A stretch of DNA of 56,118 nt, filler included, from Circinaria calcarea (taxonomy: Eukaryota): assembly GCA_051942165.1 (NCBI GenBank). It is 5 parts of 5 records of this genome, joined end to end, with 100 filler letters (N's around TTAATTAATTAA, not from the genome) between each part and the next. Parts side by side here need not be neighbours in the genome. Positions count along the whole stretch, not along the records: positions 44,992 to 56,118 come from JAVECS010000708.1; 4 more parts are not named here. One strand, written 5' to 3'. A program made the translations under genes and the position numbers. How positions within the stretch are numbered: position 1 is the first letter of the stretch; every line of letters starts with the position of its first letter. This document shows, in pieces, positions 1-56,118 of this stretch. The notes under the pieces are model-generated. The model searched no databases, was not told the DNA's origin, and saw only the letters and a program-made list of their open reading frames with translations.

Positions 1-51
1 AGATTAATCCGGATTGCCAAAAAGTAGAATTGCCCAGTATAGATCCCTTCA

Positions 52-1989
52 TCAACGCTTAATCAAGACGGTCCTCGCAACACTAGGTACCCCAGCAGAG
101 TTCAGTGCAAACAGCATCCAATACCCGGGAAGCGCAATACCCGGATCACCTGGCACCGTCACCGTATACGTGAGCCCGGAAGCCCTCGCTGTAAGCGGGA
201 TCCGTCGCTGATCCGTATTGACTGTATGGGTAGTTGAGCCAAAACGCACGAGGGAGAAGCTGCTGACAGCCGAGTTCATGGTGATGGTAATGGTACCACC
301 AACCGTTACATCCGTGGGTGAGACCGAGTTGATGGTAGGTCTGGTAGCTCTCGCACCACTAGCGGTAAACAGGTAAGGTGGGCTGTACACTTCAGCGTCG
401 AAATGATTAACTCCACAACCCGGACCGCAAAGGCCGCCACCGCCGTTGATGACAGTGGCATCGGGCATAAGTAATGCAATGCTATGGTAGGTGCGCGGGA
501 TAGCCATTGGGCTGAGAGTTGTAAAACCAGAGGTTACTGGGTCCCACATCTCTGGCTGTAATACGGGGAAATCGTCTGTAAATTGTCTGCCGTAAGTCTG
601 ACCGCCTGTGACGAAAACTTTGCCATCAGGTAACACGACGCTGTTGGCGTAAAGGCGGCGGTAGGTCATTGAGCTGACTTTAGCAACTGACGCCGTTGCC
701 CCAGGCCTGTCTATGGTAATGACATGCGCATTTGACGTAGCATCCGAGTTCACGTAATTCGGCGAACCTCCAACGGTTAGGATCTTGCCGTTCAAGGCAT
801 CGTACATGACAGCATTGCCGGACATCGAGTCCGGGTCGGTACCTCGATTGCCTGCACCTGTCCGAGTGCCGCCTCCACTTGTCCCATACCAGTTCATCGC
901 CTTGCTAGGACCTGCTTGAAAGACGAAGCCGTCTTTCCATCCGAATAGCCAGGCATGGTTATCCTGGCGATATACACCTTCTATGTCCGCAGTGAGCATG
1001 GGTACAACAGGGCATCCAGGTAACAAGGACCATGCGTTTGAGGTAGGATCGTATATTTCGCCGTTCTTATTGCCAGTCCCACCACTCCACGAGCCGCCAA
1101 TGGTAAACGTACGCCCATCTGACAGCGTGACTCCCGACTGATATCCTCGGGTAATCTTCATCGTTGCCCCTGTAACCCAGGCGCCTGAGCCTGGACTGTA
1201 AATACTCGTCTTACCGGCGTCATTACCGCCAGTGACAAATATTCGGCCGGTGCCATCTATCGAGAGACCTGGACAAAACATGTCGTGTGCTGTTTCGGTA
1301 ACATCCCGCTGTGATACCACGCTGGTTGCTGGATCGTAGGTACTAGTAACCGTCACGCCAAGTGGGCCTCCACCAAAACTATCTGGAGAAAAAGATGACC
1401 ACGTGAGTAGCTTCCCAGTGCCTTGCTCAATTGCAGCGGCGACAGGGACGATAGGAAAATCAATTGTAGGGCCCCACTGCCCCCGATCGGTCGGCGGAGC
1501 TGTGTAACTGGTCGAGGCAAACACGTTGATCTCCGCTGCGCTAGTCCACGGCCCGCGACCACCAGCTTCTGAGAGAGCAGTCAGACGCACATATCGCGCA
1601 GGCCGAGTCACAAAAGTTGTTTTCTTCACTGTAGCGTCGTCACGATAGCTCCCAATTGCAACGGGCGCGCCCCAACTCTTTCCGTCAAGGCTCAATTCAA
1701 TGGTATGCTGTCCAATGTTACCATTGCTAACTCCGTCCTGGCGAGGTTGGTATGCCAAAGCATTCACGTTGTGCGTAGTTTTCATGTCAATCGTGATATT
1801 GTGCGGAAAGGGGACATTGGTCGGGTTAGATTGAGTATGCCAGATCGAGTCCTTGGCGCCATCGAAGACCTTAGCCGGCTCGTTGCCGGATTGAAAGCTG
1901 TCAGCCGTAACGGTCCAGCCACTTCGATCGACCTGCGCTACGGCAAATTGTATCACTAACAACGTGAAGGTCGCGTACGTTCGTAGCAT
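52..1989 (-). CDS. Secreted galactose oxidase-like copper radical oxidase (CAZy AA5_2) with N-terminal CBM32/F5-8 type C domain, kelch propeller and C-terminal Ig-like domain; intronless
   Basis: 645-aa ORF with a signal peptide (MLRTYATFTLLVIQFAVA). Copper-radical motifs are all present: HDMFCPG (Cys), RGYQS (Tyr), GGSWSGG (Trp), RTYHS (Tyr-His) and THTVN (His). The CBM32 signature WTVTADS...RYVRLTALSEAGG..WTSAAEINV is also present. Confidence 0.95.
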   Translation of the reverse strand: MLRTYATFTLLVIQFAVAQVDRSGWTVTADSFQSGNEPAKVFDGAKDSIWHTQSNPTNVPFPHNITIDMKTTHNVNALAYQPRQDGVSNGNIGQHTIELSLDGKSWGAPVAIGSYRDDATVKKTTFVTRPARYVRLTALSEAGGRGPWTSAAEINVFASTSYTAPPTDRGQWGPTIDFPIVPVAAAIEQGTGKLLTWSSFSPDSFGGGPLGVTVTSTYDPATSVVSQRDVTETAHDMFCPGLSIDGTGRIFVTGGNDAGKTSIYSPGSGAWVTGATMKITRGYQSGVTLSDGRTFTIGGSWSGGTGNKNGEIYDPTSNAWSLLPGCPVVPMLTADIEGVYRQDNHAWLFGWKDGFVFQAGPSKAMNWYGTSGGGTRTGAGNRGTDPDSMSGNAVMYDALNGKILTVGGSPNYVNSDATSNAHVITIDRPGATASVAKVSSMTYRRLYANSVVLPDGKVFVTGGQTYGRQFTDDFPVLQPEMWDPVTSGFTTLSPMAIPRTYHSIALLMPDATVINGGGGLCGPGCGVNHFDAEVYSPPYLFTASGARATRPTINSVSPTDVTVGGTITITMNSAVSSFSLVRFGSTTHTVNTDQRRIPLTARASGLTYTVTVPGDPGIALPGYWMLFALNSAGVPSVARTVLIKR

Positions 1990-3310
1990 TTTCAGAGGCG
2001 TTATTTGGAAATGGAGTAAGAGCCTTCCGAATCTTATACAAGGGTGGAGAAGCTAAATGAGAGAATCATATGCTACTAGTGTCGGAAGGTATTAGGTTTG
2101 AATTTTTCTAGCGATTGAAAGATGAACGCTATGATCGTATAAGAGAGTGTATCAATGTCTTTATGTGCGTAGAAAAGGACATGGGGCTATACTCCAGCCG
2201 TTGAAGTCTGATGTAAATTAAGCGGGTGATTATCAGCAAATAAAGCTGTAGGACAAGGACAAGTTCCAGGAGATGACAAGAAGAGTGCGGAGAGATGTAG
2301 GGAAGCAGAGACTATTTATCTGGCAAACAATGATGACATGGAAGTGCGAGAATAGTGCATCTCAAGACCGGGTGAGAGATTATAGTAACGTACAGAAACC
2401 CCCATGCTATCCCAGATCCCGTGTAGGCCTACATGCAGCCTTGAGTCCTTGATGCAATACCGCAGTAGAGTTGTCCGAAAGAGGGAGCGAGAGCCGAAGT
2501 GCATGTAGCTTACTTGCAGACGTTCAACTCACTCGCATTTTCGGGTCCTAGCGTTTCCTAATACGAACAGTTTCTGTGCCAAAGGAGATTTGCTCAGGTA
2601 AACACAAGCGGTTTGATTTTGGCCAATCGGTTCCTTCTGGCCTGCCAAAAGGTCCATCCTAGGACGGATTCCAGCAGACCTCTCCTCGCTCTCTATGCGT
2701 ATTAGCAGAGCTGACTTGGCCCTTAAGGTCGTCGACCGCCAACAAGGCTATCAGCTTGGCAATTTCGCCATATGCATGTAAGATCCACAGCAGATGGCAG
2801 GATCCAAACACTACATGTAGGCCGACGGTCCAGCTAACACGTAGGAGACTATAACGAAAACAATTGCTTGATGGGAAGGTCATGTGGTCAGCTGTGACGG
2901 ATGGAGCAGAAAGCCATCCAAACTCGGATGGATAAGAAACCATTCGTTTCGATGTCATGGGTGTGTGAATGAACGAATTGCTCTGTCGGATAGCACAGAT
3001 CCCCGCATGAGGATTGAGGCTAGAGGGATGATGCGGGGTGAAGGAGATGCGGGTCAATTAAGACGCGCATAAGTTGTTGAAAAGAAGCCCTCGTATCAAA
3101 ACAACGGTGCGGCCCCCCACATCATATCTTCGTGCGGCACGTGCCACACCCGGTGAGGACCCGACTGAATAGCTCTTGGCGAAGTGACATGCATGTAGCC
3201 TGCACTACTTGGAGGATTCCTACGCCCTGGAAGATTGCACGTCCAAGTACTAAGCGTTGCGGTAAAGTGAACTGATTGAGAACACGACGCTCCCCGACAA
3301 GGCACTGACT

Positions 3311-3342
3311 GTGCTCGACTGTACTCGACTGTACTCGACTGT
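3311..3342. repeat. Short tandem repeat, 10-bp unit GT(A/G)CTCGACT, about 3 copies
   Basis: Read directly: gtgctcgact gtactcgact gtactcgact gt. Confidence 0.8.
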
Positions 3343-4577
3343 CCCCCGTTTGAGAAAGCTGTACCCGTTGGTAGACAACGAACGGCAGCTTCGGTTGGCA
3401 ACTCTTGGACGATGCTGATGCATGGACGGGATATTGTATCTTCCGCAATGCGAAGTATGTGCTGTACGGACATTCGGATCGACGCTAAGCCTACCACTAG
3501 CCTCGGCGGGTCTTTGCGGTAATAATAGCCCCCGTGCCCCTCACCATCCGAAAGTAACAGAAAACAGGAGGGGGGAACCACCCAGACCGCCAACGGTAGC
3601 ACTATTATTTGAACCCAATTCTGCTGATATGCCCTCCATGTCTTTGATTGCGCCACACGCGCTTTCAGTTGCCATTCATTGACACAACAAACCATGTCCG
3701 TGTCGGCCTAGCAGATAGGCGGTTCGATTTGGCCCGTACGAGGCTGACACCGCGGAAGCTTCCCGATATATTCAAGCTAACGGTATCGGTGGTCGATAAA
3801 GGCTTAAATCAAAATCGGCACGGGTTGTATCGTTGGAGGGACTCTATTGACGGTGTTCCGGGAGCTACAGGCGAGTCAAGTCCAGCGCCACAGACGCCGA
3901 CAGTTGAACGGCCGAGCAGTGCTGTATGTACAACGGACGGGCCAATGATATCCAAAATCTTGGAAGCAGAACGAGGGAACTATCGAAGTTTGCAGCATGA
4001 TCCGACCTTCATATCAGGGAATCCACAGCATCCGTCCTCCCAATGTTTCCCAGCGCAGACCGAGGAACTGCCCAAGGCATCCAAGCACGTGGTCCCCTCC
4101 TGCATACCCAACAGCGCCAAAAGTCCCCCACGAGCCGGCAAACCATGCATATCCCAGTCACGGAAAGATAAGCCTCGTGCGACCCATGGTGTCGCATCCT
4201 CTGCAACCAGGCTCTTGTTCCGATGGATGTCTACAGCACTTGCAGGCAAACGGGCCCACTAAACCGTGTATGTCAGAGCAATGATGCATAAGTCGCTAGC
4301 CCTTTCTATTACCGTTCAAGTCCCCAAATACCACATCGTTGCCTGCCAGACTGCCCTATGATTTGCACATCACCAACCATGAATCACAGTTCGATCATAA
4401 TTTCCATTGGTAATGTACTTGTGTGCGTTGATAGTAGTAAAATAAACCAGAATTGTGTATATCGCAGAATCATTAACGAGGTCGCCATGTATCTTACTTT
4501 AAAGGTGAGCGCATTGGAAAAGAGTGTGGCCAATGACTAATGCTCAACACTTTTACCATACCGCCTCTTGGCAGGTG

Positions 4578-5973
4578 CTATGAGGTCTTACAGGACGTGA
4601 CCGCCTGTCCAGCCGATATTGCTTTCCAAGTACAACTCTTTGCCTCCTCCAGCGCGTTGGTTTTCCAGGGCTCGACTTGCTCAAAGATAGTGATGTTAAC
4701 ATGTGGTGGCAAAGCATTCGATCCTACGAGGAAGCGCTGTTAGTGAGAGTAACGACAGATAGCAAGGATTGGGGCCACATAGTGTACCATTAAGATTCCT
4801 TTCCTTTCTCTTCGTCCACCTTCGACCCTTCGAGGTGGGTGATTTCCTATAAAATGCCCTTCCCCCTTGCGGTGGCTGTCCTGGGTGCGAGATACAAATT
4901 CCCGACAGCGCATCCAGGGCTGTCTGGATTTGCTTCCAAGTAAGAACAATGGTTACGGTGGTAGAAATAGCAACGTGACAGGTGCCTATATAGCACAAAT
5001 CAGCCCATGAGAAGTATCAATAGCACAGCCTTCGTGCTCACTGGATGCAAGAAACTTGATTTCTTCAGGGTGAAGCTGCAAATTGTCCGCAGATGAACTA
5101 ATCTGTTCCTGTAGCTGCGTGCAATCCACTGTTTTCGGACTTCCCAATTTTGCATCACACTCGTAGGTCATATGGCTGACAGATGATCCCAAAGATGTCC
5201 ACCAGGGCCGCTGCGCTCCTCGAGGCCACATGGACAAACCGGCGTCATCAAACATGTGAGACAGAGTCTGCCAATTGAGGTGATTCATAGAGCCTAGAGT
5301 TGCTGCCATTGAGCGCCCAGAAAAATATCCAGCGAAGAAGGTTGGGATGGCAGGATCGAAATTGCCTGGAGACTCCCGTCCACTTCCCGAGCCTTTTACT
5401 GTGACCGTAAGAAAGGCAGTAGATGGTACTTTCGACTCAAGTGGTATGTGTTAGCGGCACTCATATGATAAAACAGATTGCAGGTCTTACAATACGGAGA
5501 TCGCACCCCGAAATTCGGGTTCTCAAGGTGTTGCACCATTGCCCCCAGGTTGTGTGTGATAAACCCCCCGTTACCTGAGTTCATCACACATTGGTTGATG
5601 ACCCACCCTGCCAGTCCCCGTATTATATCAGGACTGACCGAATAGCTTGTGGGTAAAGAAGGTCCTGCCACTTCAACCGAGATTATACATTCACCTGAGA
5701 TTGGATGTCAGTGAGTCGCTATCGCAGAAGGGGTTGCCTGTCTGAAGACTGACCCTGTACCCGAGAGGATGGTAAAGAGAATACGAAAGGATATAGAGTT
5801 CCTAGTTGATTAACTACCTGATACGTCAGGGTACCCGGGGAGTGAGGGAGGCGGTCCGCTGCCTGAAAACACTGCAGAGTTGAGAGGCCAGTCCCATAGT
5901 GTGGACTACAGATTGAGAAACCCGGGTTTTGAGGAGTAATTATTAGTGGACCGGTGTAGCGCATAGCGGCCAT
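4578..5973 (-). CDS. Multi-exon Cys-rich hypothetical protein with two similar small alpha/beta domains (KP4/Ecp2-like cysteine spacing)
   Basis: ORF pieces 5719-5973, 5396-5671, 4986-5309 and 4696-4998 join through GT..AG introns. A last exon reads GSNALPPHVNITIFEQ...CTWKAISAGQAVTSCKTS* with the stop at 4578-4580. Both halves share the pattern C..(Y/L)G.....C...LP/L...C.(I/V).(V/I)...I...A/L..(V/L)...C...GG. The start codon is uncertain. Confidence 0.65.
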
Positions 5974-6873
5974 CTCTTTGGTTTTTAAATGATCAAAGAA
6001 ATAGTTGCAAGAGATTACAGGAATTGAAAGAGGGAGACTGACCGGAGATAGCTCCGTATCTTTATATCATAGCATCTTATAGTTTGCAGGGGCATATTGC
6101 CGGTTGTCGCTTTGTCCAAGAGTGCGCAAGACTACCGTGGACCAAACAACAGCATGTTCGCAATAGATTGCCTGTATCGGGCGGATGTTCATGAAACGAG
6201 AGCGTAGAAGGCTGGCAATTACGTGATTTAACACGGTAGTTCTCCCAAGAGTACATGTGCAGGCAGTAGAACAGGATGGAATGAGAAATACCTCGTGCAG
6301 GACAGGTATGGTAGACATGGTGAACCTCAGATCATTCACTGAGGCTCGAGCGTACAGTACGAACCCTATCCCGTTCTTTGATCGACTACAGAGAGAAGAC
6401 CTCAGAGTGTAGAAGAGCGCGAGCCCGAATACCGGATTACCGCAACGTTCGTCATATCAGTCGGCTATTAAAAATTCCCGCCGTTCCCGGGCACGACTGG
6501 TGGCGCAGTCGGAATCTGCAGAATGTGATGACGGAGCGGTAATTTTAAGCGAGAACGTGGTTTGGAAGGTCATCAATCACTTGACCTGCATCCTAACCCT
6601 ATTAGGACCACCAGTAGCATAATAAGATTACTCAGTAGGGCTTATCGATAGCGAGGTAACAAAACCCCGAGCTTGAGATGGATGGTCAACTTTCTGCTTT
6701 GTGGAAAGCCCATTCTGTCCGAATTGAAATGTATCATCCGGCTCCTTGTATGGCTCTGGTAATGGACTTCAACGCCGTACCCAGCCAATGTCTACGACTT
6801 CATCTCGCCTAACCCACGCCATCTTCACCCGCACTCAAACATCACTGTCCGGTACCCGCTTCCTACACGAACC

Positions 6874-9800
6874 ATGCATCTTTCCTCTATCACAGCGCTA
6901 GCATCCGGTAAATACGTTGACCAAGCTAGCCCTCTATAGGTATTAATCATACGCTGTATAGACATCCTTGTCCATAATCTAAATACGTTTTTTGCAGGAG
7001 GGTCGCCTCCTGCTGAGTCGGGAATACCGAATGGCAAACCTGCGAGGAAGCGGAGAAAAGTAGCCCATGACCAAAATACCGACCAGGCCAAAGAAAATGG
7101 GGGGTGGGAGGACTCTCTGGTTCTTGCTCGAGTGAAAATTGATCTAGTAAGGATTTTATTAAAGCTCGACATTCGACGCTGACGGATTCTGAATGGCTCT
7201 ACCAGCATACTAGATACATCAGTTCCATTGCCACCGGAACCATTTTTCGAAAACAGCGGCTCGATACTGGTTCATAAATCTGATACATGCGCTGAAAAGG
7301 ACAACAGTTTGGTATTGAGAAGATTGGATGGAACAGCCCTGGGCGAACTTTATCTGAACTCAACTACGAATTTTGAGACGTCTCGAATATTACACAGCAC
7401 CATTAAACTGCAACAAGCCAAAAAGTGCAGTTATGCCAAGGGCACCTTCTGCATTACTAGAGACATTGATGTCGCATCTAAACGCATACACTTCAAGATG
7501 GAGGTCAGGATATTGTGGAGAAATTCGAAGAGTCTCAGCGAGGCACGTTCAGACTCTCAAAACGAGTTGCTCCTTTCCCTTACACCGGGAATTCATTCTG
7601 GTTTGCCCGAGTCTTGGTCGCCTCGGGACTTCTACGACAATGTGCATGTCCCTGATAGCACAAGCGAGACTCCGAATATTATGCAGGCTTATGAAATCGA
7701 ATGTCAACTATATCCATTCCAAAAGAGGGCAGTTCAGTGGCTTCTGATGCGCGAGGGTGTGGATCTCCCCGGGAAGTCGGAGAATGCTGAACAAAGCGAC
7801 GAGGACGAGAGTAGCCTTCCGCATGGGTTCTTCCGTGCCAAGGATGCACAAGGTAGAGATTGCCTTGTCAACCACTGGCTAGGAATCGTGACTACCGACG
7901 AAAAGATTTTGGAGGGAGAGTCACAGCTCCGTGGTGGTATCCTGGCTGAAGAAATGGGCCTGGGAAAAACCGTGGAAATATTGGCATTGATATCGTTACA
8001 TAAACGTTCAGTGGACCCTAACTGTGCTTTACCAACCCAGGATGTCCGTCCGTCATCCCGGGCGACTCTCATTATCACCCCTCCATCCATTCTGCAGCAG
8101 TGGAACGCTGAGATCCGGAGGCTTGCCCCAAGTTTCACATTGCTGATTTACGATGGCATCCGCAATCTTTCCAGTGAAGAAGACAACGACGAGACCCTTA
8201 CTCGATTGATCAATCACGATATTGTACTAACCACGTACAATGTGCTAGCAAGCGAAATCTATTACTCGGGAGTAACCCCAGATCGTAGCCTCCGACATGA
8301 GAAAAAATACGAAAGAAGGCAATCTCCGCTCGTGCAGATTGACTGGTGGCGCGTCGTCCTTGACGAATGTCAAATGGTTGAAAGCGGCGTAAGCAACGCA
8401 GCTAAAGTCGCTCGGCTGATCCCTAGAATAAATGCATGGGCTGTCTCTGGAACTCCACTGAAGAAGGATGCCAAGGATCTGCTGGGGCTTCTTATTTTCC
8501 TACGCTATCGACCCTATTGTTATTCAACACAAATCTGGCAACGGTTGGTCACTAGGCATAAACCTGTGCTGAAGCAGCTCTTTAAAGCAATAGCCCTACG
8601 GCACACGAAGGAGCTGGTGAAGGGAGATATACAGTTGCCGCCACAAAAAAGAGTCGTACTCACTATTCCGTTTACACAGGTCGAGGAGCAACACTATGCC
8701 AATCTCTATCAACAAATGTGCGAGGAGTGTGGTCTAGATATCGAAGGAGCTCCACTGATGGACACCTGGGATCCGAAGTCTCCTTCTGTAATTGAGAAGA
8801 TGCGCACTTGGCTTACTCGGCTACGTCAGACTTGCCTGCACCCAGAGGTCGGAGATCGCAATAGGCGGGCTTTAGGCCACGGCAATGGACCGCTTCGTAC
8901 TGTAGGCGAAGTTCTTCAAGTCATGATAGAGCAAAATGACACCGCCAGCCGAGCGGATGAACGATTGCTATTACTATCTCAACTTCGTAGAGGCCAAATA
9001 CTTGAGCATGCCGAACATAGCCAAGAAGCCCTCCAAATCTGGCTCAAGACTCTTGATCATTCGCGGTTGATTGTAAAGGATTGCAGACAACAGCTTCTCG
9101 TCGAGACACAGGCTGCTGGACCATTTGGCGGTAGCCCACAGCTCGTCAACGGGCAAGAATCAGACGGTGGCTCGACTAATCGTACGGGCTTATTACGTTT
9201 GAGACTCCGATCAGCCCTTGAGATTGAGCATGTCAGCACTTTCTTTGTAGCCAACGCATACTATCAGCTCAAGACCGATGAACAACTTACCTCAGCGAAC
9301 TCCGCTCAATTCCAAGAACTCGAAAGGGCAGAAACAGAAACGTACGAGAAGGCCAAATTGCTAAGGAAAGAGATGCTCACAGAAACATATGCCAAGGCAG
9401 AGGCATTCATGTCGATCATAAGAAGCAGGGCGCAGGACCGAAGCTATGTAACGATACCAAACTTCACCCCCTTCAAGTTCTCCGGGGGCATCGAATCCCG
9501 CAATATTTTATCTAGGCTGGAGGAGCTGGCCGACCTATTGAACAGACAGGCCGAGCAGCTAGACGAGTGGCGAGAGAAGATGATACAGCTGTTGACGGTA
9601 CCGCTTGTGGATCAGGATGAAGATGACTTGCAAGGTGATGAATATGAGATATCGACAAGGCAACAGGAAGAAGTCTACGTATATCTGGAAGCGTTAAGAG
9701 CACTTGTTGCAGATCGCCATGACGCTCTTAGTGGTCAGAGTAATGAGCTCATCAAGCATGAAACGGCCTTTGCACTGGAAAGGGCCAAGGAAGGGGCAGG

Positions 9801-11157
9801 GCACTCTCCCGATCTCCTTAGACAACTCCTAGCTGTAAGGTCAGGATTGAAGCCAGGGGAAGGTCTTGGTTCAATACGAGGCATCGTCACGGAACTTCGA
9901 GTACTAAAAACTGCGCAGAATGCAAGTTCCCGGGCGAATACAGAGGCTGCTATAATGGGCAATGTCTTACAGATTCTGCAAAACGATGCAACCAAGCAAG
10001 CTAAAGCCGTCTCTGGTCTCGAGCGGGAACTTGATATTTACAGAGATACAATGAACGCTCGACTCGAGTATTATCGCCAGTTACAAGCGATTTCGGATGC
10101 CGTTGCGCCTTACGAGGAGGACCTGTCTGAGGATACATTACGGACAATCCTTGAAGAAATGAAAGGTACCGAAGTCAAACTTCAGGCAAAAATCGACACT
10201 TTGAAAGCAAGAGGACGTTATCTTCTCCATCTGCGAGACGAATCTGCAGCCGAGAATACCCAACGCATGTGTATAATATGTCAGCAGCCTTTCGAGGTTG
10301 GAGCTTTGACTTCTTGCGGACATTCCTACTGCAAAGAATGTCTTCGCATCTGGTGGAACACCCACAGAAATTGCCCAACTTGCAAGAAGCATCTTTCCAG
10401 GAACGACTTTCATCAGATTTCGTATGTTCCCCAATTGTTAGATTACTACGTTGAGATCTAACCCAGCTTTAGATACAAACCATTGAAGCTGAGTATGCAG
10501 GAGGAAATACCTACGAAGATGTCAGAAGTTGAGTCTATAGTCAAAGCTACTTCCATATATTCGGGTATCAACAAAGCCACCCTCAACCAGATTCAGAACA
10601 TCGACGTAGAGGGTTCTTTTGGCACTAAAGTCGACACCCTTGCGCGTCATTTACTATGGATTCGGGACAATGACCCAGGAGCGAAGTCAATCGTGTTCTC
10701 CCAATTCAAGGATTTTCTTGACGTTCTCGCAAGAGCTTTTAGCAGATTCAAGATCGGCTTCACAAGTATTGACAAGAAGGATGGAGTTGAGAAATTCAAA
10801 AAAGACCCTAGTGTAGGTATTCCACCGCCAAATGTTGTCAAAAGCCGTATTGTACTAATTGGCTCACAGGTGGAATGCTTCTTCCTCCACGCCAAAGCCC
10901 ACTCGTCCGGCTTGAATCTCGTCAACGCTACACACGTCTTCCTTTGTGAACCACTGATTAACACGGCAATAGAGCTGCAAGCCATCGCTCGTGTCCATCG
11001 GATCGGGCAGCATCACCCCACAGCAGTCTGGATGTATCTCGTCGAAGACACGGTCGAAAAGGCAATCTACGACATCTCGGTCGACCGTCGCTTATCGCAC
11101 ATCAGTCGTTCCTATTCTCACGATACCAACCGCCCGAATGAACCAGAGAACCCCGAT
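6874..11157 (+). CDS. IRC20: IRC20/SHPRH-like SNF2-family helicase with RING E3 ligase domain (3' end cut by the contig edge; 5' exons uncertain)
   Basis: SNF2 motifs LYPFQ, GGILAEEMGLGKT, WWRVVLDECQ, WAVSGTP and LRQTCLHP. C3HC4 RING (CIIC...CGHSYC..C...CPTC). HelicC motifs SIVFSQF, SGLNLVNA and QAIARVHRIGQ. Introns lie near 10423-10472 and 10813-10870. An upstream exon containing PARKRRK sits at about 7000-7146. Confidence 0.88.
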
Positions 11158-11257
11158 NNNNNNNNNNNNNNNNNNNNNNNNNNNNNNNNNNNNNNNNNNN
11201 NTTAATTAATTAANNNNNNNNNNNNNNNNNNNNNNNNNNNNNNNNNNNNNNNNNNNN
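11158..11257. other. Artificial contig linker (44 N + TTAATTAATTAA + 44 N)
   Basis: Exactly 100 nt with a six-frame stop cassette, identical to the other three linkers. Confidence 0.97.
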
Positions 11258-11698
11258 GCCATCATCTCCCCCGGCCGCAACTTCAACATCTACCTCTGCG
11301 CCCCGCACACCCCCATCTACATTGTCCTCAAAATCACAAACGAGTACCCGGACCCGCTCTCGACGCTCTCGCACCTGCTCTGGCGCGGCGCCTCGGCCAT
11401 CACCGAGCACATCCTCCTGCACGGCGACGACCTCTACGCCACGCTCGAGCCACTCGTCCGCGAGCAAGGCCTCGATCCCGGCGACGAGCGCGAGATTTGG
11501 ATCCGCGACCCCCCGCGCCCGCACCGTCAAGGAGGAGGCTCGCCGCACCGGCTCCGGTGGAGCGTGCTGAACACGGCCTTGGGCATCCTCAAGGCCTGGG
11601 TCGATGGCGGCGGCGTGCAGAGGGATCTGTTGGGCAATCTGACCTTTAAGATTTACGAGGGGGCCGAGTATGTGGGCATGGGCATTTATCGGCATTGA
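11258..11698 (+). CDS. 3' part of a hypothetical protein (5' end lost at the contig edge)
   Basis: Open frame from the contig edge: AIISPGRNFNIYLCAPHTPIYIVLKIT...HRLRWSVLNTALGILKAWV...LTFKIYEGAEYVGMGIYRH*. Third codon positions are strongly C/G-biased, so this strand rather than the listed antisense ORF is likely coding. Confidence 0.65.
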   Translation, partial: AIISPGRNFNIYLCAPHTPIYIVLKITNEYPDPLSTLSHLLWRGASAITEHILLHGDDLYATLEPLVREQGLDPGDEREIWIRDPPRPHRQGGGSPHRLRWSVLNTALGILKAWVDGGGVQRDLLGNLTFKIYEGAEYVGMGIYRH

Positions 11699-12247
11699 AA
11701 AAGTCTCGAAGGTGTTTTTTGGTCGTATGTATGCCAGGGGGGGGGCGGAAGGCGAGGAGGCTACTGGAGCAGTTGGAAGCACGGGCTTGCTGAGGTGAGG
11801 AGGTGACTTGGGGATAAGAGGATGATGGACTGTGGGAAGGTCGTTGTCATGGTAAGAAGGGTGATGGGGGACGGTGGACGGGAATGGATTACAAAGAGAG
11901 GACGGAAGAGAGTATTAAGCGATAGGTCTGAGGAAGTGGACGTCTCAGCTTTTGTGCTCGGAAGGTATAAATACATGGGTACAGACTTGCAATTACTATT
12001 CCACAGACCCTATCGTAATAAGCGAGGCATTCAGAGAGAACCCGCACCAAGTCGAACCAAAGAACATCTTAACGAACGGACTCCGGAAAACTTCCTTCCA
12101 ATGCCAATCAACCTTTACTCTGCAAGCCCGCGCTAAAGGTACAAACTATGGTAAAACCAATTCTGCAAGATAAGATTTTTCCCTTGCATATCCTTTCTCG
12201 GAACAGATGTAAACAACCCCCTCTCACGAACCCAGTCTCCAAACAGC

Positions 12248-15200
12248 TTACGCTTCCTCATCGTCATCATCTCCCAACAATTCATCTTCATCCGGATCCA
12301 CGACCGCGTAGTCGTTCCTCCCTCTTGCAAAGCTCTGCCTGGTTGTGTACCTCCTCCCGCCCCCGAACATGCCGCTGACACTTCTCCAAATCGACCCCAC
12401 AAGCGTGGGTATAGCCACAAGGACAGCAACAATTCCTGAAACGACGACGATAGGATAGTGAATCCAGGGTTGGTCGGTATCGAAGGCTCCGCCGTTCTCC
12501 CCGAGTCGAATGCGGCCGAACTTACCATCCCAATTTCTCCACACCCAATATCCTACTCCTGTAGCTACGATGGCTGGCAAGAATACAGCCACTACAAAGA
12601 GACCGAATCCGCTAAGTCCTCCATGCTTCTTCTCGAATTCTTTTTCACGACCTGGGCAAGGATGTTCGGTGGAGACATATTCGAGCTCCCTACCTCCCTC
12701 GCATGTGGTTAGTGGGATTCGCCGGTAGCCGGTAGGTTCAAAATATGACTTTCGTTTTGGGTCATCTTTGCATGTCTGGGAATGGTCGGGGGGTTCGTAG
12801 CCTTCCACTAGCACGCAAGAATTGTCGGAGCCGAGCTGGTAGTTATAATCACTAAAATAGATGAATTAGTCCATGGTTGTTCGACATAAATGCAAGATTA
12901 ATACACACCATTCAAAGTCTTGTCTGGTACAGGAGCAGTTCCTGGCAATGGCGTGAAGCAGTTCTGAACTTCGTCCGTTGTAGCACTCTGACTCAAGTTT
13001 CTTTCGATGATACTGCGAAACGTGGCCGAAGAGACAGTTATCTTCTTGCAGGGGATGTTTGGGTTCCCAAAGATAATAGTCACCTCCGTTTGGGTTGGTT
13101 TCATCAAGCTTGCATTCTTTATCTGTCAATCCCGAGAAATCAATGTTCACGGTCAGGATCTCGTTTCTGTTAGAGGAATCCGTGCTCCAAAGCAAGAAGT
13201 TGCGGGAATTGTCTGACGGCAGGGTGGTAATGGCGTCGATCTTCATCTTCGAGTCCGAGAACTTGTACGATTTCCATGACTTGCCTTCATCAAGCGAGTA
13301 GAACACCTCATCCGTGGCAACATTCTCGGCCACAAGCACAATGACGGATCCTCGGTCACCAAATTCCCACATATGACTGCCCTTTTGTACTGCAGTCCAT
13401 GTTAAGCCACCGTCGCGAGTCATGAAGGTGTCAGCTTCAGCTTTCGGAGTCAGGAACGATCCAACGTTACCGACACCAATCATTAGACCAAGGGCTGAAG
13501 GAGAAGAGAAAGTGTTGCGATGATCTTTACGTTCGGTGTATCCGTGAAGATGCAACGAACACCCTTGGCCATCATCGGTGTCACAATCAAAGTCTTTGCC
13601 GTCAACATCTTTGGACGGCGCTGCTAATGGATCCCACTGCGCCCCATCGTTATGAGTGATCAATGTCCTTAGCTTCTTCGGACGACGCTTATCTCCATCT
13701 TCGAGGTTACCAACCACATTCACGACTGCGACACCTTCCAAGCCTAGCATCTTCTCGAAATCAACGTATCCTGCCGTATTCATGTTGACTCCGTTGATAC
13801 TCAGGACATAGGAAGTTCCATTGCTATTACTCTTCATGATGGTGCCGTATTCAAACCCCTCGTTCGTGCCAACCTTGACATTCACGAAAACGGCGTGCGT
13901 GGAGCTGTCTAGAACGGTATAGGCCTGTTGATGCGAAACGTTAAAGTTCTTGGGAAACCTGGCATCTGCGAAGGTAGTACCGTCAACGCTCGCATCAAGC
14001 TTGAGATCGTTCTTGCCGTCTTTGGCGGCGACAATTATAAATTCGGACATAGTGGCAAAGGCAGTAATATCTTCGAAGTGGGTTTTTGAATCCGCAAACC
14101 AATTATCACTTGAAAGCAGTTGCCATGGGCCATCGAGCTTCTCGTCTTTGTGCTGCTGGCAGTAAACCAATCTTTCCTTATCGCCTCGTCCCTCCTTCTT
14201 GATGAATTCACACCTGCGAACATAACGTAGCAATACTCTCCATTCGTTGCCTCTATCTTCGGTGATGTAGGCAACGGAATGACACTCCTTAGGGTCAGAT
14301 TTTTCACAACCTTGCGCGCCTGTCCAGATAAGCCAGTCCTTGTAATCCGGATGGAATACAAGGGCATCAACGGAATCCTCCACGGTTGGCACTGCTTCTG
14401 TAGTGAAAGATTTAATTGTATCACCTCTATTGATGGAGTAGAAGACTTCCTTGGTGGGAGTAAAGAAGTAAAAAACGTCGTGGAAGTACTGATGTGGAGC
14501 AATAGCGACTATTTCCTCGTTTTTCAAAATCTCTCGCCAAGTCTTGCCGTGATCTCTGGAGATATAAACCTCGTTTCGATCACTTCGATCAGTCAACATG
14601 ATGACTGTTTCGTCTTCGCCACTGCTAGTTGCCGTTCGTTCCAGGTAGTAGTAATCTTTGAAGCCCCTCCCTGGGAATTTAGTGGTCTCGTGACTGATTT
14701 TCCCGCTTACAGGTTTATGTACTGTTTCTCTGCAAGGACGCGAAACCTCCTTTTCTAAATTGATTCCTTTCTTGGTATCACACTGGTTTCCCGGTATCAA
14801 TCTGTAACCGGAAGGGCCCTTGAACTCATCATCGGCTTTTTTGCATTGATCTTCTGGAACTGGAAGTACTCCTGCTGGTACACACCTCTTTCCATCTTCG
14901 CCGCGGACAAAGTTGAAATCACATTCAAAGTCCTCCTCGGAGCAAGGACAGTACTCCCACTCAGGCTCTGGATCCTTGAACTCTTCGTCAATGAAGCACT
15001 CCGCATCTGCTTTCCGTCGTCTGTACTTTTGCTTACGGCCCATAAGGCAGTCTGGTTCTCCGGCTTTATCCAGGCGAGCCCACCAGTCCTTATAATCCTT
15101 CTCTCCGCATTGCCTCTCGTGAAGGCCTTTGAAGTCTATTGAGTAAATATAGTACTCGGTTTTAAAGCCTCTGCCTACGGTCCCAAGCAGTACAAACTGT

Positions 15201-16750
15201 AGACTGGTAGAGTCAGGTGTCGTGGTAAGGAGCCTGGCGTTGACCTCGACCTTCTCATCCAATTCTGCCCTTTCCCAGTGCTCCCCGTGATTGATAGAGT
15301 AGCGAATTTCTTGGGTAGGACTTTCATCATAGATAGCAAGTAGAACAGATCCCTGGTCGCCAAATTCGTATTTATGAGCCCCACTTAGGGCTCTTTTCCA
15401 TGTAAGGCCGGCGTCATCCGAAATGTACAGGTCACCTTCCTCGTAGGCTTTGAGATAATCGCCGGTATTCCCTATACCCATGACTAATCCTGGCGCCGGA
15501 CTAGAAAAAACTCTACCAACATTGGACATATGCGTGACCGAGTGGAGATGGAAGTCATTCTTGCCATCGGTGATTGGCTGGAACGTACGACCGTCATCGA
15601 AGCTGATTCGAGTTTTAACCTTTCTATTGCCATTGCCATTGCGTTGCTCCACCTCTTCCCAGTTGTCCACAACATTTACCAGTATGATGCCTTGAATATT
15701 CTGTATCTTCTCGAAGTCCACAAGGCCCGCGATATTGCGGTTTGTGTGTTCGATGTTCTTGGTAAAGTAAGTTCCATTGGAGTTACTACTGAATAGCACT
15801 CCCATGGCGCTTTCACGCCTGGTGGTCATAACATCCACCTGTATGCTGTAATTTGTTGACTCCAATATTGTATATGCCTCTTCTTTGATCTTGTGATTGT
15901 TGGGAAACTCTGCTCGGTGCCATGTGTCGGCGTCAACCGTCACGTACAAAGCCAGCTCATCAGTGCCCTCGGCCTTTGCTGCCGCAACGATAAAGCCTTT
16001 GACCACAGCTATGCTAATGAGGCCCTGCACTGTTCGATCTCCATCCAATGCTGGTTCATATTCGTCCTTCTTGAAATAATCGTCGGAAACCAGTAATCGG
16101 AAATCTTTCTGCCGATTGGAATACTTGCCCTTGACAACGCAAAGAATACGATTATCACCTTTGTCCTGTTTTGTAGTTTGAAACCGAGGCGTAGAATGAG
16201 CGAAGTGGCAAAGCCTGGTATGTTCCCTCAGAAGCGAAATTGTCTTGAAGTCATCCATTGTGTAGTAGGTTGATATCTCACAATCCCTAGCATCGCACTC
16301 CAGTCCTTGTATCAAGACCTTCCGGCTGTCCCCAGCGTGGAAGCTGAGAGGTGCAGGCACCCGGCGGGGATTGTTTTCGGTCTTGAAAGAGCTCCATGTT
16401 TGGCCTCGATCGCGCGTGATCCAATGTTTATTGTTCGCACCAATGGTATATGCGACTTTCTTGTCGTACGGGTGCAGCCAGACCTGCAAACCCGCCTCTT
16501 CATCGATGTCTTTGACTTTCTCCCAGGACTCACCAGCGTCCTCTGACCTCCAGACAATGCCTCTATCTGTTTCCTGTACTAAGATGGTATCGCTGTCATC
16601 GAAATATTGTAGATTCGAAGGTTGGGTGTCGAATTTTGTTTTTGATATCCGGGGGCCATCCTTCTTCGCAGATGTGCATATGGAGAAGAGAAGGAGCGTA
16701 AATATGGAGAGCCACGGTAATCCAGTCGACAATGACCTCCGTAATCGCAT
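12248..16750 (-). CDS. VPS10: Vacuolar protein sorting receptor Vps10/Pep1 (sortilin family)
   Basis: Signal peptide and two Vps10 domains with BNR/Asp-box repeats (SxDxGxTW), Cys-rich 10CC regions, a TM helix (GLFVVAVFLPAIVATGVGYWVW) and an acidic cytosolic tail. One intron at 12852-12908 restores DFEC-DYNY. Confidence 0.96.
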
Positions 16751-17139
16751 AGTGGATGTGTGGTGTGTACGGACACTGAATCAGGGCCAGCTGTGATCTT
16801 GGTTTCCGAGGGTGAGGCGTATGCTTGTAGGGCTCATCGGTCTCAAATGTCCCGATTGTCCGAGCTGACAGGTGTCCCTATTCTATCGGCTTGTGATGGT
16901 GATGGATGTCCTTTGACTGTGTATTACTGAGTCTCACTTCACATACTGAATGAGGTGGCTGACTGAGCGTGACTGCTTGGTATACCACAACAACGACATC
17001 TATACTAGGGCTGACATGCTTCGTACCTGCGACCAAATTCTTAAGAGAAAGTTCAGGGCCTGATACATCGGTTCTATGTTACAATGCTAGCTCTGCCGGC
17101 AAACTCCAACCCCCCCACAGGTCCGAGTACTGGCCCCAA

Positions 17140-18676
17140 TTAATTATACTGCATGTACGTAGCCGTAGAGTTGAATTTCAAGTTCCCCTTAATGACCTTG
17201 TCCACGGCAGCGAGGAAGTCCTTCTCGCTTGCTACCTTCCTCCGAGCCCGGATCGCAAACATTCCCGCCTCCGTAGCCACACTTCTCAGCTCGGCCCCCG
17301 TAGAGTTCGGGCAGAGCCGCGAGATCAACTCCCACCGAATGTCTCTCTCCACCGACATACTCTTAGCGTGGATGCGTAGGATGTTAGCCCTGCCTTCTAG
17401 GTCGGGAAGGGAGAACTCGATCTTACGATCTATCCGGCCAGGGCGCATGAGAGCTGGGTCGAGGGTAGATGGCCTGTTGGTAGCGAACATAACCTTGATG
17501 TTCCCTCTTGAGTCGAAACCGTCGAGTTGAGTGATAAGTTCCAACATGGTTCTCTGCACTTCATTGTCTCCGCCAGCGCCATCGTCGAATCGGGCGCCAC
17601 CGATAGCGTCTATTTCATCAAAGAAGATGATGCAAGCCTTCTTCGTACGAGCCATCTCGAATAATTCCCGTACCATCCTTGCACCTTCGCCAACATATTT
17701 CTGTACAAGTTCGCTACCAATAACGCGTATAAAAGTGGCGTCTGTCCTGTTCGCAACGGCCCGTGCACAAAGAGTCTTTCCAGTTCCGGGAGGGCCATAC
17801 AGCAAAGCACCCTTCGGAGGGTCAATACCCAGATTGACAAAGCGTTCTGGCGAGAGAAGGGGCATTTCAACGACTTCACGAATCTTCTCAATCTGATCTT
17901 TGCACCCGCCGACGTCGCCATAGGTCACATCAGGTTTGTCCTCCACAGTCATCATGGTAACGCTAGGGTCGATCTTGGGAGGGAGCGGAAGAAGGATTTC
18001 GTATTTGTTGCGGTCAACTCTAGATTCCCTTTAGCATTTACTTCAACACCTGGAGCTCGGTTTCCCTACCCGACACGCATACCCTCCTCTATATCTGTTG
18101 GACTGACCCTCTCACCTAGCTTAACGACGAACTTGGCTATTTGCTTGACATTGATCACGTATTTGCTCTTGTCCGGATGCTCTTCGTCTTGAATGATTTT
18201 CGTACATCGAGCAACTTGTAAAGGATGATCTTCAGACATCCGTTGTCGGTCCGCGGCGATATCCCATAGATGCGGCGGGGCTAGCCCAGTGTCTGATTCC
18301 TGAAATCGGGTCAGTTTGGACATGGGGTCATAAACTGCTAAAATGTACCTTCACTCCTGTTATATGTTAGCCAAAGCACCTCGACTAGCTACACACGAAG
18401 ACGTTGACAAACCTATCTTCTCGTTTACACTTGTCTGCTTTTCCTTGATCTGCTTCTCTAACCTCTTAAGCGCTGCGGCATATGGTGCAGCGCCATAGGT
18501 CTTCAGCACTTGTATGTCCCTGATAGTGACAAGTCAGTAGTAGATCAAGCAGAAGTCCATTTTTGCCATCGATTCTCATACTCGTCCGTCAAGGGTGTAA
18601 TCTTCTTTTCTGGCTCCTCCTCATCCGCAAACTCCTTCTTGTACTTTTCCCAATTCTGACCGGTAGCGCTAGGCAT
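17140..18676 (-). CDS. RPT1: 26S proteasome regulatory AAA-ATPase subunit Rpt1 (subunit 7)
   Basis: Starts [14 protein letters not shown] at 18676. Multi-exon. Walker A GPPGTGKT, Walker [17 protein letters not shown] and the C-terminus [11 protein letters not shown] are typical of Rpt1. Confidence 0.96.
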
Positions 18677-19150
18677 GTTTGTGAGGGACGAGGCGGTTTC
18701 TCGGGTCAGTTAAAAGTAGTTCGACTCAAGTGACGAATGGTCTAAGATCAAGGGCTGAGCTGTAACTGGCTAAGTGAGGCGTCGTACGGCTTAAGTGCCT
18801 GAGAATGTAATGGAATTTAGCTGAGCTGGTGGCTTTCCAGAAGGTCCGTCCTGTTTTGAAGTAGTTAAAAGAGGTTAAGCAAGATACTACGAATGATTAC
18901 CAAAGAGCAGGGAACTCAGGCCACTCGTTGATGATGAATGTCTGAATGGAGGTTCGGCGAAGCTCTTCGGAATGACCCGAAGCAATCTAGCGTCGCGACT
19001 CTAAAGAAATTCGTCAAAGCTTCGACGCGAACCCGAACCACCAAGCTTTGCTTCATGGCTAAGGTGTCATACAAGCTGTACTACAAACTAAAGGCACTAT
19101 CCTCGCTCTCAACTCGTCCCACTATCACATCCAAAAATTAGGGTTTTGGG
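18677..19150. promoter_or_regulatory. Putative bidirectional promoter between RPT1 and CCT4
   Basis: 474-bp spacer between two divergently oriented ATGs. Confidence 0.55.
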
Positions 19151-21182
19151 ATGGCAGCTACAATGTCTGCCGGTAGCAATTCTGGCAATAATGCCTTCAA
19201 GGTACTTGGAGTCCTGTCGCCTAAGAAGTAAACACGCGCTGACCTCTTATTAGGACAAGGAAAAGCCGATGGCCGTTCGAAGTGCTAACATTATGGCCGC
19301 TCGAGGTAGAAGGAAGAACATCCATGAATAAGAATATACCACTGATACCGGGTAGCTGTTGCCGATGCTATCCGTACTGTGGGTTCTATAGCCTCCGGGG
19401 CATCGCATGGTATATATTGATTCAAAACAATAGTCGCTTGGACCGCGAGGCATGGATAAGATGGTATCAATACCTGTTTCTCCCTACTCAAAGGCGAGCT
19501 CACTGACTTTCTCCAGATACAAACCGGTAAAGGCCAGACGATAATAGTAAGTTCTCAGCGAGCTTGGGCCTGTTGGCGGCAATCAGGGTTGACTGTCAAA
19601 GACGAATGACGGAAACACGATGCTCAAAGACATGAGTGTAATGCACCCGGCGGCGAAGATGCTAGTGGACTTAAGTGCCGCGCAAGACGTTGAGGCGGGA
19701 GACGGTACGACCTCGGTGGTTGTAATAGCTGGAAGTTTGCTAGGTGCAGCGGACAGATTACTGACAAAGGGTACCAAGTTCGAACCTTTATGAGAACAAA
19801 GTATTAACATACCAATTAGGTATACATCCTATGATCATCTCCGAATCCTTCCAACGAGCAGCGGCAGAAGCTGTAAAAGTACTCCATGACATGTCACAAC
19901 CGATATCTTTATCTGATCGCCCAACGCTGGAACAAGCAGCTTCAACCTCGCTATCCTCCAAGATTGTCTCCCAACACTCTAATCTCCTAGGTCCAATCGC
20001 TGTTGATGCGGTACTTAAGACCATTGATCAGAAAACCGCAGATAATGTAGATCTCAAGAACATAAGGATAATTAAAAAGGTCGGGGGAACGATAGAAGAC
20101 ACTGAGATGATAGATGGCTTGGTCTTAAATCAACCAGTTGTCAAGAGTGGTGGTGGACCCGCACGGATGGAGAAAGCTCGGATAGGCTTAATTCAATTTC
20201 AACTGAGCCCGCCTAAACCGGATGTATGGCTTTCTGCTGTACTCGTTTTACTGGTCTCACTGACGAAAACCAGATGGAAAATCAGATTGTCGTCAATGAT
20301 TACCGGCAAATGGATAAGATTCTAAAGGAGGAGCGGAAGTACCTTTTAGACATTGTCAAGAAGATCAAGAAAGCGAAATGCAATGTTATACTCATACAAA
20401 AGTCCATTCTCAGAGACGCAGTCAACGACCTTAGCCTGCATTTCCTAGCGAAACTCAACATCCTGGCGGTGAAAGATATTGAGCGGGATGAGATTGAATT
20501 CATTTGCAAAGTACACCAGTCCTTCATTCAATAGCAAAGCCTTTAGTATATGATCTAACGGAACCTTTAGTCTACGGGTTGTAAGCCCATCGCGGACATC
20601 GATAGCTTCACAGAGGACAAACTTGGCTCCGCCGAGCTCATCGAAGAAGTCCAAGCCTCCGGATCCCGAATAGTAAAAGTCACAGGCGTAACTCACAAAT
20701 CCGCTGGCCAAACCGTCTCCATCGTCTGCCGTGGCGCTAACGCCCTTATCCTTGACGAAGCCGAACGAAGCCTACACGATGCGCTATGTGTGATTCGATG
20801 TCTCGTCAAAAAGAAGGCCCTAATCGCTGGAGGCGGTGCACCCGAGATCGCCATTGCTCAAGCTCTCAGTAAAAAGTCTCAAAGTCTCCCGGGTACGGAA
20901 TCCATATGCTGGAGAGCATTTGCAGATGCGATGGAGGTTATCCCGACTACATTGGCAGAAAACGCGGGGTTGAATAGCATCAAGGTTGTCACTGATCTGA
21001 GAGCTAGGCACGAGCATGGGGAGAAGAATGCCGGTGTCAGTATCAGGAGTGGGGGAGTCAAAAACAACATTGCCGAAGAGAATGTCCTGCAGCCGCTGCT
21101 GGTGAGCACAAGTGCCGTCGAGTTGGCAGCTGAAACTGTTAAAATGATTCTGCGTATAGACGACATTTGTCTATCAAGATAA
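19151..21182 (+). CDS. CCT4: T-complex protein 1 subunit delta (CCT/TRiC chaperonin)
   Basis: Spliced N-terminus reads [38 protein letters not shown], followed by [26 protein letters not shown] and ILRIDDI. There are several short 5' exons (23-52 nt) with GT..AG introns. Confidence 0.96.
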
Positions 21183-22411
21183 TTCGGCGTGAGAAGAAGT
21201 CATTTTTGCCATGGTCAAACGGCCACATGAGATTTGACGTGAACCGTTTCTTATATACCATCCCCCCAACTATACTCACCAAGCCCTCCAAACTCTCCAA
21301 ACTCATAGCATAGAATCCCTTAAACGCCCCGATCAATCTTTTCTACCTTTTGCACACTACTGTACTGTATTGAAACGATGCGATAGTAGTATATTGAACT
21401 ATGTCAATGCCAATGCCAATGCCAATGCAAACATACCAATGAAGTCAACTGTGGCCATAGAGCCGTCCCCAGAAATCTTCGTGCCAAGTGCAATCGGGTA
21501 AAATACCTTTGAAAATATCCATGCAAAGTATGGGATCAGTGACAGAATCAACGTCCTTTGATATTTTCTTTTTCTTCTATATGGTCAACAAGACCCCCGG
21601 CAGTCTTGAAAATTGTTTTATTATGGCAACCCTGGCCGTTGCAGGCTCTTGGATGCGAGGTTGGTATGTATTGCCCTTCGTTCTTCCGCGGCTGATTAGA
21701 TGTGTGATGTTTTTTCTCGGATGGTTGGGACAGATTGATTAATCCTCTTGAATAGCATGGGTGGATTGATAGTGATACCTAGGATATCGATGATTAGGAT
21801 CCGGAGGCATCCGGCGTGTATGGAATTTTTAATACGTCGATTACTGAGTGAATGTCGTAAGAAATAGCATCGGAATAAGATAAGTGCAATGATCCTCCAT
21901 ATATAATAATATTTTATTTATCGAGATAAGAATTAGTTCGGCGCAGATACAAAGGCATTTATTTTGCTTTTTGGTCCTTTAGGAGGAGATTTATAAATGG
22001 TGAAAAGTTTTGTTTTTAAAAAACCGAGCTTTTTTATTTCCCCTTACTCGCTGAATCCCCTGAGCCCTATATTATCAAACCGCGGCATACCGGCAAAATC
22101 TAACCTACTCTCAAGTCCTCGACACCCTTACTTCATTCCTAGCAATCTGGTTTCTAGCCCCAAGGATGACCGGCTTTGTTACTGGCAGCAGCTTTGCTTT
22201 TCGCCATCATGAATTGGCCATTTGAAGCATCGCCGTATTCGAAGGCTCTATGTGGATATAGTGATCCCAGAAAAAAAACCAATAGCTAAACAGATTATGT
22301 CGTTAAGCGACTAGGTAGCTGACGGACAATTTTCAAGTATATGGGTGAGGGTCTAGTATGATGGGTGAGATTATCTGCCAGTGTCCTAGGATAGGTTCTC
22401 GAGTAATTGCT

Positions 22412-22511
22412 NNNNNNNNNNNNNNNNNNNNNNNNNNNNNNNNNNNNNNNNNNNNTTAATTAATTAANNNNNNNNNNNNNNNNNNNNNNNNNNNNNNNNN
22501 NNNNNNNNNNN
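22412..22511. other. Artificial contig linker (44 N + TTAATTAATTAA + 44 N)
   Basis: Same 100-nt cassette as the other linkers. Confidence 0.97.
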
Positions 22512-23239
22512 TCACGTTGTGTCCCGACGAACCCGGTAATCCTCTTCGGTAATCCAAAAAGAACCACGACTTGATCTATTAAATGAGTCCCTAAATCAAA
22601 GACCGCCCCACCACCTGGGGCAGGTTTCGTTTTCCATCCACCTCCTGACGGCACTTCGGGTCTATGTCGATCAAAGTGTGTCTCGAACTCAGTGATGCGA
22701 CCTAAGGACCCCTTTTTGACAAGCTCAGATATAGTAAGAAAATCGGAATCCCAGCGTCGATCTAGGTCTTTGTTAGTAGGAATCAATGCGAATTGGGTTG
22801 CGACTCACTCTGATATACGGTTAGCAAACGTTGATGCTTCTTTGCGACAGAAATAAGGTCAGTTGCTTCTTCGTGCGTAGGTGTAAAGGGCTTCTCGACG
22901 ACGACTTGGCGTGTTAGGCTCCAGACCCGCAACCGCTCAGCTCGAGCTTTCCATACCATGCTTTCCATTGACCAATGCCAGTTTAGCCAACTCGAGATGT
23001 GTAACAGGCGGAGTCGTTACAACTACAACGTCCACCTTGTCATCCTTGACCATATCTTCGGTGCTGTGGTAGATTTTGATATCGGAATGGTCTTTCTCCG
23101 CATCATTGTCGGATTTAGGATTTCGCTGAACGATAGCGTAAAGTTTAAGCTCAGGAACTGTAGCTATCAAGGGAATATGAAAGACTTTGGCAGACATGCC
23201 GTATCCAATGATGCCGACGTTGAAGGTCCGGGATGCCAT
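22512..23239 (-). CDS. Gfo/Idh/MocA family NAD(P)-dependent oxidoreductase (3' truncated by the contig edge)
   Basis: Rossmann motif VGIIGYGMSAKVFH, then VVVTTPP..H, VVVEKPF, RRWDSDF and GGAVFDLGTHLIDQ. Two introns. Confidence 0.92.
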
Positions 23240-25066
23240 TCTGTAGCGCGTGTCAGTATTTCGGAGCTGTAGCTGACTAAAAGGTCCTACATGCTACATA
23301 CGCAGAATATCAGTAGCCACTAGCCGTGTTCAAGGACAGCAGCTTGTACACGCACCGACGACACCCTGCTGGTTTCCATCTCCTCCAGAGGCTTCGTCAG
23401 AGGTCTCTTGGATATCTCTCTAGTAGCGGGATAGTCCGTCTTCGCTAAAGCCTTAACTCTACCTCATCGGAGCTGGCAGAACCATGGCCCGGCCTCTTAA
23501 GCATCTGTATATTGGAATTAGCACTCCATGTCAACAGCCTTGCAATACAGTACCAATTCACAGTATTGACGGAAATCCAGTCGTCTCTAAGGTTCTACTA
23601 CCAAAGTATCTTGCTACCAACATATATTTCCTAATCCTAACAATATCCATGAACCACATGACACAGTTAATCTTAAGCTCGTAACAAGCCAAATTCAGGC
23701 CGTTGGCAACGACAATCCTGCTTTAACATGGATGAAAGCAGCAGCATATATCAATGTTGAAGTCTCATTTTTACTGGCCTAGCTTTGGGCCTAAGCGGCT
23801 CCATAATGCTGGCAATACCCCATATCCTCGCAGTTACGTGTCTGGATGAGTCCTGCGAAGATGAAGGTGCAAGGACCAGGGGCAAAAAACTGAAAGAATG
23901 ACAAGGAGGGCCCCAGAAAAGCTACTACGAGCTCTAATAAAAATACAAAGGAAGTCTGTTGACGTGGAGAAGATGACGGATTTAGGAAGTTAATCTAGAT
24001 CGAGAACGATAGGAAGGTAACTTTATGGTGAAGTCAACACGGGTGCAAGCATGGAATCTAACAACGAGGCTGAATACGCCACCTGAGCTGTTAGCAGGTT
24101 ATGGCAACCATTCAACCTATTCGATACCTACAACAGGCATGATATGGCAATGAGAGAGAAAGTGTACAAAACGTTACAGGCAGCGAAGTCGCTTGGATGG
24201 AAAGTTACTAGCTTCATCACATGATCGATTGCCAAGTCATACCATATTTCGGTTACCGACACGATTCTACTACATACCAGATCCCGCGACGCATGCACAT
24301 AAGATGCTACGTACCAAGCACATTTTTGCGGCAGAATAAGATCCCCGAGTTCTTTCTTATGGACTGGTTACGACGACAGTAAAACTAGATCTACCTAGGA
24401 AACTGGCCTTGACCAAGAGCTTCCTGCCAAGCACTCTACGATCGTCTCCTCCAAAATATGGTCGACGTTCTACTGACACCGTATCAGAGTCATTACTGTC
24501 ACTCTGCTACACGTTGTCTAACAGTCGGAAGGTTCCCATCAGGACGACCTGCTCAAGTTCACCCACCAGCTCATGTGGCTCAGAGCGCAGTAAGATCCAA
24601 AAACTTGACCGGTCGCCGTAGAGCGATTCTACAGGCACCGACTATGTAAACTGGAAGAACGCCATGTCTCTGAGGCGAAAGCTACCTATGTCTCTTCGAC
24701 AAAGGGAGTAGAGGGCGATAAGGATAATTGCATGGACGAAACGAACTATTGCGTGTAAGGAAACACGATAGCCAACGAGGAGGGATCGGGTATTGTCGTC
24801 TAAGGAAAAGAGGTAAATCATTGCAATATGACCACAAACATGTGTGGTCGCTCACGGAGGCAAATAAAAAGCTGGGGTGTTTAGTTCCGAGCTGGTGTCC
24901 AATAACTTTACATGGATTAGTTTCTCCGTCTATTGACCTGTGAAACGTACGATTGGAATATGGGTGCGGTATACTACCCTGCTTTTCTTATGGAATGGTA
25001 GCACTTTTCCCGGCGCTGTCTATCTCGGTCCAATTGACCGACTCATCGTTTCACATTGGACCTGTT

Positions 25067-26053
25067 TTACCTCTCCTCTCCGACGCATCTCGTTATCTCT
25101 ACGCCATCCTAGATACTGTTAGCAATTCATCTGTTACCCCAATGTCTTAACTTACCGGAATACCTGTTGGCTCAAAGCTATCGACGAGTTTGCTTTCGTA
25201 TATCAAGTTTGGATTTCCTTTGATTTCTGTACTGAGTTTTTCTTCTCCTTCGCGATTTCGATATTGGTTCTTCGTATGCTCTTTGAAGCTTGCATCGTCC
25301 GGCTGATTAGCGCCTCCGTTCTCAGAAAGTTCCCGTTTCTCTGCAACACTACTCCGAACGTATTTAAGATATGGAGGATTGCCCGGCTTGATGACGTTGT
25401 CAGCGGCCAAGACCGTCCCAGGCGAGACGAGTCCGAGATGTTCGCAGAGCTTTAGGTCTGTGGTATAGGCCGGCTTATAATGGTCGAGAAACATAAGATC
25501 TATGTGCTTCATTGTACCATTTTGATGTAGCCTTTTTATGGATTCTGCACTCGGCCCAATAACCACCTTTACCACGTCACTCAGACCTGCAAGGTCCACT
25601 AGACACATGATGACGGCGGCAAATTCGGGATTCCGCTCCAAACTGAAATACCTTTTGCCGCCTGCCTTTCGGACTGCATCACCAAAGAGGAGCGCCGAGT
25701 AGCCGACATATCCACCCAGCTCTACCATCGTCTCTGGCTTGACCTCTGCAATCAAGTCGGATACGATCTTGCCTTTGTCATCTCCAACATTCATGAGGTA
25801 TCTTTTCGTCCGGCCATACTCATCGACCGCCCGCAAGACTCCTGAAGGAGAGCCCCGAATCTCCTCAATCAAGGGATGGCCATACACGTAATGGAGGAGT
25901 TCGATCTCGCGCCCGTCGTCAAACTTTAGACACCTGATCAGCAGTGGGCAAGGAGGGATTGTGACCAATCTGACTAACGAACGCGGTACCTTCTTCCTCT
26001 TGAGGTACGTATGCCTTCGTCTCGTCGAATTGGTTGATGCGGGATTCCGCCAT
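25067..26053 (-). CDS. SAM-dependent catechol-type O-methyltransferase of the mycosporine cluster (MysB-equivalent)
   Basis: Exon 1 is MAESRINQFDETKAYVPQEEEGTAF, followed by intron 25924-25978 (GTTAGT..AAG). Core motifs LMNVG..KG, VELGGYVGYSA, FLDHYK..Y and LAADNV. Last exon DGVEITRCVGEER*. Divergent from the DDGS gene. Confidence 0.9.
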
Positions 26054-27808
26054 TGTTGACTCTGGCATCTGCATGGTCTCCGTTCACATGACCCGCCTTT
26101 GGAAGCACAATATTGTGTCTGTTTTCCTTGGGGCTGAGTGCAACCGAGAGGCCCAACTCTGATAGGATTCTCTGTCCGTCAAGCTGTCCCCTGGACCTGG
26201 GCCGAAGGTCAATTGATATTCGTCATTTCGGCCGCATCGAAACACGATCTAGGCCGGAAGGGAAGTCGCCATCGGAATGGCAGTCGCCAATGCTCTTCAT
26301 GTGGACCGGGCGCAAGCAGGGCAGGGCCATTGGTACGACAAGGCACATCTTCCTCGGCTCACTGGATTCTTCTCGTCACACCGTAAATTGAGACGGGATG
26401 ATTTTGGTGGTGGGGGTAATGCTCGATCAATGCAATGGGGCAGCCCCGCACTTAACCCCAAGAAGCTTAGAGGCTAGGGATGAAAATCTCTTTACTGTCG
26501 TCGACGTCAATGGACTTGCATCACGAACCAGAGGCCAAGCCTCTCTTCCGGTGGATGCATGGCCTATCACAGTCCATCAGCATCATCCCTCCGTCCACTC
26601 GCTGCCGTCGATTTCTCCGAGTGCGGAGGCTTGCGCGACGGCTCCCTGCCGCCTTTGCACTGACTACGGAGCCAGCCAGGGGACACCAGCCCCACCGCTC
26701 GAGACGTCCCACCCGATGCACACAACAAGCTCTACAGTCAACGTCCTCGAGCGCCACCAAGGCCTCCGGATGTTCCATGGCTATACAGGACTGCTGAGGA
26801 TGGTTTCATCTGGGTGGAGACCATCTATTACTTCCCGCCAGACGGCCTGCTTGATTCGCACTCCTAGTGGTGGATATCCACATGCATCCCAAAGCTCTGC
26901 CTACAGGAACAGCTCTAACCCTGCAGGAAGATGCTCTGCAAGCTTTCACTAGGTCAGATCGACCAGCTGTCAGAGCTTAACCTAATCTATCCGAGATCTG
27001 GACTGCCGACGATCTGGCCACTCACCCCCTGCGAAATTGCGAAATTGCCCTTGGGCTGGCCACTTGCTGAAAACTGGAAAGCGGGTGCTCTCAGTCGTGT
27101 GGGGTTGCACATGCATTCCATGCGTTTTGGCCATGGTATGACGATGCTCGTCAAGCGCGCTCTGTATAATGTCAAAGTTGAAAGGATATTTTCCGTCACT
27201 GGACGAGAAGCTGTCTTAACCAATTGCTTACCATGCAGCGTCCTATCTAATCATCCCGCGGGAGAAAATTTGTCCACGGAGGTATGGCCGGACTAGATTA
27301 ACCCAAATAGACGGAGGGATGGCGGAGGTGACCAGCGAAGGAGCAGGGATCTGCTGGTTAGTACAAAGTCATTGCACATCATCATGAAAATTTCCACAGC
27401 TCTGCATGCAAATCTGTATGCCTCTTTCGAATTGTGATTTGCTAAAGTCAAATTGGCGCGGAAGTATCAAAGCTTAGCAGATATCTGAGTTTCAGGCTTG
27501 TGAAAGTTCTCTACGGATTAGTGGAACTGCGGCTAAGCACATCGAGAAGCAAACCATTCTGAACCATGTCTGCATGGTCGGAATGATTGTAAGTCTAAGT
27601 GGTTGGCGTCAGTGCTCTGGTATAGCGCGATGCATTCAAGGTGCCGTGCATGGCAGCGAGTCATCGCGCCCCGTGGGTCCTATTAGGTGTACATATTTTA
27701 GCCCACGCTCTCTGCTCTCCATCTTTGTACAACACAAGCCTACAATCTCTTTCGTGACCCTCAGCAACTTCTTCCATCCCTCTTCAACCTTCTTTCTCCC
27801 ATTTCAAC

Positions 27809-29442
27809 ATGTCAGACCTCACGGCAACTGTGGAAGAGACCAAGCATGGCTTTCACGTGGAAGGATACGAGAAGATCTCATATGACTTTACATTTCTCGA
27901 CGGTGTCTTCAACCCCGAAAACCCCCAGCTGGCAGAATGCTACAGGCGATGGGGTCGAGTTTTGGCCGTAACGGACCAGAACGTGTATGATGTGTACGGA
28001 GACCAGATCGAAAAGTACTTCAAACACCATGCATTGGATCTCAAGGTGCACAAAACCAAGATTGGAGAGAAGGCCAAAACCATCCCGACCTTCTTGAGCA
28101 TCGTGGATTCAATGACCGAGTTCGGCATCTACCGAAAGGTACTTGCAATTGAGACCTTCCAGCATTGAAGAAACATCACTCACTCTGCATAGGAACCTGT
28201 GCTCGTTGTTGGCGGAGGACTTGTGACTGACGTTGCTGGGTAAAAGCTCGACCTTGCCAAAGATCACATCAAGGCACTCTCCCATCAATCTCCTAAGAGT
28301 TATCTCCATACTTGGATACAGGCTAACCGAGTTTGTGCTGCAGGTTCGCTTGTGCAGCGTATCGCCGAAACACCAACTTCATTCGAGTCCCGACCACCGT
28401 CATTGGTCTGATTGACGCCTCGGTTTCCATCAAAGTGGCGGTCAACTACGGTAACTACAAGAATCGTCTTGGAGCTTACCATGCTCCAATGCATACGTTT
28501 CTCGACTTCACTTTCCTCCGAACACTTCCCAAGGCTCAGATCCGAAACGGATTCGCCGAATTGATCAAGATTTCAACATGCTCGCATCTGGATACGTTCA
28601 ATTTGCTCGACAAGTATTGCGAGCAGCTTATCGAGACAGGCTTCGGCCGCACCGACGGAGCGCCCAAAGAAGTCCGCGAGGCGGCTGACAAGATCAACCG
28701 GGAAGGTATCCACGAGATGTTGAAGTTGGAGACACCTAACCTTCATGAGATTGGTCTTGACAGGGTGATTGCTTACGGTCACACGTCTGTGGTCTAATTC
28801 TCCACTTGTTTATATGCGCTGACATGATACAGGTGGTCGCCAATGCATGAACTTATGCCAGAGACACCGTTACGCCACGGCCACGCTATATCGATCGACA
28901 TGGCCTACTCTGCCACGCTGGCAAACGAGCGCAAATTGATCTCGGATGAGGAACATCGCAGGGTTCTGAACCTATTCTCCCGTGCAGGGCTATCGATGGA
29001 CCATCATATGTTCGATGAAGAAATCCTCGACAAAGGTACTGCGGCTATCCTCAAGACCAGAGACGGGAAGCTGCGGGCTGCCGTACCTAACCCCATTGGC
29101 TCGTGTACCTTTATCAACGACATCGACGCAAAAGAACTTAATGCGGCACTCCGACGACATAAGGAGTTGATGAAGGAATATCCCCGCAATGGCGAAGGGC
29201 TCGAAGCTTATGTCGATGCATCGGATACCGGTTACACCGAGAACAACAAGGCCGAGGTGGAAGCGCTCGAAGAGGCCGCAGCTGAGGCTGGGAGCCTCAA
29301 CGGCAACGGCTATATCCATGGCGGAAGCGTTTCTAATGGGCATGTCAATGGTACCAATGGTATCAAGGAGAAGCTTACCAATGGATTCCAGAAGGATCTT
29401 ACGAATGGAGTCAATGGTTTCACCAACGGTGCCAGGGCATGA
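27809..29442 (+). CDS. Demethyl-4-deoxygadusol synthase (DDGS; sedoheptulose-7-phosphate cyclase, MysA-equivalent)
   Basis: DHQS-fold motifs [35 protein letters not shown] and [12 protein letters not shown]-type signatures [22 protein letters not shown] (spliced) and LRHGHAI. Four exons. Confidence 0.93.
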
Positions 29443-29899
29443 GCGTCTGTGGTCCAAAGGTATAAGCTTGGAGTAGGGAAGGAAAAGGAACGGAGACGGG
29501 AGAGGACTACCTTTTCAACGGCTCCTCAAAAGTTGTAGTGTTGCCTATCGATCAGTTCCTCATCTCCCAAAGTATGGATAGTGTCAGTTTGATAGACATC
29601 TACATGAAGTCAATCGACGTCAAGCCTGTGCTCGAACCCGTGAGAAAGCGTGATGACGTAGAGAATCCAGATTCCCAACATTCACATTTGACGTGGATAC
29701 GAGCGCAATATCTATTGTGTGTGTTCAGACCTGCCTAACCTTAGATGTATTCTTAAGACGCTTAGCTTATCTTCCTGCTATCATCTGTCGATGGTGGAGA
29801 ATTGCAATATTACCCCATGAAGATGAAGCCAGTCAATTGAATTATTGTCTTTGCTATTTCTGGGAGATCGCAACCCCTCGCTTCTTTTCCCTTTCCAAG

Positions 29900-31384
29900 A
29901 TGCTCGACGGCCAATCTTCTTGGAACCTTCACTTCACCCAGAATGCCTTGCTCATCCTCTTGACTTTATTCTTCCTCCCCATCGACAGCTTCATCCTTTT
30001 CCTCGCCTATGCCTCACATATTCTCACTCGGCAAAATGCGGCGAGGCGGTCGATTCGACGCTCAGCGGGCTTTCGGCCTCGAACCATCCTCGTCACGGGA
30101 GTGGGCATGTCGAAAGGACTAGCCCTCGCACGGGCATTCTACCAAGCTGGCCACAATGTCATCGGCGCTGATTTCGAACCGCACGGTGTGCCGGTCAGTG
30201 GGCGATTCTCGGTCGTATTGAAGAAATTCTATGCGCTGCCGAAGCCGAACGAGTGGGAAGGATCAACCTACTACATCCAAGATCTCCTTCGCATCGTGCG
30301 AAGGGAGAGAGTCGATCTCTGGGTGAGTTGCTCGGGGGTGGCTTCGGCGGTGGAGGATGGCGAGGCCATGGAAGTCATTGAGAAGCGGTCCGATTGCAAG
30401 GCAATCCAATTCGATGTCAAGACAACCGCGACATTGCATGAGAAACATTCCTTTATCCAGCATACTATGAGCCTAGGCCTTCCGGCACCGGAAACCTACG
30501 ACGTAACGAGCCGGACTGCGGTACACAAGGTCCTCAACCGGACCAAGGACAAGAAGTACATTATGAAGAGCGTGGGAGTCGACGATGCGTCGCGAGGGGA
30601 TATGACCCTCCTTCCAAGGAGGACCATTAGTGCCACATATCAGCATCTGTCCAGGATACCAATATCGGATCGGAGGCCCTGGGTTCTGCAGCAGTATATC
30701 AAGGGGGAGGAATATTGTACTCATGCACTGGTTGTCCAAGGGGAGGTCAAGGCTTTCGTCGCCTGTCCTTCGCTAGAGCTGCTCATGCACTATGAGGCTC
30801 TCCCTCCGACCTCTTCGCTCAGTACGGCAATGCTCAAATTCACCTCGGAGTTTGTTGCGAGGAGCGGGAAGCACATGACGGGGCACCTGTCGTTTGACTT
30901 TCTCGTGCAGGAGACAGTGACGGAGAAAGGACTGGAGAAGACGCTGTACCCGATCGAGTGTAATCCTCGGGCTCATACTGCGGTGGTGCTGTTCAACGGG
31001 CAGAGTCAAGAGATTGCCAAAGCATACTTGACAGCGGTGGCTTCTGAGATGAACGGTGCAGGAAGTGGGCACTCGACCGGAATAGTGACTCCCCACCAGC
31101 CGGCTCGGTATTACTGGGTCGGCCATGATTTGGTATCGCTGGTGCTCCTCCCTCTCCTGCAGCTGCTCCTGTTCCGATTGAGCGTCTCCACATTCATTCG
31201 GGACTGCTACACCTTCCTCCAACACGTTCTATTCTGGAAGGACGGCACCTTTGAGTTATGGGACCCTCTGCCTTGGTGGTGGTTGTATCACGTGTATTGG
31301 CCCGGGCAATTCCTCGCGTGCATTCTGCAACGGAGGAAGTGGAGTCGAATCAATGTCAGCACGACCAAGATGTTCGAATGTTAG
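29900..31384 (+). CDS. ATP-grasp ligase of the mycosporine cluster (MysC-equivalent)
   Basis: TILVTGVGMSKGLALARAF...GHNVIGAD, LHEKHSF, YIMKS, WVLQQYIKGEEYCTH, GHLSFDF, YPIECNPRAHTA, DPLPWWWLYHVYWP. Intronless and directly downstream of DDGS. The ATG at 29900 is more likely than the ORF-track start at 29693. Confidence 0.92.
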   Translation: MLDGQSSWNLHFTQNALLILLTLFFLPIDSFILFLAYASHILTRQNAARRSIRRSAGFRPRTILVTGVGMSKGLALARAFYQAGHNVIGADFEPHGVPVSGRFSVVLKKFYALPKPNEWEGSTYYIQDLLRIVRRERVDLWVSCSGVASAVEDGEAMEVIEKRSDCKAIQFDVKTTATLHEKHSFIQHTMSLGLPAPETYDVTSRTAVHKVLNRTKDKKYIMKSVGVDDASRGDMTLLPRRTISATYQHLSRIPISDRRPWVLQQYIKGEEYCTHALVVQGEVKAFVACPSLELLMHYEALPPTSSLSTAMLKFTSEFVARSGKHMTGHLSFDFLVQETVTEKGLEKTLYPIECNPRAHTAVVLFNGQSQEIAKAYLTAVASEMNGAGSGHSTGIVTPHQPARYYWVGHDLVSLVLLPLLQLLLFRLSVSTFIRDCYTFLQHVLFWKDGTFELWDPLPWWWLYHVYWPGQFLACILQRRKWSRINVSTTKMFEC

Positions 31385-32656
31385 ATAGCGCATCAGAAAA
31401 AGCAAGTCGTGATTACCTATAGCTCCTATAGCTCCGTAGCCTAACACCGGCTCCATCCGAATCATGAAGAAGGTCCTTTGTGTTAGACGTGCTACATAAC
31501 AATGCCTAATCTAAGTCTAAGTTGCACGTATGTCGAACCTGTTTCAGCAGATATACAAGGCATGCAACGGCCTCGAGTTTCGACATTTTGTAACAGGAAT
31601 GGCCACGGGAATGGCCACGTGATGAAATGCCGTGCTTGCTACTCGATATACGGGCCGATTGCTGGCTCCGAGATGACTAAGCGAACCAGTCACCATGCCG
31701 ATCCTATTCTCCTGAGGGTTTCAGCTTTTGGCGTTTTGTTTGAAACCACCAACTAAGAAGCACTCCTACACATTTGGTTCCGGGGCCACTTTTCCCGTCA
31801 CTGACGACCCCGTGGACATGGCCGACAGTGAGGCCGATGGATTCAAATTGACCGATGCGAAAATCATCAATCCATCCCAATTGAACCCGGAAGCGGATGC
31901 GAGCTTTGGGCTTCGGGCGGAGAGAAGATCGGTGGAGTACCCTACCACCTTACTTACTCGAACTACCCATTCCATCGTCGTTTGTTTGATAGAGCGTTGG
32001 TCAAGGGACAAACCATCAGTCGTGTCATCAGTCCGGCTTTGTTTCGATCTCTCCTGAGCTGTTACTTCTGTCCTCTGGCCAGAGTAGGCAGGTTTCAACA
32101 TCTCCTGGAATGAAGCGAGCCAGTCGCAACGCTCGCTCAAACCCATGTTGGTACCGTTTCTGATGTTGGCAAATTAGCCATCACTTTTGAGACCGCCATC
32201 TTTTCGCCTTGACCTTTCGAGTCGGTGGTGGAGATGCAATAATAGACATCTAACTCCCACGGTGGCTGATCGGTTCCATTGCGTGTGCAACGCGGTTGCG
32301 TTGTTATGCTCTCAGTTATGCCTGGTGTCGGCATTACCATGGACATCTATCACACCCAGCACACTTCCCTTCTGTCTTCTTCTTCTTCTTTGAAACTTTT
32401 CCTGCATCTCCCTTTGCTGCGGTTTGACTCGGGTCGATACCGTCGTGACAATTGTCGATTATCGCATAAAGAGCTTGGTTGGACGCGGCAATATACGCCT
32501 CAAGGCCGGTTATATTATAGTTACTGAGACTCGATCCTCAAGACGAACGCTTGCGCGCTTCCATTTACTGGAAGTTCAGATCGGAGGATACAGAGGACAG
32601 GAGTCGCACAGCGGATCGTGAACCGAGGCCCCATACATCACGCCCGCCTACAGAAA

Positions 32657-33654
32657 ATGAAGACACCTCAATTACCGAGTGGGTCGCTACAGAGGGGTAA
32701 GACGGTTATCTATGGCATCCAGGCTGTGGCACTGTGCATCGCGTGGATGCTGACCATCGCCGTCCTGACCAAATCCGGAACCACCGGCACCGCGACTAAA
32801 TTTTACTTCTTTTTGGTAGGCTTGTTGACATATGTCGATGGGAGAAACGAGCTCTGATTCCTTTGCCTAGACATGGATCTCTATACCAGCCTTCGTATAC
32901 ATTGCGGCTGTTCCTCATTTCAGCCGGACGAAGCAATATGCAAATCCCTATGTAATTGCTGCCATTGATATCCTTTACTCTATCCTATGGCTAGCCGCGC
33001 TCGCCGCGATTGCTTCTTGGACGAATCGAGGCATCATGGACAAGTCCAAGGGTTGTGCTCAATTCAAGTATGGCTCTGAGAGCAAATGTATGTGCAGTAT
33101 GGTCAGCGTGATTCTGGGAGTCATTATATTGTATGTTCTGAGATCATTTCGCCTTTTTCATCTAGCTGACATCGCCGCTGTAGCGTTCTTTTCCTCATTG
33201 CCAGCGGTCTTTCAATTTACAGCGCGCTTTACTATCGCAAAAATGGCTCCATGCCGAACACTCGGCCCTCGATCTCGAACCCTGTCTTCACGGACGATCA
33301 GACCAAACTTGGTCTCCCCTCGACTGTCCAGAATGACGAAGAGGCAAACGTAGAAACGTCACATTTCCACCAAAGTCAACAGGGCCAAGGCCTCGCTCCC
33401 ATCCGGACGAATAGCGAAGACGAGGCACACCCAGGCCGTCCCCTTAGCTGGGGCCAGATTCCCCTGACCGCACCGCCGACCTACGATCAGTCAGCCGACC
33501 ATTCGCCGAATCCCAACGCTAGTCTTACACGTCAGGACAGTAGTTATAGTCCACAGGCAGTCGGCTTAGCTTATACCCATACTCACAATACAGCCCCTAG
33601 GCCCCAACAGCTCAACCTTTTCCACATCGGCAACCCCTTCACCGAAGATCCCCG
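32657..33654 (+). CDS. MARVEL-like four-TM membrane protein with a disordered C-terminal tail (3' truncated)
   Basis: Four hydrophobic segments across three exons (IYGIQAVALCIAWMLTIAVL; FYFFL-TWISIPAFVYIAAVP; IAAIDILYSILWLAALAAIASW; VSVILGVII..FFLIASGLSIY), then a Pro/Ser/Gln-rich tail. Confidence 0.7.
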
Positions 33655-33754
33655 NNNNNNNNNNNNNNNNNNNNNNNNNNNNNNNNNNNNNNNNNNNNTT
33701 AATTAATTAANNNNNNNNNNNNNNNNNNNNNNNNNNNNNNNNNNNNNNNNNNNN
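33655..33754. other. Artificial contig linker (44 N + TTAATTAATTAA + 44 N)
   Basis: Same 100-nt cassette as the other linkers. Confidence 0.97.

Positions 33755-33801
<47 letters not shown>
33755..33801. repeat. Poly-G tract (47 nt) at the contig start
   Basis: Read directly. It abuts the linker, so it is probably the cause of the assembly break or a sequencing artefact. Confidence 0.85.
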
Positions 33802-33802
<1 letters not shown>

Positions 33803-34172
33803 AATTGAACTTTTATCCATGTCGATAGTAGGTGTGGGGAGGCAAGTTCGTTCACGGAAAGACTCTTACGATGGCGAGTATGGCTTTTCCATCTATGAAT
33901 CTAGTCCGTGGAATCCCAAGAGCTTCGAAAGTCGCGCCGTCTCCCATGCAATGCTGGGCGTATCTTTCCTACCCTTGATCTCACTTCGCCTGACGGCACC
34001 ATTCACCGAGTATCATTGTGGAGTTGCCAATCCAAGATTTACAAGTGCCCAGTAGTTACTAATTCTACCACCGATAATTTACGATCCGATACGCAATCCC
34101 CAACGCCTGTAAACCAAGATTCCAACGGAAGTAGGGGGAAAAATGTTTTCATATCTCGCTCCCCATTTTTGG

Positions 34173-36582
34173 CTAAGCTGTTTTGACAGGCTGCCCGCTC
34201 TCTAAAAGTTGCATTTGGAGTTCTCTTTCATCTCGTTCGTCGTTGACTTCTTTCGCGATGAGCGTCTCAAGATTTTGGTCGTCCATCCAGATAGCGTGGG
34301 CCTGGACTAGGGGCTGACTTGAACCGGTGCTGTCCGGCTTGGTTGCAAATCCATAAGCAACCATAAAGGCTCGGATCGTCTCGGTGTCATAAAACCCAGC
34401 CATGACGCAGTTCAGGACCTCGTGTCCTATCCTGGAGAATTCTAGGTGGGAAGTAGAACCGCTCCTTCTGGCTCCGGTCGTTTGGATGTTGAGCATGACT
34501 GCCCTGCATTAAGAACCACAAGCAGGCCGCATGTGTTAGAATCAGGATGCTGTATGAGTGCTGCTTGTTTTCTGCATTTGATGGTGTGTCCATCCGCCAC
34601 GACAGCCTTATTGGTGTCAACATTATAATCCAGCCAGCCAATCTGTCGAACAAGGGTACTTGCAGCGTTCCAGATTGCCTCTTCATTTGCATAGGTGGGA
34701 AGGCTATCCCAGAGCCGGAGCCGGACGGTATCCTGAGTATCGGTAAGTCGATCAGCAATAATTAGGACGTAATGTCCCAAAGTCTTTGATGATTGCTTCT
34801 CTTCCCCCTTCTTCTTGGCCGCCTCAGCCTTTTTTTGGTCTATCACCCATTGCTCGTCCCCTGTTAGGAAACTTTTACCGTGACCAAGTAAAGGTAAAAT
34901 GAGTGGATATTCTCCACCGGTTCCGGCAATAGCTCTATTTTCCACCCCCATTGTGGCTTTTGTGCGGTGAAGGATACATGAACCGGACGTAGCAAAGCTG
35001 AATTTTATATTCTTGTTCCAAAGAGGACGCCATATTGCTCCAATTGCGGCGAAAATCTGCGTGTCAGTCAACTCGGCGTCTTTGCCGATCTTTAAAGGGA
35101 ATTTTTCTGTTATTTCCATCTGAGCCACGAATTCCCCATGACTCTTCTCAAATTTCGCCATCCAGTCGGTATTATTGCTAGACCCTGGTTGTGGGCCTTG
35201 TGGCAAAAGAGGTTTGATACTTTTGATAATATCCATAGTCGTTTGTAATTGCATAGGGTCTACCGTTGCACTAGGCTGTTGACTAAGTGAGGCTGTTGAG
35301 ATACCTTGCGCCCGTGCTTGGTTGGGACTGGCTCGGAGATCTTCCATCAGTCTGCCAAAGATCACATCGTTCATCAGAAAAGCTCGGGTACCATCGAGCA
35401 CACGACGGTTGTTCTGTCGTTCATTGGCATCTTCTATCTTACTGAGCCTTCGTCCGGTGGCGATCAAGCCGTATTCCATTTCCAGCAGGAAGCAGCGAAT
35501 AGTCTGTGAATCCATGCGACCATCAAGTGCCAGGTTGATGAGTTTTAAGGTTCCCACATATAGGGGATCTGATAGCTGGCATACGTTCCGTCCATGGTGT
35601 CCATGGATGGGAATATCTAGCATGTATGCCCATGCATTTAGTACCACCTGATACGCTGATGTATTTTTAACTACCGCGACACCCGTTGTCGCTACCGCAT
35701 GGGGAACATTGATCCAAAGGTTCGACGAGGTGCGAAAATCCGGCTTCACATTTTGGGGGATCCATCCAGAATTCCGCACAATGTTTTGTGCTGCTTCGCG
35801 GAGTCTTTCTTGTGATATTGGATATGTAGGCATAATTCTCCTTTCCGACCGATCCTTCAGATGACTGCACATGAAGAGCAATCGGATGGCACCAGATCGA
35901 CCTTGTTCTGCAATCACCAATGCATGGTAATCCGTATCGTTCTCCGCTTCGCCTTGCCTAAAGAATAAAGGCATGATCAGACGACTCGACGGTGATACGA
36001 AACTAACATGCGGGCCTTGCTTGGTTCGAGCACCGCTGAATAAAGCCAGGTCGCCAAAAGAAAAACGAACGCCGGCTTCGTCAAGACCACGCCAGACAGC
36101 GGCGATCGCAAGGATGACGGTGGTCGGCGTGAGGTCACTGAAATGTGATCGCTGTTTGACCGCATCGGGATACTGTATGCCTTTGACGAATCTAGCTTCG
36201 AAGTTGCTGGCATCCAGATGACGCTGTAACAGACGTTTCTGAAGCTCATTACTCAGCGCATTTGTTTCCTGGAACCTGTGGGATCCGCATTCATTACCTT
36301 TTACGGTGTCAGTCTCATATTATTTCAAGTCACATCGAGGCGGATCATACCACCTTGGAATTTCTGTTTCTTTGCCGATGATTCTTTGGGATCGCCGTCC
36401 GCTGGCCTCTTCGTACTGCTTTTGTTTTCTGGGACTTTCCCAGATGGTTCAGCAGCAGATTTCTTTCCGTCCTGGTTGTTTGGCTTCTTGCCCGTTTCAG
36501 GTTTCGCCGCTCCGGTTGCAGTCTTTTTTGGCTTATCATCCGTAGGAGCCGTCGGATCATCTGATGCACTTTTGGGCCCCAT
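34173..36582 (-). CDS. Hypothetical protein with two tandem Ulp1-like (clan CE) cysteine-protease-like domains; apparent 1-nt frameshift at about 34504
   Basis: Proposed start MGPKSASDD at 36582. Intron 36298-36350 joins it in frame to the 510-aa ORF. Repeat 2 has GHYVLIIAD / LWDSLP / Q....NTCGLLVVLNA. Repeat 1 has YHALVIAE / LFMCS / NTSAYQVVLNAW. ORF 34173-34496 is the out-of-frame continuation of repeat 2. Confidence 0.65.
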
Positions 36583-38320
36583 GATTCTTGCTGTTCTGTT
36601 TCCCTGTTCCGAGATTCTTCTCCGGCAGACGAGTCTTTCTCTTTCCAAAGATATCTCACCAAAGAAAGTAAGCCAAAGGCAGATACGCAGTTATAACTGT
36701 AGTCATATGGGGGCCGGGTCAGCACTCCTCCTTTGTGGATCATGGCCAGCCATTGTGGCCGGAAACGTCTCTGCCAGAGCTGGACCATGACACCGAGGAC
36801 AAAGGAGAATGGGATTTTCGAAAGAGAAGGTATCAATCCGGATATCCGTGCCATGGTGGTACACTACAGATAACAAGGCGAAGGGCGAACTCCAAATACA
36901 CGAATCTCAAGAGTATAGTATCAAGAGAAGTCGTAAATCAGCCTTCTTGATAGTTGGCTACTGCCAGTTCCGGTCACCACGCGCAAATTGAGTGACCACT
37001 CCGGATGTGGAGTTGTGCTCCACCTCATGGCTTGAGGGGTTCCTGCTCTGACCTTTAGAGTGCTATTCAAGCATCCTCTGAACCATTCGTCAATCACATA
37101 TATAATCGAACGTTCAAACCTCCTACCTCTTCCAACGGCCCCTTACGCACAGATAGATCACTCGGGATCCATCTCACGAACATGTCATGTTATGAAAGTA
37201 TCAAAGGAAACTAAATAAACAAAGAAAGAGAAAGAGAAACTGGAATATCACGTGCGAGTACTCCCGAAACAGAAATCGATCCAAAAGCCTTTACTAGTTA
37301 GTGCTCAATTTTTGTTAGCTGTGCCCGATATCCTAGTACAATTTCCATGTTCGATAGGACTGTTGTTGAGATTGTGAGTTTCTGGTTGTCGTCGTTGTAG
37401 ACCCGCGATGTTTTGACGTCTCGATCTAACTCGATTGGAACGGACAGATTACGTGATTACCAGGGGTAATCGTGATTAACGTGATATATTCAACGACAGC
37501 CGAATAATAATCTGCTGTAATACTCCACCTATAGCAATTCGACAACAATTAATTAATATTTTCGGAAACATATTGTCCTTGACGCATCTCCCTCTTATTG
37601 CGCTTTCTCTAACTTTTTCTTTTATGTCTATTCCCTTTCCCCTCTCACCTTCCCTCTTCCCTCTTCCCTCTTCACCTCCAACCCCTTAACTCCCTCACAT
37701 TCCCATCTTCACACCTCGAACAACCATTGTCACCATAATAATCTCTTGATCTATCGCTCGCAAGTATACTACTCTCTGATTCATCGAAGCTCGCGTACTC
37801 TCACGTCCGTGGAAGGAAAGATCAGGTACAGCCCTTGGCAATGTACCATAGCCTCTATCCTAGCGAGAGGCTGGGAGCGTAGAAAGCAGAGGAATGGGGG
37901 ATTTTGCTCCGCGCCCTCCACATTCTTTTCGCCCCATTTCCACTCAACCATTCCAGATGCGATTCCCAGAATGAGTTGTAGGCCTCCCTTCACTCTACGG
38001 CACCAAACCCATCCCCCCTACCAAATCGAAAAAGTGTATCCTCCTTCTGTCTAATGGCCCAGGGGGTTTCTTTCCTCTCACCTTTTAACCTGCAGCTTCC
38101 TTCTCCAGCATATCTTTCATCAAAGGCAGTCTTCATTACGCTTCGGTTTACGTTTCACGTTCGCCTTTCCCCCTATCCAAAAGCTCATTCTATACCTGAT
38201 CTGCATATTATACTTTTCTTCTGCCTCCCCAATTTCCCTCATATATCTCGTCTCCTACTACCCCTCCCCTTCCTTCCGCTACTAATTTCCCCCCTTATAA
38301 CCTCATATCCCTCTCCTTCC

Positions 38321-38374
38321 TCCATCCTCCCTCCATCCTCCCTCCATTCTCCCTCCATCCTCCCTCCATCCTCC
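38321..38374. repeat. 11-bp tandem repeat TCCATCCTCCC (about 5 copies) within a pyrimidine-rich low-complexity tract
   Basis: Read directly: tccatcctccc tccatcctccc tccattctccc tccatcctccc tccatcctcc. Confidence 0.85.
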
Positions 38375-39437
38375 ATCCCCCTCTCACCCTCCCACCCACA
38401 CCACAGCCATACCCTTTTCCTGCTTCCCGAAGAAGCACTCCCCGCAATCCAACATCTAATCTCCAATCTCTAATACCTACAAGGCAGACCGTGGCTATAC
38501 CAGAATAGGGAAGAAAGAGGTCTTCCGTAGGCACGAGCAGAGGGAAAATTCCACCAACTCACGTATCCCGTCTTTGCTACCCCACCCGTGTATTCCCGCA
38601 CCTTCCCATCCTCCTTCCCAATGAACCTTAATCCCTTGATTCTACACATCCATCCTACTCTTCTTCTCTATCCCCTCATAAGCCCAATTTGCAATCTCCG
38701 CCTATCCCAGACAATCGAGATCGCGGAGTGAAGTTTGGCCGGATCAAGAGGGATGGGGTTGGACGGGTCATAAAGGGAATGGGGATAGGGGAGGAGTTTG
38801 TTGATAGAATGGGGCGGTCTGGTGGTGGGACGTGGGGATTAAACGGGGATATAGGGATGGGAATAAGGAAGATGTAAAGGAAGTGGTGGAAAATGGGCGA
38901 GGTATAAAGTTTCGATCTCTAGGTTTTGACCACGGGGATAAGAGTTTAGATGTTTATCTGGTGGGATTCCTGAGTTCGTATAATACCTTCGGCGATATAG
39001 TCGGGTAACGGAATTAGTCGACTAGCTGAAGCAGGGTTACTCTGTTCACATGCAGAACAAGTTTTGAACCGGCACCTGCGGTATGGAGGATTCAAGCCCG
39101 TCTTATGGCAGCAGCAATACATGCTTTGCTCTAGCTAGTGGGAAGAGCTAGTTAGCTAAACTGTGGTTTGAAGAACACAATTCATATTCATGATCCGTCA
39201 ATTAGTCCCGAGATGGCTGTTTTCATATTGCGATGAGGCAGGTGACGAGCCAGGTGACATCCCAGGGAACCTGAACAAGGACCGATGAACTTGGTTAGCC
39301 ACGGTCTGAAGCAGAATTGCAGCCGAGTTGACGACAAACGTTTTGGTGATCATAGCTAAGATTCCTTTCTTTTCTCTGCAGCTCGTCAGTGAGGTGTAAT
39401 CAGCCTGTAAGAGTTGCAAGTGCTTGTGTTTTGATGG

Positions 39438-41501
39438 TTAGGTATGTTTGTGAAAGACCAGGGTGTTTGTCCGGTTGTCCACACAAGGCTGATCCTGTTC
39501 GCGATGACGATAAGCCTCCGTATTAAAATCAGAGCCAGTGCTAGAGTCGCAGTGTTTCCTAAACCACCTCTCAAGATGCTTGGCCGCAGAAGGCTCATCC
39601 AAGAACCGCCAATCCTGGTCATTCATTGTCGCTCCGATAGCACTCCTTTGGATCCCATCTTCCCATGCTCCCTCAAAATTCCATATGGTTCTGTTGTCTT
39701 CGTTATGCTCGATCCAGTAACGATAACTTCCAACAGCGATGACACGTAGGCTGCGAAAGTCCAAACGCAGAATGTCCCACGCTATACGCCCTGGCACAGT
39801 CGTACCAATATCTCCCACCGCGGTGATCCTTATATTGTTTTTAGGCGCAGAGACATACGCCTTCCACCACGGGTCTTGGTATGTCCGGGCAGACTCTTCC
39901 CAAGACTTGAGTCTTGAGCGAAGATCAAGTATTCTGACCTTCTTCAGGTTGTAACTGTCGAAGCCTTCGACCACGAATCTCGACCATTCTATGTCCTCGA
40001 CCCTTATCCTTTGTATTTCTTCGCCCCACCTTCCCCTATCTCTGTTAGATGCCATTCCAAAGATCCGATAACTCATGCGCTCCTCGTAAGCAGGGCCAAG
40101 CACTTCTGTGAAATAGTCAGCAGGTGGTGTCGTAATACGTAGCTCTCGTGCTGAGAACGAGATGCCACTTCTAGTTGCAAGCCCAGTCATTTCGAGACGA
40201 GTGTTCATACGAGAAGCGAGCATATCTGTGGCGCTCATAGCGTTAAGAAGTTCGAAACGCTGAAGGGAGTCCTGATGAAGTACCATAAAGTTACATATGG
40301 ATTCGATGGCTTTGATACTTGAATCCTCATCTACTTCTTCAATACGCTGGTCAAGGTGCGCCATCATTGAATATGAAGCTATCTGATGGTCGTTAGCATT
40401 ACTAAGACCAGCAAAATGATCCTCTGAATCAATTTTCCAGCCAGAGACGGTAAGAGATCTGATCTTTGGTAATCCAAGGGAGCCGAGAAGCGTTCCAATA
40501 AGACAAGCATCCCTGAGGTTGAAATGTAGATACTCCAAACGCTCGCATCTTTGGAAAGCAGCAAGGAAGACCTCCGGTCGGGTCGCTAGGCTCGAGTGGT
40601 GGCCGTCCGACAGTTTGAGGACTCTCAATGTCACAGGCAAGTGGCCGTGGTTCCCGATTGGCCATGTCATCTCATTTAGATCACCGTCCGGGCCAAATTG
40701 TGGATCAACGAGGCGCCGGAAAAAGAATGCGAAGGGTGAAACTTTGGTATCACGGCGACCAAATTGCGAGACAGTCAGTTCCAAGGTAGTAAGGTTGAGC
40801 TTCCGAATGGCGCTAGCTAACCCTAAACCTTCGAACGATCTGATTTGTCCAACCTTAAGGACTTTCAATCCTGTCAGATCCTCAAGCTCAGCAAAATCAG
40901 CCGCGACGGTTGCCTCATAGTATTTATAATTGTTTGGCCAATACATATCGAGACCTCGGGTCCTTAACTCGAGGCTTACGAGACCCCGAAGGTCATTAAT
41001 GGCTAGTAGAACTGCAGTCTTTAATGCTCCATTGAAACGAAGACTCCTCAAAGCTTGCAACATAGCAAAAGTTTTTAGGGCCAGAGTGACGCTGTAATTG
41101 TTCAACGTTCGACCAGCCCTGTCCTCAGCCTCGACGTCGAGATTAATGTGCTGGACCAAATCCCCCGGTACCTTTGGTGCTTGAGGTGAGAAGACCGGAA
41201 ATCCTGGACTACTACGTGTTGTACGTTTTCGAAAGGGACCTTCGCAAAGCATTCGCATGATTCCTCCATCCTGAATATGTCTAGGGCCATTAAGTAGAAT
41301 GCGGTAATCGCCCCATTGCACAATATCCGTGTACATGATGGTTAGCTCTTGCCACAATATCTTGCTGGTGAACAAAAAGAAGAAACGATTGGTGCAGGAC
41401 CATTGAATTTGGGTAGGCTTATCACAGAACTCGACGATGATAAGAAGGAGATCGGGTGGGAGATTCATTTGGTCCATTGATGTGCTGGGCATTTGTGACA
41501 T
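39438..41501 (-). CDS. F-box-like protein with a degenerate LRR/RNI-like region; intronless
   Basis: N-terminal LPPDLLLIIVEFC...WSCTNR.F.....ILW resembles an F-box motif. It is followed by repeated LxxLxL segments (LRSLRF, LVSLEL, LKVLKV, LTTLEL, LRVLKL, LEYLHF). Likely ATG at 41501 or 41492. Confidence 0.7.
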   Translation of the reverse strand: MSQMPSTSMDQMNLPPDLLLIIVEFCDKPTQIQWSCTNRFFFLFTSKILWQELTIMYTDIVQWGDYRILLNGPRHIQDGGIMRMLCEGPFRKRTTRSSPGFPVFSPQAPKVPGDLVQHINLDVEAEDRAGRTLNNYSVTLALKTFAMLQALRSLRFNGALKTAVLLAINDLRGLVSLELRTRGLDMYWPNNYKYYEATVAADFAELEDLTGLKVLKVGQIRSFEGLGLASAIRKLNLTTLELTVSQFGRRDTKVSPFAFFFRRLVDPQFGPDGDLNEMTWPIGNHGHLPVTLRVLKLSDGHHSSLATRPEVFLAAFQRCERLEYLHFNLRDACLIGTLLGSLGLPKIRSLTVSGWKIDSEDHFAGLSNANDHQIASYSMMAHLDQRIEEVDEDSSIKAIESICNFMVLHQDSLQRFELLNAMSATDMLASRMNTRLEMTGLATRSGISFSARELRITTPPADYFTEVLGPAYEERMSYRIFGMASNRDRGRWGEEIQRIRVEDIEWSRFVVEGFDSYNLKKVRILDLRSRLKSWEESARTYQDPWWKAYVSAPKNNIRITAVGDIGTTVPGRIAWDILRLDFRSLRVIAVGSYRYWIEHNEDNRTIWNFEGAWEDGIQRSAIGATMNDQDWRFLDEPSAAKHLERWFRKHCDSSTGSDFNTEAYRHREQDQPCVDNRTNTLVFHKHT

Positions 41502-42208
41502 GATTGTAGAACAGACTGGGAAAAAACAAGATTCTGGCGGCACCTCGGTCTCTTTCAAAAGATGAAGTCAGGATGTTTGCATCAGATTCTGCTTTAAAGG
41601 GGAGCCGTGCCGTAAGTGAAAGCGCTACGGCACGCTGCAACGAGTTGATAGAGTTAAGGAGCAGTAAAGAAAGCAGACCAAGTATCCTATATCCCTTGGC
41701 CAAATGAGATAAGCCTTCGGGCTTGAGTGTACTCTTTGGAGTGATATTGGTAGTGCAACGTTCACTGGTGCTGGTAATATTTTGTGTGTTTTGTGTGGAC
41801 AAAACGGAGTGGGTTTTCGGTTAGAAATTTGCTATTCTCGGGAGGACGGCACCGATAGGCTAAGCCTAATACTGTCAAGCACGGATGGAAATCGTGTCTT
41901 CGTATTGGCCACACTAAGTCCACTGGCATAATACAGCTTCGTTGCTGTGTACATATGAGCTACGTGAAGCTAAGCAGGGCGACTTTATAGACAAGGTATT
42001 GATTGGCTGGCAGAACTGTTATTCCAGGCCTACCCAGCAGAGCAAAGAAAAACTAAAAGCCCCAAATACCACAGTAGGCAACCGAGATACTCGTCGGGCC
42101 GACCCGTGCCGCAGAGACGGGTGCCACATTCTACCGCAGTATTATCCCAATGGTCAAGGAGGGAAGGGGGGAGAAGACTCGAAGACTATCAAGCCTGAGT
42201 ACAGCACT

Positions 42209-44324
42209 ATGCCTCAGGATATAACGGGGAAGACTCCCATCCCTAACAGGACTCCTCAAAACCACCATCTTGACCTCGAAGCACAGCCAACCAGCCTACA
42301 TACAGCTTCCACCTTTCCGACCAAATCTACGTCAGTACCCGACATGGAATTTTCAGCCAAACGCCGTTCAAGAAGAACGCCGACTGCGGAAACCTATCGC
42401 CCGCAGCGGTGGGGTCGGAAATGGCAACCGGGTCAGGAGCCAGGCATACCGGCCGCAGCGCTGCATGGGCCAAAACGCGAGTGCGACATTACCGTGGTGG
42501 ACTTTTCACAGGACGACATACAGATACGCCATCTTGACAACGACAGTTTGCGCACTTCGCTAGAAATCCCAAGGGAAGATTGGGTGGTCTGTCGCTGGAT
42601 CAATGTCAATGGCATCAGTGGCGACGTCATCCAGCTTCTGGCAAGCTATAAGAACTTCCACCGGCTTGCGATTGAAGACATGCTCAATAACCATAACAGA
42701 ACCAAGGCAGACTGGTATGCCGATCATACATACGGTACTGATCCCAACTGATCCCAGACGTGCCTTCTTACGTTGACTTAGTTGTTTTACCCCTTCATAA
42801 ACTCATTCATGTTAAAGACCATGTTTCCGATGACTCTGATTCGGATGACCAGATGTATACTGGAAGGGCTAGGGGAAAGAAGAAAGGATTGATGCAAAGA
42901 CTAGCAAAGTTAATATATCCGGAAAAGTCCCCAAAGACGCCACTTCAGCCGGTTGCACGTTCGGTAGACACCGATAATTCTGGCAGCGGCTTCGTGACTG
43001 GCAATGGACATGTTCCTGTTGAAAAAGTTGCAATACCCACTCGAACCCTCCAGCGATATCACGGCGGGCCCAATGAGGAACGTACAGAGTACATGGAGAA
43101 AAAGTCGGCATTGGCAAACAAGGGCTTGGCTGTTAGTGTTGAGCAGGTCTCGATTTTTATGACCTCCGACAATTGTCTGGTCTCCTTCTTCGAAAGCTCG
43201 GCTGCAGATGTGGAGATGCCAATAGTCGGTCGCCTCCAATCTCGGGAAACTCTTCTAAGAAAAAGCACAGATGCTAGCATGATACTCCAAGCGATCATTG
43301 ACACAATTATCGACCTGGCCATACAGGTCACAACTGGATATCAAGATGCAGTCGACGAGTTGGAGCTCAATGTTCTTACTGGCAAGTTACAACCACACTC
43401 CTTTTGAATTGTGATGATAAGTCCTTGTGAAACTAATATTGGACGTTGCTAACACAACTCCAACGTTTAGAGCCGGATCTCCACCAATGTTCATCACTTT
43501 ATATCCTCACTAGTGAAATCTCTCAATTCCGCAGCAACGTTTACCCGATAGTAAATCTAATCAACGCCCTTCGAGATCACAAGAGAGAGCCTACAGGCAT
43601 CTACAGAGCAAATGATGGTTCAGCAAAGCCGAAAACCTCCGTAGAAACCAACTCCTCCGGCGTAAGGATTAGCTCCATGACACATACATATCTGGGAGAT
43701 GTAGAGGATCATTGTATTTTGATCACGGATAGTCTCGACCAGATGAGGAGATCGGCGGACAACATGATTGACTTGATATTCAATACTATCAGTAAGCTTT
43801 GTTTGCTGTATTTCACAGAATTTGTGTTAATTGAGCAGTAGGCGCTTTCCAGAACGAAAGCATGAAACAGCTCACTCTCGTAACGATTCTTTTTCTACCC
43901 TTATCATTCTTGACGGTACGCCTCGTACATCAAGCTCTCTATCTACTGAATAGCTAACGCTCAGTCCAGGGCTATTTCGGCATGAACTTTGTCTCCTTTG
44001 ATGCCATTCAAGGAAGTGATGCGTACGTATTCCCCATTTCAAATCACTACTCCTTTCTTTACGCACACCGCACGTTAGATTCATCACTGACGTTTTTCAT
44101 CTGCTAGTTTTTACTGGAAGGTCGCCAGCCCAACTGTCGTTGCAATTAGTATATGGTTGTTGTAAGATACTAGTTTCCTCCTGTTCTCGCAGAAAAAGGA
44201 CCGAGATTGATCATTCCATAGCAAAGATCTCATCCGCCGCTGGGTGGATCGGAAACTCCTCCGAAGGGGCATTGACCGGAAGCGAAAAGCTCGGGCTGTC
44301 AGCGAGGCGGAGAAGAGAAGATAG
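42209..44324 (+). CDS. CorA-family Mg2+ transporter (fungal type)
   Basis: [49 protein letters not shown] and [28 protein letters not shown] with the canonical GMN motif. Multi-exon; stop at 44322-44324. Confidence 0.92.
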
Positions 44325-44891
44325 TGTTTGGTTGCATTTTCTTAGTGTGGCACGATGTCATGAAGGTTTGGAAAGATACCCCTTGGATTTTGGATGGATT
44401 TTGGATCATGGTGGTGGAATTTTGGTCACTTGGAGCCGAATTATGTATCAGTCCTAATACCGAGCATCGTGAACAAATCGGTACATCATACGTACAGTTT
44501 ATTGGCAGCTACAGAATGATGTAGGCTAATATTTTTAGACAAAAGCAACTGTATAGAGGGCGGGAAAATAGAATCAATGATCTATATCAAAAGTGGCCAT
44601 CTACATCTAGGCGATATCAACCATTTCATCTCCATCTCCATTGCAATCGAAAAGAGGGAAGAGCTAGAAAGTAGAAAGCAGTGCATAAAGTCCCTATCCT
44701 ATCCTACCCACGATACCCACGATACCCACGAAAACTCTCGACCCCCAAAAATCCCCCCCCCCCAGAAGGAAGCCTTGGACCTTGGAACCATCATCATCAC
44801 AATAAATTCCTACAAATGTAGATGGGAATGGGGAAAATGCGTTCATTGGAACTACAGCAAAAATCATGGCAACCCATAAACTGAAGGTAAG

Positions 44892-44991
44892 NNNNNNNNN
44901 NNNNNNNNNNNNNNNNNNNNNNNNNNNNNNNNNNNTTAATTAATTAANNNNNNNNNNNNNNNNNNNNNNNNNNNNNNNNNNNNNNNNNNNN
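44892..44991. other. Artificial contig linker (44 N + TTAATTAATTAA + 44 N)
   Basis: Same 100-nt cassette as the other linkers. Confidence 0.97.
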
Positions 44992-45418
44992 GAGTATGGC
45001 GGAAGTTGGGATGATTGGGTAGCGGAGGGAGGTGAGAAGGGAAGGGAAGGTGAGAAGTAAGGGGTGAAGGGGTAAGCGAAGAGGGAGAGATGAAAATTAA
45101 GCAGTGGGAGGATAGCACGGACCTATGGAGAGGACATGCTCTAATTTGGAAAAGAATAAGCATATGAGACCTTCATGGGGTAGATGATGGACGACGATTC
45201 ATGAACATAGGGGGGAGGCTGCCAGATAAAATAACGAGAAATTTCAATAATTAACTATACTACATGTGGAGGTATTCGCTAAGGCTAAACTGCGGGCTGC
45301 TTGTTTCTGTTAAAATGCTTAAGGTCACGTTCTGCTAAGGTATTGATTGTAATTGCAGAATGAGCTGAAGCTATCGGATTACTATGGGCTTATGGCCCTA
45401 TCTATGATAGTCATAACC

Positions 45419-47786
45419 CTATGGCTTGCCCACTTCATGCGGAGCAGCAAACGAATGAACATCAACAGTCCGAGGCCTAGTCGACATTTCTATCCCAGCT
45501 TCCTTTTGGTCGTTTTTCAGATATTCAATACCGTTTATGACACTCTGTAATTGCACGTACTCCTCGTCTAGCTTAACGTACCAGAAATACTGCCCCTCTT
45601 CATTCCCTCGTGTAGCTCGAGTTGCATATCCGTTCGAGATAAAACGACGGAGTTTAAGTCCTCCCCAGAGCAAAGGCACGAGAATTGGAACCGCATAGAA
45701 AGCAACGACTTCTTTGACTGAAAGATTACCTTTCCACCACAAGGTGGTTGAGAAGACAAATATGATCAAGAAACATCCTACAAGGCCAGCGCTGGTTACC
45801 CATGGCTGAAACTTGAAAAGCAGAGTGGAAGCCCCGGTCTTTTTGGGGTCCCAACGATTATATCTGGCATATCTACCCACAAGCTTTTCCCTGTGAAATC
45901 GAAGCCTAGGTCTCGAGTTAGCCCATAAAATAACATAGCAGAGCGACAGAGTACCATATATAGTATCGCACGTATGCTAAGCATTGAGTTCCCCAGACAA
46001 AGATGCAACTGATACTCGATGTGACGTTCATGATTTCGATCAACTGTACCATACGAGATTAGCATATATGAGTACTAGGATCGAGCAGCGCCTTTAGCGA
46101 TAATTTAAAAGATTCATGACATCGGTTGTGCATAACTCATGATTCACGCTGATCTCAACGAGAATGTGGAGACGTCAGAACTTACACCCTTGGTGATTTG
46201 CCCCGGCACAAGCTGAGAAAAAGGGATCCAACAAAAGAAAACTCCTGATATGACGACACAGACGATAGGAACTCCTGAGTCCGACAGTTTACTCATCCAC
46301 GAGAATGGCGCTCTTTTGTACGGTGTTCCACGGGAAAGCCCGTACAGTGTCCTTGAAGCAACATACAATGCTATGTTTGACGCGCTGAACCCAGAACAGA
46401 TCACGATAATCGCAAATGCGGATTTCATACCTTGATAGCCTACTTTGGTGGCTACCAGAATAAGTATAGCAGAAGTGGTGGTATTGCTGTTAGGGAGTGT
46501 CTGGCCAATATCATCGGAGATTCTATGTAGATTGTCATCTGTCGAAGACACGGAGGCCACTTCGGCCCACGCGTAAGCAAAGTACATGATGAGCACCACG
46601 TATGCTACCGTCTTCGAGGGTCGTTGTAGATCCTTGAGATCTCGAGCCTCAAACGCAGTAACGCCAACAACTTCAACTCCAAGGTAGCTATACGCAACAA
46701 ACGCCACGACTAGGCTTTACCATGGTCAGCATAAGACTACATTGCTGAAGAGATATGCTCACCAAAGACTCGCAGCCCAGTTGTTTGTCTGAGACGAATC
46801 GCTCTGATATCCAGCTGCAATATCTAAGGTAGATTTTAAACCATCATATCGCAAAGGTATTGTGGTGGGGACAAGTACCTCTTGACGCATGAGTGTCTAA
46901 CATTGAAAGTTAGCTAACACGAATACTGATCGGGTAACACTACTAACTTTTCCCTGCAAGAAAAAACATTATCAAAGTCAGAGCCACAAGAGTAACGAGC
47001 TTGGCCGCTCCGCCGACTGATTCGATCCACCCATACACCTTTCAGAGATGAGCAGCTGAAACTGGGAAAGTCCAGAGCTCACCTACATTGACAGGAAATA
47101 GATTGATGACGATTACTAGAAGCGGCCAGAGTATATAGAATACGCCAATCTGGAGACTCTGATGTTCTTGACTCATACTACCTTGGCGCATAAGGAATTC
47201 GTTAAGGAAATTGGCGCCAGTAGCTGCTGCGATCTGATACGAGGAGGCGTATGTGTACCTGCAATATTGAAAGACGTTAGTCTACTGTTGAGAAGAGAAA
47301 TTTTAGGGGCTTACCAATACAGTACGCCCATCACAATCGCCAGGTCTTGATCCACGAAATTCTTCACGTATTCGACTAGTGCATTAGGTGCGGCGAACAT
47401 TTGTATCATCTCACTGAGACCTTCCATCATGGCTATTGCTATGAGACCGACAATCGTTAAAGCTGTCAAAAGGCCTCCAGGACCAGCAGCTCGAAGAGCT
47501 TGTCCATCCCCGACGTAGATACCGGTCCCGATTAGAGCACTGATGACGATCAACTAGTGACATGTCAACTACTGAGCTTAGAGCAAGTAGGCTCACGAAC
47601 AAAGATCTGCAAGCCGCTCAAGGTTTGTCTGCCAGACATCATTGTCAGCTCTTGCCAGCAACGAGTAACGGAAAGATAGGTACCGACATACCTCAGCCCA
47701 GCCTCCTTTCTATCAGTTGCCTCGATCCCTGTCTCGACAACGCAGTCCCCATGGGAGTTTTCTGGTCCTACCAATGTCTCTGACAT
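45419..47786 (-). CDS. Divergent APC-superfamily amino-acid permease (multi-exon)
   Basis: TM1 motif ISALIGTGIY..G..L..AGPGG, then MEGLSEM, WIESVGG..K, AYSYLGVEVVGVTAFEA, SASNIALYVASRTLYGL and GVP. Many introns. Confidence 0.85.
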
Positions 47787-48401
47787 AACGATAGCTGTTT
47801 TGTGCTTGGTGGCAATAAGTTTTCAGTGAAGCAGAGAGAAGAAAGAAGCATGATCCAGCAAGGAAGAAATATTTGAACTGAGAGATTGAAAGTGTAAGTC
47901 ATCGCACGGTTAGAGCCTCATGAATCTTGCAGCGTAATTATTGCTACCAAATTCGTGGGGGGATTAGCATGTGTTGCATGCGTCATGTACATAAGAATGG
48001 TGTTTTATTCGACGTACAATTCGTCCACAACCAAGCTGATTCGTTGGTGTTAGCCGATAAATGATTCCTTCTACTGCGGTCAGCACTACGCTAAAGCCAG
48101 TAATTTTTTTGGGTTAACTAACTGATCTTACTGGTAGGTAACGAGGCTCTAGTTGTATTAGGCATGGTAGGATCCACTTATCTACCTTGTATCGGACCAT
48201 TGAACTCGTAATCCCCCGTTTTGCCATGTGCCGTGCGATAATGCGACTATGCTCGGAGGTACCATAGCTGTAACTAGTCGCGGCTTAATCAAGATCTCTG
48301 TGCGTGCGTCCAAAGCAAGAACGCTCACCCCCCATTATATACTTACTTGCACTTGTGACACGAGTCGATATCTTACGCAACCGAGGTCCTATTCTGGGAC
48401 A

Positions 48402-51254
48402 ATGGTGGGGAACACAAGTACTTTGAACGTAGACATCAGCTCCGAATCAAATCGTCCACCAATCGACAATTTGCAGCCAACTCCCACCATTTTAGACAAA
48501 GATCACATCGACAGCCTATATAAAAGTATTAACAGCAAGCTGCACAGGGCGAATGATTCTGATCCCACAAAATTCCTCTGCGACGAAGACCTGACCCAGG
48601 TATGGTCTAACATTAGTGACCTTGAGCGACTGTTTCCTTCATGGGATGCTTATGATCTCTCTTGCATACAAAAAGATTATGTTAAGATATTATCTATTCT
48701 TATACTCATTCAGTGGCCATTCTCGTCTGAGGCGTTTAAAGGGGATTTCTACTTACTTGACCGCGTGGACGCCAAGCTGCCATTTGAACAGAGTTCTCTT
48801 CGATCATTGGGAAATCCATATGCAAAACAGTTTGACCGGAAGCAATATACTTTAGTACCGTTGTTTATAGAGGACAAATTCGATGCGCAGATAGAGGACT
48901 GGCCTAAACGTCGACCTTGGCCCTTCGAAGAAGAGCCAAACCAGATCGGAGCAGGTGCGTACGGTAAAGTTTTCCGTGCGTATGTCGCGAGTCATCACCT
49001 AAGAACTATCAATGAGAGCAATGACATCAGTTCGAACGACAAAGTAAGTATGGCCACTGAGGTAGTCAAGTCCCTTTAGAATATTTATTAAAATGTGATC
49101 AGAAAACAGCCGTCGTATACAAGCAGGTCTCCGACCCAACATCGTACGAGATTGAGGTTGGTAATTTAAGTTACTTGAAAAAAAGCCTTCGAGGACACCA
49201 AGCTATCTCGCTACATTTAGCGGCAGGAATCCAAGGATCAAACTTCTATATATTCCTCCGTTACGCCGAGCTTGGTGATCTTGAAACCTTATTGCGGAGT
49301 GGCCAGGGATTAGAACCGAGTACACAATCATATGATTTTGATGAGAAGTTCCCAGATTATCATCCTAAGCACCTTTTCGATCAACTTGCCGGATTAGCAG
49401 GAGCTTTGGACTTTCTACACGATAACCTTGAGGTGCCGACGCGTCCAGGCACATATTGTAGCCATATGGATCTGAAGCCCAACAATGTATTAGTATTTCC
49501 TCAGCCTGGTCAGCCCGTCGGCGCATGGAAACTGAGCGACTTTGGGATATCAGCTTTCAGCAGCGGACGGCTTGGAACCCGAACGATTGGAGATATAGCG
49601 AGCTCGGGAGTCTCTCGCCAAGACAGACAAGGGGCTCATCGAGCGCCCGAGTTGGATGCCTGGTATTTACAATCGTTCTCTGGACGAGCAAGTGATGTAT
49701 GGTCGTTTGGCTGTATCTTCTGTGAAGTCTTGGCATTTGCCATTGGGAGAACTAATGGTCTGCAAGACTTCAGGGTGGGTCGGCGGCACGATAGAAAGGA
49801 CTGTTTCTATACGAGGGAGAAACTATCAGGCTCAAGCAAAGGTGGAGTCGACGATAATGTTTTAACAACCGAGGATTACAGATATATCACACTGCCTTAC
49901 GTCAAGAAATGGCTCGATGATATCGCACCAACGCGATTGGACCAGGATTTCGGTGCAGAAACGTATGCCTCAATTATTAAAGAAATACTCGTCACCCGTC
50001 CAGATTCACGACCCAAAGCCAAAGCAATTCTAACCCAGTTGAACAAGGCGAGGAAGAATATATCTAACCCAAATGCTAAAGATTCTCCCGGTGCTACTAG
50101 GAGGTGGAAATTGGAGTTACCTAAAGACAAAGTCATCGATTGGACCCTGTCTCCATCTGGAGACTCCGCAGCCTTTCTTTTTCGAGGGCGATCGACTAGT
50201 CATGTTGCTATATTTGAGCTTCAAGAAAAATCACCGGCTGTTAGGCCATATCTAAGATCGCATCTAGATAGAAACTTGCAGAAAATAAGTATTGCCGGAT
50301 CTTACTTCGCAGTCCATGGTCCTGATTCAAATGGAGCGAAGGAGGTATTGAAATAATTACTATCTTTAAACATAGATTTCTCGAACATACAACTAACATC
50401 TGATAGATATACCTCGGGAACTCTCAAACTGGGAAATATATTGAAGAACCATCTAATGCCAGTTCCGACCTACGCGGCATTTACCCGTCAAGAAGAGGAG
50501 TCTTCGCCTTCGAGTACAACGAAAAAGTGACGGTCTGGAACTCAACGTTAGGGGCTGTATCCACACACATCGAGAGATACTGATTCTTTTTTTAGTGATA
50601 TGCTACCCCAATCGAAAATATTTTCTACCCAACAGCCCTACTCTGTTCACAAAATAGCGTTCAACTCTACCGGCACCTACCTTTTTGTATGGGCAAGAGC
50701 CGGTAATCGTTCGGATCTCGTTTCAATCTTTACAGTTTACGATGATTCGGAGAAGCCGAGAATAACGTGTACACTGCCTACGGTGAGATAGTAACCTATA
50801 ATATTCGGTCCAAAGTTACAATCTGATGAATGATAAGGAACATATATTAGGAGAGTCCCTTCTTTTGCCGTGTATAACTGAGTCGCATTGTGTTGTACAA
50901 ATGTCCAACCGACGTCTCTTCGTTCCACAGGTTATAGAGAACACGACGGAATGGACGGTGAAAAACAATTATAAGTTTGAAGCGGATCCTCTGACGTATG
51001 CTGCCAATGATCATGCTTTGATATACCTTCATAAGTCTGGCAATTTGTTAAAATCAAGATGTCAGATCTGGGAGCAACGATTCTATATCAGTGTTGATGG
51101 AACATGGGCTCTTAAAGCGCGTGCCAAACAGCATCAAGAGACTATGATGAAAGGTGCTATTCTCGCAGTCGGGGAAGCTTCTGACGAACAAATTGTGACT
51201 TTATGTAATATTAAGGGAGAGGTGGAAAAGTTTAGAATACCATTCAATGCATAG
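48402..51254 (+). CDS. Non-RD Ser/Thr protein kinase with an N-terminal helical region and a C-terminal beta-rich (propeller-like) region
   Basis: Gly loop GAGAYGKV, intron 49044-49102, then VVYK, HMDLKPNNVL, KLSDFG, APE and DVWSFGC. Downstream exons have WD-like strands (WTLSPSGDSAAF, IAFNSTGTYLFVW). Stop at 51254. The start codon is uncertain. Confidence 0.85.
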
Positions 51255-51679
51255 AATCTCAGCATTCTGCTATTCCCCAGACCCGCATAAAGTGGTATAT
51301 TTGTACTTGTGCATCCTGATCATAGTATCTGGTCGAGGCGAACGCCTATGTCTACTCCCTTATCTGAGGGAGAGGTCGTCGGGGGGAGGTCGCCCAGTTT
51401 CCAAATTGTAGTTTACTCGGTGGCGCCAAAAAGAAAAAAAATCATGGACTTAAACTCCTAGTTGTTGACACTAATAACTTTCCCTGTTGAACATATGCTT
51501 ATCTCCTAAGTTTTGTGTAACGGTCGCAACGAGCAGCGTGCAGCCTAATGCCAGATTATCCCGCAATGAGTTGGATCGCGTATAATCGGGTCGCACGCTA
51601 TGCATAATCCCTTCATACTCAAGACTCAGTCTACCTCTTTCGCTTCTCTGCCGTCGCAATCTCACAGACTTGTGGAATC

Positions 51680-52081
51680 ATGCCTTCGCTCAAGAAAACC
51701 GTGATCCGACCAGACGAATCAAATTACTTCCTCAGCGACCACATACTTGAAGCCTTCTTGAAAAGACGGTTTCCGAGGCAGAAAGATTTTAATATCGAGG
51801 TAGTGCCTGCCGTCTTCGTTGCTCATTAACGGCGCCTTAGACACTAACTGAGCCTGTTCAGAATTACAACTATCGCTGGACTTTTGATGCCCCCGAGGTC
51901 GTTGATAATGTAAGTGCCTCAACTGGGTTCGTCACTTGCTGACATGGATTAATCGACTATGTAGTCTGAGATCAGGTGGGCCTGTAAACTATGCGTCTAC
52001 ATCTTGTTGCTTACATACGAGAATAGGAAATGGATCGAGGAGATTCAAGCCGAAGAGCTTCGAAAGAAGCAGCAAAAATGA
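51680..52081 (+). CDS. 77-aa four-exon microprotein, absent from the ORF track
   Basis: Exons 51680-51799, 51862-51909, 51965-51975 and 52027-52081. All introns are GT..AG with branch-like CTAAC/CTGAC/CTTAC. The product is MPSLKKTVIRPDESNYFLSDHILEAFLKRRFPRQKDFNIENYNYRWTFDAPEVVDNSEIRKWIEEIQAEELRKKQQK*. Confidence 0.72.
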
Positions 52082-52315
52082 TATTTGCAGCGCGCAAATA
52101 GAATACGCATTGGATAAGGCAGAATAGAAGGTTAAGGCTTTCCTCAGGCCATGATCCGGGGCGGCATAAGGCTGGATGATTGCGCCTTGACTCCTGATTT
52201 GAGGGCGGCGCAGGCAGCGGGGTTGATTATCAAGTAGTATAGTCTAATCAAGTCCTGCTCTGACTTTGTTCTCCTTGATATGATTGATGTGCTGCTGTGG
52301 AAACTACATACGAGT

Positions 52316-54034
52316 ATGACTATCGCCGAGGACCACTCGATGATGCCGAGCTTCCCGCCGGATTCTCTCTTTGTTAGCGGCACTAAGCAGCTTCGTGATA
52401 GAGTCGCAGAGCTATCCTCATCTCTATTTTCAGATACCATCGACGTTCGAATCATCGATATCGGCAAGGACGGCCCCCATGGTAAGTCTGCACTCACCAA
52501 CATTAATTCCACCACTGACCCTTTCCCTGAGCTCTAGCTACATGCAGTAACAGAATATATTCGACCGATGGGGAAGTAGAAACAGCAATCTCTAGCTCTA
52601 TTCACCCTCCACTTAGGATCATGTGAGTCTATGTGTTGTGCCAGCGCAGGGGATACGCCTGACTGTAAGGTATCAGCTCCCTACACTCCCTTGCAGTGGT
52701 ACTGCCATTGCGAATCACCAGCAGTTTGATGTGGAAAATTGTGGACCGCTATACGATCAGCGCGGACTTTCTTCATGTCTTGTGTTCGTTTGGGGGAGCT
52801 CCTCTGCCGACCGAAAGTGGAAGCAGTAATCTAGTCGCTGCAAAAGCCGCAGATAGTTCCTCGGGTACGTCTTGTACCAAAGTGGGCTCTTCGACTGATC
52901 ATCTGCACAGGGACTTGCTGTTACCGACTCCAGTATGTGGAGAACAATCTCAGAGGTGGCTTCAATCCATGGTCACTGCGGCATACTGGGCTCTTCCACC
53001 ATTATACGGACCAATTCAATCTTTGGATACTTCTCCATCCAATGAAGGATAGCATATTCGAGACGCAGCTTGCGGATTTCCTTCAGCAAAACTGTGGTCC
53101 CAATCTCATGGCTGAAAGGTTGCTACGTTCCCCTTCCTGTTTACATGTCATGTTGTGTTCAGCCTACCTTGATAATTGGAGATGGTGGCTGAGAGATTTG
53201 GGAGAACTGGTGTCTCTCAACGTACGTGTAGACGATTCAAGGCGATGATATGCAGAGAACGAAGGCTTATGACCTATAGAATGAAATAGCCTTCACTTCA
53301 GATATGTCTTCACCAGTGAAAGTGGATCGGGGCGTTCTCGAGTTCAATGAAGTTCGGAAACTCAGGCATGCCTACGACAGAATTGTCTCCGCCCACGCAC
53401 TTTGCAGGAGCAATGTAATAGTGCTTGCAGGCATTGAGAAGATTTCAGAGTCATTTATTCTGTCGAATAATGATGGAGAGGCGGAAGAACTCTTTGGAAA
53501 GTACTTTACCTCGGCAGCAGAAAGGTTGAGAGGATATCTACAGGGATTCGAAGTCTTGGAGCGAAAAGCCCTGAATGCTATAAACCTAGTAGGTCCGCCC
53601 GTAGAAACTTGGGCGCGATACTAAAGGCGGGCTTTAGTCGTCATATGCGCTGAATTGGCGGTACCAAAACACAGGAGCAGATATCAACAATCACCTTCTC
53701 GAGCTGACACAGCATGGGGCTGATGACAGCGCAACCGTCAAAACAATCACGGTTGTATCGCTGTTCTATCTACCAGGCAGCTTCATTGCCGTGAGTACTG
53801 CAGTATTGTAGACATAAGCTTTGCTAAATTCTCCTCTAGACTCTGTATGGGGCAAATTTCTTCCTTTTCGACCCGGATCTCCAGAGCCTCATCATTAGCC
53901 ATAATTTTTGGATATTTCTTGTCTCTTGGATTCTAATTACCACGATCACCATCGCCATATACGCTAGTCTTCGTTGGTACAAAGGACGTCCAAAGCGACC
54001 AAACATGGCCATTGATCTGGAGATAAACGGGTAA
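52316..54034 (+). CDS. Divergent CorA-like protein with two C-terminal TM helices and GAN in place of GMN
   Basis: Spliced motifs PLRIT..., FLHVLCSFG, LQYVENN..GFNPWSLRHTGLFHHY, WILLHP and LHVML...YLDNWRWWL. A long coiled region is followed by DSATVKTITVVSLFYLPGSFIA-TLYGANFF and a second TM helix FWIFLVSWILITTITIAIY. Stop at 54032-54034. Confidence 0.8.
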
Positions 54035-55373
54035 GAAAACAACAGAGAGGCAAAATCAAACGTCTACAGCAGTTCTGTTTAGATTTCGTTTAGGTTTGGT
54101 AGAAGAAGGCTGTTGTTATGACAAAGGATGGAGCAAGGGGGCAGTTGGCTATTTAGCCAACTAGCAGACCGTAGATTGACAAACGAATCTACGTATTTTC
54201 CATCAGATGCATGCTCTCCCCTGACAGCTGTGCTCTCTTGAAATCGTGTCTAGAGGATTAGGGTCGGCGTAGGTGGTTAGTGCTGGTGATAAAATGCCTA
54301 TGGTCACGTTGTGCCTAAGCATTTGGAAGGGAATTTGAATGGGTTGAAGCTATCGGATCACTATAGGTTTATAGTAGTATTTATGATAATCATGACCTTG
54401 TAGCTTGCCCACTTTGAAGCGGGGCAGTAAACCTGTAAATAGAGGGTTTAATGATCCTCCGGGAGTATTCTCTATGGAATGCGCGGGTGTGCAGAACTTG
54501 TGCACGCATAACCACACCTTCCATCACATTCCAACAACTGGGTTCAAATCCGCCAGGCTGTTGAATCCATACGTGAAGAAGGTAAGTCAGATGAGATCGA
54601 GGTCGCTGTCTAAGATTCAATAATATACAGACAAAGTCACTTAAAATTCTGCGTACTCATTTCACTTATTAGGGTTAGAATAGTCAGGTGATGCCCAGAG
54701 ATCGAAGCGAGTCGCCTGATAGCATTACTAGCTAAGTATTTGCTTTCACCAATGGGATCAAGCAGAGAGATGAGCATAATACCCTTGAGTCCCTGCTTCT
54801 GTGGGGATAGGCATGGGGCAACTGGTAAGTAAGGGAACCGCAAATACAAGCGTAGGCTAGGGTTCAAGTGCTTCGAAGGTGGTTCCATAGTACGTATGAG
54901 GACAATGGATGTTGAGCCATGATTGTCTGCTCTTTGTAGCGTCGTATTCTGCACTCGAGCTCCATCTTTAGAGGACAAGAAGCCCACAGGAAGGTAGATC
55001 TGGTAGAACTAGAATTTTTTTAGCATCAGCTGGCCTCACCAAATGCCAAAAAATCACAAATAAGTACGCCTTGGTGTTGGTCCAGTTTATAACCGATGCA
55101 AGCATTCTCTTATCCTCTCTCGGACTGGATTCTCTACCCATCTTTCTCCCATTATGGCACAGCCCAGCATTCCCATTCCGCTTTTCCGAGACGTTAAAGC
55201 TTCTAAACCGTTGGCCGACGCAGCTATGCCTTCACATTGCCCAACTCCACCTTGAACGAATTGCAACAACAAGCTTCAGTTAGATTACAAGTTCGCTGTG
55301 GGTTATGATACTTTGAAGAGTTTGTACAAGTACTTCATTTGTGAACAATTATCGATACACTAAGCCATCCACA

Positions 55374-56118
55374 TTAAATGCTAAAGGTATAGCCCTCTTC
55401 GTCGCGAGAACGAGAGTAGTAGCCATTCATCTCCAGCTGCAATATCAGCTGATCAATGTTCTTACGCCCATCTACACTCATATTCGCATGATCAAAAGGA
55501 TTGCTCATGCCATCAGGTGTCCTCTTATTCACGCCATGATCTCTTCTGTAGCTCATTCCTTTGCACGCGCGTATGAAGGTCCTAATGTTGACGTCGAGCT
55601 TCTGGTATAGCTCCCTCACTCTAAGATTTTTATTTGTGGTAACGTGCTGATTCCCGTTCTTAGAGACTGACTCTTTCGCATACAAAAGAATTAGACGGAA
55701 AATGTCCTCTAAAAGATGCATCACCTTCTCTTGCCGTTTTCGTAGTAATAAAGAAAACAGCATGCGGTCCAGGACCTGCTCATGGTATTCTTGGAGATGG
55801 TGCAGTCCATCACGTTCTCCAAGACCACTTCCAGCATGGTCAACATCAACTCGCTTTTCGAGGCTGTCAAGATCCCTCTCGAAGTAATCCCATGTTGAAC
55901 GAATGCCACATTCAAAGAAATACCCACAGATGGTTGTCACGAACCAATGAGCCACGGTACAAAAACGCTGAGAGGCCAGATCTATCGATGACAGATCACG
56001 CCCTCTGGTCCAGCCGTCACGAGACATCTGGTTGACAACGAACATCATACGTGTCAGTTTGAGGAGTAGTCTGAATATTGTATCATATTTCGCCAGGCAG
56101 GATAAAGTAAATATCGTA
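55374..56118 (-). CDS. C-terminal part of a gamma-tubulin complex component (Spc97/Spc98 family, probably GCP6-like); 5' end outside the window
   Basis: GRIP2-like C-terminus: AHWFVTTICGYFF...TWDYF, L..YHEQVLDRMLFSLLLRKRQ..V..LLEDIF..IL and QLILQLEMNGYY. Confidence 0.75.
   Translation of the reverse strand, partial: TIFTLSCLAKYDTIFRLLLKLTRMMFVVNQMSRDGWTRGRDLSSIDLASQRFCTVAHWFVTTICGYFFECGIRSTWDYFERDLDSLEKRVDVDHAGSGLGERDGLHHLQEYHEQVLDRMLFSLLLRKRQEKVMHLLEDIFRLILLYAKESVSKNGNQHVTTNKNLRVRELYQKLDVNIRTFIRACKGMSYRRDHGVNKRTPDGMSNPFDHANMSVDGRKNIDQLILQLEMNGYYSRSRDEEGYTFSI

Follow-up and report, generated by a model that had tools for sequence, protein, structure and literature searches.

Kinases, CorA proteins and permeases in known systems

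Yeast kinases are known to govern permeases and cation transporters, with Npr1 acting on Gap1 and Mep2, and Hal4 and Hal5 acting on Trk1 and on amino-acid permeases. CorA-family proteins serve as effectors in bacterial type III CRISPR systems, and non-RD kinases are enriched in innate immunity. In the lichen fungus Endocarpon pusillum a CorA family, which may or may not be the subfamily described below, is expanded beside HET, ankyrin, P-loop and kinase families (PMC3897900). No description of the four-gene unit that is the subject of this work was found in the literature searched.

The unit was encountered in a window of 56,118 nucleotides from Circinaria calcarea, which is the whole stretch of DNA that was analysed and consists of five mutually unrelated pieces of about 11.1 kb each, joined by N spacers. 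All four intact genes are located on the last of these pieces (44992-56118), where an amino-acid permease on the minus strand is followed on the plus strand by a kinase, a microprotein and a CorA-like gene (45419-54034). All four have open reading frames and canonical introns. A sequence-only reading of the window had placed the four genes in these positions, which is borne out by Pfam matches, homology-guided splice models and tblastn, and its spacings of about 600, 430 and 235 bp agree with the gene models, which give a permease-kinase gap of about 600-750 bp, 425 bp from the kinase stop codon to the microprotein ATG and 198 bp from the microprotein stop codon to the CorA-like ATG. The intergenic region between the divergent permease and kinase extends from 47651 to 48398 according to the sequence and gene models. 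This junction is spanned by a contig from the X1 run, which derives from a related organism and in which a 379-base stretch is represented by 71 letters.

The CorA-like protein

The CorA-like membrane protein consists of 480 amino acids and is encoded on the plus strand at 52280-54034 by seven exons (52280-52481, 52538-52622, 52677-52864, 52911-53221, 53280-53588, 53638-53790 and 53840-54034). The gene model is intact, homology-guided and uses GT-AG introns throughout, and it is backed by tblastn with 15 family representatives. The cytosolic N-domain carries a family signature, WSxRHTG[VIL][YF]H (52970-52999, plus strand), in which the Ser and Arg are invariant and the Thr, Gly and His nearly so (alignment A1). 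At the sequence level, the Pfam CorA family (PF01544) gives weak matches to 11 of 15 full-length relatives, four of which reach at least the 27-bit cut-off, and no match at E <= 0.01 to the exon pieces of the window gene. The homologue P0105, which matches all five 3' exons of the window gene with 30-59% identity, was modelled with a pLDDT of 84.4, and the model can be aligned by Foldseek with Thermotoga maritima CorA over its full length (about 400-430 columns, E 1e-10, probability 1.00). It comprises an N-terminal alpha/beta cytosolic domain, a long stalk helix and two C-terminal transmembrane helices. The modelled homologue thus supports a full-length CorA fold for the family, and a channel of this fold would probably form a pentamer.

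The GMN selectivity motif is replaced by GAN at 53849-53857 (plus strand), inside the sequence YGANFF, where the first transmembrane helix ends. The presence of GAN had been recognised from the sequence alone, but it is uncommon in this family, whose members mostly carry GMN, which is found in 18 of the 20 aligned loci, the other two having GAN (L004) and GME (L009). Among 15 database representatives, eight have GMN and two have GSN. The retention of GMN by most relatives speaks for a conducting channel in the CorA-like family, whereas its change to GAN suggests that the channel of the window copy probably does not support classical Mg2+ conduction.

The non-RD kinase

The kinase is a multi-domain protein of about 865 amino acids encoded on the plus strand at 48399-51254, with a Pkinase match of 52.4 bits against a cut-off of 31.7. 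The downstream exons up to 51254 are part of the same gene, and open splice models with GT-AG introns place the exons at 48399-49043, 49103 to about 50311, about 50407-50546, about 50596-50782 and about 50838-51254, the three 3' junctions being uncertain. Sequence and family alignment place the tripeptide HMD of a non-RD catalytic loop at the position of HRD (49463-49471, plus strand), and the DFG motif is retained (49538-49546, plus strand). The catalytic Asp is kept, as are the Lys and Asn of DLKPxN, and both HMDLKPNN and the Gly-rich loop can be read in the open reading frame. An alignment of 16 sequences including that of the window (A2) has K, E, H-x-D, K, P, N, D-F-G and P-E as invariant positions. 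The sequence-only reading was correct in describing HMD and a non-RD kinase, but this feature is shared by the entire family, since all 21 family members aligned in the loci are non-RD (HMD, HLD, HND, HHD or HQD).

The N-terminal domain of the kinase is common to the proteins P0001-P0009 and the loci, is helical, and matched no Pfam family. A model of P0003 consists of this helical domain, the kinase domain and an all-beta C-terminal domain (residues 714-1043, pLDDT about 70-85), and in Foldseek searches it retrieved the kinase-WD40 half of LRRK2, seven-bladed WD40 propellers (WDR91, Aip1 and UTP18) and TKL/TK kinases. The family of the last exon in the window aligns with P0003 residues 850-1040 with 99.2% probability, while the Pfam WD40 family gave no match in the window pieces or in the family sequences searched. 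The model supports an architecture in which a helical N-domain precedes a TKL/TK-like kinase domain, a linker and a predicted C-terminal WD40-like propeller. The best sequence-profile matches are to FGFR kinases (E about 1e-13), and the family appears to be restricted to Ascomycota. Kinase domains related to that of the module are also present on the NACHT-ankyrin NLR-type proteins P0012 and P0014, according to precomputed Pfam domains.

The permease and the microprotein

The permease is a diverged member of the APC/AA_permease group of amino-acid permeases, encoded by several exons on the minus strand from 45419 to about 47650, where the 5' end is approximate. Two open reading frame pieces in the window match Pfam AA_permease with 46 and 44 bits (cut-off 24.6), as does the orthologue in locus L030 with 61 bits, and tblastn segments obtained with the module permeases of other loci and with P0042 tile 47565-45650 and so cover the gene. 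The only solved relative recovered, with the L030 orthologue as query, is LysP (9EYD, E 7.6e-5).

The microprotein is encoded on the plus strand by three exons (51680-51799, 51862-51909 and 52022-52081) which, in the splice models, yield 75-76 amino acids; the acceptor of exon 3 was picked by likeness to relatives, and the alternative acceptor at 51965 would yield 92-95 amino acids. Weak collinear tblastn matches occur in 10 loci, a profile of exon 1 recovers loci outside its training set (E 2e-8 to 2e-11), and an exon 2 motif, RW[TS][FY]xAP, is found in 12 loci and in the window at the expected place only. Between the related loci L023 and L037 the microprotein has a dN/dS of 0.03, which indicates strong purifying selection in this pair. 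In the lineage of the window dN/dS reaches 0.52, with 11 changes in 56 residues compared with an approximately 90% identical relative, one of them at the conserved Arg of the RW motif, with divergence in the exons equal to or greater than that in the introns.

Linkage of the four genes across fungal loci

The CorA-like signature was the sole criterion for retrieving 60 metagenomic fungal loci, so that their selection was blind to the neighbouring genes, and these loci collapsed into 38 non-redundant groups at 90% identity. The context of every locus derives from metagenome contigs, and some groups may represent paralogues, not separate species. At least one partner is present in 24 of the 38 groups (kinase 19, microprotein 16, permease 11), and the 14 groups that have none are all short-flanked, with no more than 1.9 kb upstream and 2.1 kb downstream. 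Where at least 3 kb is available on both sides (ten groups), the same kinase family is found beside the CorA-like gene in all ten, the microprotein in nine and the permease in eight. All four genes, of the same subfamilies as in the window, occur together within about 10 kb on eight non-redundant contigs (L014, L018, L020, L022, L023, L025, L026 and L036).

Gene order and orientation vary between lineages and the linkage is retained. The common arrangement has the permease on the minus strand, followed by the microprotein and CorA-like gene on the plus strand and then the kinase on the minus strand, while L032 has the CorA-like gene followed by the kinase, both on the plus strand, and the JAABU group has the kinase and microprotein on the minus strand followed by the CorA-like gene on the plus strand. 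The linkage is not absolute. L031 contains permease, microprotein and CorA-like gene and L032 the CorA-like gene and kinase, and their CorA-like genes are 95.8% identical although the flanks differ; L006 has the microprotein and CorA-like gene and no kinase in the 2.4 kb downstream; and in the JAABU group no permease lies within 10 kb. The same adjacency is indicated by merged gene models in two named Sordariomycetes, namely Monosporascus, where P0036 is a merged or fused model of the N-terminal part of the CorA-like protein and the kinase (hhalign 98.2%), and Paramyrothecium, where P0042 is a merged model of kinase and AA_permease.

Each of the four genes belongs to a large, lineage-expanded family, and they could in principle be unrelated neighbours whose adjacency is residual synteny without meaning. 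This reading is disfavoured and very improbable, because the linkage is found in every locus with enough flank despite rearrangement and an identity of only 25-56% between the module proteins of different loci, because the gene trees are congruent (see below), and because adjacency recurs in the merged Sordariomycete models. The genes that flank the four are mostly metabolic or housekeeping genes that differ from locus to locus, which argues against general synteny. In all loci whose flanks are long enough, homologues lie no more than a few kb apart, which bears out the proposal of a co-inherited module, and the data support the view that the four genes do not lie together merely by chance.

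Linkage could also reflect shared regulation only, through, for example, a bidirectional promoter or a chromatin domain that responds to nitrogen or ions, so that uptake of nitrogen compounds and of cations would be co-regulated and the kinase would not act on the membrane proteins. This would fit the common arrangement, in which the permease diverges from the microprotein/CorA-like pair across a spacer of 535-850 bp, and the neighbours related to amino-acid or nitrogen metabolism in several loci, namely L014 (GCV_T and Aa_trans), L020 (Aa_trans, a 2OG oxygenase and a glutamine-synthetase-like gene), L036 (a PLP decarboxylase) and L040 (an amidase). It would also fit the HGATAR sites in the spacers, of which there are 36 where 25 are expected, but this excess is weak, and the six sites in the permease-kinase spacer of the window, compared with 2.9 in shuffles, are at best a hint. 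Moreover, no single promoter layout is conserved, because orientation and order change between lineages, the flanking genes vary by locus, and regulation alone leaves unexplained why a soluble kinase should co-diverge with two membrane proteins. Shared regulation as the sole basis of the linkage is considered rather unlikely.

Congruent trees and the divergence of the window copy

The congruence of gene trees, which the sequence-only reading had named as a check on co-inheritance, was found for the CorA-like protein, the kinase and the permease. The clade of L018, L025, L026 and L036 is starred in all three trees, and in the CorA-like (98/98) and permease (89/87) trees the window falls together with L020, L022, L023 and L030. 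The terminal branches of the window in the three trees are long (1.26, 2.21 and 1.42 compared with medians of 0.54, 0.68 and 0.43). In comparison with the X1 relative, the coding exons contain indels of 15 and 9 bases, both of which are multiples of three and keep the frame, and the kinase has diverged by 9.3%, close to the 8-10% of intergenic sequence. The window copy is a rearranged, fast-evolving variant in which the kinase has moved to a position between the permease and the microprotein. The fast microprotein and the long branches are more in keeping with a conflict system or with relaxed constraint than with housekeeping transport.

Under relaxed constraint, the unit would be functional in the family and the window copy would be a decaying or neofunctionalised relic. 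The three long branches, the rearrangement, the rarity of GAN (one of 20 other loci) and the altered microprotein, with its 11 changes including the RW Arg and its exons diverged at least as far as its introns, are all consistent with such a fate. The copy nevertheless retains four open frames with canonical introns, its coding-exon indels relative to X1 preserve the frame, and the catalytic residues of its kinase are intact. Decay or a change of function of this copy is considered quite improbable.

Possible function of the module

It is proposed, with roughly even confidence, that the four genes form an anciently linked Pezizomycotina unit in which the kinase controls both the channel and the permease and the microprotein is an accessory of the channel. 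The kinase would be an active, cytosolic, non-RD TKL/TK-like enzyme whose WD40-like propeller may act as its sensing or docking part, and it may phosphorylate, and thereby control, the CorA-like channel and the permease. The microprotein, which is predicted to be soluble and about 75 amino acids in length, may bind the channel as an accessory subunit. The outcome would be that ion flux and the uptake of an amino-acid-like compound are switched jointly by a single putative cue. What the data show are the linkage, the co-divergence, the folds, the intact catalytic residues and the purifying selection that acts on the microprotein in one lineage; the action of the kinase on the channel or permease, the binding of the microprotein to the channel, and the cue and physiological role are inferred. 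In many moulds and lichen fungi that are only distantly related the four genes recur together, which identifies them as a working unit not described before.

A more speculative and, on balance, unlikely possibility is that the module is a non-self-response, allorecognition or cell-death system. The kinase, by means of its WD40-like part, would detect a biotic or non-self cue either directly or via the permease, and would open a pentameric CorA-like channel that the microprotein, as an inhibitor or adaptor, holds shut, resulting in an alarm flux or cell death. The cue might be an amino-acid-like compound that enters through the dedicated permease. A new conflict system of this kind, Pezizomycotina-wide and vertically co-inherited, would be consistent with the fast evolution of the families (25-56% identity between loci), with the long branches of the window in three trees, and with its frame-keeping indels, a kinase that diverges about as fast as intergenic DNA and a microprotein dN/dS of 0.52. 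The related kinase domains on NLR-type P0012 and P0014, an NB-ARC/DUF7779 gene in L040 that lies about 2 kb away from the module, and the CorA expansion in E. pusillum (PMC3897900), if it concerns the same subfamily, point in the same direction. However, in most loci neither the module nor its immediate surroundings contain a HET, HeLo, gasdermin or amyloid motif, and the four window genes carry none of the NACHT/NB-ARC, HET, HeLo, gasdermin or amyloid-motif domains. The flanking genes are mostly metabolic or housekeeping and specific to each locus, GMN is retained by most members, it is not obvious what the permease would do in such a system, and in one lineage strong purifying selection acts on the microprotein. 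If a conflict system it were, the module would be a eukaryotic counterpart of the bacterial immune CorA effectors, and the rearranged, GAN-bearing window copy would represent a lineage under diversifying selection.

Comparison with known systems

The P0105 model has the same overall fold as members of the CorA/Mrs2/Alr1/ZntB superfamily, as seen in T. maritima CorA (4I0U, 3JCF, 2IUB and 8TMC), and most module relatives likewise have YGMNFF where the first transmembrane helix ends. Sequence identity is nonetheless only 11-14%, the module family has a cytosolic signature of its own (WSxRHTGVYH ... DNWRWY), and the window protein has GAN instead of GMN. Unlike the CorA-like gene of the module, Alr1, Mnr2 and Mrs2 are not known to be linked to a kinase and a microprotein.

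The kinase resembles the C-terminal half of LRRK2 (8TZE) in having a kinase domain that is followed by a predicted WD40-like propeller, and its kinase domain is similar to those of the TKL/TK kinases BRI1, BAK1, CTR1, ALK2 and FGFR. It differs from these in that it lacks ROC-COR, LRR and transmembrane parts, has its own helical N-domain and belongs to a family that is entirely non-RD. The permease is akin to the AA_permease proteins of the YAT/AAT type (LysP 9EYD, yeast Gap1 and Can1, and the sensor Ssy1) by Pfam membership and by a first transmembrane signature close to the consensus, but it is very diverged and forms a subfamily of its own which co-diverges with the kinase and the CorA-like gene. 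An analogy for the proposed unit as a whole is offered by Npr1 and Hal4/Hal5, with which it would share the idea of a dedicated kinase that sets a cation transporter and permeases together. Those kinases, however, are not homologous to that of the module, their genes are not clustered, and they operate without a microprotein or a CorA-type channel.

Linkage of the four genes

The genes for an amino-acid permease (AA_permease), a non-RD kinase, a microprotein of about 75 residues and a CorA-like membrane protein remain linked in fungal loci other than the window. A HMMER search with one CorA-like exon recovers 328 cluster representatives at E <= 0.001, of which 80 reach E <= 1e-10, and the signature WSxR[HQ]TG[VI][YF]H, derived from an alignment of CorA-like relatives (A1), retrieves 60 confirmed loci on JGI metagenome contigs (L-handles), which make up 38 groups when clustered by their CorA-like domain at 90% identity. 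The choice of loci was blind to the neighbours of the CorA-like gene. Wherever the contig is long enough, tblastn finds a permease of the same subfamily (searched with pieces of the window) about 2-3 kb upstream on the opposite strand and a kinase with the same N-terminal domain about 1-3 kb downstream in convergent orientation. Among the 38 groups the kinase adjoins the CorA-like gene in 19, the microprotein in 16, the permease in 11 and any partner in 24; the 14 partnerless groups all have flanks of at most 1.9 kb upstream and at most 2.1 kb downstream. In the ten groups that have 3 kb or more on either side, the kinase is present in 10/10, the microprotein in 9/10 and the permease in 8/10, and all four genes are found together on eight non-redundant contigs (L014, L018, L020, L022, L023, L025, L026 and L036). 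The genes outside the four vary between lineages and include GCV_T, Aa_trans, glutamine-synthetase-like, PLP decarboxylase, Vta1, Bax inhibitor, MFS transporter and transposase genes; since these are not conserved, the linkage does not reflect general synteny.

The linkage also persists across differing gene orders and orientations. The majority of loci read permease(-) microprotein(+) CorA-like(+) kinase(-), the window reads permease(-) kinase(+) microprotein(+) CorA-like(+), two loci (L032 and L033) read CorA-like(+) kinase(+), and 13 syntenic JAABU contigs, in which no permease lies within 10 kb, read kinase(-) microprotein(-) CorA-like(+). In the JAABU lineage an NLR-like NB-ARC/DUF7779 gene and extra kinase genes lie beside the module, the flanking genes being located at 12470-13783 and 3511-4140 of L040 and at 14141-14818 of L045, all on the minus strand. 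L006 carries the microprotein and the CorA-like gene with no kinase in the 2.4 kb downstream. L031 (4286-6915) and L032 (9049-11668) share a 2.6-kb CorA-like gene that is 95.8% identical between wholly different flanks: L031 has the permease and the microprotein with no kinase within 4 kb, and L032 has the kinase with neither permease nor microprotein within 9 kb. Such a contrast might stem from recent fragmentation or duplication of the module, or from a chimeric assembly.

Some neighbours are of an amino-acid or nitrogen-metabolism type (GCV_T, Aa_trans, 2OG oxygenase, glutamine-synthetase-like, PLP decarboxylase), as at L014 9368-12328, L020 804-4897 and L036 11273-12841, an anecdotal observation.

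Gene trees and taxonomic distribution

The maximum-likelihood trees of the CorA-like protein, the kinase and the permease agree with one another. The loci L018, L025, L026 and L036 form a group in all three (97/94, 100/99 and 100/99), and the window groups in the CorA-like tree with L020, L022, L023, L030 and L006 (98/98), in the permease tree with L020, L022, L023, L030 and L037 (89/87). The copy in the window has long terminal branches in all three trees and, because of its long branch, is not placed in the kinase tree. The agreement implies that the four genes are inherited as one unit, whether they descended together or were duplicated together. The sequence-only reading had proposed a co-inherited module, and the linkage in well-flanked loci together with the congruent trees upholds this for all four genes.

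Family members occur in Dothideomycetes, Eurotiomycetes, Sordariomycetes and Lecanoromycetes. Among the database homologues (P-handles), P0042 from Paramyrothecium foliicola is a merged model of a kinase and an AA_permease, P0036 from Monosporascus merges the CorA-like signature domain with a kinase (hhalign 98.2%, E 6e-14, residues 18-260), and P0043 is a CorA-like and kinase merger too, judging by its listed domains. As predicted gene models, these mergers show the adjacency of the module in named isolates. The ten named CorA-like representatives have no species in common with the list of kinase relatives. A search of proteins of 794-2265 aa with A1 found no long fused CorA-like forms, which is weak evidence, and a word-indexed protein search with the CorA-like exon gave no match.

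Gene structure and genomic context

The window is composed of five pieces, each about 11.1 kb long, with N44 + TTAATTAATTAA + N44 as spacers at 11158-11257, 22412-22511, 33655-33754 and 44892-44991. The pieces are unrelated, so genes on different pieces are not neighbours, and because the module is confined to the last piece (44992-56118) its true genomic context is only about 11 kb. All four genes claimed by the sequence-only reading are present and intact there, and the gene spacings, the HMD of the kinase and the GAN of the CorA-like protein are as it had given them.

The permease gene (45419 to about 47650, minus strand) has two ORF pieces that match Pfam AA_permease with 46 and 44 bits, and homologous segments tile the entire gene. 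The kinase gene (48399-51254, plus strand) encodes a Gly-rich loop, a VAIK-type lysine that sits past a 59-base intron, HMDLKPNN, DFG and APE. This gene continues past the stop codon at 50356, and three more ORFs, reaching to 51254, belong to it as exons: a profile of the last exon meets this domain again in other loci, where it closes the kinase genes at their 3' end. In total the kinase comprises about 865 aa, with 117 open GT-AG splice combinations and uncertain 3' junctions. The microprotein gene has three exons (51680-51799, 51862-51909 and 52022-52081, plus strand) encoding 75-76 aa. It was considered as the first exons of the CorA-like gene, which was rejected given that in every locus inspected it ends in a stop codon of its own. 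The CorA-like gene starts at 52280 on the plus strand and has seven exons with canonical introns encoding 480 aa; in full-length relatives, of about 430-510 aa, the signature domain lies at about residues 140-250, which fits this start.

Downstream of the module, the minus strand at 55374-56117 encodes the C-terminal portion of a gamma-tubulin complex component (GCP_C_terminal, E 7e-34); this is a housekeeping gene, truncated by the end of the window and outside the module. The other pieces carry ordinary fungal genes. An O-methyltransferase gene (25150-26178, minus strand) and a 3-dehydroquinate-synthase-like gene (28327-29439, plus strand) are separated by 2 kb, and unannotated ORFs occur between and beyond the two. 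We take this pair to recall the DDGS/EEVS and O-methyltransferase core of mycosporine (UV-sunscreen) clusters, which would presumably suit a biocrust or lichen fungus. Piece 4 opens at 33755 with a run of at least 16 G, probably a contig-end or sequencing artefact.

The microprotein

In a relaxed search, exons 1 and 2 of the microprotein show weak collinear matches in ten loci, on the strand of the CorA-like gene and between this gene and the permease, with the same three-exon structure and intron positions. A profile built from the first matches finds loci on which it was not trained (L011 at 2e-11, L030 at 8e-8 and L022 at 2e-6), and the next round adds L036 at 2e-8 and L026 and L027 at 1e-7. 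Exon 1 of L023 and L037 differs at 13 bases and only two residues, and the resulting dN/dS of 0.03 identifies a real protein-coding gene. The microprotein, the N-terminal domain of the kinase and the last kinase exon have no Pfam match even at E <= 1. In the ESM Atlas, microprotein exon 1 and the kinase N-terminal domain match only unnamed clusters, mostly from Ascomycota, which serve as leads only; by Pfam and the ESM Atlas the microprotein thus appears to have no known family.

The exon-2 motif RW[TS][FY]xAP, searched in six frames over 489 kb, occurs only at the expected site in 12 loci and the window (51874-51894), the exception being a related motif in the N-terminal region of the kinase in five loci. 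This relative, QWEF[SC][AV]P, lies just ahead of the kinase domain (L042, L045, L046, L053 and L055) and resembles the microprotein motif, and the window kinase carries a related stretch near 48900. The segment ahead of the kinase domain might be the origin of the microprotein, or be mimicked by it.

The CorA-like protein, the kinase and the permease

The representatives of the CorA-like family bear the UniProt name 'CorA-like transporter domain-containing protein', and 11 of 15 full-length relatives match Pfam CorA weakly, four of these above the cut-off. For P0105, a Lentithecium protein of 453 aa, AlphaFold predicts a beta-rich N-terminal domain, long helices and two terminal helices (pLDDT 84.4), and the model aligns to T. 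maritima CorA over about 400-430 columns (E 1e-10). In the window, YGANFF closes the first of the two C-terminal hydrophobic helices. YGMNFF is kept in 18 of 20 aligned loci and in 8 of 15 database representatives, so the GAN of the window is an exception which among the aligned loci is common only to L004. The retention of GMN in most members argues for divalent-cation conduction by the family.

The kinase family is entirely non-RD (HMD, HLD, HND, HHD or HQD), all catalytic residues are invariant, and the kinase is probably active. Its nearest relatives by profile are FGFR-type kinases (E about 1e-13); a single-sequence search against solved structures gave no match at 1e-5. In the model of the homologue P0003 (mean pLDDT 68.5) a confident helical N-terminal domain (40-170) precedes the kinase domain, and a disordered linker (567-713) leads on to an all-beta C-terminal domain, to the last blades of which the last-exon family aligns with 99.2% probability. 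In Foldseek this model is matched best by the kinase-WD40 half of LRRK2, by WD40 propellers with seven blades and by TKL/TK kinases such as BRI1, BAK1, CTR1 and ALK2. The permease is classed by its sequence as a highly diverged AA_permease member, and LysP is the only solved relative found (E 7.6e-5).

Divergence from a close relative

Short contigs from a biocrust metagenome run (X1) represent a relative that is about 90-96% identical across the whole 9 kb. One spans the permease-kinase spacer, which indicates that this unusual junction is not an assembly artefact, and another links the microprotein to the beginning of the CorA-like gene. The permease piece has diverged by 4.1%, the CorA-like piece by 6.5%, the kinase by 9.3% and the spacers by 8-10%, and the coding-exon indels, of 15 and 9 bases, are both in frame. 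Among the differences listed, and on one low-depth contig, 11 of 56 residues are changed in exons 1-2 of the microprotein (dN/dS 0.52), and its exons are as diverged as its introns or more. At 47876-48256 in the permease-kinase spacer, 379 bases are replaced by 71 other letters in the relative. The putative promoter region shared by permease and kinase is structurally variable between close relatives. The window copy appears to evolve fast with its frames kept, which fits relaxed constraint or diversifying selection.

Rapid evolution is also among the points that would favour a cell-death or non-self system, as raised by the sequence-only reading. Kinase domains related to that of the module are borne by NLR-type proteins, the NB-ARC gene adjoins the module in one lineage, and a study on Endocarpon pusillum reports co-expansion of a CorA family with HET, ankyrin and P-loop families (PMC3897900). 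A system of this kind is the less likely reading: against it, no death domain is present and the permease would be left without an obvious role.

Proposed function

The most likely reading, to which we give about an even chance, is that of a kinase-controlled membrane unit. It builds on what the linkage, the co-divergence, the folds and the catalytic integrity establish, and we infer the remainder of the working. The kinase, with its WD40 and N-terminal domains, would dock on or sense something and phosphorylate the CorA-type channel, the permease or both, and the microprotein, whose gene always adjoins the CorA-like gene, may be an accessory subunit of the channel. The invariant Ser and nearly invariant Thr of the WSxRHTG signature are, speculatively, candidate phospho-sites. 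The spacers between permease and microprotein contain 36 HGATAR (GATA) sites where 25 are expected, a weak excess, which together with the nitrogen-metabolism neighbours leans towards a nutrient or ion role without being convincing.

The full-text literature searched, which takes in few subscription journals and no supplements and does not prove absence from print, gave no description of the cluster, of the microprotein or of a link between the kinase family and CorA-like genes. An expansion of CorA-like genes in a lichen fungus is read by its authors as magnesium supply to the alga (PMC3897900), and another report describes three CorA-like transporter genes as down-regulated in Pestalotiopsis co-cultured with a bacterium (PMC9040847). 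Three of the four module genes are without a described function, and a microprotein of 75 residues would escape annotation pipelines. The module offers a testable handle on a large unexplained family known only by its annotation as CorA-like, and may represent a new means by which moulds, lichens and plant pathogens govern membrane transport or cell fate. In our view it is a conserved gene unit of a kind new to fungi.

Genes whose linkage outlasts deep divergence and rearrangement and which diverge together, as these four do, carry the genomic mark of proteins with a joint function. Conserved non-metabolic gene clusters are rare in fungi, and mating loci, het gene pairs and gasdermin-protease pairs each pointed to new biology. 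The module likewise gives a handle on an orphan fungal kinase family which, as modelled, would share the kinase-WD40 build of LRRK2.
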